Positions 1-45,347 of a stretch of DNA of 45,347 nt are shown here, piece after piece. Position numbers and translations under genes: made by a program. Below the pieces are notes generated by a model. It was given only the letters and a program-made list of their open reading frames with translations, searched no databases and was not told the origin of the DNA. Within the stretch, counting starts at the first letter, position 1. Every line of letters begins with the position of its first letter. The stretch is from Candidatus Firestoneibacteriota bacterium (GTDB taxonomy: Bacteria > Oederibacteriota > D2-FULL-39-29 > JBBTED01). The stretch spans positions 1 to 45,347 of the forward strand of contig JBBTED010000033.1 of assembly GCA_038042445.1 (NCBI GenBank). Reading direction: 5' to 3'.

Positions 1-1047
1 TTTATACATAGACTCACCTATGACTATGTCTTTAATACTATCATCTGCTGAAGTTAGTGGCTTTTTGTTCTCCTGTATGCAATCTATGAAATGATTCACT
101 TCTTCCTGAAAACCCCAACTCCACTTTATGTCAAATTCTTTAACACCTTCATTGTTTTTATGCAACTTAACTTTAGCTGGAACATTTTTAAAAAGTGGAA
201 AAGGTAGTTTTATATGCATATCTCCTTCCTCAAAATATATATGGACACCTTCATTCCAATAATAGGACTTTTCCAAACCTGTTTCCAAAGTAACATCGAA
301 ATCTTTATAGTCAAAAATTGTAACTGTCCTCGCACAACTGGTATGACTTCCTTTTCGCATATTCGTAGCAATTATTCTTGTTGGATCACCAAGTAAAAAT
401 CTCATCAGATTTATATCATGACTATAATTTGTAAATGAACCAAAATAGTCTTTTTTGTGTTTTAGCTTAACAAACTTGGGTATATCCAAGTTTTCTAAAT
501 CCACATGTTCTTTAACCTTTGAAGCAATTCTAATAACTTCAGAAGAACATCCACTTTCCCAATTAGCACCATTAAAATTATAAACTCTTGCATAAGTAAT
601 TGGACCAATTTCATTTGTTTGTTTGAGTTCTTTAATGATTTTATATGCAGCTTGGCAACCTGGGTCAAATCTCTTCATATAACCAACCATTAATTTAACT
701 TTATTTTTTTGGGCTATCTTTAATAATTCACATCCTGTTTTTGAATTTAAAGCTAATGGTTTTTCTATCAAGGTGTGTTTGTGTAATTCTATTGCTTCCA
801 TCGCTAAATATGGATGCAATTGAGGTGGAACAAATATTGCAACAGCATCTATAGATTTTTCCTTAAATATTTCCTTGTATGATTTGTAAAAATTTATATT
901 AAATTTTTTAGCGACTAACCTTGATAGTTCTTCATTTATATCAGATACACCTACTATTTCACATTTTTTATTTGCAATAAAATTAGGAATGTGAATTGCC
1001 TGACTCATAAATCCACAACCTATAATGCCTATTTTTATTTTACTCAT
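1..1047 (-). CDS. Gfo/Idh/MocA family oxidoreductase (3' end runs off window)
   Basis: Not in the ORF track. Manual translation from ATG at 1047 gives MSKIKIGIIGCGFMS... (Rossmann GxGxxS) and the EKP motif (LIEKPLA). The start overlaps the upstream gene's stop. Confidence 0.88.
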   Translation of the reverse strand, partial: MSKIKIGIIGCGFMSQAIHIPNFIANKKCEIVGVSDINEELSRLVAKKFNINFYKSYKEIFKEKSIDAVAIFVPPQLHPYLAMEAIELHKHTLIEKPLALNSKTGCELLKIAQKNKVKLMVGYMKRFDPGCQAAYKIIKELKQTNEIGPITYARVYNFNGANWESGCSSEVIRIASKVKEHVDLENLDIPKFVKLKHKKDYFGSFTNYSHDINLMRFLLGDPTRIIATNMRKGSHTSCARTVTIFDYKDFDVTLETGLEKSYYWNEGVHIYFEEGDMHIKLPFPLFKNVPAKVKLHKNNEGVKEFDIKWSWGFQEEVNHFIDCIQENKKPLTSADDSIKDIVIGESMYK

Positions 1048-3043
1048 TTTTACCACCATCCTTTTTACTGTCAATTGTCCACGGTAAAACACTGGATATA
1101 TCAATCATCCATTGTTCACTATGCCAGTATCCTTTTTTGCATTCTCTTATTCCAAACTGAAAGTCAAAATTTGCACCACAACGACCAACTTTTATCACTA
1201 TTTTATTTACTCCTTTTTTTAGGTCAACTTCTACGCCTTCATTAAATGGCATTGCAAAATTATGGGAATGCCTTGAAATAACTTCTTTTTCATTCAACCA
1301 TATTTTTACCATATCATTACTTCCTACCATAAACCATGCTTTCCTATTCTCAGGAGATTGGACATATTGGACTAAATAAAGTACTGCAGGGCCTTGCATA
1401 GTAAATATATTATCTAAATCTATTTTATCTTCTGGACAAGACATTATTTTTTTCTCAAATACTAATCCTGAATTTAAATCAATTTCTGTTTTCCAGCTGA
1501 TTTCAGGCTCAGGTAAGTATTTTATGTCCATACCAGGATCATTGGAAAACATACTATTAAGAGTAGGCAAGCCAGCAAAATTAGGATTATCAGCTTGACC
1601 ATGTTGAAGTTTGGCTAACTCGGGATCTGACTTTACTAATGTCCAAAATGGACCAAATACAAGCCAAATATTTTCACCTGCTAATCCAAAAATCTCTGAA
1701 GCAAGAATCTGATTATTTTTACCTGAAAGAATAGCCTCTATTTTATTGTCTGAAGATATTTCTTTAATTGACTTTGAGAAGGAAATAGAAAATTTATATT
1801 CTTTGTTTTTATTAGCAGGAATTTCAACTGTATATTTATTTGGACTTATTTCCCAATTTTTTGGAATTTTTAAAGTCAAAGCACCTTTTAATGTACTTTT
1901 ACTATTATTTTTAATCTTTATTCCTATTTCTTTTGGCTTATTGTAACTAATACTCGGCAATCCTTTGTAATCTATTTCTAACTCAATAATTTTTGGAAAT
2001 ATTTTTTTAGTGTCGTGCTTTATTTCAAGCAAAGGAACATCAGTTATCTTTACATTTTTGTTTAGTTCTTTGGCAACAGATAATCCAATCTGACATATTT
2101 CTTTAGCTATACTTGATATTCGGTCATCGCGTTTTAAACCAGTTATTCCAGAACCACATTTGAATCTATCCTGCATTGGATCTTTCCATTTACTCGGAAT
2201 TCCTTTATTGCCTAATATTATTCCAATAATTGCTCCTGCAGTTGCACAAGTGCAGTCACTGTCATATCCACAATTAGCAGCAATTAACATAGTTTTTTCA
2301 AAATCACCTTTGCCATATAATAATGCAAGGACAGTAATTCCAAAATTTTGTAATGCTGATGTCATATCTGGACTACCGTATTTGTTTAAGACTAACCGTC
2401 TAACATAAAACCAACTTTCATTTTCTTTATGCCATTTTATTACATCATTAACACATTCTGCTAATCTGTAATTTTTAGGTATATAATTCAATCCTATATC
2501 AAGTAATTTACGAATATCTTTCTCAAAAAATGCCATTGATTGTAGTGCTGACAAAAACATTTCTATCCACACAGAATTTTCTGCGTGGTCAAGAACTCCA
2601 TCTTTTTGTGCATATTCTGCTGCTAATTTAGGATTGCCAAGAGCAATAAATGCCCAGATTTCTGAACGCACAGGACATCCCATACATTCTTTAAAGTAAT
2701 CATTATTAAACCAACCTGAAACAGGTGGCTTTATATCTCTGCGAAAGTTTTTTACTGCATACCCATATTCGCACATTGGATATGTTATATGTGCAAGCCA
2801 TTCTTCCATTAAATCTTCACTGGTAATATAAATCCCTCGTTCCTGCAAAGTATGAAGCCATACTAATTGAAAATCATTATCATCATTTTCTATTGCCGCA
2901 GTAGGAACTTCACTATAATATGTAAATTTGTGCACACTCTTTTGTCCTTCTACTGGGCCACCAATAGTTCCACCTATAAATTTACCTATCCAACCTCCAA
3001 ATACTTTATCGTAATATTCTTCATAACTAATTTTCTTTATCAT
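1040..3043 (-). CDS. ADP-ribosylglycohydrolase family protein with C-terminal beta-rich (Ig/NEW3-like and putative carbohydrate-binding) extension
   Basis: N-terminal GGWIGKFIGGTIGGPVEG, ENDDND and GYDSDCTCATAGAI motifs typical of the ARH fold. The C-terminal half has a LKIPKNWEI-type Ig segment and a GSNDMVKIWLN...LKKGVNKIVIKV module. Confidence 0.85.
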   Translation of the reverse strand: MIKKISYEEYYDKVFGGWIGKFIGGTIGGPVEGQKSVHKFTYYSEVPTAAIENDDNDFQLVWLHTLQERGIYITSEDLMEEWLAHITYPMCEYGYAVKNFRRDIKPPVSGWFNNDYFKECMGCPVRSEIWAFIALGNPKLAAEYAQKDGVLDHAENSVWIEMFLSALQSMAFFEKDIRKLLDIGLNYIPKNYRLAECVNDVIKWHKENESWFYVRRLVLNKYGSPDMTSALQNFGITVLALLYGKGDFEKTMLIAANCGYDSDCTCATAGAIIGIILGNKGIPSKWKDPMQDRFKCGSGITGLKRDDRISSIAKEICQIGLSVAKELNKNVKITDVPLLEIKHDTKKIFPKIIELEIDYKGLPSISYNKPKEIGIKIKNNSKSTLKGALTLKIPKNWEISPNKYTVEIPANKNKEYKFSISFSKSIKEISSDNKIEAILSGKNNQILASEIFGLAGENIWLVFGPFWTLVKSDPELAKLQHGQADNPNFAGLPTLNSMFSNDPGMDIKYLPEPEISWKTEIDLNSGLVFEKKIMSCPEDKIDLDNIFTMQGPAVLYLVQYVQSPENRKAWFMVGSNDMVKIWLNEKEVISRHSHNFAMPFNEGVEVDLKKGVNKIVIKVGRCGANFDFQFGIRECKKGYWHSEQWMIDISSVLPWTIDSKKDGGKNE

Positions 3044-3058
3044 TTTTTTATCCTCATT

Positions 3059-4012
3059 TTAAATCATAACTACCATTTTTATAAAATCCTTGCCTGTTTT
3101 CAACATTTCATAAACTTTATTTAGTTCTTCTAATTTAAATTTATGAGTTATTAATTTATTTAAATCAAATTTTCCATCTTGTAAAAGTTTAACAGATCTT
3201 GCCATCAGACTTTTACATTTCTCTTCTGATGAAGGATGCGAATTAATTATAGTTAGTTCATTGCAATGCCAGGGAACCATATCAATAGATACTGGTTTTG
3301 GATGAAATCCATGTAATATTATTTTCCCTTCTTTACCCACTATTAAACCTGCCTGATTTAAAGTTACTGATGAACCAGCTGCTTCTATCACTATATTTAT
3401 CTCCTTGCCATTAGTAATTTCTTTAATTTTCTCTACAACATCTGTTTCTTTTGCATTTATAACGTGAGTTGCACCAAGTTTTTTTGCAATTTCTAATTTT
3501 GCACCATCAATATCCGTAACTATTATTTTTCCTGCTCCTGAATTTGCCAATCCTTGAGTAATTAACAACCCCATAAATCCTGCTCCTAAAATAACTACAT
3601 CGTCTCCAAATTGGACATCACTATGGTCAATAGTATTAAGAACTACTGCCAATGGCTCAGCTAAAGCTTCACTAAAATCAATTTCATCTGGCAATTTCAC
3701 TGACAAGGATTCTTTAACTATTGCATATTCCTGATATCCTGCACCTAAATATGCAATTCTATCTCCAATTTTGAATTCTGTAATTTTACTTCCAATTTTT
3801 TCAACAATTCCTGTTCCCTCATGTCCAAAATAAGAATTAAAACCTGTTATTGGAAATGTATTTTCATCTTCTCCATTCATATAATGCAAATCTGTAGGAG
3901 CATCCACTCCACAAACTTTCACTTTAACTAAAATTTCATCATCTTTTATCTCAGGAATATCCCTATCTTCTATTACTATTAATCCTGGTTTTTGAATAAC
4001 AGCACATTTCAT
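3059..4012 (-). CDS. Zn-binding medium-chain dehydrogenase/reductase (sorbitol/threonine dehydrogenase-like)
   Basis: GHEGTG, GDRI, AEPLA and GAGFMG motifs. Lacks the four-Cys structural Zn loop. Confidence 0.88.
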   Translation of the reverse strand: MKCAVIQKPGLIVIEDRDIPEIKDDEILVKVKVCGVDAPTDLHYMNGEDENTFPITGFNSYFGHEGTGIVEKIGSKITEFKIGDRIAYLGAGYQEYAIVKESLSVKLPDEIDFSEALAEPLAVVLNTIDHSDVQFGDDVVILGAGFMGLLITQGLANSGAGKIIVTDIDGAKLEIAKKLGATHVINAKETDVVEKIKEITNGKEINIVIEAAGSSVTLNQAGLIVGKEGKIILHGFHPKPVSIDMVPWHCNELTIINSHPSSEEKCKSLMARSVKLLQDGKFDLNKLITHKFKLEELNKVYEMLKTGKDFIKMVVMI

Positions 4013-4017
4013 CTAAA

Positions 4018-4962
4018 TCACCCCTTTTTCCTTGCAATTGCTTTTTTGGCTGCATTGATAATGTCTTTTGTATCCAAACCATAATGCTTAAATAATTCTG
4101 TTTCGTCTCCTGATTCTGCAAAAGTATCTTGTAGACCTACTTTTTCCAAAGGAACAGGTTTTAGCTCACACAAAACTTCGCAAACAGCTCCTGCTAATCC
4201 ACCTACAACATTGTGGTCTTCAACAGTAACAATAGCTCCAGTTTTTTTAGCAGACTCAAAAATTAATTCCTTATCAATGGGTTTTACAGAAGCCATATTT
4301 ACTACTCTGACTGAAATACCTTGTTTTTCTAATTGGGCTGCAGCATCTAAAGCAACTTTTACCATTATTCCTATTGCCATAATTGTAACATCTTTTCCTT
4401 CTTTTATAATATTTCCTTTTCCGATTTTAAATTGATATCCTTCTTGAAAAAGATTAGGCACAGAAATTCTGGCTAACCGAATATAAACAGGTCCAACATA
4501 ATTTAAAGCAGCTTCTACTACTTGACCAACTTCTATAGGATCTCCAGGCACTAACACTGTCATATTAGACATAGAACGTACAATAGCAATGTCTTCTATT
4601 GCCTGGTGGCTTACTCCATCTTGTCCAACACTTATTCCACCATGTCCACCCATAACTTTGACATTGGCTCTTGGATACGCAATCATATTTCTCAATTGTT
4701 CACATGCCCGCATAGTAACAAAAACAGCATAAGAATTTGCAAATGGGATAAAACCCATACTTGCCAAACCTGCTGCTGCTGCAAGCATATTTTGTTCTGC
4801 AATTCCAAAATTAAAAAATCTCTCTGGAAATTCTGTGCCAAAAAATTTACTAAATGTGCCTTTAGATACATCTGCATCTAAAGCAACGATTTTTTTGTTT
4901 TCCCTGCCTGCTTTTAAAAGTGCATCTCCATAATATTGTCTAAGTGGTAATACATTAGCCAT
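4018..4962 (-). CDS. Transketolase C-terminal subunit (pair 2)
   Basis: FPERFFNFGIAEQN, GQDGVSHQAIED, GPVYIRL and TVEDHNVVGGL motifs. Confidence 0.92.
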   Translation of the reverse strand: MANVLPLRQYYGDALLKAGRENKKIVALDADVSKGTFSKFFGTEFPERFFNFGIAEQNMLAAAAGLASMGFIPFANSYAVFVTMRACEQLRNMIAYPRANVKVMGGHGGISVGQDGVSHQAIEDIAIVRSMSNMTVLVPGDPIEVGQVVEAALNYVGPVYIRLARISVPNLFQEGYQFKIGKGNIIKEGKDVTIMAIGIMVKVALDAAAQLEKQGISVRVVNMASVKPIDKELIFESAKKTGAIVTVEDHNVVGGLAGAVCEVLCELKPVPLEKVGLQDTFAESGDETELFKHYGLDTKDIINAAKKAIARKKG

Positions 4963-4963
4963 T

Positions 4964-5806
4964 TTATATCACCGTCCTTTCTTTGGTTAAATCTTCTAAA
5001 GCAATTCTTGTTTCTTCAGATGACATTTTATAAGTTCCGTGATATTGCGGTTTATTCTCCATATAGGAAACTCCTTTGCCTTTAATAGTATGTGCAATAA
5101 TAGCAGTAGGTTTTCCTTTTATTTTTTTTGCTTCTTCAAAAGCCAAAATAAGTTCTTCAAAATTATGCCCATTAACTTCTATAGTATGCCATCCAAAAGC
5201 CTGCCATTTTGCACTTAATGGATTCATATTCATAATTTTTTCCATTTCACCGTCAGATTGTAATTTATTAAAATCTACAATAGCAGTCATATTATCCAAC
5301 TTAAAATGAGAAGCAGCCATAGCAGATTCCCAAACTACGCCTTCATTCAATTCTCCACATCCAAGCAAAACATATACCCGCAAATTTTTGTTGGATAACT
5401 TGGCACCTAAACTCATACCAACACCAGCAGATATGCCATTACCTAAAGTTCCAGAATTCATTTCAACTCCCGGAGTTTTTCTCATATCCGGATGTCCCTG
5501 CAAAATACTTTGAAATTTTCTAAATGTTTTTAATGTTTCTTTAGGAAAATATCCTTTTTCTGCCAAAGATGCATAAAGCACAGCACAAGCATGGCCTTTA
5601 GAAAGAATAAATCTGTCCCTGTCTTCCCATTTAGGATCTGAAGGCTTAATGTTCATTACACGAAAATATAGACTTGTTACAATTTCTACTGCAGAAAGCG
5701 CTCCTCCAGGATGCCCTGATTGTGCATAACTTATCATATCAATTAAATCAATTCGTATCTGGTTTGCAACTTTTTTAAGATGCTGTATTTCTTCATTTTT
5801 TAGCAT
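4964..5806 (-). CDS. Transketolase N-terminal (ThDP-binding) subunit (pair 2), atypical GCG motif
   Basis: SGHPGG, DRFILSKGH, LQGHP and TIKGKG motifs. The ThDP motif reads LGCGELNEG. Confidence 0.92.
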   Translation of the reverse strand: MLKNEEIQHLKKVANQIRIDLIDMISYAQSGHPGGALSAVEIVTSLYFRVMNIKPSDPKWEDRDRFILSKGHACAVLYASLAEKGYFPKETLKTFRKFQSILQGHPDMRKTPGVEMNSGTLGNGISAGVGMSLGAKLSNKNLRVYVLLGCGELNEGVVWESAMAASHFKLDNMTAIVDFNKLQSDGEMEKIMNMNPLSAKWQAFGWHTIEVNGHNFEELILAFEEAKKIKGKPTAIIAHTIKGKGVSYMENKPQYHGTYKMSSEETRIALEDLTKERTVI

Positions 5807-6743
5807 ATTTTTTCCTCCCTATTACCAATTTAACAGCGTTAATTATATCCACAACATTCATTTTATATTTAGTAAGTAACTTTTCATATTCACCTGATTC
5901 TGCAAAAGTATCTTGTAAACCAATTCGTTTCACAGGCACAAGTTCATTCTCAACTATCACTTCTGCTACTGCACCACCAAGCCCATTTATTATATTGTGG
6001 TCTTCTACTGTAACTATAGCACCTGTTTCTACTGCTGCCTTTATTACAGCTTCTTTATCAATCGGCTTTACTGTATGCATATCAAGAACTCTAACTCCTA
6101 TTCCTTCTTCTTTTAATATATTATGCGCTTCCAATGCTTTTGAAACCATATCACCAAGCGCAATCAAAGTTGCATCAAAACCCTGTCTCAGCATTATGGA
6201 TTTCCCTATTTCAAATTTTAAATCTTCATCATATAGAACAGGAACTGAATCCCGCGTAAACCTAAGATATACAGGTCCTTCATATTCTACAGATGCTATA
6301 ACTGCTTTTTTTGTAGATACTGCATCAGCTGGCATTATAATTGTCATATTTGGTATTGTTCGCATTATACCTATATCTTCTGTAGCCTGATGTGTTACTC
6401 CATCATTTGCTGCTGTTAGTCCTCCATGACTTACAGCTATTTTCACATTCAATCTTGGATATGCTATAAATGTCCGCACTTGTTCACAAGCTCTCATACT
6501 TGCAAAAACAGCATAAGTGCTTACAAACGGTATTTTGCCTGTTGCTGCTATTCCTGCTGCTACTGCCATTTCATTTTGTTCTGCTACTCCTACATTGAAA
6601 AATCTTTCCGGAAATTTCTTCGCAAAATATATAGTTCGTGTAGACTTTGATATATCTGCTTCTAACACTATAATTTTCTTATTCTTTTCACCTATTTCTA
6701 CTAATGCTTCTCCATACGCTTCTCTTGTTGGAATCATTTGCAT
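5793..6743 (-). CDS. Transketolase C-terminal subunit (pair 1)
   Basis: FPERFFNVGVAEQN, NDGVTHQATED and TVEDHNIINGLG motifs. Confidence 0.92.
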   Translation of the reverse strand: MQMIPTREAYGEALVEIGEKNKKIIVLEADISKSTRTIYFAKKFPERFFNVGVAEQNEMAVAAGIAATGKIPFVSTYAVFASMRACEQVRTFIAYPRLNVKIAVSHGGLTAANDGVTHQATEDIGIMRTIPNMTIIMPADAVSTKKAVIASVEYEGPVYLRFTRDSVPVLYDEDLKFEIGKSIMLRQGFDATLIALGDMVSKALEAHNILKEEGIGVRVLDMHTVKPIDKEAVIKAAVETGAIVTVEDHNIINGLGGAVAEVIVENELVPVKRIGLQDTFAESGEYEKLLTKYKMNVVDIINAVKLVIGRKKYAKK

Positions 6744-7582
6744 AGTTTAATACCTCCAAGTTCTTTTATTGCTATTTCAAATTGCTCTTTATTTGGTGCT
6801 TTTCCATGCCAATCACATTCATTTTCCATATACGATACACATTTGCCTTTTATTGTATGTGCTATAATTACTATAGGCTTGTTTTTTACTCTATGTGCTT
6901 CTTCTATACCTTCAATTATCTCCAAAATGTTATGCCCATCTATTTCTATTACATACCAGCCAAATGCTCGCCATTTATCAGCTAATGGCTCTAATGGCAT
7001 AACAACTTCTGTAGGTCCATCTAACTGAAGTTTATTATAATCTACTATTGCTATTAGATTATCTAACTTGTATTTATTGGCAAGCATTGCTGCTTCCCAT
7101 ATCTGCCCTTCATTTAATTCTCCATCTCCTAATACTACATAGACTTTATAATTCTTCTTATCTAATTTTCCCATTAGTGCCATACCATCTCCAATAGAAA
7201 GTCCTTGGCCAAGAGAACCTGTTGTCATATCTATTCCCGGAACTTTTCTCATATCAGGATGCCCCTGCAATATCCCATTTATTTGCCTTAAAGTAGACAG
7301 TTTTTCTAATGGAAAAAATCCTCTCATAGCTAATGCTACATACCACACAGGACAAGTATGACCTTTAGAAAGTATAAATCTATCTCTATCTTCCCAAGAT
7401 GGATTTTTTGGGTCAATTCTCATAAAATGAAAATACAGCACAGCAATAATATCAGCTATAGATAATGACCCACCAGGATGACCTGATTTTGCCTCATAAA
7501 TCATTTGAATTATTCTTATGCGTAATTCATTTGCTTTTTTCTCAAGTTCTTTTGCTAGTTTTTCTCGATTTTCTATATTCAT
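6734..7582 (-). CDS. Transketolase N-terminal subunit (pair 1)
   Basis: SGHPGGSLS, SKGH, TGSLGQG, canonical GDGELNEG...N and WHGKAP motifs. Confidence 0.93.
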   Translation of the reverse strand: MNIENREKLAKELEKKANELRIRIIQMIYEAKSGHPGGSLSIADIIAVLYFHFMRIDPKNPSWEDRDRFILSKGHTCPVWYVALAMRGFFPLEKLSTLRQINGILQGHPDMRKVPGIDMTTGSLGQGLSIGDGMALMGKLDKKNYKVYVVLGDGELNEGQIWEAAMLANKYKLDNLIAIVDYNKLQLDGPTEVVMPLEPLADKWRAFGWYVIEIDGHNILEIIEGIEEAHRVKNKPIVIIAHTIKGKCVSYMENECDWHGKAPNKEQFEIAIKELGGIKLCK

Positions 7583-7594
7583 ATTATTCCCTCA

Positions 7595-8641
7595 TTAACT
7601 AATGCTTTTTTTTGTTGATTCCCTTATTAAAAGTTCCACTGGAAGAATTTCTTGAACTAATTTATTTTGATTAGTTTGCATAATATCAAAAAGCATATGG
7701 ACACTTTTTACACCTAATTCATACGTAGGCAATTTAAAAGTTGTTAATGCAGGTTCTACATACGAAGCAAGTTCAATTCCATCACCTCCTGCTACTGCAA
7801 TGTCATCTGGAATTTTTAATTTTTTTGTTTTGATTGCTTTCATTGCACCAATAGCCATCATATCATTCCCTGCAATAACCGCTTCTGGATATTCTTTATA
7901 ATTTAACAATTCAATCATAGCTACATAACCACTTTGTTCTGAAAAATCTCCCTCCTTTATAAAATCATTATTAATTGTAATTTTGTATTTTTTAATTGTT
8001 TCAATATAACCATTGTACCTATCTATAGTTATACAAGATTTTTTCGATCCTTTGATATATGCTATTTTTCTATATCCAGTTTTTATTAAGTATTCAGTCA
8101 GCATAGCACTACCGTTTAGATTATCAGTTATTACATAATTTACAGGATATTTAGTAATATAAGAATTCAACAAAATATACGGAAAATCCTCTTGCTTTAT
8201 ATCAAGAACATATTTATCATCTATATCTACTCCCCATAAAAGAACTCCATCAAGACTTTTATCTCTTATTAATTTAAGATATTTTTTATTGTTAATAAAA
8301 TCTTCATCAGCTACCATTATTGTTAATCTATATCCTTTTTGTGTAACAGTTTCTTCTATTCCACTAAGCATTGCTGCAATATTATAATCAGTAAATGTAT
8401 GTGCAACAGCTATAATTTTTGCCTGAGGTGGAATTATTAGTCCAATGGTTTCGCTCTTTTTTTTGAAAAATCGTCTGGCGTGAATATTAGGATAAAATTT
8501 TAATTCTTCACATGTAGCTAATATTTTTTCCCTCGTATCCTTACTAATTGATATATTAGTAGCTGTACCCGAAAGAACTCTTGATACAGTAGAAGGAGAT
8601 ACTCCGACTTTTTTTGCCACATTTCTTATTGTAACATTCAT
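7595..8641 (-). CDS. LacI family transcriptional regulator
   Basis: TIRNVAKKVGVSPSTVSRVL HTH plus a sugar-binding domain (PALTT, LLIRES). Start moved to ATG 8641 because GAGGAGG precedes it. Confidence 0.93.
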   Translation of the reverse strand: MNVTIRNVAKKVGVSPSTVSRVLSGTATNISISKDTREKILATCEELKFYPNIHARRFFKKKSETIGLIIPPQAKIIAVAHTFTDYNIAAMLSGIEETVTQKGYRLTIMVADEDFINNKKYLKLIRDKSLDGVLLWGVDIDDKYVLDIKQEDFPYILLNSYITKYPVNYVITDNLNGSAMLTEYLIKTGYRKIAYIKGSKKSCITIDRYNGYIETIKKYKITINNDFIKEGDFSEQSGYVAMIELLNYKEYPEAVIAGNDMMAIGAMKAIKTKKLKIPDDIAVAGGDGIELASYVEPALTTFKLPTYELGVKSVHMLFDIMQTNQNKLVQEILPVELLIRESTKKSIS

Positions 8642-8666
8642 TAGACAACCTCCTCTTTTGCATGCA

Positions 8667-8692
8667 CAACGTGTTGACTGCAACACGTTGCA
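8667..8692. promoter_or_regulatory. Putative LacI operator(s)
   Basis: Perfect inverted repeat CAACGTGTTG-actg-CAACACGTTG (8667-8690), overlapping the LacI-like palindrome TGCAACACGTTGCA (8679-8692), between the promoter and RBS of the regulator. Confidence 0.7.
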
Positions 8693-8697
8693 TAGTT

Positions 8698-8727
8698 ATA
8701 ATATAACACAATTTTGTAATTTGTCAA
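8698..8727 (-). promoter_or_regulatory. Sigma70-type promoter of the catabolic operon
   Basis: On the minus strand, TTGACA (8727-8722) is followed after 16 nt by TATATT (preceded by TGn) or after 18 nt by TATTAT. Confidence 0.65.
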
Positions 8728-8754
8728 GTAAAATCGTAAAAAATATTGGGATGC

Positions 8755-8783
8755 TAAAAACCCTTATATTATATGGGTTTTTA
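8755..8783 (-). terminator. Putative intrinsic terminator after the M23 gene
   Basis: Hairpin TAAAAACCC...GGGTTTTTA about 30 nt downstream of the stop at 8814. Confidence 0.45.
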
Positions 8784-8813
8784 AAGAGATTTTTTAAATT
8801 GCATTAGACTTGT

Positions 8814-10028
8814 TTACTTTAAAACGATATGAAGTTTAGTTTCATGAAGCAAATTTAAATCTGCTAATTTAGTTAAATATAGTTTTAGGACTTTTGCAAA
8901 CTCATTCTTATACTTTGATAAAATTGCTTTTGCAGAAGGTATATTTAGTCTCAAAAAATTAATAAATCTACCGTTTTGTGTTATACGAAAGTCAAGATGA
9001 GGACCTGTTGCTAACCCTGTAGCACCAACATATCCAATTAACTGATTCTGCCTCACTTTAGCACCTGTTCGTATGCCTTTTGCATATCCTGAAAGATGCC
9101 CATACATTGTGCTATAACTATTAGTATGTTTTATAGATATAAACTTACCAAATCCACCTTTTCGGCCTGCATAAGTAACAACTCCATCTCCAATTGAAAC
9201 TATTGGAGTTCCTTTTGGAGCAGCGTAATCAATTCCAAGATGTGGTCTGAAATATTTCAGTATTGGATGATATCGTCTTGCTGCAAAATATGAACTTATT
9301 CTGCGATAATTTAAAGGTGAACGTAAAAAAGCACGTTTTAATGATTTACCATTAGTATCATAATAATCACTATGGCCCGATGAATCGGTAAAAAAAATTG
9401 CACTATGTATTTTATCATCATTTAAATATTGTGCTGCAAGTATACGTCCATTTTTAAATACTTTTCCATCTTTTTCGTATCTTTCCCATATAATTTTGAA
9501 TAAATCTCCAACACGTGGTTCTGTTAAAAAATCGATTTGCCAAGAAAAAATATCTGCAAAATCAACTGCCAAATCAGGTGTTTGTTTTGTTTCAAGTATT
9601 GCTTCATATAATGAAGTTTTTATTTTTCCTGAAATTCCAACAACTACTTTTGAAAGTTTTTCTTCAATATGCTGTGATGTCCATTCACCAGTTTTTGATT
9701 TTTCAATAATATAAGTATTTAAAGGATCAGGTTGAAATTTAAAACTTACGACTCCTTCTTTTTTATGAATTGTAAGTTCATAAATATCTCCAACCCTCCA
9801 TTTTCTGGAATCATATAATTTTTCCATCAATTTAACTATTGAGCGGATTTGTTCATTACTAACAGCATTTTCAAACAAAATACTATTAAGTGTTTCTCCT
9901 TGTGTTACATATCCAGAAATTGTTGTAATTAGTGAATTATAATACTTCGTCTGTTGTATTTTGTAAATTAAAAATCCACTTCCCACTAAAAGAAGTACTC
10001 CAAATAATATTAAAACTTTTTTTATCAT
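8814..10028 (-). CDS. M23 family peptidoglycan DD-metalloendopeptidase (MepM-like)
   Basis: N-terminal TM helix, FSWQIDF domain, and HLGIDYAAP, YGHLS and GPHLDF motifs. Confidence 0.9.
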   Translation of the reverse strand: MIKKVLILFGVLLLVGSGFLIYKIQQTKYYNSLITTISGYVTQGETLNSILFENAVSNEQIRSIVKLMEKLYDSRKWRVGDIYELTIHKKEGVVSFKFQPDPLNTYIIEKSKTGEWTSQHIEEKLSKVVVGISGKIKTSLYEAILETKQTPDLAVDFADIFSWQIDFLTEPRVGDLFKIIWERYEKDGKVFKNGRILAAQYLNDDKIHSAIFFTDSSGHSDYYDTNGKSLKRAFLRSPLNYRRISSYFAARRYHPILKYFRPHLGIDYAAPKGTPIVSIGDGVVTYAGRKGGFGKFISIKHTNSYSTMYGHLSGYAKGIRTGAKVRQNQLIGYVGATGLATGPHLDFRITQNGRFINFLRLNIPSAKAILSKYKNEFAKVLKLYLTKLADLNLLHETKLHIVLK

Positions 10029-10393
10029 TAGCTTATTGAAATCAAATATACACCAATTGCTATTACAAATGTTCCTGCTAATCTGGTAAAAGTAACATGT
10101 TCATTAAATAATATTGAGGATAGAAGCACAACTATTACATATCCAATGCTGACCAATGGATATGCAAAACTTAATTCTACACGTGAAAGAACTATAAGCC
10201 AGGCTAAAGAGCTTATAGCATAAGAAAGAAATCCCAAAAAAACCAATGGTGTCTGAAAAGCTTTAATTAATAAAGGTATTGCTTGTGATGGATCACTATT
10301 AAATCGGCCAACTTGCAACATTCCCTGTTTTAAACATAATTGTCCGGATATACCAAGTAAAACTGAAAAGAAAATCATTATAAGATTTTTCAC
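10028..10393 (-). CDS. Small DMT/EamA-SMR family membrane protein (ArnE/ArnF-like)
   Basis: Four TM segments; GQLCLKQG and [11 protein letters not shown] motifs. Confidence 0.8.
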
Positions 10394-11325
10394 AATTTCT
10401 CCTTTTCTATTTTTAGACTTCCAATTAATTGATTTATGTTATTAATTTTATGTTTGGCTAAATAATTTTTTATTCCATCTATTACTTTTAAAGTTATTTC
10501 AGGGTCTACAAAATTTGCTGTGCCTATAGCAACAGCAGTTGCTCCCGCAATTATAAATTCTAAAGCATCTTCAGCAGAAAATATACCACCTATTCCTATT
10601 ATTGGTAATTGGACAGCATTAAAAACTTTCCATACTAATCTTATAGCTATTGGTTTAATTGCAGGACCTGAAAGTCCTCCGATTATATTAGCAAGTTTCG
10701 GTTCTCGTGTTTCTATATTAATTGCCATTCCCGGAAAAGTATTAATCAATGAAAGTGCATCAGCACCTCCATCTTCACACGCTTTTGCAATAACTGTTAT
10801 ATCAGTAACTTCTGGTGATAATTTTACAATTAACGGAAGTTTTGTTGCTTTTCGTATATCTTTTGTTAATTTATATGTTAATTTTGGATTTTGTCCGAAT
10901 GCTAAATGATTTTTTGTATTATATTTAATATTTGGACAGGAGATATTAATTTCAATACCGGAAATTCCTGATGTATCATTTAGAATTTTGACAAGTTCAA
11001 TAAATTCCTGTACAGTATTACCAGCAATATTAACTATTATTGCAGTTTTAAATTGTTTCAAAAACTGTAGTTTTTCTTTTATAAATGTATGCACACCCAC
11101 ATTTTGCAAACCAATTGAATTCAAAATTCCTGCAGAAGTTTCAACAATTCGTGGTGGTAAATTACCTTCTCTTGGATGCAAAGTAATACTTTTAACAACA
11201 ATAGCTCCTAACTTGTTTAAATCAATATATTTTGAATATTCTTCACCATATCCAAATGTTCCAGAAGCCACCATTACCGGATTCTTTAATTTAATTTCTC
11301 CTATATTTACACCTAAATTTATCAT
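10390..11325 (-). CDS. pyrD: Dihydroorotate dehydrogenase B, catalytic subunit
   Basis: [23 protein letters not shown] and [10 protein letters not shown] motifs. Confidence 0.95.
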
Positions 11326-11344
11326 ATTTTATAATATATTATTT

Positions 11345-11421
11345 TATTGGTAGCCGCAGGCTTTAGCCTGCGATAAAGAAATGATAGAAATAACGCAGGC
11401 TAAAGCCTGTGGCTACCAATA
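11345..11421. repeat. GTAG-type REP doublet (family A)
   Basis: GTAGCCGCAGGCTTTAGCCTGCG (11350-11372) with an inverted copy at 11394-11416. Confidence 0.85.
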
Positions 11422-11425
11422 CATA

Positions 11426-12982
11426 TTAAATCAATTTTCGTTTTGTAATTTTTCCATAGAATATATATAGTTTCTCTGGTAAATCATTTAACAATTTATG
11501 TATATTGCTAATTTTATACACAAATTTATGACCTATATGCAAGAGTATTTTATCTAATTGTTTTTTATTTGAAAAATTTTGGCGCTCCTGAAATTCAAAT
11601 TTCATATCTCCTTTTCGAAATGTTGTAAAAGCAATCAAATCTTTGAAATATATTTGTTCATTTATTCCATATCGTCTATGATACAGATATTTCTGTTTTC
11701 TATTGAAAAAATTATGCTGATCCTGCGAAAAATATTCTACTCTTAAATCTGTTATATTCGGAGAAGTTGCTTCTATAAAAAAGAAAGCTGTATCCTTTGG
11801 AATTTTGTCGTATGTTTTTTCAAACTCCATTACTATTTGTTTGCACCATCTTCCTTCGAAATCTCTATACTGTTCATCTTTTTGAATATCTGGAATGCAC
11901 AGAAAAAAATATAACAATATTACAAAACTTAATGATACAAATTTAAACTTTTCAAACTTCGAGTAAATTTTATGAACTAAAAAATATTGGACACAATATG
12001 CCATAAGAAGTGAAAAACCAATTGTTGGAATATATTGATATCTTGGAGATTGAAATGGTATAAGTACTGTTGGTAGCATTGTTACAAATATCCATATAAT
12101 TGCGAATCTAATTTCCTGCTTTTTTGAAAAAATTATACCTGCAAAAAGAATAAATATAATAATTATACCCGCAACTATAGATTCTAAATGCAAATAATAA
12201 AGTCCTATATAGTTAAGAATATTTCCGCTAAAATTAGTCAAGAAAGAAAAATCAAGATTATAGTAATCAGAAGGCGGATGAGAACTTTTAAACAAAAGCT
12301 GACAAATTGAATACAACAAAAATATAACGACAAATGGTATAAAAGAAAGAAAATTAGTCCGAAGAGTATGAAATATTTTCTCTTGTTTGAAAAACGACAG
12401 CGTTATTGCCAATAAAGGTAATAACATTATTGAGTTCCAATTTGATACATAAGCCAATGTAGATGTAAGAATAGAAATATAATAATATTTCTTATCGGAT
12501 GGACTTTTTAGATATTTGATAAAAAATATTAATGTGAGTAAATAAAATAATAGACAAGTTGTTCTGCCACGACAATAAATTTCCAAAACCGATTCCGAAT
12601 ATTTATCACTTAAACCCCAAAACATACAGGTTAAGAACCCAAGTATTTTTGAGTTAAAAAGCATTGAAATAAAAAATCCGATAAGTAAAATATTGGTTAT
12701 ATGTATCACTAAATTGGTGATTTGATAACCAATAGGATTTACACCAAATATACTTAAATTAATTATATATGTTGTATAAATTGTTGTGCTAAAAATTAGA
12801 ACTGGCTGTGATACATATTCAGTATAGGCGTTATGAAAAATATTAATAGCTTGCTCCAGTAGTGCAAAATCATCAGAAAAAAAATAATTGTTAAACATAC
12901 CACTATATGCATATACAACAATTATCAACAGAATAAGATATGCAATTATCAGATTTTTCTTATTATCTAAATATTTTTCCAT
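11426..12982 (-). CDS. Multi-TM membrane protein, GT-C/PMT-like glycosyltransferase
   Basis: Many TM segments; FFSDDF after TM1, GYQITNLVIHITN and PRYQYIP motifs. Confidence 0.65.
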   Translation of the reverse strand: MEKYLDNKKNLIIAYLILLIIVVYAYSGMFNNYFFSDDFALLEQAINIFHNAYTEYVSQPVLIFSTTIYTTYIINLSIFGVNPIGYQITNLVIHITNILLIGFFISMLFNSKILGFLTCMFWGLSDKYSESVLEIYCRGRTTCLLFYLLTLIFFIKYLKSPSDKKYYYISILTSTLAYVSNWNSIMLLPLLAITLSFFKQEKIFHTLRTNFLSFIPFVVIFLLYSICQLLFKSSHPPSDYYNLDFSFLTNFSGNILNYIGLYYLHLESIVAGIIIIFILFAGIIFSKKQEIRFAIIWIFVTMLPTVLIPFQSPRYQYIPTIGFSLLMAYCVQYFLVHKIYSKFEKFKFVSLSFVILLYFFLCIPDIQKDEQYRDFEGRWCKQIVMEFEKTYDKIPKDTAFFFIEATSPNITDLRVEYFSQDQHNFFNRKQKYLYHRRYGINEQIYFKDLIAFTTFRKGDMKFEFQERQNFSNKKQLDKILLHIGHKFVYKISNIHKLLNDLPEKLYIFYGKITKRKLI

Positions 12983-13758
12983 TACAATTTAATTATCGTT
13001 GAATCAAAAATTGGGCCGTCAATGCAAATATGTTTATACAAACCAAATTTAGTGGCGCATACACAAGTTAAACATACACCTATCCCACATCCCATTAATG
13101 CTTCAAGTGAAACTTCACAGGAAATATTCGTTTGAGATGCTATTTTGGAAATTTCTTTTATCATTTTTTCAGGGCCACACGCATAAATTTTTATTTTTTC
13201 CGGAAGCAATGTTTTATTATCTAACAAATACTTTAATAAATCAGTAATTAAACCTTTATAGCCAGTTCCTCCAATTTCAGTTGCAACATTAAGAGTTATG
13301 GCATATTTCTTAAACTCTTTCCTTAACATTATATCTTTTTTTGATTTAGCACCAAATAAAAATACAATTTTCTTATTTTTAGAGTATTTTCTAATGTTTT
13401 TTGCAAGAAATAAAAGAGGTGCTACGCCATACCCCCCAGCAATAAGTACGGGTATTTTGCTATTATCAATATTAAAATTATTTCCAAGTGGTCCAATAAT
13501 ATTGACCTCATCCCCAACTTTTTTGTGTGAAATTAGCTTTGTACCTTTTCCTATGACTTTATATAAAATTTCTATTCTATTTTTAGAAAAACCTGAAATA
13601 CTAAATGGCCTGCGTAAAATTGGATCAAAAGAGTCATTAATTTTTAGCATAACAAATTGCCCTGGCATAGCATTAAATTTATCAGGAACTTGTAATTTTA
13701 GATAATATAAAGACGCAGTTATTTCTTTATTTTCTAAAACTTTGGTGGTAAACATCAT
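12982..13758 (-). CDS. pyrK: Dihydroorotate dehydrogenase electron transfer subunit
   Basis: PGQF, LRRPFS, GPLGN and CGP motifs plus the MGCGIGVCLTC...C 2Fe-2S motif. Confidence 0.93.
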   Translation of the reverse strand: MMFTTKVLENKEITASLYYLKLQVPDKFNAMPGQFVMLKINDSFDPILRRPFSISGFSKNRIEILYKVIGKGTKLISHKKVGDEVNIIGPLGNNFNIDNSKIPVLIAGGYGVAPLLFLAKNIRKYSKNKKIVFLFGAKSKKDIMLRKEFKKYAITLNVATEIGGTGYKGLITDLLKYLLDNKTLLPEKIKIYACGPEKMIKEISKIASQTNISCEVSLEALMGCGIGVCLTCVCATKFGLYKHICIDGPIFDSTIIKL

Positions 13759-15149
13759 AAAACTTCAATATCTCCACAACTTGGAATTATCACATTGGTA
13801 TTTTTAAAAGAATATTCTATTTTTTCTTTTAGGCAATTCGAACTTTTTTCTTCACCATGTATTACAAAAATTTTGGCTGGTAATGATCTGAAATTTCCTA
13901 TCCAATCCAAAAGTTCTTTTTGGTCTGCATGCGCAGAAAAACCACCAATAGTTGCAATATTTGCTTTTACACTTATTTCTTCACCAAAAATCTTAACTAA
14001 TTTACTCCCATCAACAAGTGCTCTTCCTAAAGTTCCATTCGCCTGATATCCTACGAATATTATGGTTGATTCTTCACGCCATAGATTGTGTTTTAAATGA
14101 TGTTTTATTCTTCCTGCTTCACACATTCCACTTGCAGATATAATAATAACACCGTTTTGTTCATTTAGTTTTTTTGATTCCTCTGCTTCCCGTATGTATG
14201 AAAGACCATCAAATGAAAATGGATCATCGTTATTTTTTACTCTTGCGATTGTATCAGCATCAAAACAATCAATATTTTTTTTAAAAATTTCTGTTGCTGA
14301 AATTGCCAATGGGCTATCCACAAAAACCAAAACAGGTGATATTTGTTTTTTCTTTATAAGATCACTTATTACATATAAAATTTCCTGAGTTCTTTCCACT
14401 GCAAATGCAGGAATGATTATATTGCCATTTTTATTAAAAGAATGATTTATTAGATTTTGAAACTCTAATACGGTTTCAATTTTATTTTTATGCAACCTAT
14501 CACCATAAGTGGATTCAATAAAAAGTATATCTGCATCTAATATAACAGATGGATCCCGTATAATGTTCTGTTCCTTATTCCCAATATCACCTGAAAAAAC
14601 TATTTTTTTCTCTCTATTGTTATCATTTATCCACATTTCAATTGTTGCAGAACCCAATATGTGTCCAGCATCACGAAAACACATTTTTATATCTGGTGTT
14701 AATGAAATAAATGTATCATAACTCACTGGCTCAAAAAATTTTATGGAATTTTTTGCATCCTCAGCAGTATAAAGTGGCTCAATTAAATTCTTGCCTGCTC
14801 TAATTCTTTTTCTGTTTTTCCAAACAACTTCCATTTCATGGATATGCGCGGAATCAAGTAGCATTACTTCAGATAAAGCCACAGTTGGTTTTGTTGCAAA
14901 AATTTTACCTTTAAATCCTGATTTAGTAAGTTTTGGAATTAAACCGCTGTGGTCTATATGTGCATGAGTTAAAATTAATGCTGTTATTTCTGCTGGGATA
15001 AAAGGAAATGGCAAATAATTTCTCTCTTCAAGATTTTTTGAACCCTGAAAACTTCCACATTCAACTAATATCTTATGCGTATCTGTAGTTAATAAAAAAC
15101 AGGAACCTGTTACTGTTTTTGCACCACCTATAAATTCAACTTTTAGCAT
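13755..15149 (-). CDS. MBL-fold beta-CASP ribonuclease
   Basis: THAHIDHSG, AGHILGS, ESTYGDR, SASGM and FSAHAD motifs. Confidence 0.92.
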   Translation of the reverse strand: MLKVEFIGGAKTVTGSCFLLTTDTHKILVECGSFQGSKNLEERNYLPFPFIPAEITALILTHAHIDHSGLIPKLTKSGFKGKIFATKPTVALSEVMLLDSAHIHEMEVVWKNRKRIRAGKNLIEPLYTAEDAKNSIKFFEPVSYDTFISLTPDIKMCFRDAGHILGSATIEMWINDNNREKKIVFSGDIGNKEQNIIRDPSVILDADILFIESTYGDRLHKNKIETVLEFQNLINHSFNKNGNIIIPAFAVERTQEILYVISDLIKKKQISPVLVFVDSPLAISATEIFKKNIDCFDADTIARVKNNDDPFSFDGLSYIREAEESKKLNEQNGVIIISASGMCEAGRIKHHLKHNLWREESTIIFVGYQANGTLGRALVDGSKLVKIFGEEISVKANIATIGGFSAHADQKELLDWIGNFRSLPAKIFVIHGEEKSSNCLKEKIEYSFKNTNVIIPSCGDIEVL

Positions 15150-15158
15150 AAATTTAAA

Positions 15159-16508
15159 CTATTCTCCCGATACAATCATTTCATCAATTCTTATGCTTGA
15201 TGTTCCAATATTTCCTGTCCACTTAAAATCATTTGCAATTTGAGAAATATTTTTTAACATTGTTAACAGATTTCCTGCAATTAAAATTTGATCCACAGAT
15301 TTTGTTAGCTTTCCATTTTCTATAAGAACACCTGATGCAGCAGTTGAATAATTACCTGTTATTGGATTTATTCCGCCCACATTAGTTGTTGAAAAGATTA
15401 AAATTCCATTTTTAATATCTGAAATCATCTCTTCTTTTGACATATTCCCTGATTTCAGATAAAAATTTGATGGTCCAATTGTAGGCATTGATTTATATGA
15501 ACTACGAACTGCATTTCCAGTAGAAGTTTTTTTAGATTGCCTTGCTGTATATGAATTATGAAGGAAATTCTCTAATCTTCCATTTATAACTAAATTGATA
15601 CGTTGTTTTGCAGAACCTTCACCATCATAAGGACTAGTACCTATTAAACCTATAAGACTGCTATCATCTATTAAATTTATATTCGAAGATGCAATAGATT
15701 CATTAAGCTTATTTATAAAAATTGAACGCCCTTTTAAAACTGCTTCTGCGGATAAAGCAGAAGCAATATAAGAAAAAAATTCAGCAGAAATTTCAGGTGT
15801 AAAAACTATTGTTGTTTTGCCTGTAGGAATTGGTGCACCTTCTAATGCAGTTATAGCTTTATATGCAGCTTCTTTTCCTATTTTTTCGTCTAAAATTTCA
15901 CTGAAATACCGTCGGACAACAAAACCATCTCCTGATGAACCTTTATTTTGTTGCTTCGTTAGTGCAAGAATGCTACCTGCACATCCTGTTTCTTTATAGG
16001 ATAAATTAATACCTTTGCTGTTTATAATCTGCTGATATGCAATAGTTTCTGAATATATTACAAAATCTGCTAATATCCTGATATCATAATTTAGCGCATC
16101 TTTTTCCACAGATTTTATATATTTTATTTTATCTTCAATAGATATTTTTTCGAGGTTTTCGTCAAAAATTTTTAAATCAGCATTAGTTTGTTTTGCAAAT
16201 ATTTCTGGGAGCCCCTGATATTCATCTTTTTCCAATTTTTTAGTTGCATTAATAATTTTTGTTACTATTTTAGATAAGTGTGTTTCATTTAAATCAGATG
16301 TAGAAAAAAATCCTACCTTATTATCAATAAAAATTCTAAATCCAATTCCAGAATCCGATGTCTGGCTTATAGACTCAATTTCCTGTTTATGTATTTTTAT
16401 CATTGTATTTTTGCTATTGCCAAAAAATACTTCAGATTCTTTTGCTCCTTGTAATAGAGCTTCATTTAAAATTTTATCTGCAATAACTTTTATGTCCTTC
16501 ATTATCAT
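15159..16508 (-). CDS. pmbA: TldD/PmbA family protein, PmbA/TldE subunit
   Basis: PYDGEG, TGNA and GNYSTAASG motifs, no HExxxH, adjacent to tldD. Confidence 0.85.
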   Translation of the reverse strand: MIMKDIKVIADKILNEALLQGAKESEVFFGNSKNTMIKIHKQEIESISQTSDSGIGFRIFIDNKVGFFSTSDLNETHLSKIVTKIINATKKLEKDEYQGLPEIFAKQTNADLKIFDENLEKISIEDKIKYIKSVEKDALNYDIRILADFVIYSETIAYQQIINSKGINLSYKETGCAGSILALTKQQNKGSSGDGFVVRRYFSEILDEKIGKEAAYKAITALEGAPIPTGKTTIVFTPEISAEFFSYIASALSAEAVLKGRSIFINKLNESIASSNINLIDDSSLIGLIGTSPYDGEGSAKQRINLVINGRLENFLHNSYTARQSKKTSTGNAVRSSYKSMPTIGPSNFYLKSGNMSKEEMISDIKNGILIFSTTNVGGINPITGNYSTAASGVLIENGKLTKSVDQILIAGNLLTMLKNISQIANDFKWTGNIGTSSIRIDEMIVSGE

Positions 16509-17911
16509 ATACTAGTTCCACCAATTAGCATATTTTTTATGCGAATTGTAGGTTGGCCAAAAGATACAGGTGCAAGCTGCATTTTTCCACATCTTCCGCC
16601 ACCACCTGAATCTAATTGTAGATCATTCCCCACAGCATCTATTCCAAGTAGGACATCACTTCCTTTTCCTTCTAATGTTGCACCTCGCACAGGAGTTGTA
16701 ATTTCTCCATTTTCAATAAGATACCCTTCTTCTACTGTAAAAATAAATCCTCCACCTGTTAAATCGCCTGAACCTCCACCAATTCGTGCAACAAAAAAGC
16801 CTTTTTTAACTTCTTTAATTATTTCATCAGGTTTGCGATTTCCATTATCAATAAAAGTACAAGTCATTCGTGGAATTGGAGCATACCTAAAAGATTGTCT
16901 GCGTCCATTTCCTGTAGGAAGCATATTAAGTTGTTTTGCTCCAATTAAATCACACATATATCCTTTTAAAACACCTTTTTCAATCAGAATATTTCTTTTT
17001 GCAATAGTCCCTTCATCATCACAAAAAAATGAGCCCGAACGTTCAGGTAAACTTCCATCATCAATCATTGTTATAAGTGAAGATGCTACCTGTTTGCCAA
17101 TCATATCTGAATATATAGAATTTTTTTTAACTATAAAATCTGATTCTAAAGCATGACCACATGCTTCATGAATTAATACACCACCATCACCTATTCCATT
17201 GTTTATAACAACAGTCATAGGACCTGTTGGTGAAGGCTTAGCATCAAGCATTTTAATTGCAGCTGTGCTCGCATCTTTTGCAATAGATTCCGGAGTAATA
17301 GTATCAAATATTTCCAAACCATATTGCCCACCTTTTCCCCTTACCACAGTTTGAAGCATATCCCCTTTTTTAGCAATAACCCTAACACTGAACTCTATTA
17401 AATTTCTGGTGTCTTTTGCCCAAACTCCATCAGTATTGAATATCTGAACATTTTGTTGATAATCATTATATTTCACAATTACCTGTGATATGTAATTCTC
17501 ATTTTCTCTTGCACTGTTATTTGCTCTTTCTAATAAATTAATTTTTGCTTCTTCAGAAGCAGTTATACATGGTTTTAAAATTCTAGATACAATGTGAGAT
17601 TCTCGCATTGCTAAAGTAAATGTTTTGCTATTATTTGATGCATTTGCAATTGAACGGGCAATTTTTACTGCAGAAATTATGGATGAAAAATTCAAATCAC
17701 TTGTGCAGGCATAACCAAATATTCCATTTTTAACGACTCGAATACCCAAACCACAGTCAGAAAAAATTTTGAAATCTTTTACTTTATTTTCCTCAAATAA
17801 AATATTTGTTCCTTCAGTATTTTCAAAAAATAATTCTGCAAATTCTGCACCAGTTTCAAGTGCAACGGATAGGATTCTCTTTATTTCTGATTCATTTATA
17901 GGAAGTTGCAT
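16505..17911 (-). CDS. tldD: Metalloprotease TldD
   Basis: HEACGHALE, DDEG, TGNGRRQS, PRMT and CGK motifs. Confidence 0.92.
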   Translation of the reverse strand: MQLPINESEIKRILSVALETGAEFAELFFENTEGTNILFEENKVKDFKIFSDCGLGIRVVKNGIFGYACTSDLNFSSIISAVKIARSIANASNNSKTFTLAMRESHIVSRILKPCITASEEAKINLLERANNSARENENYISQVIVKYNDYQQNVQIFNTDGVWAKDTRNLIEFSVRVIAKKGDMLQTVVRGKGGQYGLEIFDTITPESIAKDASTAAIKMLDAKPSPTGPMTVVINNGIGDGGVLIHEACGHALESDFIVKKNSIYSDMIGKQVASSLITMIDDGSLPERSGSFFCDDEGTIAKRNILIEKGVLKGYMCDLIGAKQLNMLPTGNGRRQSFRYAPIPRMTCTFIDNGNRKPDEIIKEVKKGFFVARIGGGSGDLTGGGFIFTVEEGYLIENGEITTPVRGATLEGKGSDVLLGIDAVGNDLQLDSGGGGRCGKMQLAPVSFGQPTIRIKNMLIGGTSI

Positions 17912-17932
17912 TATTTCCTTTTTTGAGGATAA

Positions 17933-19225
17933 TTAGATTTTTAATCGCTTATATATTTTAGCAACATTTTTGAGATAAAAATTCATATCAAAACAAGTAT
18001 CTAATTCTGATGAACTAACAAATTTAGATACCAGCAAATCATGTTTTAACAAGTCTTTTAAATTGCCCTCTCCCTGCCATACTTTCATAGCATTATCCTG
18101 AACTATTTTATATGCTTGTTCACGTGTTAAACCCTTTTGCACAAGCAACAACAGTACACGTTGTGAAAAAATCAACCCGCATGTTATATTAATATTATTT
18201 TTCATATTCTCAGGATATATTAATAATCCACGCATCACATCATTAAATTTTGTCAACATATAGTACATCAAAATTGTACTATCAGGTAGTATTATGCGTT
18301 CTACAGAAGAATGTGATATATCTCGTTCATGCCATAGGGAAACATTTTCTAAAGATGCCAGTGCATTTGTGCGAACTACTCTTGCTAAACCTGAAAGTTG
18401 TTCACAGATTACAGGATTTCTTTTATGAGGCATTGCAGAAGACCCCTTTTGTCCCTTTGTAAATGGTTCTTCTAATTCTCTAACTTCTGTTTTTTGCAAA
18501 TGACGTATTTCCGTGGTAAATTTCTCAATTGAACTTGCAATTATTGCCAATGTGGTTAGAAATTCTGCATGCCTGTCTCTTTGAATTATTTGCGTTGAAA
18601 TCGGTTCAACTTTAAGCCCAAGTTTTTTGCAAACATATTCTTCTACATCAGGATCTATATTTGAGTATGTGCCAACAGCACCTGAAATTTTGCCACAATT
18701 TATATTATCTTTTGCTCGTCTTAATCTTTCAAGATTTCTTTCAGATTCCTTCCACCACAATGCAAGTTTAAGTCCAAATGTAGTCGGTTCTGCATGAATA
18801 CCATGTGTTCTTCCCATCATTACAACATCTTTATTGGATTTTGCTTTTGCTTTTAAAATTTTTATGCTTTCATTAAGTTTGGATTCAATAAGATTTGCAG
18901 ATTCACGTAATTGTATTGCTAATGCGGTATCTAATAAATCAGATGAAGTGAGTCCTAAATGGACATAACGGGATTCTGGACCAATTTTTTCAGATACACT
19001 TGTTAAAAATGCAATAATATCATGTTTTACTTCCGATTCAATTTTATTAATACGATTAATATTAAAACCGGCTTTTTTCTTTATTACCTGCAAGGCTTTA
19101 TATGGAATTTTACCCTTTTTAGATAAAGCTTCGCAGGTTAATATTTCAATTTTAAGCCAGGTATTAAATTTATATTCATCAGTCCAGATATTTCCAATTT
19201 CTGAAAAAGTATATCTCGAAATCAT
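17933..19225 (-). CDS. purB: Adenylosuccinate lyase
   Basis: GRTHGIHAEP, GSSAMPHKRNP and WHERDISHSS motifs. Confidence 0.97.
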   Translation of the reverse strand: MISRYTFSEIGNIWTDEYKFNTWLKIEILTCEALSKKGKIPYKALQVIKKKAGFNINRINKIESEVKHDIIAFLTSVSEKIGPESRYVHLGLTSSDLLDTALAIQLRESANLIESKLNESIKILKAKAKSNKDVVMMGRTHGIHAEPTTFGLKLALWWKESERNLERLRRAKDNINCGKISGAVGTYSNIDPDVEEYVCKKLGLKVEPISTQIIQRDRHAEFLTTLAIIASSIEKFTTEIRHLQKTEVRELEEPFTKGQKGSSAMPHKRNPVICEQLSGLARVVRTNALASLENVSLWHERDISHSSVERIILPDSTILMYYMLTKFNDVMRGLLIYPENMKNNINITCGLIFSQRVLLLLVQKGLTREQAYKIVQDNAMKVWQGEGNLKDLLKHDLLVSKFVSSSELDTCFDMNFYLKNVAKIYKRLKI

Positions 19226-20046
19226 TGTTTTTTTAACCCAAGGTCAATAGCAACTCCATCTACGATTGGAGCATCTATTGTTGCTTTTTTTTCAAGAAAT
19301 CCTTCCAATAATGCATTATCACATATTGCATTTATAAGACGTGGTATTCCTTTGGAGTGTATAAAAACAGATTGCACTGCAGAATCAACAAATACTTCTT
19401 TTTCAGTTCCTGCAACTTTGATACGATGAAGTATATATCCTTTTGTAGATGCTTCATCAAGTGGTTTCAATGTAAATTTTAGTCCAATACGTGAAACAAG
19501 TGGTGGATCAAGTGCCATATATTTTTCTAATTCAGGTGGCCCAAATAAAATTATATTCAGTAATTTATGACTTGACGCTTCAACATTAAGAAGTCCACGC
19601 AATTCTTCATAAATGTCCTGAGTTTGAAGCATATGTGCTTCGTCAATAAGTATTATCGCTTTTTTGCCTGCTTCATCAATTTCAATTAATTTTCTACATA
19701 TCTGAGATATTAAAGTTGTTTTGTCATCAGCAGGACTTTCAATTCCAATCTGAACCCCAATTTTTTTAAGAAGCCATCCCGCAGATATTTCATGGTGAAT
19801 TATAATTAGAAGTGCAGCTTCATATTTATTTTCGTCAATTTGAAGTTGGTCAAGAAGTTTTCGACTTAAAAATGTTTTACCTAACCCTATATCACCTATA
19901 ACTACTGTTAACCCTTTTGCCGAATCAATTGCGTGCTGCATCCTGATTAATGCCCCCATATGCTGTTCACTTTCAAAAAAGAAACGCGGATCAGGCGTAA
20001 TTGCAAAAGGCTGTTCCTTCAACCCATAAAATGCTTCATAATTCAT
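19222..20046 (-). CDS. ExeA-like AAA+ ATPase (paralog 1)
   Basis: YGLKEQPFAITPDP start, Walker A GDIGLGKT, Walker B LIDEAH and GIPRLIN. Start taken at MNYEAF. Confidence 0.88.
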   Translation of the reverse strand: MNYEAFYGLKEQPFAITPDPRFFFESEQHMGALIRMQHAIDSAKGLTVVIGDIGLGKTFLSRKLLDQLQIDENKYEAALLIIIHHEISAGWLLKKIGVQIGIESPADDKTTLISQICRKLIEIDEAGKKAIILIDEAHMLQTQDIYEELRGLLNVEASSHKLLNIILFGPPELEKYMALDPPLVSRIGLKFTLKPLDEASTKGYILHRIKVAGTEKEVFVDSAVQSVFIHSKGIPRLINAICDNALLEGFLEKKATIDAPIVDGVAIDLGLKKQ

Positions 20047-20054
20047 AATTATGT

Positions 20055-20083
20055 ATTGTAACAATTTTGCACACCTTTTGCAA
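20055..20083 (-). promoter_or_regulatory. Sigma70 promoter, probably leaderless, of the ExeA-like/purB run
   Basis: TTGCAA-17 nt-TACAAT with an extended TGn. The ATG lies 8 nt after the -10 and has no SD sequence. Confidence 0.6.
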
Positions 20084-20102
20084 TAGAGAAAATTCAGAAT
20101 GT

Positions 20103-20450
20103 GGAAATGGGAAGGTAGATGGTATCCCCCTACTGAAGTGTTTTGGGAATATATGGTTTAAGGAATTAAAAGATAAAATAAAAGAAATATTAAGAAATAA
20201 CGGATTAAATGGAATTAAAAAGCAGGTATCAAAGCCTTACACATGTCAAGAAAATGAGTTTAAACGCAAGTTAGAAGGTAAATTTGAAAAAGAAAACTGG
20301 AAGAATGTAGATTATGAAGCAACAAACATTTCAAACGTATATGATTCACAATATTGGAAATTCAAAAGAGTAAAAGAATATTACAAAGAAATTGAAGATA
20401 TATATTTAGATAAAGCAATAAAAGAAGCAAAAACGATTATGAACAGTTAA
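20103..20450 (+). other. Start-less open frame (about 115 codons) inside the IS left end; passenger or fragment
   Basis: Open from the IR to TAA at 20450 with protein-like composition. The TTG used by the ORF track (20067) is outside the element, and the only in-frame ATG is 3 codons before the stop. Confidence 0.5.
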
Positions 20451-21618
20451 AAAATAAATGGAACACATAAGCTAAATCTCCTAAAATGATTGTGTCAACA
20501 AAACCAAAAAAGGAGGTGCTGTATGTGTCCCATACCATATTATACAATGATACGAAAAAGTAAAGAGAAAATATACTTCAGATTAAAATTAGTTATGTAT
20601 GCTGAAAAACATGGAGTAAAGCCTTGTGCCAGAGATTTTAATACTACACCTAAAACCGTAAGGAAATGGGTAAAAAGATACAAGTTTCAAGGATATAACG
20701 GTTTAGAAGAGAAATCCAAAGCTCCACATAATATACCGCATAAGATTAAACCTGAATTAGAAAAAGAAATAATCAAGTATAAGAAAAGTTTGCCTAGTTG
20801 GGGAGCATTAAGGCTAAAACGAGATTTTGACTTGCCTTGTAGTGAAAAAGTTATATCAAGAGTATATAAAAAAAATAACTTAACAAAAATTAAAAGAAAA
20901 AACCATCAAACAAAAAATGATTTAAGGGAAATGAAACGAGCATGGAAATTGTTCAGCCATAATCAGATAGATACAAAAGATTTAATAGATATACCTGAGT
21001 ATTTTATACAAATGAGGATGTTTGATTTGCCTAAAGTTCAATATACTTACAGAGAAGTTGTATCTGGATTACAATTCACTGGTTTTGCTTGTGAAAGATC
21101 ACTTACTAACTCAAAAATATTTGTTCAGAAAATAAAAGAACATCTTGTGAAGTGTAATGTTCATTTAAAGAATTCGATATGGCAAACTGATAATGGGAGC
21201 GAATTTATTGGGAGTTGGAACGCAAAGAATAAAAGTATATTTACAAAAGCAATAGAAGATAATACACCCAATTGTATACATCAAACTATTCCACCGGGAG
21301 CACACAGATGGCAAGCTGATGTTGAAACTGTTCATCGTTTGATAGAAGATGAATTTTATGAAGTTGAAAACTTTACATCTAAAAAAGATTTTTCACAGAA
21401 AATTACTGCATACCAATATTTCTTTAATGCAGTTAGACCAAATTCTTACAAAGGTGGCAAAACTCCTCTTGAGATTATTCAAGAAAGAGAACCAACGATT
21501 GATCCTAAAATTGTATTACTACCACCTATTTCCCTTGATGATGAATTTGAAAAATTATATACTAAATTAGATCCTGAAAAAATTGCAACAGGGGGTTACC
21601 ATCTACCCTCTTATCCCT
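20103..21618 (+). mobile_element. Insertion sequence, IS481-like DDE element with long direct repeats
   Basis: Imperfect terminal IRs: GGTAGATGGTATCCCCCT on the left versus AGGGGGTTACCATCTACC on the right. Direct repeat GAAAATTCAGAATGTGG at 20088-20104 and 21619-21635. The left end is uncertain by 2 bp. Confidence 0.85.
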
Positions 21619-21620
21619 GA
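20523..21620 (+). CDS. Transposase (HTH + integrase core, IS481-like)
   Basis: AGGAGG RBS at 20511-20516; HTH (TPKTVRKWVKRY); putative DDE triad in QIDTK, QTDNGSEF and DVETVHR. Confidence 0.9.
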   Translation: MCPIPYYTMIRKSKEKIYFRLKLVMYAEKHGVKPCARDFNTTPKTVRKWVKRYKFQGYNGLEEKSKAPHNIPHKIKPELEKEIIKYKKSLPSWGALRLKRDFDLPCSEKVISRVYKKNNLTKIKRKNHQTKNDLREMKRAWKLFSHNQIDTKDLIDIPEYFIQMRMFDLPKVQYTYREVVSGLQFTGFACERSLTNSKIFVQKIKEHLVKCNVHLKNSIWQTDNGSEFIGSWNAKNKSIFTKAIEDNTPNCIHQTIPPGAHRWQADVETVHRLIEDEFYEVENFTSKKDFSQKITAYQYFFNAVRPNSYKGGKTPLEIIQEREPTIDPKIVLLPPISLDDEFEKLYTKLDPEKIATGGYHLPSYP

Positions 21621-21689
21621 AAATTCAGAATGTGGGAAATTTCCCAAAAACAGGAATCCAGAGAAATATATAAATGAATAATAAAAATA

Positions 21690-21753
21690 TTGTAGCGGTT
21701 GCCGTAAGGCAACAATATTATATTGTAAAGTCAGCTTACGCTGACCGCTACAA
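21690..21753. repeat. GTAG-type REP doublet (family B)
   Basis: GTAGCG-GTTGCC-GTAA-GGCAAC and the inverted GTAGCG-GTCAGC-GTAA-GCTGAC. Confidence 0.75.
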
Positions 21754-21766
21754 ATACAAACTAATA

Positions 21767-22000
21767 TTAATTTATTTGTAAATCAAGAACAGCTATTGGA
21801 GTTGCTTTTTCTTCAGAATATTTTTCAATAGTTTTATCTGTAACAGTTTGAACAAGTTTTTGAATAGAATTTATTAAATCTTTTTCTGCATAGCATTTCT
21901 CCATTTCTGCAGATATTAATTCAGCACTTTCAACATTGATTATTCTAATATTTATCAGATAATCCTTGCTCCATATTTTCACCAGTAAAAACAGATTCAT
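21767..22000 (-). pseudogene. Probable fragment of a CsgG/FlgO-like domain protein
   Basis: YLINIRIINVESAELI resembles the end of a CsgG-like domain. IAVLDL just before the stop resembles the start of another such domain. Confidence 0.4.
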
Positions 22001-22038
22001 AAGGATAATCCTGATTCATAATTTCTCTACCTACTGTA

Positions 22039-22359
22039 TCATACGTTTTTAGAATTGATCTTTATACCTTTTTTATAAGTCTCTATAATAGCTATTTCTC
22101 CATTTTCATTATAAATCCTACTTATGCCTTCCTGTTTGTCATCTTTATAATTCCACTCTATCCACAGTTTTCCGCTCTCATAATATTCTTTAATAAGACC
22201 ATTTGGTATTTTTCCTGTATTTTTAACAATATTGTTTTTTATATCAAATATTTTTTTAGCTATTTCTTTGCCATTATTATAATAAATCATTTCTTTTAGT
22301 TTTCCATTAGGATATTCTTTTGATTTTATAGTTACTTCTCCAATATTATTCTTATTCAT
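22039..22359 (-). CDS. MORN-variant repeat protein (YwqK-like)
   Basis: Repeated Y.NG.L / YYESGKL / YNENGEI units. Confidence 0.75.
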   Translation of the reverse strand: MNKNNIGEVTIKSKEYPNGKLKEMIYYNNGKEIAKKIFDIKNNIVKNTGKIPNGLIKEYYESGKLWIEWNYKDDKQEGISRIYNENGEIAIIETYKKGIKINSKNV

Positions 22360-22367
22360 ATTTTTTA

Positions 22368-22733
22368 TTATTCCCTAATTCTTAAATTCCCATTTTTAAA
22401 AACACAGAATTTATTGGGAAGTTTATCAGAATATCTTTCTAAAATAGTTTCTATTATTTTAACTTTTTCATTAGATCTTGCGTCTTCAAGTCTTAACAAT
22501 AACACTCCGGTGTGTAATAATCCTGAATTGTAAACCAATTCCCCAAAATCTTTATCCATAGTAATAATCATTCGGTTTTCAGAAACTGCTATTTTTAGTA
22601 TCTCTGAATCAAGCATACGTGGATTTATATCTCTCACACTACTTATACCATATCCGTGTTCAATAAGCCAATGTTCTACTTTTTTACCAACTCCAACATC
22701 AACTAAAAATTTTAATATTTTCCCTTCCATCAT
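22368..22733 (-). CDS. DUF5615 family PIN-like toxin
   Basis: KFLVD, DSEIL..A..ENR.IITMDKDFGEL and GVLLLR motifs. Confidence 0.85.
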   Translation of the reverse strand: MMEGKILKFLVDVGVGKKVEHWLIEHGYGISSVRDINPRMLDSEILKIAVSENRMIITMDKDFGELVYNSGLLHTGVLLLRLEDARSNEKVKIIETILERYSDKLPNKFCVFKNGNLRIRE

Positions 22734-22978
22734 TAAACACCCACTGAAATTTTAAAAACCTGTTCTTCACTAATTATTTCAGTTGCATAAAGTAAAACCG
22801 CTTGAATATCTTGATGCTCCAACTCAGGATAATCTTCAAGTAATTCCTTAGTTGTTATCCCATTAGCTAAGGACTGTAAAATTTGTTCAACTGTAATCCT
22901 TAAACCTCTAATAGTTGGTTTACCGACCATTACATCAGGATTGGTCGTAATTCTCTCTAATAACTGTATATCTTTCAT
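22733..22978 (-). CDS. DUF433 family antitoxin
   Basis: RITTNPDVMVGKPTIRGLRITVEQIL...LLEDYPEL signature. An alternative GTG start lies at 22987. Confidence 0.9.
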   Translation of the reverse strand: MKDIQLLERITTNPDVMVGKPTIRGLRITVEQILQSLANGITTKELLEDYPELEHQDIQAVLLYATEIISEEQVFKISVGV

Positions 22979-23032
22979 TGAAATCACCCCCCAATAATGA
23001 CAAATATAATTATACTCTATTTTTGGAATAAC

Positions 23033-23725
23033 TCAATATATTTTTCCGTCGATTAGGTGGACTATGCGGTCAGAGGATTTTGCGAGGTCTTCGTTGTGGG
23101 TAACGATAATTAAAGTTTTATTTTCTTGTCTAACCAAATTCCATAAAATATCTTTAACGGAATTTGCGGTTTCTTTATCTAAATTTCCTGTTGGTTCGTC
23201 TGCTAATAATAATTCGGGGTTACAAGATAAAGCTCTTGCGATTGCAACTCTTTGCTGTTCTCCACCGGACAATTCATTTACATTATGAGATAAACGTTCA
23301 GCCAATCCCACATTTTCTAAAAGTTTAACTGCATTATTTTGAGATCCTTCACTTCGTTCAGGATGACGCTTCGCGTCATTTTGTATCATCATTGGAATCA
23401 TAACATTTTCAAGGGCGGTAAATTCCGGTAATAAATAATGAAATTGAAAAATAAATCCTATTTTTTTATTTCTTAAAGCTGACAATTCTTCATCACATAA
23501 TGAAAATACATCTGTGTTTTCTATATATACATTTCCTTCTGTAGGCCGAATGAGTGTGCCAAGTATATGTAATAATGTGCTTTTTCCAGAACCTGATGGG
23601 CCTAATATTGCAACTATTTCGCCTTTTTTTACTGTTAAGTTAATTCCCTTTAGAATATGCAATCTCTTTCCCGGAATATCAAAAAACTTATGCAAATCTT
23701 TAATTTCTAATTTTATGTCACTCAT
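23033..23725 (-). CDS. lolD: Lipoprotein-releasing ABC transporter ATPase
   Basis: GPSGSGKST, FQFHYLLPEF, LSGGEQQR and ADEPTGNLD motifs; follows a lolC/E gene. Start at MSDIKL overlaps the upstream stop. Confidence 0.88.
   Translation of the reverse strand: MSDIKLEIKDLHKFFDIPGKRLHILKGINLTVKKGEIVAILGPSGSGKSTLLHILGTLIRPTEGNVYIENTDVFSLCDEELSALRNKKIGFIFQFHYLLPEFTALENVMIPMMIQNDAKRHPERSEGSQNNAVKLLENVGLAERLSHNVNELSGGEQQRVAIARALSCNPELLLADEPTGNLDKETANSVKDILWNLVRQENKTLIIVTHNEDLAKSSDRIVHLIDGKIY
23341..23380. repeat. Palindromic REP-like element inside lolD
   Basis: The minus strand reads AATGACGC-GAA-GCGTCATCCTGAACGAAGTGAAGGATCTC and is translated as NDAKRHPERSEGS. Confidence 0.7.
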
Positions 23726-24956
23726 ATCGTATTGCTTCCACTGGGTCAAGTTTTGATGCTTTATACGCTGGATAAATTGTTGCCAAAAAACTTAAAAATA
23801 TAGATGAAAAGATTACAAGCAAAATATCGGAAATTTTCATTTGAACAGGCAAATTGGTTATATAATATACATCACTTGATAATTTTATGAAATGATATTT
23901 ATCCAAAGCGAAACTCAAACCAATACCTATAATACTTCCAAGTATTGTGCCTATTATTCCAATAATAATTCCCTGAAAAATAAAAATTTTAAGTATGCTT
24001 TTGTTAGGAACACCCATTGCTTTTAATATTCCTATACCTTTTGTCTTTTCCATAACAGTCATTATAAGAGAACTCAAAATATTAAACACTGCAATTAGTA
24101 TGATTAGAGTCAATATTATAGCCATTACAACTTTTTCAAGTTTAAGAGCATAAAATAAATTTTTATTCATCTGCATCCAATCTGAAGCAGTATACTGTGG
24201 ACCAAATTGCAAACGTATTTTTTTTGCCACATCTTGTGCAGCATATATATCATCAAGTTTAATAGCAATGCCACTAACTGTATCTTTCATATTAAAAAGT
24301 CTTTGCCCAGCCAAAATATGTATATATGCAAATGTTGAATCATATTCATACATTCCAGATTCAAAAATACCTGAAACTTTAAACACAGAAACTTTAGGTA
24401 TCATTCCAAAAGAAGAAGCAATAAAAGAAGGCGACATCAAAAGAACATCATCGCCAAGACGAATACCAAATCTTTTTGCAAGTTCTGCCCCAAGAATTAT
24501 ACCCGGAATTGGTGTATTTTTTGAAGGAACAAGCATATCCAATGTTCCTTTTTTTAAATTATTATTAATATTTGTAACTTTTGGCTCTAAATCAGGATCT
24601 ATACCCCATACAACAATACCCTCAGCATAACTTTTAGCTTTTAAAATAACCTGTCCTATAACATAAGGCGCAATTCCAGTTATGTGTTCTAAGTTTTGGA
24701 CAGAATTTATAATTTTGGGGTAATCAGGAACAGAAGTTCCACCACTTCCATAGATTGTTATATGTGATTTTACACCTAAAATTTTTGACCTTAAATCAGT
24801 ATTAAAACCATTCATCACTGCAAGTACTATTATAAGTGCAGATACGCCAAGTGTAATACCTAAAGTAGAAATTAAAGTTATTACAGAAATAAGGGCTTGT
24901 TTTTTTCTTGCTTTAAGATACCGTAAAGCTATGAATAATTCATAAGGAATTTTCAT
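23718..24956 (-). CDS. Lipoprotein-releasing ABC transporter permease LolC/E
   Basis: LFIALRYL, VLAVMNGF, GMYEYD and YPAYKASKLDPVEAIRYE motifs. Confidence 0.92.
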   Translation of the reverse strand: MKIPYELFIALRYLKARKKQALISVITLISTLGITLGVSALIIVLAVMNGFNTDLRSKILGVKSHITIYGSGGTSVPDYPKIINSVQNLEHITGIAPYVIGQVILKAKSYAEGIVVWGIDPDLEPKVTNINNNLKKGTLDMLVPSKNTPIPGIILGAELAKRFGIRLGDDVLLMSPSFIASSFGMIPKVSVFKVSGIFESGMYEYDSTFAYIHILAGQRLFNMKDTVSGIAIKLDDIYAAQDVAKKIRLQFGPQYTASDWMQMNKNLFYALKLEKVVMAIILTLIILIAVFNILSSLIMTVMEKTKGIGILKAMGVPNKSILKIFIFQGIIIGIIGTILGSIIGIGLSFALDKYHFIKLSSDVYYITNLPVQMKISDILLVIFSSIFLSFLATIYPAYKASKLDPVEAIRYE

Positions 24957-26065
24957 TTAAGCCAGATGAATTTCCCGTTTTTTACCTGATAAAAATAGAT
25001 TTGTTTGTTTAAATTATCACCTTTTTCATCAAAAGATGTTTTCCCGGTTATTCCATCAAAATCCTTAGTATTTCTCATTTCATTTAATACTATTTTTCTA
25101 TCCAATTTTCCCGCACGTTTAATTGCTTCAATAACTATTTTAGCAGCATCATAAGCATAAGGTGCATAAGTTTTTATTTCTCCATATTTTTGAGTGAATT
25201 TTTCTACGAAATTTTTAGCTGATTCAACTTCATTATACGGAAGCGCAAGAAAACTCATTATGGAACCTTCGGAAGATGCACCACTTAATTTTATAAACTC
25301 AGGAACAAATAACCCATCTCCACCCATAAATATAGTTTTTATTCCCAAGCCCTTTATCTGCTTTACCAGTAATGCTCCTTCTGTATACATTCCTCCAAAA
25401 TATAATAATTCCGGTTTTGTGCCTTTTATTTTAGTAAGAACTGCAGTATAATCCATTTCTCGTGGTGTTATCCCTTCAAATGATAAAACCTGAGCACCTA
25501 AATTTGTTACAGATTTTTTAAATTCTTCTGCTAATCCCTGACCATACGCACTTTTATCATGAATTATTGCTATACGTGTTTTTTTTAGTTTTTTTACTGC
25601 AAATTCGCCTGAATTACCTCCTTGTATATCATCAGTTACACATACTCTAAATATATTTTCAAATCCTTGTCCTGTTATAGCAGGATTTGTAGCAGATGGA
25701 GTAATCATAACTAACTGTGCATCGTGATATACTGCTGATGCTGGAATTGTGCAACCGCTATTTAAATGTCCTATTACAGCCAGAACATCATCATCTACTG
25801 CAAATTTATGTGCTGCATTAACTGCTTCTTTTGGATCCGCTTTGTCATCAAGTGCATATAATTCAAGTTGAACACCATTGATACCACCAATAGCATTCGC
25901 TTCATCAATTGCCATTGCAACACCATTTATCAAGTCCTGACCAATTGCAGCCTGATCTCCTGTTATAGCAGCCACTGCACCAATTTTTATTACTTTTGCT
26001 TTTTTAGAACATCCTGTAAGATTAAAAAATAAAACTGCAATTACTAAACTTACAAATATATTCAT
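24953..26065 (-). CDS. Branched-chain amino acid ABC substrate-binding lipoprotein (LivJ/K-like)
   Basis: LTGC lipobox; DDKADP, GHLNSG, AYGQGLA and YAYDA motifs. Confidence 0.9.
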   Translation of the reverse strand: MNIFVSLVIAVLFFNLTGCSKKAKVIKIGAVAAITGDQAAIGQDLINGVAMAIDEANAIGGINGVQLELYALDDKADPKEAVNAAHKFAVDDDVLAVIGHLNSGCTIPASAVYHDAQLVMITPSATNPAITGQGFENIFRVCVTDDIQGGNSGEFAVKKLKKTRIAIIHDKSAYGQGLAEEFKKSVTNLGAQVLSFEGITPREMDYTAVLTKIKGTKPELLYFGGMYTEGALLVKQIKGLGIKTIFMGGDGLFVPEFIKLSGASSEGSIMSFLALPYNEVESAKNFVEKFTQKYGEIKTYAPYAYDAAKIVIEAIKRAGKLDRKIVLNEMRNTKDFDGITGKTSFDEKGDNLNKQIYFYQVKNGKFIWLK

Positions 26066-27369
26066 TACTTTTTTAATTTTAAATCCTCACCTCCTAATTT
26101 TTTTCCAATTAATTTCATTGCGCAATACTCTCCGCACATTGTGCAAACATCATTATTTTGTAATTTCTTCGCTTTCCTATATTTTTTAGCACGAATTGGG
26201 TCAATTGATAATTTAATCTGCTTATCCCAATCAAGAGATTTCCTTGCCTTAGACATTTCTCTATCCCACTCAATTGCACCTTTGACTCCCTTACTAATAT
26301 CTGCAGCATGACCTGCAATTCTTGCAGCAATTACACCTTCACGAACACCCTCAATATCAGGTAAACCTAAATGCTCAGAAGGAGTCACATAGCATATAAA
26401 ATCTGCACCAGAAGAAGCAGCAACGCAACCGCCTATTGCAGCAGTTATATGATCATAACCAGGAGCAACATCAGTCACTAAAGGTCCAAGCACATAAAAA
26501 GGCGCACCATGACAAATCTTTTTTTCCAAAAGAACATTTGCAGTTATTTCATTTAATGGAACATGACCAGGACCTTCAATCATAACCTGCACACCTTCTT
26601 TTAATGCACGTTCTCTCAACTCACCCAATATTAGCAACTCCTGTATCTGTGCTCTATCAGTAGCATCAATAATTGAACCAGGACGCAGCCCATCACCAAG
26701 ACTCAAAGTTACATCAAATTTCTTTGCGATTTTCAGAATCCTTTCAAAATCTTCATATAATGGATTCTCACAATTATGGTAAAGCATCCATTCAGCAAGA
26801 AACGCACCACCTCTGCTAACTATATTTGCCAGCCTACCTTCATTTTTAAGTCTTTTTAATGTTTCACGCGTAACACCACTATGCACAGTTATGAAATCAA
26901 CACCATCTATTGCATGTTTTTCTATTGCATTAAAAATATCGTCTGAAGTCATATTAAAAATAACTTTTTCTCTTCTTATAATTTCTACTACAGCATTATA
27001 AATTGGAACAGTTCCAATAGGCACATCTGATTTTTTTAAAATTTCCTTTCGAATTTTATCTAAATCACCACCTGTGCTTAAATCCATCACACAATCTGCA
27101 CCAACAGACACAGCGACTTTTAGCTTTGCAAGTTCTACTTTTAAATGAACATAGTCGGGAGACGTTCCAATATTTGCATTTACTTTTGTCCTAAGCCCTT
27201 CACCTATACCACAGGGTTTTTTAATTTTATGTCTGATATTAGCAGGAATTACTATTTTACCATCTGCGATTTTTTTTCTTAAATCTTGAACATCAATTTG
27301 CTCTGATTTACCAACAAACCGCATCTCATCAGTTATTTTACCCCTACGTGCATTTATTAATTGCGTCAT
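26065..27369 (-). CDS. thiC: Phosphomethylpyrimidine synthase
   Basis: KVNANIGTS, SRGG, SLGDGLRPG, EGPGH and CTMCGEYC motifs. Confidence 0.97.
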   Translation of the reverse strand: MTQLINARRGKITDEMRFVGKSEQIDVQDLRKKIADGKIVIPANIRHKIKKPCGIGEGLRTKVNANIGTSPDYVHLKVELAKLKVAVSVGADCVMDLSTGGDLDKIRKEILKKSDVPIGTVPIYNAVVEIIRREKVIFNMTSDDIFNAIEKHAIDGVDFITVHSGVTRETLKRLKNEGRLANIVSRGGAFLAEWMLYHNCENPLYEDFERILKIAKKFDVTLSLGDGLRPGSIIDATDRAQIQELLILGELRERALKEGVQVMIEGPGHVPLNEITANVLLEKKICHGAPFYVLGPLVTDVAPGYDHITAAIGGCVAASSGADFICYVTPSEHLGLPDIEGVREGVIAARIAGHAADISKGVKGAIEWDREMSKARKSLDWDKQIKLSIDPIRAKKYRKAKKLQNNDVCTMCGEYCAMKLIGKKLGGEDLKLKK

Positions 27370-27426
27370 AATTTTCTATTTATGGTCTGTCTTTTTCCAT
27401 CAGACCATACCTTCCTCATTTTCAAT

Positions 27427-28734
27427 TTAAAAGTTTTCAAAATCTAATTTTCCTTCTTTTTTCATCCCGTTTAAACCCTTTTTTATAACCTCAGCGTCTT
27501 CCTTAAGTGCTTCTTTAAGGTCTTTCTTTTGATTAAAAGCTGATTCCAAACTAAGTGCATTACCAGTAAAAATGTCACTTAAACATCTTTCTCCAAAAAA
27601 TGGATCTTTTAAACTGTCTAAAAAAGCCTGAGCATGTTCAGGCTTTTCTCCAGGTCTCAAAAACAAATCAGAACTCTGAATAGATTTCAAAATCGGAACG
27701 TCACTATTTACTTTACACATCTCCTCCTGAAAAGGAACACCTGCTAAATAATTTAATAATTTTAATGCACCTTCAGTATTTTTACCTTTGTTTAAAACCA
27801 TCCAAAATACACTATTATTAAGTATCCTTCCATTTTTATTCATTTTAGGAACAACTGCTGCATCAAAATCTAATTCTTTGGTTTTTAAAAGTTCTCTTTT
27901 TAAATAATGTCCACCCATAAGCATAGCTGCACGTCCCATCTGGAAAACCTGATGAGGTTGCATCATACTATCTGTTTGTCCCTTTATCACAAGTGGAGTG
28001 CATTTATAAGTAAATATAAGATCATAGTACCATTTCAAAATATTATATGCACGCTGGTTATTAAGAATAACTTCCGTACCTTTCTGATTTATAACTGTAG
28101 TAGCATTTAGGGGTAACAATCCTTGCAACCATCCTAGTGCATAGATAAATCCGTATTGGGTAATTTTCCCATTTTCATCCCGTTTTGTTAATTTTTTCAT
28201 CGTATCTGTGAATTGTTCAAATGTCCATTTATCTGAAGGAAAATCAATTCCTGCATCTTTGAATATCTTCTTGTTATAGAAAATTACCGCTGGGTTCTGC
28301 CATGCAGGAATTGCCCAATATTTCCCTTTTATCTTACCAACTTCTAAAAATTGTGGTGGATATATATCTTTTTTAATTTTCTGGAATTTTTGATCCTTAG
28401 TTACGAAATCCGTCAAATCATAAAGACTATTTCTATCATACAAATCATATATTTTTGAAGGACCATCTACTATAATATCAGGAGCTACACCTCCAGTAAT
28501 AGATGTAAGTGTTTTTGTGCGAAAAACACCCCAATTCGGAACAAAATTTAGTTTTAATTCATAACCGGGATTTTCTTTTTCAAATACTTTTTTTACCACT
28601 CCCATAATATGTATATTTTCTATAGACCCTGAATACATATATTCAATTTGCACATTTTTATTAGTATTAGTTCTTTGAGTACATCCAACAAACGAGACAA
28701 ACAAAACTATTATTCCCAAAAATCGCTTATTCAT
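27427..28734 (-). CDS. Sugar ABC transporter substrate-binding lipoprotein
   Basis: FVGC lipobox; APDI, FYNKKIFKDAGI, WT and FQMGRAAM motifs. Confidence 0.85.
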   Translation of the reverse strand: MNKRFLGIIVLFVSFVGCTQRTNTNKNVQIEYMYSGSIENIHIMGVVKKVFEKENPGYELKLNFVPNWGVFRTKTLTSITGGVAPDIIVDGPSKIYDLYDRNSLYDLTDFVTKDQKFQKIKKDIYPPQFLEVGKIKGKYWAIPAWQNPAVIFYNKKIFKDAGIDFPSDKWTFEQFTDTMKKLTKRDENGKITQYGFIYALGWLQGLLPLNATTVINQKGTEVILNNQRAYNILKWYYDLIFTYKCTPLVIKGQTDSMMQPHQVFQMGRAAMLMGGHYLKRELLKTKELDFDAAVVPKMNKNGRILNNSVFWMVLNKGKNTEGALKLLNYLAGVPFQEEMCKVNSDVPILKSIQSSDLFLRPGEKPEHAQAFLDSLKDPFFGERCLSDIFTGNALSLESAFNQKKDLKEALKEDAEVIKKGLNGMKKEGKLDFENF

Positions 28735-29374
28735 TGTTTCCTCCTCTTTTTATACTATTAACTAATAATTTTACTGCTATTGCTGAATCTTTTGCTTCAG
28801 ATATTGCAGAAATTACTGCAATGCCATTTGCTCCAGCATTTAAAATCTTATTTATATTATCCAAATTTATACCTCCAATTGCAATGATTGGTTTTGTAAT
28901 TTTTTGTTTTAAAATTTTAATCATCTTTGTTCCAACTGGTTCAGGTAAACCAAATTTTGTGTTAGTTAAAAATAGAGGGCCTATTGCAATATAATCAACA
29001 TCAGATTTTTCAGTTTCTAATGCTTGTTTTAATGTATGACATGATTTACCAACTATTTTTTTATTGCCAAAAATCTTACGAGCTATTGATATTGGTAAAT
29101 CATCTTGACCAAGATGCACTCCATCAGCATTAGAGGCCAAAGCAATATCTACTCTATCATTTATCAAAAATTTTATGTCTTTTGTAGTTATAAGTTTACG
29201 CAACATTATAGCCAATTCAAAAAAATCTTTATCTGTTCCAGTTTTTTTCCTCAATTGCAAAATTTTTGCACCATTAGATATCGCTGCTTTTGCAATATCT
29301 AAAACTTTTTGGGTTTTAGATATATCAGCATTTAAAATAACATAAAGAAATGGAGTTTTAGGAAAATAATTCAT
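28727..29374 (-). CDS. thiE: Thiamine-phosphate synthase
   Basis: QLRKK, INDRVDIA, GVHLGQDD and AIGGI motifs. Start at MNYFPK. Confidence 0.92.
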   Translation of the reverse strand: MNYFPKTPFLYVILNADISKTQKVLDIAKAAISNGAKILQLRKKTGTDKDFFELAIMLRKLITTKDIKFLINDRVDIALASNADGVHLGQDDLPISIARKIFGNKKIVGKSCHTLKQALETEKSDVDYIAIGPLFLTNTKFGLPEPVGTKMIKILKQKITKPIIAIGGINLDNINKILNAGANGIAVISAISEAKDSAIAVKLLVNSIKRGGNNE

Positions 29375-29792
29375 AGAAAAATTCCTTTTCAAGTGTATAA
29401 ACTTTAAACCGCATTTTTTTAAATGCAAAACTTTGCTTAGAAGAAATAAGTTTTGAAAATTCTTCTAATACTCTTAAACTTTCCTGGATACGACGTAAAT
29501 TTGCAAAAGCTATGTCTTTAATATCCTCTCTTTTATTTTCATAAAATGTTTTTTGATTGTATCCTACATCATTTAAACTATTTCGTGCACTTAAAAGATT
29601 TTTTTTTGATATATTAAGATTATCAAATGTTTTTGTTAATAGATGTCTAATACCGCGTAGTGTAGCAGTTATATTTGAATCTTCTTTGAAAAATCTGGCG
29701 ATTTCTTCTACAACCCGTAATCCTTCACGTGTTCGATTAAAATTTGCATCTATAATTCTATAGATTTTATTCCAATTGATTTTATTTTCCAT
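29358..29792 (-). CDS. ThiD2-like protein (stand-alone N-terminal domain of long ThiE)
   Basis: RIIDANFNRTREGLRVVEE, RH, ESLRVLEE and RFKVYTLEK motifs. Confidence 0.85.
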   Translation of the reverse strand: MENKINWNKIYRIIDANFNRTREGLRVVEEIARFFKEDSNITATLRGIRHLLTKTFDNLNISKKNLLSARNSLNDVGYNQKTFYENKREDIKDIAFANLRRIQESLRVLEEFSKLISSKQSFAFKKMRFKVYTLEKEFFYELFS

Positions 29793-29967
29793 ATCTTCTT
29801 GTATCCATTTTTTTTCCGATTATATAACCAACACCTATAAAAACTACAATTATAATAAGTTTGAGAAAACCAAAAATTATAAAAAACAAACTAACGAAAA
29901 AAGCCAAAATAGGTATAACTATTCTCCAGAAATACCTGATAAATAGTTTAATATTATTCTCTTCCAT
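29782..29967 (-). CDS. Small membrane protein, DUF2273-like
   Basis: Hydrophobic, with FGFLK and GYIIGKKMD; downstream of amaP. Confidence 0.7.
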   Translation of the reverse strand: MEENNIKLFIRYFWRIVIPILAFFVSLFFIIFGFLKLIIIVVFIGVGYIIGKKMDTRRYGK

Positions 29968-29987
29968 TGTTCGTCCCTAACAAAGTT

Positions 29988-30010
29988 CGCAGGCTAAAGC
30001 CTGCGACTAC
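29988..30010. repeat. Single REP (family A)
   Basis: CGCAGGCTAAAGCCTGCGACTAC, identical to 41094-41116. Confidence 0.85.
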
Positions 30011-30031
30011 CAAAGCGATGATTCGTGTCAT

Positions 30032-30619
30032 TTAATGATAAACAAGACCACCGAATTGTTCTTTTGAATCTTTATTTTCACGATACAGGATTTTTTCAAT
30101 AAATACTCTTATATCTCCTACTTTTTCTATGCCTAATGTATTTTGAATATGCCTTTTTATTGCATCCTGAATATCCTGTGTCATCTCATGAACATTGCTA
30201 TCAGACCACAGACTTACTTTGACATATATTTTTAATCCTGCTTTTCTCACATAAACTTTTGGTCTTATTTCTTTTACACCTTTAATTTTTCCCTTTAACA
30301 TTTTTATAAAATCTTCAATAGCACCAAGTGAAACTTTAACCTCTCCATAAGGACTTTTCAAAATAACAGTGCGCTCTCTTCGTCTAAATTTTATTGAAGA
30401 AACTATAAATGCGACACAAAACAATAATAATATAATTGAAAGTGTAAGTGTTATAATTCGCAAAGTTAAATCTGTATAAATAACTGTTAAAACATCATTC
30501 ACAAATATTTTTATCCATTGATTTGAAGTTTCGTTAAAACCAGCTAATGCACCCTCAATTGAGAAAATCAGCAAAATAATTGCACTGATATACATTAATA
30601 ATTTTCGTAAAATTTGCAT
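30032..30619 (-). CDS. Alkaline shock response membrane anchor AmaP-like protein
   Basis: Two N-terminal TMs, then GEVKVSLGAIE...GVKEIRPKV (Asp23-like fold). Confidence 0.75.
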   Translation of the reverse strand: MQILRKLLMYISAIILLIFSIEGALAGFNETSNQWIKIFVNDVLTVIYTDLTLRIITLTLSIILLLFCVAFIVSSIKFRRRERTVILKSPYGEVKVSLGAIEDFIKMLKGKIKGVKEIRPKVYVRKAGLKIYVKVSLWSDSNVHEMTQDIQDAIKRHIQNTLGIEKVGDIRVFIEKILYRENKDSKEQFGGLVYH

Positions 30620-30640
30620 AATTTGTTCCTCCCCGAAAAA

Positions 30641-30684
30641 ATCCCCCCTACCCCCCTTTATTAAAGGGGGGATTAAGGGAGGTT
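30641..30684. repeat. G/C-tract palindromic element (possible terminator)
   Basis: CCCCCCTTT-ATT-AAAGGGGGG hairpin inside imperfect ATCCCCCCTA/TAAGGGAGGTT arms. Confidence 0.6.
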
Positions 30685-31603
30685 ACTTTTTAAAAAATTC
30701 GACTGTTTCTTTAAATCCCTGTTTTAAAGAAACTGATGGCTTCCAGTTTAAACCCATATAAATCTTTTTATATGATAATACACTTTTCCTTAAATCGCCT
30801 GCACGCGGTGGGCCATATTTTGCAGGATGCTTAAAGCCAATTATCTCTGAAAGAAGTTTAAATAATTGGTTTACATCTGTTCCAATAGTCGTTCCCACAT
30901 TATAAGCGCCTATAACATCTTTTTCCAATGCTAAAAGATTTGCACAAGCTATATCCTTACAAAAAACATAATCACGAATATATTTACCATCACCATTTAT
31001 AATAGGTATTTCATCTGCAAGCATTTTTTTTGAAAATATTGCAACAACTCCAGCTTCTCCATGAGGATCCTGTCTTGGTCCATATACATTTCCGTATCTT
31101 AAACTAACATATTTTAATCCATATTCTTTATTATAAAAATCAAGGTAGAAATCCACTGCTGCTTTTGTAATTCCATAAGGTGAAAAAGGACTTAAAGGTA
31201 AATTTTCACTTACTGGAAGCTTTTCTGTTCTACCATATACAGTTCCTCCAGATGAAGCAAAAATAATTTTTTTCATTTTATATTTAATACAATTCTGTAA
31301 TAAATTTAATGAGCCAAGAACATTAACTTTTGCATCAAAAATAGGATCTTTTGCAGAATATGACACACTTATCTGAGCAGCATGATGATTCACTACATCA
31401 AAATTTTCTTTTTTAAAAATTTTTTTGAGTTCATCTGTATCTTTATATATATCTATTGTATAAAGCTTAGCTTTTTGATTTAGATTTTCTTTTTTGCCAG
31501 TAGAAAAATTATCTACAACTACTACCTGATGTCCTTTTTCTACATATAAATCAACAATATGTGAAGCAATAAATCCTGCACCGCCTGTAACTAATATTTT
31601 CAT
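30683..31603 (-). CDS. NAD-dependent epimerase/dehydratase (UDP-glucose 4-epimerase-like)
   Basis: TGGAGFIAS, YGITK, LRYGNVYGPRQ and RDYV motifs. Confidence 0.92.
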   Translation of the reverse strand: MKILVTGGAGFIASHIVDLYVEKGHQVVVVDNFSTGKKENLNQKAKLYTIDIYKDTDELKKIFKKENFDVVNHHAAQISVSYSAKDPIFDAKVNVLGSLNLLQNCIKYKMKKIIFASSGGTVYGRTEKLPVSENLPLSPFSPYGITKAAVDFYLDFYNKEYGLKYVSLRYGNVYGPRQDPHGEAGVVAIFSKKMLADEIPIINGDGKYIRDYVFCKDIACANLLALEKDVIGAYNVGTTIGTDVNQLFKLLSEIIGFKHPAKYGPPRAGDLRKSVLSYKKIYMGLNWKPSVSLKQGFKETVEFFKK

Positions 31604-31611
31604 ATTTTTAT

Positions 31612-32520
31612 TTATGCACGAGGATGAAACTTCCTGTGCACCTCCTTTAGTCTATCTCTATCTACGTGAGTATATATTTGTGTAGTTGAAATATTGCTAT
31701 GTCCCAACAACTCTTGCACTATCCTTAAATCTGCACCATGTTGTAAAAGATGCGTAGCAAAAGAATGACGCAGAGTATGTGGTGTTATATTTTTTTTTAT
31801 ACCTGTGTTTTTAATGTGTTTTTTTAATGCCTTCCACATCCCTACTCTTGAGAATTTTCTGCCGAATCTATTTAAAAATAGTACTTCTTCTTGCAACAGA
31901 ATTTCCGATTTCTCTTTCACAAACTTCTGTCTTATTACAAAATATTTCTCCATCCAACCCAATGCAATCTTCCCTACAGGAACTATACGTTCTTTAGAAC
32001 CTTTACCTTTGCATTTAATATACCCCTCATTTGAATTAATATCAACTAATTTTAATGATATTAATTCAGATATTCGTAGTCCTGTTGCATATAGAAGTTC
32101 CAATACAGCTCTATCCCTGATTCCGTTGTCCGTAGTAGTATTGGGTTGTTCTAAAAGCACTAAAACTTCCGCTTCAGTCAAAACATTCGGTAACTTCTTC
32201 CACAATTTTGGAGTATCAATACTAATTGTAGGATCATACTTTAAATATTCCTCAGCATTTAAAAATTTATAAAAAGTTCTTAGTGCTGCAAGTTTTCTGG
32301 CAATAGAAGTTGGTGCAAATTTTTCCTTAAGCAAAAACAAAAAATTGGTAATATCATTTGGTTTTACGCTACCCAATGTTTTTATTTTATTAGCATCTAA
32401 ATAGCGAAAATATCTTTTAATATCTATTCTATATGCATCAGTAGTATTTTTAGGAAATCCACGTTCTAATGCTAAAAATGTCATAAAATCAGAAAGCGCT
32501 TTTTTATCAGTTTCGTTCAT
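31612..32520 (-). CDS. xerD: Site-specific tyrosine recombinase XerD
   Basis: LYATGLRISEL, GKGSKER, HTLRHSFATHLL, LLGHSNISTTQIYTH and terminal HPRA. Confidence 0.92.
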   Translation of the reverse strand: MNETDKKALSDFMTFLALERGFPKNTTDAYRIDIKRYFRYLDANKIKTLGSVKPNDITNFLFLLKEKFAPTSIARKLAALRTFYKFLNAEEYLKYDPTISIDTPKLWKKLPNVLTEAEVLVLLEQPNTTTDNGIRDRAVLELLYATGLRISELISLKLVDINSNEGYIKCKGKGSKERIVPVGKIALGWMEKYFVIRQKFVKEKSEILLQEEVLFLNRFGRKFSRVGMWKALKKHIKNTGIKKNITPHTLRHSFATHLLQHGADLRIVQELLGHSNISTTQIYTHVDRDRLKEVHRKFHPRA

Positions 32521-33097
32521 TACCTATTGTAGATTCATGTCCATGTCCTGGATATATTATAACAGCATTATCAAAAAACATAAGCTTTTGATTTATAGAT
32601 TTAATCAATAATTCGTGTGAGCCTCCTGGAAAATCAGTTCTACCAATTCCATTTGCAAACAGAGTGTCACCTGTAAAAATACCGATAAGCTTATTATCTT
32701 CAGAGTATTTTATTGAGATTGAACCCTGGCTATGCCCCGGAGTATGCAATATTTCCAGTTTGATTTTTCCAAATTCAATAATATCTCCATCTTTAACAAA
32801 ATTGTTTTGGGAATATTTAAACCGTATAAATCCAGAAAAAACTTTCAAATCTAAATCAGAAAAAAATAATTGAGCAATACTATTTTTTTTCATTAAATTA
32901 CATACTGCACCAACATGATCAAAATGTAAATGTGTAAGTAATATATACTTTAAATTTAAGTTGTTTTTTTCTACAACTTTTAATATTTCCTCAAGTTCAT
33001 CCCCTGGATCTATTATTGTAGTATCTTTAGACTCTTTGTCCCATACTACATAACAATTTGTCTCTAAATTTCCCACAGCAATTGTAGTAAATGGCAT
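32507..33097 (-). CDS. MBL-fold metallo-hydrolase (glyoxalase II-like)
   Basis: THLHFDHVG, TPGHS, TGDTLF, GRTD and PGHG motifs. Confidence 0.9.
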   Translation of the reverse strand: MPFTTIAVGNLETNCYVVWDKESKDTTIIDPGDELEEILKVVEKNNLNLKYILLTHLHFDHVGAVCNLMKKNSIAQLFFSDLDLKVFSGFIRFKYSQNNFVKDGDIIEFGKIKLEILHTPGHSQGSISIKYSEDNKLIGIFTGDTLFANGIGRTDFPGGSHELLIKSINQKLMFFDNAVIIYPGHGHESTIGNERN

Positions 33098-33104
33098 AAT
33101 TTTT

Positions 33105-33168
33105 TGTAGTGTTGGCTTTGTAGAGAACGGTTTGAAACCGTTCCCTACAAATACAAAGCCAACTGCTA
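33105..33168. repeat. Nested GTAG-type palindromes
   Basis: Inner GTAGAGAACGGTTT-G-AAACCGTTCCCTAC within outer arms GTTGGCTTTGT/ACAAAGCCAAC. Confidence 0.7.
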
Positions 33169-33172
33169 ATCC

Positions 33173-33241
33173 TTATTTCTTTTTAGCTGTTTTCTTTGTT
33201 GTTTTCTTGCCTTTTGCATTACTTGTTGTGCAACATCCCAT
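33173..33241 (-). CDS. 22-aa small basic protein MGCCTTSNAKGKKTTKKTAKKK
   Basis: AAGGAGG (33257-33251) lies 9 nt before the ATG and immediately after the upstream gene's stop. Confidence 0.6.
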   Translation of the reverse strand: MGCCTTSNAKGKKTTKKTAKKK

Positions 33242-33257
33242 TTTTCATCCCCTCCTT

Positions 33258-34829
33258 TTAATTCTCCTTTGTTAAAAGTTTCAAAAATACTCTAACTAAA
33301 TTTTCATCAAACTGACTTCCAGCACATTTCTCTAATTCAATAAGTGCAAGTTTTTTACCCAAAGATTTCCTGTATACTCTATCTGACATCATTACATCAT
33401 AAGCATCGGTAATTGCAAGGATTCTTGAACACAATGGAATTTCTTCTCCCTTTAATCCATCAGGATACCCTTTACCATCATATCTCTCGTGATGATGTCT
33501 AACCATTTTGCGAGCATTATCCATAAAAGAAGTATGCTTAAGTATATTTTCGCCCTCTTCTATATGACGCTTAATTTTTTCATATTGTTCAGGTGTTAAC
33601 TTTCCGGGTTTATTCAATATATCTTCTTCTATTCCTATTTTGCCTACATCATGAAGTAATGCAGCAAAATGCAAATCTTCTCTTTCTAAATCTAATAATT
33701 TCAGTTCATCTGCTATTAACAATGAATATTTCACTACATTTTCTACATGACCTCGTGTATATTTATCTTTTGCTTCAATTGCTGCAGCAAGAGCTTCTAC
33801 AGTACTAAGATATGCAGTTTTAATCTCTCCATAGAATTTTGCTTTTTCAATTGCAATTGCAACTAAATTTGCATAACTGATAATTGTTTCAAGTTGTGCT
33901 TCTGTAAATGCTTTCCCATCAATCCTGTGTGTAAAATTCAAAACTCCAATTGTGGATTTACTTGTTAAAGCTACATTTAAAGCATAAGGAGTCTGATAAC
34001 GTAAATTTAATGGAGCAACTATAAAAGAACCTGGTTTGTTTATTATTTCAAATCGTCTGTCTGTTTTTCCTTCTTTACTCGTTTTTATCAATATTGGTTC
34101 TCCTGTTTTCCACACCCATCCAGAAACTCCCTCTCCAAGTTGCCTTTTCTGACCAATAATTGATTTATCAGTGCTTTCTTTAACTTCCAAATACATATTA
34201 TTTTTTTTATCTTTTTCAACAATCATTATAGAAACCCCTTTACATCCAAGTATTTCTACACCATGAGAAACAATCATTTGATAAATACTAGCAAGATCAT
34301 TAGTTTTATTCATTTCCCTAACTACTTCATTAACCAAGGAAAGCTCTTTATGTTTTTGTTCAAGGTGTAATGCTGCCCCACAATATTCTGCAAGCATTAT
34401 TGCCAAATCAAGATTTTCTTTTATGAATTTTCCACCACCAATTTTATTATTAATATTAACAATTGCAATTGTTTCTCCATCATCAATTATTGGAACAACA
34501 AGTGAACTTCTGTATCGAGTAGGATCTGTTTGGACATTAATATCAGGATATTGCTTTTTTAGATCCTTCATATCATTTATTAAAAGTGGCTTTTGGGTTA
34601 AAGCAACAAGCCCTGCAATACTCTCTCCAATTTTTATCCGAGTGTTTTTTATAACTTCTTTTTTTAATTTATCCTCAGGTTTTGCAGAATATGCAACTTT
34701 TATATAAAATTCTTCTGTAACCATATCTTTAACCATTAATGAACCTCTTTCTGCACTAAGGTCATCTACAGCTTTTTTTAAAACATTCTCCAAATGATTT
34801 TCCGTCCACCTAATATCAATATTTGCCAT
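33258..34829 (-). CDS. GAF-GAF-HD-GYP cyclic-dinucleotide phosphodiesterase
   Basis: Two GAF domains; AKDKYTRGH, LHDVGK and HHERYDGKGYP motifs. Confidence 0.92.
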   Translation of the reverse strand: MANIDIRWTENHLENVLKKAVDDLSAERGSLMVKDMVTEEFYIKVAYSAKPEDKLKKEVIKNTRIKIGESIAGLVALTQKPLLINDMKDLKKQYPDINVQTDPTRYRSSLVVPIIDDGETIAIVNINNKIGGGKFIKENLDLAIMLAEYCGAALHLEQKHKELSLVNEVVREMNKTNDLASIYQMIVSHGVEILGCKGVSIMIVEKDKKNNMYLEVKESTDKSIIGQKRQLGEGVSGWVWKTGEPILIKTSKEGKTDRRFEIINKPGSFIVAPLNLRYQTPYALNVALTSKSTIGVLNFTHRIDGKAFTEAQLETIISYANLVAIAIEKAKFYGEIKTAYLSTVEALAAAIEAKDKYTRGHVENVVKYSLLIADELKLLDLEREDLHFAALLHDVGKIGIEEDILNKPGKLTPEQYEKIKRHIEEGENILKHTSFMDNARKMVRHHHERYDGKGYPDGLKGEEIPLCSRILAITDAYDVMMSDRVYRKSLGKKLALIELEKCAGSQFDENLVRVFLKLLTKEN

Positions 34830-34843
34830 AATTTTTTAAAAAA

Positions 34844-36628
34844 TTACCCCACTGATAAATTTATTCCATCTTTTGATTCATTGTATTTTTTTACAATATT
34901 TATTAATGCAGAAGCAATTTTAGGGTCGAATTGATCCCCTGAATGTTTTTCAATTTCTTTCAATGCAACTTCTACACTTAATGGTTCACGATATGGACGT
35001 TTTGATGTCATAGCATCAAATGTATCTGCTACAGCTAAAATACGGGCAACAATTGGAATATCTTCTTTACTTAATCTGTCAGGATAACCTTTTCCATCAT
35101 ATCTTTCATGATGATGCAAAATTCCAGGAGTTGATTCTTTTAAAAAATCAAGAGGTTTAATTATTTCTGCGCCCTTAGAAGAATGTAATTCTATATCAGC
35201 ACGTTCAGATATTGTAAGTTTTCCGGGTTTCAGCAAAATTTCATCACGGACACCTACCTTGCCAATATCATGTAATCTACCTGCATATTTTATTGCCTGA
35301 ATTTGTCTCTCAGGCAACTTAAGTTCCTTTGATATTGCCAAAGCATATTCTGTAACCCGTTCAGAATGCCCTCGTGTATATGGATCTCTTGCTTCTACAG
35401 CCAAAGCTAATGTCTGAATTGTATCAAAATAATTCTTGTGCATGTTTTCATACAACCGGGCATTATTTATAGCAATAGCACATTCACTTGCAAATGTTGA
35501 AAGAAGTTGAATTTCTGTATTACTAAACTCATGTTTTTCAGTTTTATAAACAGTCAAAACTCCTATCATTTCATTTTTATTAAGTATTGGAACACATAGT
35601 ATTGAATTAATTCCTTCTTTAATCGCTAAATTAGAAAATTTATATCTTATATCTTCTTTAACATTGGATACAGCAATAGGATTTTTTTCTTTTGCAACTC
35701 TTCCTGCTATACTTTCACCAACTTTAATTGGGCCTATTTGTAAATATTTTTCACTCAAACCTGCACTTGCCTGAACATACAATTCCTGTTTTTCATAATC
35801 CAAAAGTCTTAGTGAACAAATCGGGGTTTTCATTATTTCTATTGTTTTATTTATTATCATTTGCAATACTTCCTGTAAATTTAAAGTTGAGATAACTGCC
35901 TGGCTTATTTCAAGAATCGTTTCAAGTTCACGAGCTCTCTGACATATTTCTCCATACATTTTTGCATTTTCAATTACAATAGCAGATTGATTTGCAATAA
36001 CTGCAAGACAAGCCCAATCATCTTCATTAAATATCTCTGCATTTGATTTTGAAGTTACATTTAAAACTCCTATCATTTCATTTTTAAATTTAAGTGGTAC
36101 GCTTATCAATGAATGTCCTTTATAAACAGGATTAGAAGTTGCTTTAAAACGTGTATCTTTATTTATGTCCGGAATAAAAAGCATTTTTCCTGTTTTAGCA
36201 ACCCAGCCTGATATGTTTTCGCCTAACTTTATTACTGTGTTTTTTACCACATCATCAGATAAACCTTTTGCAGCTTTTATCCGTAATTCATTTTTATTTT
36301 TGTCCAAAAGCATTATAGAAATAACTTCTGCCTGCATTAATTTCATTGTGCGATCTACTATTAGATTTAATGCTTCCTGCAATGTCAAAAATGAAGTAAT
36401 ACCATTGCTTATGTCAGATAATGCAGATAATGGAATTTTTTCACCAAGCAATCCTTTTTTTATACGCGAAAAAACGCTTTGACTTAATTCACGAAAAGAA
36501 TCTGGAAAAATTAGATTAGTAAGAATTGTAAGTTCTTTTGTGGCTTTTCTCCACTTGAATAAAAAAAATAATATTGCAACAATAGATATTGTTACAATAA
36601 ATATTAATTGGAAATCTGTTAATTTCAT
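34844..36628 (-). CDS. Membrane-anchored GAF-GAF-HD-GYP phosphodiesterase
   Basis: N-terminal TM and two GAFs; ARDPYTRGHS, LHDIGK and HHERYDGKGYP motifs. Confidence 0.92.
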   Translation of the reverse strand: MKLTDFQLIFIVTISIVAILFFLFKWRKATKELTILTNLIFPDSFRELSQSVFSRIKKGLLGEKIPLSALSDISNGITSFLTLQEALNLIVDRTMKLMQAEVISIMLLDKNKNELRIKAAKGLSDDVVKNTVIKLGENISGWVAKTGKMLFIPDINKDTRFKATSNPVYKGHSLISVPLKFKNEMIGVLNVTSKSNAEIFNEDDWACLAVIANQSAIVIENAKMYGEICQRARELETILEISQAVISTLNLQEVLQMIINKTIEIMKTPICSLRLLDYEKQELYVQASAGLSEKYLQIGPIKVGESIAGRVAKEKNPIAVSNVKEDIRYKFSNLAIKEGINSILCVPILNKNEMIGVLTVYKTEKHEFSNTEIQLLSTFASECAIAINNARLYENMHKNYFDTIQTLALAVEARDPYTRGHSERVTEYALAISKELKLPERQIQAIKYAGRLHDIGKVGVRDEILLKPGKLTISERADIELHSSKGAEIIKPLDFLKESTPGILHHHERYDGKGYPDRLSKEDIPIVARILAVADTFDAMTSKRPYREPLSVEVALKEIEKHSGDQFDPKIASALINIVKKYNESKDGINLSVG

Positions 36629-37551
36629 AGAAATGAAATTCTTCTCTTCCTTTCTTGTGAAGCTTCATCTGGTTTTTTTGTTTTTTGTTCAGGAGCAACT
36701 TCATCAATTTTATCTTTTACTTCTTGAGTAGATTGATTTAATCCTAAATCAACACTAACCTGTTCAATAATTTTTACATCTATCACTTCTTTATTTTGCA
36801 TAAATCCTTCCAGAAGTGCATTTTCACAGATTCCATTAATTAAACGTGGAATACCACGTGAAAACTTATGCATTATAGGAAAAACATCATCTGTAAAAAT
36901 ATCTTTTTCACAACAAGCGATTTTTAAACGATGCTTCACGTAACCTGCAATTGAGTCAACTGTAAAAGTCTGCAAAGTAAGCTTTAAACCAATTCGAGAT
37001 ACTAAAGGAGGATCTAAAGCCATAAATTTATCAAGTTCTGGAGGACCAAATAATGCAATATTTAAAAGCTTACGACTTTCCACTTCAACATTTAAAAGAC
37101 CGCGTAATTCTTCATAAATTCCCCGGTTCTGAAACATATGTGCTTCATCTACAAGGACAATAGCTTTTTTTCCCTGTGAATCTATTTCAGTGATTTTTCT
37201 GCATATTTGTGAAATTAATCCGGTTTTATCTTCTACAGGTGTAGATACACCTAATGATTTTGCAATTGATTTCAACATCCATGTAGCAGTTATTTCATGA
37301 TGTATCACAATAAATAAAGACGCTTCATACTTATCTTCTTCATCTGTGAGCATATCCAATAGTTTTCTGCTCAAAAATGTTTTACCAACACCAATATCTC
37401 CAATAATTACAGCAAGACCCTTTGAACCATCAACTGCATCCTTAACTTTTGCAAGTGCAGTCATATGCTGTTCATCAGGATAAAAAAACTTTGGGTCAGG
37501 AGTAATTGTAAATGGTCTTTCTTTTATTCCATAAAACTTTTCATATCCCAT
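36625..37551 (-). CDS. ExeA-like AAA+ ATPase (paralog 2)
   Basis: GDIGVGKT, LVDEAH and GIPRLIN motifs; colinear with paralog 1 plus a charged tail. Confidence 0.88.
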   Translation of the reverse strand: MGYEKFYGIKERPFTITPDPKFFYPDEQHMTALAKVKDAVDGSKGLAVIIGDIGVGKTFLSRKLLDMLTDEEDKYEASLFIVIHHEITATWMLKSIAKSLGVSTPVEDKTGLISQICRKITEIDSQGKKAIVLVDEAHMFQNRGIYEELRGLLNVEVESRKLLNIALFGPPELDKFMALDPPLVSRIGLKLTLQTFTVDSIAGYVKHRLKIACCEKDIFTDDVFPIMHKFSRGIPRLINGICENALLEGFMQNKEVIDVKIIEQVSVDLGLNQSTQEVKDKIDEVAPEQKTKKPDEASQERKRRISFL

Positions 37552-37574
37552 ATATATACTCGCTCCTTATTTTT

Positions 37575-37659
37575 TGGTGCCGGGGGCGGGACTTGAACCC
37601 GCATGCCTTACGGCATACGCCCCTCAAACGTACGTGTCTGCCAATTCCACCACCCCGGC
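37575..37659 (-). tRNA. tRNA-Leu(GAG)
   Basis: GCCGGGG acceptor stem, anticodon loop TTGAGGG, long variable arm, GTTCAAGTC T-loop and encoded CCA; 85 nt. Confidence 0.96.
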
Positions 37660-37687
37660 ATAAGAAATTTTTAATTTATTTATTTTA

Positions 37688-37716
37688 ATCATACCATAAA
37701 ATATATGTGTTGTAAA
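37688..37716 (-). promoter_or_regulatory. Sigma70 promoter for tRNA-Leu
   Basis: TTTACA-17 nt-TATGAT with an extended TGn. Confidence 0.55.
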
Positions 37717-37785
37717 TTATAAAAACTTTTTGTGGAGTTTCTCCTTTGCGAAATCCCATGAGGAACGTAAGCTTTGCTTTTTTAA

Positions 37786-37808
37786 GCAGAGCTTCGCTCT
37801 GCAGCTAC
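37786..37808. repeat. GTAG-type REP (family C)
   Basis: The minus strand reads GTAGCT-GCAGAGC-GAA-GCTCTGC. A degenerate partner lies at about 37767-37777. Confidence 0.65.
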
Positions 37809-37837
37809 AATCAATTTAAAGGATAATATTTTCTTAA

Positions 37838-38209
37838 TTATGGTTTGTCTTTTTCCACCAAACCATATTTTTTGAGGAATAAAACTATAAATGTGCCTGA
37901 TAAATCAGAAATCCAGTCATAAAAACTACAGTCTCTGCCAGGAACATAAGCTTGGTGAATTTCATCTGTAAGACCATATAGACTTGCTAAAATTATTGCT
38001 AAATAAATAGCATTCACTTTAAATGATTGTTTGCTTGAATGTCTAAACGCTCTTGCAATGAGAAAACTCAAAATACCATATTCAATAAAATGTATTAACT
38101 TATCACCATTTGGAAAAAGTTCAGGTCCTGGTATATGTGAAAAACTTGAAAGAGTAAAAATTGTTCCTGAATATATTATAACCGGCAACCAATATTTAAT
38201 AAATTGCAT
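37838..38209 (-). CDS. VanZ family protein
   Basis: DKLIHFIEYGIL and DEIHQAYVPGR...DWISD motifs. Confidence 0.9.
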   Translation of the reverse strand: MQFIKYWLPVIIYSGTIFTLSSFSHIPGPELFPNGDKLIHFIEYGILSFLIARAFRHSSKQSFKVNAIYLAIILASLYGLTDEIHQAYVPGRDCSFYDWISDLSGTFIVLFLKKYGLVEKDKP

Positions 38210-38218
38210 TATATATTT

Positions 38219-38641
38219 TTACACATCCTTATTAAATACAGATGGTGCATCAAATTTTTTAAAAATGCGATATGTTATAAGATATGCCTGCGGTTTTATT
38301 CCATTTGTAAGCTGATCAAAAATCATATGTTGACTTACACCTATCATAATTGAAAAAAGCACAGGATTTGTTGTCCAAAAAGTAATTGCCCCAAAAATTA
38401 TCAGATTTTCATACGCATGAAATGGAAGAACTAATCGTTTAAACAAATGATTGTGAAACCTATAAAAAAATTTCTTTAGATTCCATGGAAATCCATATTC
38501 TCTGAAATAATCAAATAAATGGTCTAAATCAATAAAAACACCGGCTAAAAAACTTATTATTGCATATTGGTTTGACTGAAACAATATTCCTACACCAATG
38601 CTAATTGGAATTGATACTGCAATATGATGTTGAAGCTTCAT
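38219..38641 (-). CDS. Membrane protein, putative metal-dependent hydrolase-like
   Basis: HH, IDLDH, FHAYE and QHMIFD motifs in a hydrophobic protein. Confidence 0.55.
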
Positions 38642-39702
38642 CCGAGTATTTCAGAAATAATAGAGTTAAGTTTTGCAGGTACAATTTTTGGCACTACAGA
38701 AACTTTTATTGCTCTATCAGGGTCTTTTAACCCATGTCCAGTCAAAATACATACTATTTTTGGCTTCTTTTTAAACTTTTTAAAAAAACCTTTTTTATTT
38801 AGTTTTTTTAGGCCTGCAACTGATGATGCAGAAGCCGGCTCTACAAAAACACCTTCAAGAGATGCAAGCATTTTATATGCTTCTAAAATTTCATTATCTG
38901 TAACCATATCTATCAATCCACCTGATTCGTCTCTTGCATTCACAGCCTGTTCCCAACTTGCAGGATTTCCGATTTTTATAGCAGTAGCAATAGTTTGTGG
39001 ATTTAAAATAGGTCTATCCAATACAATTGGAGCAGCACCTTTAGCCTGAAAACCAAGCATTTTAGGTAAAAACCTTATGTTGTTTATAGCTTTATATTCT
39101 TTATATCCTTTCCAATAAGCAGTAATATTTCCTGCATTTCCAACTGGCATTGCCTGAAAGTCAGGAGCAAACCCAAGTTGTTCGCAAATTTCAAAAGCTC
39201 CAGTTTTCTGGCCTTCTATACGAAAAGGATTAATTGAATTAACCAAAACCAATGGGTATTTTTCTGCAATTTGTTTCACTAAATTCAAAGCATCATCAAA
39301 GTTTCCTTTAACAGCCAAAACCTTTGCTCCATGCATTACTGCTTGCGCCAATTTTCCCATTGCAATGGCACCTTTAGGTATTAAAACAATACAATTCATT
39401 TTTGCACGTGCAGCATAAGCAGCAGCAGATGCAGAAGTATTACCAGTTGAAGCACATATCACAGCTTTTGCACCTTGCTCTTTTGCTTTAGAAATAGCTA
39501 AAGTCATACCTCTATCTTTAAATGAACCAGTTGGATTTATACCTTCATACTTCAAGTAAATCTCTAAGTTTCCGCCTAATCTATTACTCAAATTATCAGC
39601 TTTAATTAGAGGAGTATTTCCTTCATTTAAAGTAATAACTGGAGTTTTTTCAGTTACAGGTAAAAACTTTCTATATTTATTTATAATTCCCTGCCAAAGC
39701 AT
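38638..39702 (-). CDS. thrC: Threonine synthase
   Basis: [24 protein letters not shown] and TGHGLKDP motifs. Confidence 0.96.
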
Positions 39703-39703
39703 T

Positions 39704-41017
39704 TTATATTCCTTTCTCTACTCTTATTAACAATGTTTTTTCTTTTGTTATTGAAAGATTATCTATTTCAGCTAATGCAATTCGTATATCTTTTTCAAGT
39801 GTTTCATAAGTCATCATAATAACAGGAACTTTATTTCCACTTTTTCGCTCTGTTTGATAAACTGATGCAATACTTATGTTGTATTTACCCAAAATACCTG
39901 AAATTGTAGCAAATACACCAGGCTGATCTAAAACAGTAAATCGTAAATAATATCGCGATTTAATATCTTCAATATTAACAATATTTTTAGCAGATAAATG
40001 CTTTGTTTCATAATATACACTTGGAACTTTGCCTGCAACTCCACTATAAATATTTCTTGCAATATAAACAATATCACTCACAATAGCACTTGCAGCAGCC
40101 ATTTGACCAGCGCCCTGACCATAAAACATTACAGGGCCAACAATATCACCTACAACATATATTGCATTATATACATCATCTACAGCTGCAAGTAAATGAT
40201 CTGATGGAATTAATGTTGGATGGACTCTAACTTCAAACTTTCCATTTTCAGCTTTTGCAATTGCAAGTAATTTTATAACCTGACCGAACTCTTCTTTTGC
40301 ATATTTAAAATCATGATGTGTTATATTTGCTATTCCTTCAGTATAAATATCTTTCAAATCTACTGTTGTGTTAAAAGCTATTGATGCCAAAATAGCTAAT
40401 TTATGCGCTGAATCAATACCATCTATGTCAAAACTGGAATCTGCCTCCGCATAACCTTTTTTCTGGGCTTCTTTTAACGATTCTTTAAAATCTTTTCCTT
40501 CTGCCATTCTTGTAAGAATATAATTTGTCGTACCATTTACTATTCCATATATTGCTTGTATGTTATTTGAAGCAAGCCCATCATGTAAACCCTGTATAAC
40601 AGGGATACCGCCTCCAACACTTGCTTCTAAATATATATCTACTTTAGAATTTTGTGCTGTTTGCATTATTTCATCCCAATATCTTGCAAGAATTGCTTTA
40701 TTTGCAGTAACAACGTGTTTACCTTTTTTCATTGCAGAAAGACAAATTGTTCTTGCAGGTTCTATACCCCCAATTAATTCTACTACAATATCAATTTCAG
40801 GATCATTCAATATATCATTATAATCAGAAGAAAATTTTAAATTTTCAATATTAAGCTCTTTAAATCTATCTTCAAATTTATCAACAAGTCGTTTAATTTT
40901 TATTTTTCCACCAACTCTTTCCTCAATACGATCTAAGTTTGTCTGAAATACTTTAACTACACCACTGCCTACAGTCCCTAATCCAACTAAACCAACATTA
41001 ATCAAATTTTTCGCCAT
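39704..41017 (-). CDS. hom: Homoserine dehydrogenase with ACT domain
   Basis: [22 protein letters not shown] and GYAEAD motifs plus a C-terminal ACT domain. Confidence 0.96.
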
Positions 41018-41046
41018 TTTATCCTTCCTTATCTTATAATTATATT

Positions 41047-41118
41047 TTGTAGTCGCAGGCTTTAGCCTGCGTTACTGCCTTTTATCATTTTCCCGCAGGC
41101 TAAAGCCTGCGACTACAA
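41047..41118. repeat. GTAG-type REP doublet (family A)
   Basis: GTAGTCGCAGGCTTTAGCCTGCG (41049-41071) with a perfect inverted copy at 41094-41116. Confidence 0.88.
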
Positions 41119-42339
41119 TAATAATTTATTGATAACAGCTTCAATTCTATCAATACCTTTTTTAATGTTTTCTAAAGAAGTTGCATAAGATAATCTTATA
41201 TGCAAATCCGAACCAAAATCAACACCTGGAACTACTGCTACATTAGCTTTTGCCAATAAATACTCAGAAAAAAGTGTAGAGAAATTTTTGTTTGTCTGAG
41301 CTATTTCAGATTCAATTTTTTTTCTTATTTCTGGTGTATTTAACTCTAAAATATTCACAAAAGCATAAAATGCACCATTCGGCATAATACATCGCAATCC
41401 ATTAATCTTGTTTACTCTATCTACTATATATTTTCTACGTTTGTCAAATTCGTTTTTCATTTTATTTATTGTTTCTTCTGGGCCATTAATAGCAGTAATT
41501 GCAGCTTTTTGAACAAAAGATGTAGGATTTGAAGTTACCTGGCTTTGAAAGTTAGCCATTGCTTTTACAATTGCTTTTGGACCTGCTGCATATCCAAGTC
41601 TCCATCCAGTCATAGAATAAGTCTTTGAAACTGCATTTACAACTAATGTTCTTGCTTTAATTTGTTCACTAAAACTTGCAATACTATAGTGGATTTTACC
41701 GTTGTAAATTAATTTTTCATATACTTCATCTGAAATAACCCAGAAATCATATTTTAAAATTATTTCTGCAAGAGCTTTCAATTCCTCTTTATCATAAACC
41801 ATTCCAGTAGGATTACTGGGACTATTCATCACTAATGCTTTTGTTTTGGAAGTAATTTTCTTCTCTAATAATTCTGGAGTAATTTTAAATGATAAACTTT
41901 CGTCAGCATCAATAAATATCGGAATACCACCTGACATCTTTACCTGCTCTGGATAACTTACCCAATATGGTGCTGGTATAATAACTTCATCACCCTCATT
42001 ACATATAGCCTGAAATATATTATAAAGTGAATGTTTTGCACCACAGGATACTATAACTTCAGATTTATCATAAACAAGATTATTGTCACGTTTAAATTTA
42101 GAACTTATGGCTTCTTTTAATTCATCAATCCCAGAAGCTGGCGTATATTTGGTAAAACCTTTTTTTAAAGCATCTATCGCAGAGTCTTTTATATAATCAG
42201 GTGTATCAAAATCAGGTTCACCAACAGTAAAACTTACAATATCAATACCAGCTTTTCGCATTTCTTTGGCTTTAGCCTCCATCCCAAAAGTAGATGATGG
42301 AGCAATACTTAAAATCCTTTTAGACAAATTCATAGGCAT
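41113..42339 (-). CDS. Class I PLP aminotransferase (aspartate aminotransferase)
   Basis: GEPDF, NSPSNPTG, SDEVY and SKTYSMTGWRLG motifs. Confidence 0.93.
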   Translation of the reverse strand: MPMNLSKRILSIAPSSTFGMEAKAKEMRKAGIDIVSFTVGEPDFDTPDYIKDSAIDALKKGFTKYTPASGIDELKEAISSKFKRDNNLVYDKSEVIVSCGAKHSLYNIFQAICNEGDEVIIPAPYWVSYPEQVKMSGGIPIFIDADESLSFKITPELLEKKITSKTKALVMNSPSNPTGMVYDKEELKALAEIILKYDFWVISDEVYEKLIYNGKIHYSIASFSEQIKARTLVVNAVSKTYSMTGWRLGYAAGPKAIVKAMANFQSQVTSNPTSFVQKAAITAINGPEETINKMKNEFDKRRKYIVDRVNKINGLRCIMPNGAFYAFVNILELNTPEIRKKIESEIAQTNKNFSTLFSEYLLAKANVAVVPGVDFGSDLHIRLSYATSLENIKKGIDRIEAVINKLLL

Positions 42340-42358
42340 ATCTATCCTTTATAAAGAA

Positions 42359-42587
42359 TTATTCCTTTTGATTTTTTGCATCTAAAACTGTAATTCCTAC
42401 TATTTCTTTTTTTGCATAATGATAAATAAATTTGTCATCCATTATACTATCATCAGCACACTGTGGCTTACGAAAGCTAATGTAAAGCGTATCTGTATCC
42501 TCATCATAATCAACCCAATAATGCTTTTTCCCAAATTTAAGAAAAATATGGAATTACAGAAGCATCAAATTCTTTTATTTTTGCCAT
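42359..42587 (-). pseudogene. DUF2283-like small gene with a 1-bp frameshift
   Basis: GAGGTG RBS and ATG at 42587. Removing one T from the T5 run (42542-42546) gives a 75-aa ORF with WVDYDEDTDTLYISF...IVGITVLDA. Confidence 0.75.
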
Positions 42588-42636
42588 ATTACACCTCGCT
42601 TTTTCTATATATTTATGCGATAAATAGAATCCTTTT

Positions 42637-45347
42637 TTATTGCAACTCTAATATTAGTAAAACTTTGTCTATTTTTACTTTGTCTTTTTCGAATTTGTGT
42701 TTCTTATCTTTTATCTTTACTGCATCTAAACTCTTTATCCATACATCTATATGGTCGTGTTTTTCATTTGCTATATCTGCTATTACTTCTGCATCTGTGG
42801 ATTTTATTGTGTACCAACCTTCATCTGTTGGTGTTATACTGCCATTTATCTGATGCACGTCTACCCATTTACCACCTCTAAAGCATTTCCACTTTCCACC
42901 TTCCTTCTTCTGCTTCTCCATGCTCCATACCTCTATGTATGGATTTTCTTTGTCACTCGCTTCACTTCCATCTGCTTCATATTCTTGAATTTTTAATTTT
43001 ACCACAACTCCTGTTATATTGCCAGTTATTTTTTTTGTATTATATTTATATATTTTGTGATGCTCTTTTGGACCTCCTATTGAACCTGTTCCTACTAAAT
43101 CTCCTTCCATCTTTTTTGTCCATACTTTATAAGTAATCACATCTTTGCTTGCTTTGTTGTTTGTTGTGTCAAATTCTGGTATTGTATTATCTGGATTTAC
43201 TTCTACATAAATACTATGCGATCCTGTTTGGCTTGGTTCCCACTTTATTTGTGCTATTTTTTCTCCACCATTTTTACCTATTAAGTCTACATTTTCTTCT
43301 GCTATGTATAACCCACCTTCTTCAGGATCTCCATCATAAAATCTTACTACTACATTCCGTGCATCCGTTTTTCCATAATTATATACTTTCGCTGTTATGC
43401 TTAATTCTGTGTTCTCAAATTCTTCATCTGGGTATTCTATTGTTATATCACTTGCATTTATTGCTAAATCCGGCAAACCTGAACCATAAGCAAATTGGAC
43501 TTCTTTACTGCTTATTAAACCTTGTGCATTCAATTCTGCTTTCACTGTATGCCACCCAGCTTGCACAACTGGTATTGAAATTATCAATTCCTCTGTGCTT
43601 CCTGTCCATACTATATTCTGACTATTTATGTAATTCCCATCTAAATATATTGTTAATATCCCTTGTTCATTTTGTTTCCCATATAAAGTTACTTTTGCAT
43701 CTACAGGCTCTGTTATTGTTGAATATTCCACCTTGTCTGTTGTTAATCCAAGTAATACTGCTTTGCCTATATCAAAACTCTTTGCTCCTGATACAAGTAA
43801 CATCTCAGTACTATCATACATAGCATATATCAATCTATGTATTCCTGTGCTTTGGGTAGACACTGTCCATGCATAACTAAATTTATTCTCTTCTTTTACC
43901 AAATATGTATTCTCATTAATTACCTCTATTGTTGTCCCATTTGGCTCCATTAACCACGCCTTTATTATCACTGGTGTTATATCGCTATTACTATTTGCTG
44001 TTAAACTTAATTGGACTTGTTCACCTATATTTGGCTCTACCTTATCTAATTTTGCCTCTAATATTTGAACTTGATATCCTGCAATATCTATTGGGTAGCT
44101 ATAACTCACTCCTGCAAAGCTATAACCTATTGTCTGGGTTCCTGCTATCATTTCACCCGGCAATACAAAACTTAATGTTGTTATGCCTACAGATATTTCT
44201 AAACTTTCACTGTAACTTGGTCCTGTTATACTTAGCGCACCTGCTTGTGTACTTTCTATCTTTATTTGGACATTCTCTCCAGGATTATATACCTGCTTGT
44301 CTGTAGTTAATGTTATCACATCACCTTTCTTTGCCACATAGACTGAATCCAACCATATTGACCTGCCTGTTTTAAAATATATACCATAAGAAAGTTTCTG
44401 CCCTGTATGTTTTACTGGTATACTTGCAAATTCTATTGTTTGTGTTCCACTCGAAAGTACAAAATCCTGCGCTGATGCCCACTCATTAAATTGAGCATTG
44501 GCTTTTAATATTATATCTGTAGATTGTGATAAATTAGTTATTGCTAAATTAAGTCTTGCTTCCTCTCCTTCTAAATAACTTTCTTTGTCTAAGCTTGCTA
44601 CTACTGATATTTTAACTCCATTAACTTTGAAATTTATATCATAACTTGTATCATTTACATATACCTTAGCTGTATAATTGCCATCTTGTATATCCTCAGG
44701 AATTGTAAATTCATACGCAACTTGCCCTTCTTCACCCGGATTTAACCATATATATTTTGTCTGGTCTAATGTATCAAATATACTAAATCTTATTTTCGCC
44801 TGGCCTTTTATATCTCCTGTATTTCTTATGTTTAAATTTATACTTGATATCCCTCCTGCTGAAAATTCTATTCCTACAGGTAAATTTACAATTTCAAATT
44901 TAGCTCCTCCTATACTTATCTGCTTTACTTCACTTACTATTACCTGGCCTGAATAAAGCAACTCTACTCGGACATCAAATGTTCCTCCATACTGCGGTAT
45001 TATTGCAAAATTATAGTTTTGCTCTCCGTTAATTCCCAAATTTACACTTACTTCCTCATTCAAAAATATATTCGTTATTCTTAAACTGCCTTCATATTCA
45101 TTTATTCCTATATTTTTGACTTTCACTAATAATGGAAAATTAGTACCTGTGAAACTTCCTAATTCTGCCTGCATACTGCCTACATTATACTTCCCTACTT
45201 TAAAACTTATCCCTCCTGTTTCAAAATATGTGCTGTAACTTACTTCGTAATTCCCTGATATTAAATTCTCTAATACTATATTATCACTTATATTTTGTCC
45301 TGCTGATACTGTACAATTCACAACTTTGCTTATTATATTTTGCCCAT
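42637..45347 (-). CDS. Large surface/secreted protein with Ig-like (MG2-like) and CARDB domains (5' end off window)
   Basis: The frame is open to the window end. It has repeated LDKESY/TDKQVY/TDKVEY units and a CARDB domain (PDLAI...VYNYG...VNPDNTIPEFDTTNN). Confidence 0.8.
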   Translation of the reverse strand, partial: GQNIISKVVNCTVSAGQNISDNIVLENLISGNYEVSYSTYFETGGISFKVGKYNVGSMQAELGSFTGTNFPLLVKVKNIGINEYEGSLRITNIFLNEEVSVNLGINGEQNYNFAIIPQYGGTFDVRVELLYSGQVIVSEVKQISIGGAKFEIVNLPVGIEFSAGGISSINLNIRNTGDIKGQAKIRFSIFDTLDQTKYIWLNPGEEGQVAYEFTIPEDIQDGNYTAKVYVNDTSYDINFKVNGVKISVVASLDKESYLEGEEARLNLAITNLSQSTDIILKANAQFNEWASAQDFVLSSGTQTIEFASIPVKHTGQKLSYGIYFKTGRSIWLDSVYVAKKGDVITLTTDKQVYNPGENVQIKIESTQAGALSITGPSYSESLEISVGITTLSFVLPGEMIAGTQTIGYSFAGVSYSYPIDIAGYQVQILEAKLDKVEPNIGEQVQLSLTANSNSDITPVIIKAWLMEPNGTTIEVINENTYLVKEENKFSYAWTVSTQSTGIHRLIYAMYDSTEMLLVSGAKSFDIGKAVLLGLTTDKVEYSTITEPVDAKVTLYGKQNEQGILTIYLDGNYINSQNIVWTGSTEELIISIPVVQAGWHTVKAELNAQGLISSKEVQFAYGSGLPDLAINASDITIEYPDEEFENTELSITAKVYNYGKTDARNVVVRFYDGDPEEGGLYIAEENVDLIGKNGGEKIAQIKWEPSQTGSHSIYVEVNPDNTIPEFDTTNNKASKDVITYKVWTKKMEGDLVGTGSIGGPKEHHKIYKYNTKKITGNITGVVVKLKIQEYEADGSEASDKENPYIEVWSMEKQKKEGGKWKCFRGGKWVDVHQINGSITPTDEGWYTIKSTDAEVIADIANEKHDHIDVWIKSLDAVKIKDKKHKFEKDKVKIDKVLLILELQ

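Follow-up and report, generated by a model that had tools for sequence, protein, structure and literature searches.

An IS481-like insertion sequence whose two genes are open at the element ends, in a family that apparently inserts upstream of host promoters

Positions 20103-21618 of a 45,347-nucleotide contig from Candidatus Firestoneibacteriota bacterium (JBBTED010000033.1; the whole contig is referred to here as the window) constitute a divergent, 1.5-kb IS481-like insertion sequence. The element transposed into this site with a target duplication of 15-17 bp and, like its relatives, carries no stop codon for its transposase. Its left end, judging by sequence comparison, holds a conserved coding frame that has no start codon, ribosome-binding site (RBS) or promoter of its own; this frame is about 35 codons long in most relatives, and a second domain lengthens it to 115 codons in the clade of the window copy. 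Members of the family insert in a single orientation, 4 nt upstream of the -35 box of predicted host sigma-70 promoters, and the promoter beside the window copy is apparently the landmark for its insertion. We put at roughly 0.75 the probability that the element is a copy from a large, divergent IS481-superfamily branch and that this explanation as a whole, including promoter targeting, open-ended genes and a left-end partner of the transposase, is the best one. The features are collected in Table 1.

Table 1. Features of the element and of its insertion site, in window coordinates.
Feature	Position	Strand	Remarks
Host sigma-70-type promoter of the leftward neighbour gene (19222-20046/20064)	20055..20083	-	From promoter scan; kept in the empty-site contig of run X6
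Left target-duplication copy	20088..20104	.	15 bp certain (20088-20102), 20103-20104 possibly element; begins 4 nt from the -35 hexamer
Left inverted repeat GGAAATGGGAAGGTAGATGGTATCCCCC	20103..20130	+	Complement of the right end; contains codons 1-9 of the left-end ORF
ORF1 (left-end frame)	20103..20450	+	115 codons and TAA; lacks its own start codon, RBS and promoter within the element
Putative transposase promoter, TGGAAC, 17 nt, TAAAAT	20458..20486	+	Hexamers putatively assigned; absent from the promoter scan listing
Shine-Dalgarno AGGAGG of the transposase gene	20511..20516	+	6 nt before the ATG; conserved in relatives
Transposase gene	20523..21620	+	365 codons; N-terminal HTH and DDE/rve core; no stop inside the element
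Right inverted repeat	21591..21618	+	Encodes the conserved C-terminal GGYHLPSYP; terminates in the family-wide ...CCCT
Right target-duplication copy	21619..21635	.	Gives the GA of the transposase stop codon

The element is flanked on both sides by an exact 17-bp direct repeat, GAAAATTCAGAATGTGG. Homology with a relative (L123) places its start most likely at G20103, in which case the target duplication comprises 15 bp and two chance bases; a left end anywhere from 20103 to 20105 is compatible with the sequence. Duplications of 15-17 bp are found in the window copy and in eight relatives. An empty site is present on a contig of another run (X6), where 20087 is joined directly to 21619 with the promoter retained, and the bases skipped at this joint (1531) correspond to the element and one copy of the repeat. 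A second joint in the run contigs (20177 to 21231, side 21) was discarded as probably spurious. A search of related genomes, the nearest of which belong to the same class only, gave no empty site, the matches ending at the gene start. The left inverted repeat is kept in relatives and in a solo end on contig C81.

Of the family models, IS481 (NF033577) fits the transposase best, with an E-value of 5.1e-34 and 118.1 bits, under the cut-off of 224, over profile positions 2-283 of 284. The element shares with IS481 a single transposase ORF with an N-terminal HTH and a DDE (rve) core, and a length within about 1.26-1.5 kb; Pfam HTH_28 and HTH_32 score above their cut-offs, rve_3 is weak (4.9e-4), and the D, D and E columns, the putative catalytic triad, are conserved in 27 transposase sequences. 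Its duplications, measured in the window copy and the eight relatives, also agree with the 2-15 bp of IS481, which include a class of about 15 bp, and an IS481 sub-lineage with duplications of about 15-16 bp (ISMac4, ISA0963-1 and the eukaryotic IS481EU) is described in the available part of the source (PMC10045372). Unlike IS481, the element ends in TGG...CCT and not in TGT...ACA (on the left T is followed by GGA or GGG, and the right end ...CCCT reads AGGG in reverse complement), and its transposase is only 23-27% identical to annotated IS481 transposases. The other families considered fit less well: 1) for IS1202/ISNCY, model NF033594 (ISNCY_2) gives 20.6 bits against a cut-off of 250; and, 2) for IS3, which has two overlapping ORFs and a -1 frameshift, model NF033516 gives 55 bits against a cut-off of 160, HTH and DDE lie here in one ORF, and ORF1 and the transposase gene are separated by two stops and 72 nt, with a different relative frame in the element L125. 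In the window the two are in the same frame, the separating stops being TAA 20448 and TGA 20487. Literature searches found no description of a stop-less transposase, a left-end coding frame or promoter targeting for IS481.

The transposase frame is open from 20490 and its likely start is the ATG at 20523. The preliminary description had reported that this frame crosses the right inverted repeat to ...GGYHLPSYP and closes on a TGA made of T21618 and the GA of the direct repeat, and had placed a start-less frame at the left end; both frames are present in the sequence and the composite stop is as described. TGA is a normal stop in the window, terminating 16 of 37 long frames, and a different genetic code was rejected for this reason. 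In about 60 related insertions the frame likewise reaches the last base of the element (...CCC followed by T), with a stop only where the flank permits, and T follows the last conserved codon in 62 of the 64 right ends that have the C-terminal motif (62 unique junctions). Since the frame ends on the terminal T, the protein either stops at once, where the flank begins with AA, AG or GA, or gains a flank-encoded tail. Immediate stops occur at 21 of the 62 unique right-end junctions and the remainder extend for 1 to more than 400 codons; the excess of immediate stops is modest (19 against 12.2 expected, P about 0.025, for the 60 junctions with a background estimate). The suspicion that the C-terminus varies with the target proved correct even for identical copies in one genome, as copies that are 99.8-100% identical within a genome have different tails (L009 and L010; L011, L012 and L013, all of them Acidobacteriota copies).

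The claim of a left frame of about 115 codons, with no usable ATG or RBS inside the element, also holds in the sequence. The frame is open from 20067 in the flank, across the left inverted repeat, to the TAA at 20448-20450, and in the window copy no in-frame ATG, GTG or TTG precedes codon 113. By our estimate a chance origin of such a frame in DNA of 28% G+C is unlikely. In all four ORF1-bearing elements with DNA, ORF1 is 114-115 codons long and none has an ATG before codon 113; the segment TGGA(C)ACA ... CTCCTAAAAT is also invariant in these four. The putative transposase promoter lies downstream of the ORF1 stop and so would not serve ORF1. Across the ORF1 clade the frame stays open in DNA of 28-40% G+C, its indels come in whole codons, and a dN/dS of 0.23 (L124 against L125) points to purifying selection on a frame kept open in relatives. 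Its phase relative to the element end is fixed as well: in the four ORF1 elements and in 51 shorter ones, the first codon starts with the G that follows the terminal T.

Searches with ORF1 gave 56 relatives at E<=1e-3, all of them small (57-154 aa), and many start at codons encoded by the left repeat. An ORF1 profile (A1) run over 111 loci was strong in the window only; a wider profile later revealed a shared N-terminal module and matches the left-end frame in 59 other loci, out of 61 matches overall. Relatives that lack ORF1 retain a peptide of about 35 codons that is homologous to it, keeps its phase and bears a coding signature. Residues 7-30 of ORF1 correspond to this family-wide module, which is predicted to bind the transposase, and residues 70-95 form a clade-specific core that reads YEPTNI..DS.YWRWRRVKEY in relatives and YEATNI... 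in the window copy. The trait is not bound to the 115-aa ORF, as most relatives have the module of about 35 codons only. No ORF1 match was found in Pfam, NCBIfam or metagenome contigs; PDB gave by sequence a single match at E 0.037, the ESM Atlas gave no usable match, and Foldseek with the ORF1 model (pTM 0.30) gave nothing.

A model of the complex suggests what the left-end product could do. It places the module on the C-terminal helices of the transposase with a score of 0.73, against 0.00 for the best of three controls; of 157 solved complexes, 116 attain this score, as do 2 of 215 mismatched pairs. The modelled interface involves ORF1 residues 7-30 and transposase residues 277-332, and at least 43% of contacts are shared between runs, with a partner pLDDT of at least 43; the model was built from our own alignments and the fold of the partner is uncertain (pLDDT below 50). 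The left-end product would accordingly be pictured as a partner of the transposase, docked against the C-terminal helices of its catalytic domain, and synthesis of this product would depend on what adjoins the left end. One possibility, which we hold tentatively, is its synthesis as a small protein in its own right, from starts supplied by the flank or from near-cognate starts such as a conserved CTG in the left repeat. A start provided by the complement of the -35 box (ATGTCAA) is in frame, yet is found in only 7 of 53 flanks and was set aside.

Another route, possible but rather doubtful, is read-through from the transposase frame across a right-end-to-left-end junction, and this is the core of the hypothesis that the preliminary description put forward. 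In it, the element carries a circularly permuted gene: in a circle or tandem dimer the stop-less transposase frame would continue into the start-less left frame and give a longer transposase, and integration would split the gene again. Several features are consistent with this. Throughout the family the two open ends coincide exactly with the termini and keep a fixed phase, the terminal T being codon position 1 on the right and the left codons starting after the terminal T. Promoter, RBS and conserved start are all missing from the left ORF, although one base change would suffice to create a start, and in-frame starts in the flank are not enriched for its frame (24 of 53, against 24 of 53 and 19 of 53 in the other two frames). 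The left-end module is predicted to dock near the transposase C-terminus, and related copy-out-paste-in families form circles with a junction-specific promoter, circles being reported for the IS1202 family in the available part of one source (10.1101/2022.12.17.520857).

The geometry of the joint stands against such a fusion. An in-frame joint requires 3n+1 nt between the terminal Ts, that is 3n+2 between T21618 and G20103, but with the usual duplication length of 15 the CCC and GGG codons are 17 nt apart and out of frame, and the flank-derived spacer of the window copy begins with TGA. The spacer in the ISKpn21 circle has the length of the direct repeat, as given in the available part of the source (10.1101/2022.12.17.520857). 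The sole natural right-to-left joint that we found, in a tandem (L015), places CCCT and GGG 16 nt apart and runs into a TAA, and five genomes holding one to four copies each contain no such joint. None of the five closest transposases is fused, their C-termini being the motif itself or a short tail read from the flank; an immediate stop is present in about a third of copies, and among the longer ORF1 relatives (271-2000 aa) there is no fused protein, a point of little weight. Viral contigs gave 52 matches to the junction pattern, about the number that we expected by chance, and none of them encodes the transposase. The permuted-gene hypothesis is therefore partly supported: the open left frame, its fixed phase and the target-dependent C-terminus stand, whereas the L015 joint stops and no fused protein was found. 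The two frames, open-ended family-wide, may be read as one gene only when the element ends are joined. The odds left by these two routes fall to some other route, or to no production at all.

The left-end frame could also be untranslated, its conservation coming from DNA or RNA functions near the left repeat, for example as a promoter, as sites bound by the transposase, or as a leader or an antisense RNA. This would fit the missing start signals, a pN/pS of about 1 for every frame inside the left repeat (nt 1-30) and some constraint on the antisense frame that shares the wobble position (pN/pS 0.64). We consider it improbable, however, in view of what lies beyond the left repeat. In the 51 shorter elements the frame in ORF1 phase has a median open length of 35 codons, compared with 13 and 20 for the other two, with a stop at codons 33-37 in most elements; its pN/pS is 0.50, that of the other two frames 0.91 and 1.20, and the mismatch rates at codon positions 1, 2 and 3 are 0.39, 0.29 and 0.48, these pN/pS and codon-position statistics resting on 273 non-independent pairs. 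Beyond the left repeat, the 3>1>2 codon-position pattern and the pN/pS of 0.50 are confined to this one frame. The length, whole-codon indels and dN/dS of the ORF1 clade, and the docking of the peptide against null controls, argue in the same direction. Antisense coding over the left end was set aside, the sense frame being preferred from its homology to ORF1 and from the lack of a minus-strand ORF of at least 40 aa over ORF1. That ORF1 derives from the 3' portion of a host gene with no relation to the element, captured or interrupted, would account for its missing start codon and for a frame open into the left flank, but is very improbable, as the empty site joins the left flank straight to the right flank without ORF1, ORF1 lies within the inverted repeats and accompanies the transposase in four of four elements from different genomes, the relatives are uniformly small with many starting at left-repeat codons, and Pfam, NCBIfam and PDB offer no match; the capture that the preliminary description had named as fatal to its proposal is contradicted by the empty site and by these small relatives.

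Returning to the element as an IS481-superfamily copy with a coding left end, its insertion site has a fixed relation to a host promoter. The window promoter consists of TTGCAA (20083-20078), a 17-nt spacer and TACAAT (20060-20055), with TG before the -10 box; the left end of the element is toward the promoter and the transposase gene is directed away from it. In 29 of 54 unique left flanks, TTGACA (with at most one mismatch) begins 20-21 nt outside the left repeat, against at most 2 at any other left-flank position and at most 3 in 56 right flanks. In 41 anchored flanks, TAnnnT follows at a 17-nt spacer in 21 and at 18 nt in 5, and the duplication begins 4 nt from the -35 hexamer in all nine verified cases. 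The landmark belongs to the host and is kept at fixed distance and orientation, as in target-specific insertion sequences: the empty site retains it and near-identical copies have unrelated flanks. An outward gene follows 27 of 34 left flanks and 21 of 36 right flanks, a weak test of the promoters by gene orientation. The -10 enrichment could instead reflect survival of intergenic insertions and not recognition. Insertion upstream of promoters would serve as a safe harbour. Literature searches found no description of promoter targeting of this kind by an insertion sequence.

Junction promoters are known from IS911, IS2, IS30 and IS21, and IS110/IS1111 elements have one for their guide RNA. Under the fusion reading the element would resemble junction-expressed copy-out-paste-in elements, so far as the available parts of the sources describe them, in that expression needs abutted ends and integration switches it off; the known junction systems rebuild a promoter, whereas the element would rebuild a coding frame. 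In the integration-dependent immunity of mycobacteriophages the 3' end of a gene changes with the integrated or excised state, through a site-specific integrase and an attP inside the repressor gene. The element differs in being a DDE transposon whose C-terminus changes with each new target. For IS1239 of Streptococcus pyogenes, the available part of the report describes copies that get variable transposase C-termini from the downstream flank (PMC13630536); there the trait is a lineage-specific 1-bp deletion under relaxed selection, whereas here it is the ancestral family state, in which the terminal T is conserved, as is the C-terminal motif that the right repeat encodes. In the IS1202 family, as far as the available text goes, the ISAba32 subgroup targets XerCD sites and the ISTde1 subgroup has direct repeats of 15-17 bp (10.1101/2022.12.17.520857). 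By the same partial account the element is like this family in one-orientation insertion beside a fixed landmark, with the left end abutting and one direct-repeat copy between, in discrete classes of duplication length including 15-17 bp and in a variable C-terminus. Unlike ISAba32, its landmark is a promoter -35/-10 and not a Xer site, and its ends are not TGT.

Both genes of the element are open at its ends, and the C-terminus of the transposase is rewritten at every hop; beside it stands a conserved module, the predicted partner, that carries no expression signals of its own. Gene callers assign arbitrary tails to such transposases and arbitrary starts to the left ORF. If the fusion were true, a different, complete enzyme would come from the excised or tandem element, and this version might be the one that locates promoters and integrates; the last protein module (about 35 aa, with the ORF1 domain in addition in the window clade) would then be encoded at the left end, and each integration would cut the gene apart. 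A widespread bacterial insertion sequence family apparently measures its insertion point from the host -35 box, 4 nt upstream and in one orientation. Some eukaryotic retroelements integrate in a promoter-directed manner, and this family would be a bacterial counterpart. A promoter-targeting insertion sequence would be a ready probe of promoter or RNA polymerase recognition by a DDE transposase.

The IS481-like element of the window, an insertion sequence (IS) with three unusual, linked traits, is a genuine insertion. In sequencing run X6, a 248-bp contig from a strain that diverges slightly has 20087 directly followed by 21619; the 1531 bases left out equal the element together with one copy of the repeat, which is therefore a target duplication with host DNA on its left. 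The occupied left junction is likewise present in X6. Homology with its relative L123, whose duplication is 16 bp, places the probable start of the element at G20103, and the window's duplication would then be 15 bp plus two chance bases. Besides one full copy, the window genome has two solo ends on other contigs, one left and one right. Many loci of relatives seemingly lack a duplication, which is explained by insertions split in assembly, such as L064 and L105; the left flank of the former and the right flank of the latter, on different contigs, are the same 15 nt, ATTCCGGTAGTGTCT, and are probably two sides of one insertion.

Features of the element and its surroundings (window positions unless a contig of the same genome is named)
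Feature	Position	Strand	Size	Details
IS with flanking direct repeats	20088-21635		1.5 kb	
Direct repeat flanking element			17 bp	exact
Inverted repeats of element			28 bp	imperfect
Promoter at insertion	within 20055-20104	minus		TTGCAA-17-TACAAT, just ahead of neighbouring gene
Transposase ORF	likely start ATG 20523	plus		AGGAGG ahead of ATG; C-terminal end ...GGYHLPSYP, through right repeat
Double-hairpin repeat	21690-21755			GTAGCGGTTGCCGTAAGGCAAC ... GTCAGCTTACGCTGAC ... CGCTAC; 70 nt right of IS
Solo left end of same IS type (L002)	C81:55117-55164		about 50-70 bp	
Solo right end of same IS type (L003)	C70:20590-20657		about 50-70 bp	

The double-hairpin repeat resembles REP or MITE elements; it has 6 genome copies at ≤3 mismatches, and contig depth in run X2 is 133-250 there vs ~9 around it. 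The gene to the left of the IS (19400-20104 region) has a paralogue at 36973-37545, with 67% identity at the DNA level.

The transposase matches the domains HTH_28 and HTH_32 and, weakly, rve. Among NCBIfam models IS481 fits it best, although its 118 bits fall short of the cut-off (224); scores against the IS3 and IS1202-type models are much lower. Plasmid-borne annotated IS481 transposases are only 23-27% identical to it. Relatives at ~50% identity are frequent in MAGs and metagenomes, at 28 loci of genome contigs and 87 loci of metagenome contigs (80 of them kept), with hosts including Acidobacteriota, Brocadiaceae/Scalinduaceae and Ignavibacteria. Duplications of ~15 bp are described in passages on an IS481 sub-lineage (PMC10045372) and on the ISTde1 group of IS1202 (10.1101/2022.12.17.520857).

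The preliminary description had reported a transposase without an internal stop and a left frame without a start, and both observations are confirmed and extend to relatives. The transposase TGA, a normal stop codon in this genome, consists of T21618, the last element base, and GA of the repeat. Judging by the relatives' sequences, the lack of a stop is a family trait: the right repeat encodes a conserved end, G[GW]Y[DH][VL][IV]P.P, the following base is T in 62 of 64 motif-bearing right ends, and the sequences beyond this T are unrelated. We infer that only a terminal T lets the flank complete a stop codon. A stop follows immediately at 21 of 62 unique right junctions (19 observed vs 12.2 expected, P ~0.025, for the 60 junctions with a background estimate), and at the remainder the frame continues for 1 to >400 codons. 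The C-terminus varies with the target, as the preliminary hypothesis predicts, even among near-identical copies (99.8-100%) of one genome, whose tails differ (L009 vs L010; L011, L012 and L013). Flanking sequence is used comparably in IS1239, although there (PMC13630536) this use stems from a lineage-specific deletion. The longest flank-encoded 'tails' are those of L028, L106 and L110 (metagenome and MAG contigs), where transposase 3' remnants (residues ~258-365) are in frame with a downstream membrane-protein ORF of >400 codons.

Members of the family apparently sit at host promoters of the sigma-70 type, inserted in a single orientation 4 nt upstream of the -35 hexamer. TTGACA (≤1 mismatch) begins at position 20-21 outward of the left repeat in 29 of 54 unique flanks, 18 of them exact, with ≤2 at any other left-flank position and ≤3 in 56 right flanks. 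With the hexamer as anchor, 21 of 41 flanks have TAnnnT at a spacing of 17 nt and 5 at 18 nt (other spacings, 1-3), and the hexamer lies 4 nt from the duplication in 9/9 verified cases. Near-identical copies have unrelated flanks, all with the TTGACA/TAnnnT layout, which the X6 empty site retains. The promoter logo, drawn from left flanks of loci L004-L111 plus the window, is seen in left flanks only, and by eye the solo left end on C81 adjoins a leftward TTGATA-17-TACTAT promoter with RBS and ATG. A weak check of gene orientation gave an outward gene in 27/34 left flanks vs 21/36 right flanks. The transposase may read promoter DNA itself, or it may read RNA polymerase bound at the promoter; alternatively, the apparent targeting may reflect only the survival of intergenic insertions. 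Only 8 nt separate the -10 hexamer from the neighbouring gene's ATG (20046-20044, minus strand), so that the transcript of this gene may have little or no leader.

The start-less left frame appears to be a gene. It stays open from position 20067, which lies in the flank, via the left repeat to TAA 20448; the 115 codons from 20103 onward (ORF1) include no ATG, GTG or TTG ahead of codon 113. In three further elements with DNA sequence (L123, L124 and L125, from genomes of the same class), ORF1 runs 114 codons from the element's first codon and lacks ATG; all three contain a TTG, at codon 28-30, that is missing in the window, and a CTG within the left repeat is the only near-start kept in all four. 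Downstream of the ORF1 stop lie a conserved TGGACA-17/18-TAAAAT, the putative transposase promoter, and an RBS, and ORF1 is therefore without promoter, RBS or start of its own. Likewise as the hypothesis predicts, relatives keep the frame open with dN/dS below 1 (0.23 between L124 and L125; transposase, 0.06). ORF1 has 5 close relatives, and 56 representatives (E≤1e-3) among 1.84 billion proteins, every one of 57-154 aa, have the common core YEPTNI..DS.YWRWRRVKEY; many begin 1-15 residues ahead of the left-repeat-encoded codons.

Relatives that lack ORF1 retain its first module. Among 61 matches of the ORF1 profile, 59 other loci have this frame at the left end, so that the left-end module is common to the whole family and the YEPTNI domain an addition in one clade. 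The phase of the frame relative to the element end is fixed, codons beginning directly after the terminal T; across 51 unique left ends the median open length of this frame is 35 codons (other frames, 13 and 20), and it encodes G[KR]RN.H[GR][IT]PL..LLIFGR.G..E[VL]R.W...WLKR. Beyond the repeat, with non-independent pairs, pN/pS is 0.50 in this frame and 0.91 and 1.20 in the other two, and the mismatch values at the three codon positions are 0.39, 0.29 and 0.48; the antisense frame with the same wobble position gives 0.64. In L039 (343-1020), ~680 bp of other, repeat-rich DNA replaces ORF1 between left repeat and transposase gene; the left region of the family takes varied inserts.

The preliminary interpretation, that both frames are read as one across joined ends, is partly supported, and the fusion itself we regard as doubtful. 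Its phase is fixed, with 3n+1 nt required between terminal Ts, or 3n+2 between T21618 and G20103; a spacer of the usual duplication length (15 bp) is out of frame and in the window copy begins with TGA. No right-to-left joint was found in 5 genomes searched, and no fused protein is on record among longer ORF1 relatives or the 5 closest transposases. The sole natural joint found is that of L015, where 16 nt separate CCCT from GGG and the frame stops at TAA. At this joint (L015:720-790) a related IS is present in two copies that differ slightly and are arranged head to tail, and the spacer is not repeated in the right flank of the second copy; the pair could be a tandem dimer or a repeated insertion at one promoter.

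Modelling supports the left-end module as a predicted transposase partner. The ORF1-transposase complex scored 0.73 (best of 3 controls, 0.00), a value reached by 116/157 solved complexes and 2/215 mismatched pairs; at least 43% of contacts agree between runs, and partner pLDDT is at least 43, the partner's own fold being uncertain. Confident contacts join ORF1 residues 7-30, exactly the shared module, to transposase residues 277-332. Modelled alone, ORF1 has helices at 16-32 and 83-114 and a loose middle (pLDDT 73.6, pTM 0.30), and no structural or sequence relatives were found in the ESM Atlas, in the PDB by sequence or by Foldseek on the model. The flank supplies starts in the ORF's frame no more often than in other frames, and the -35 complement gives an in-frame ATG in only 7/53 flanks. 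The missing start, shared by a family so diverged, is an argument for translation of the left frame entering from outside by design.
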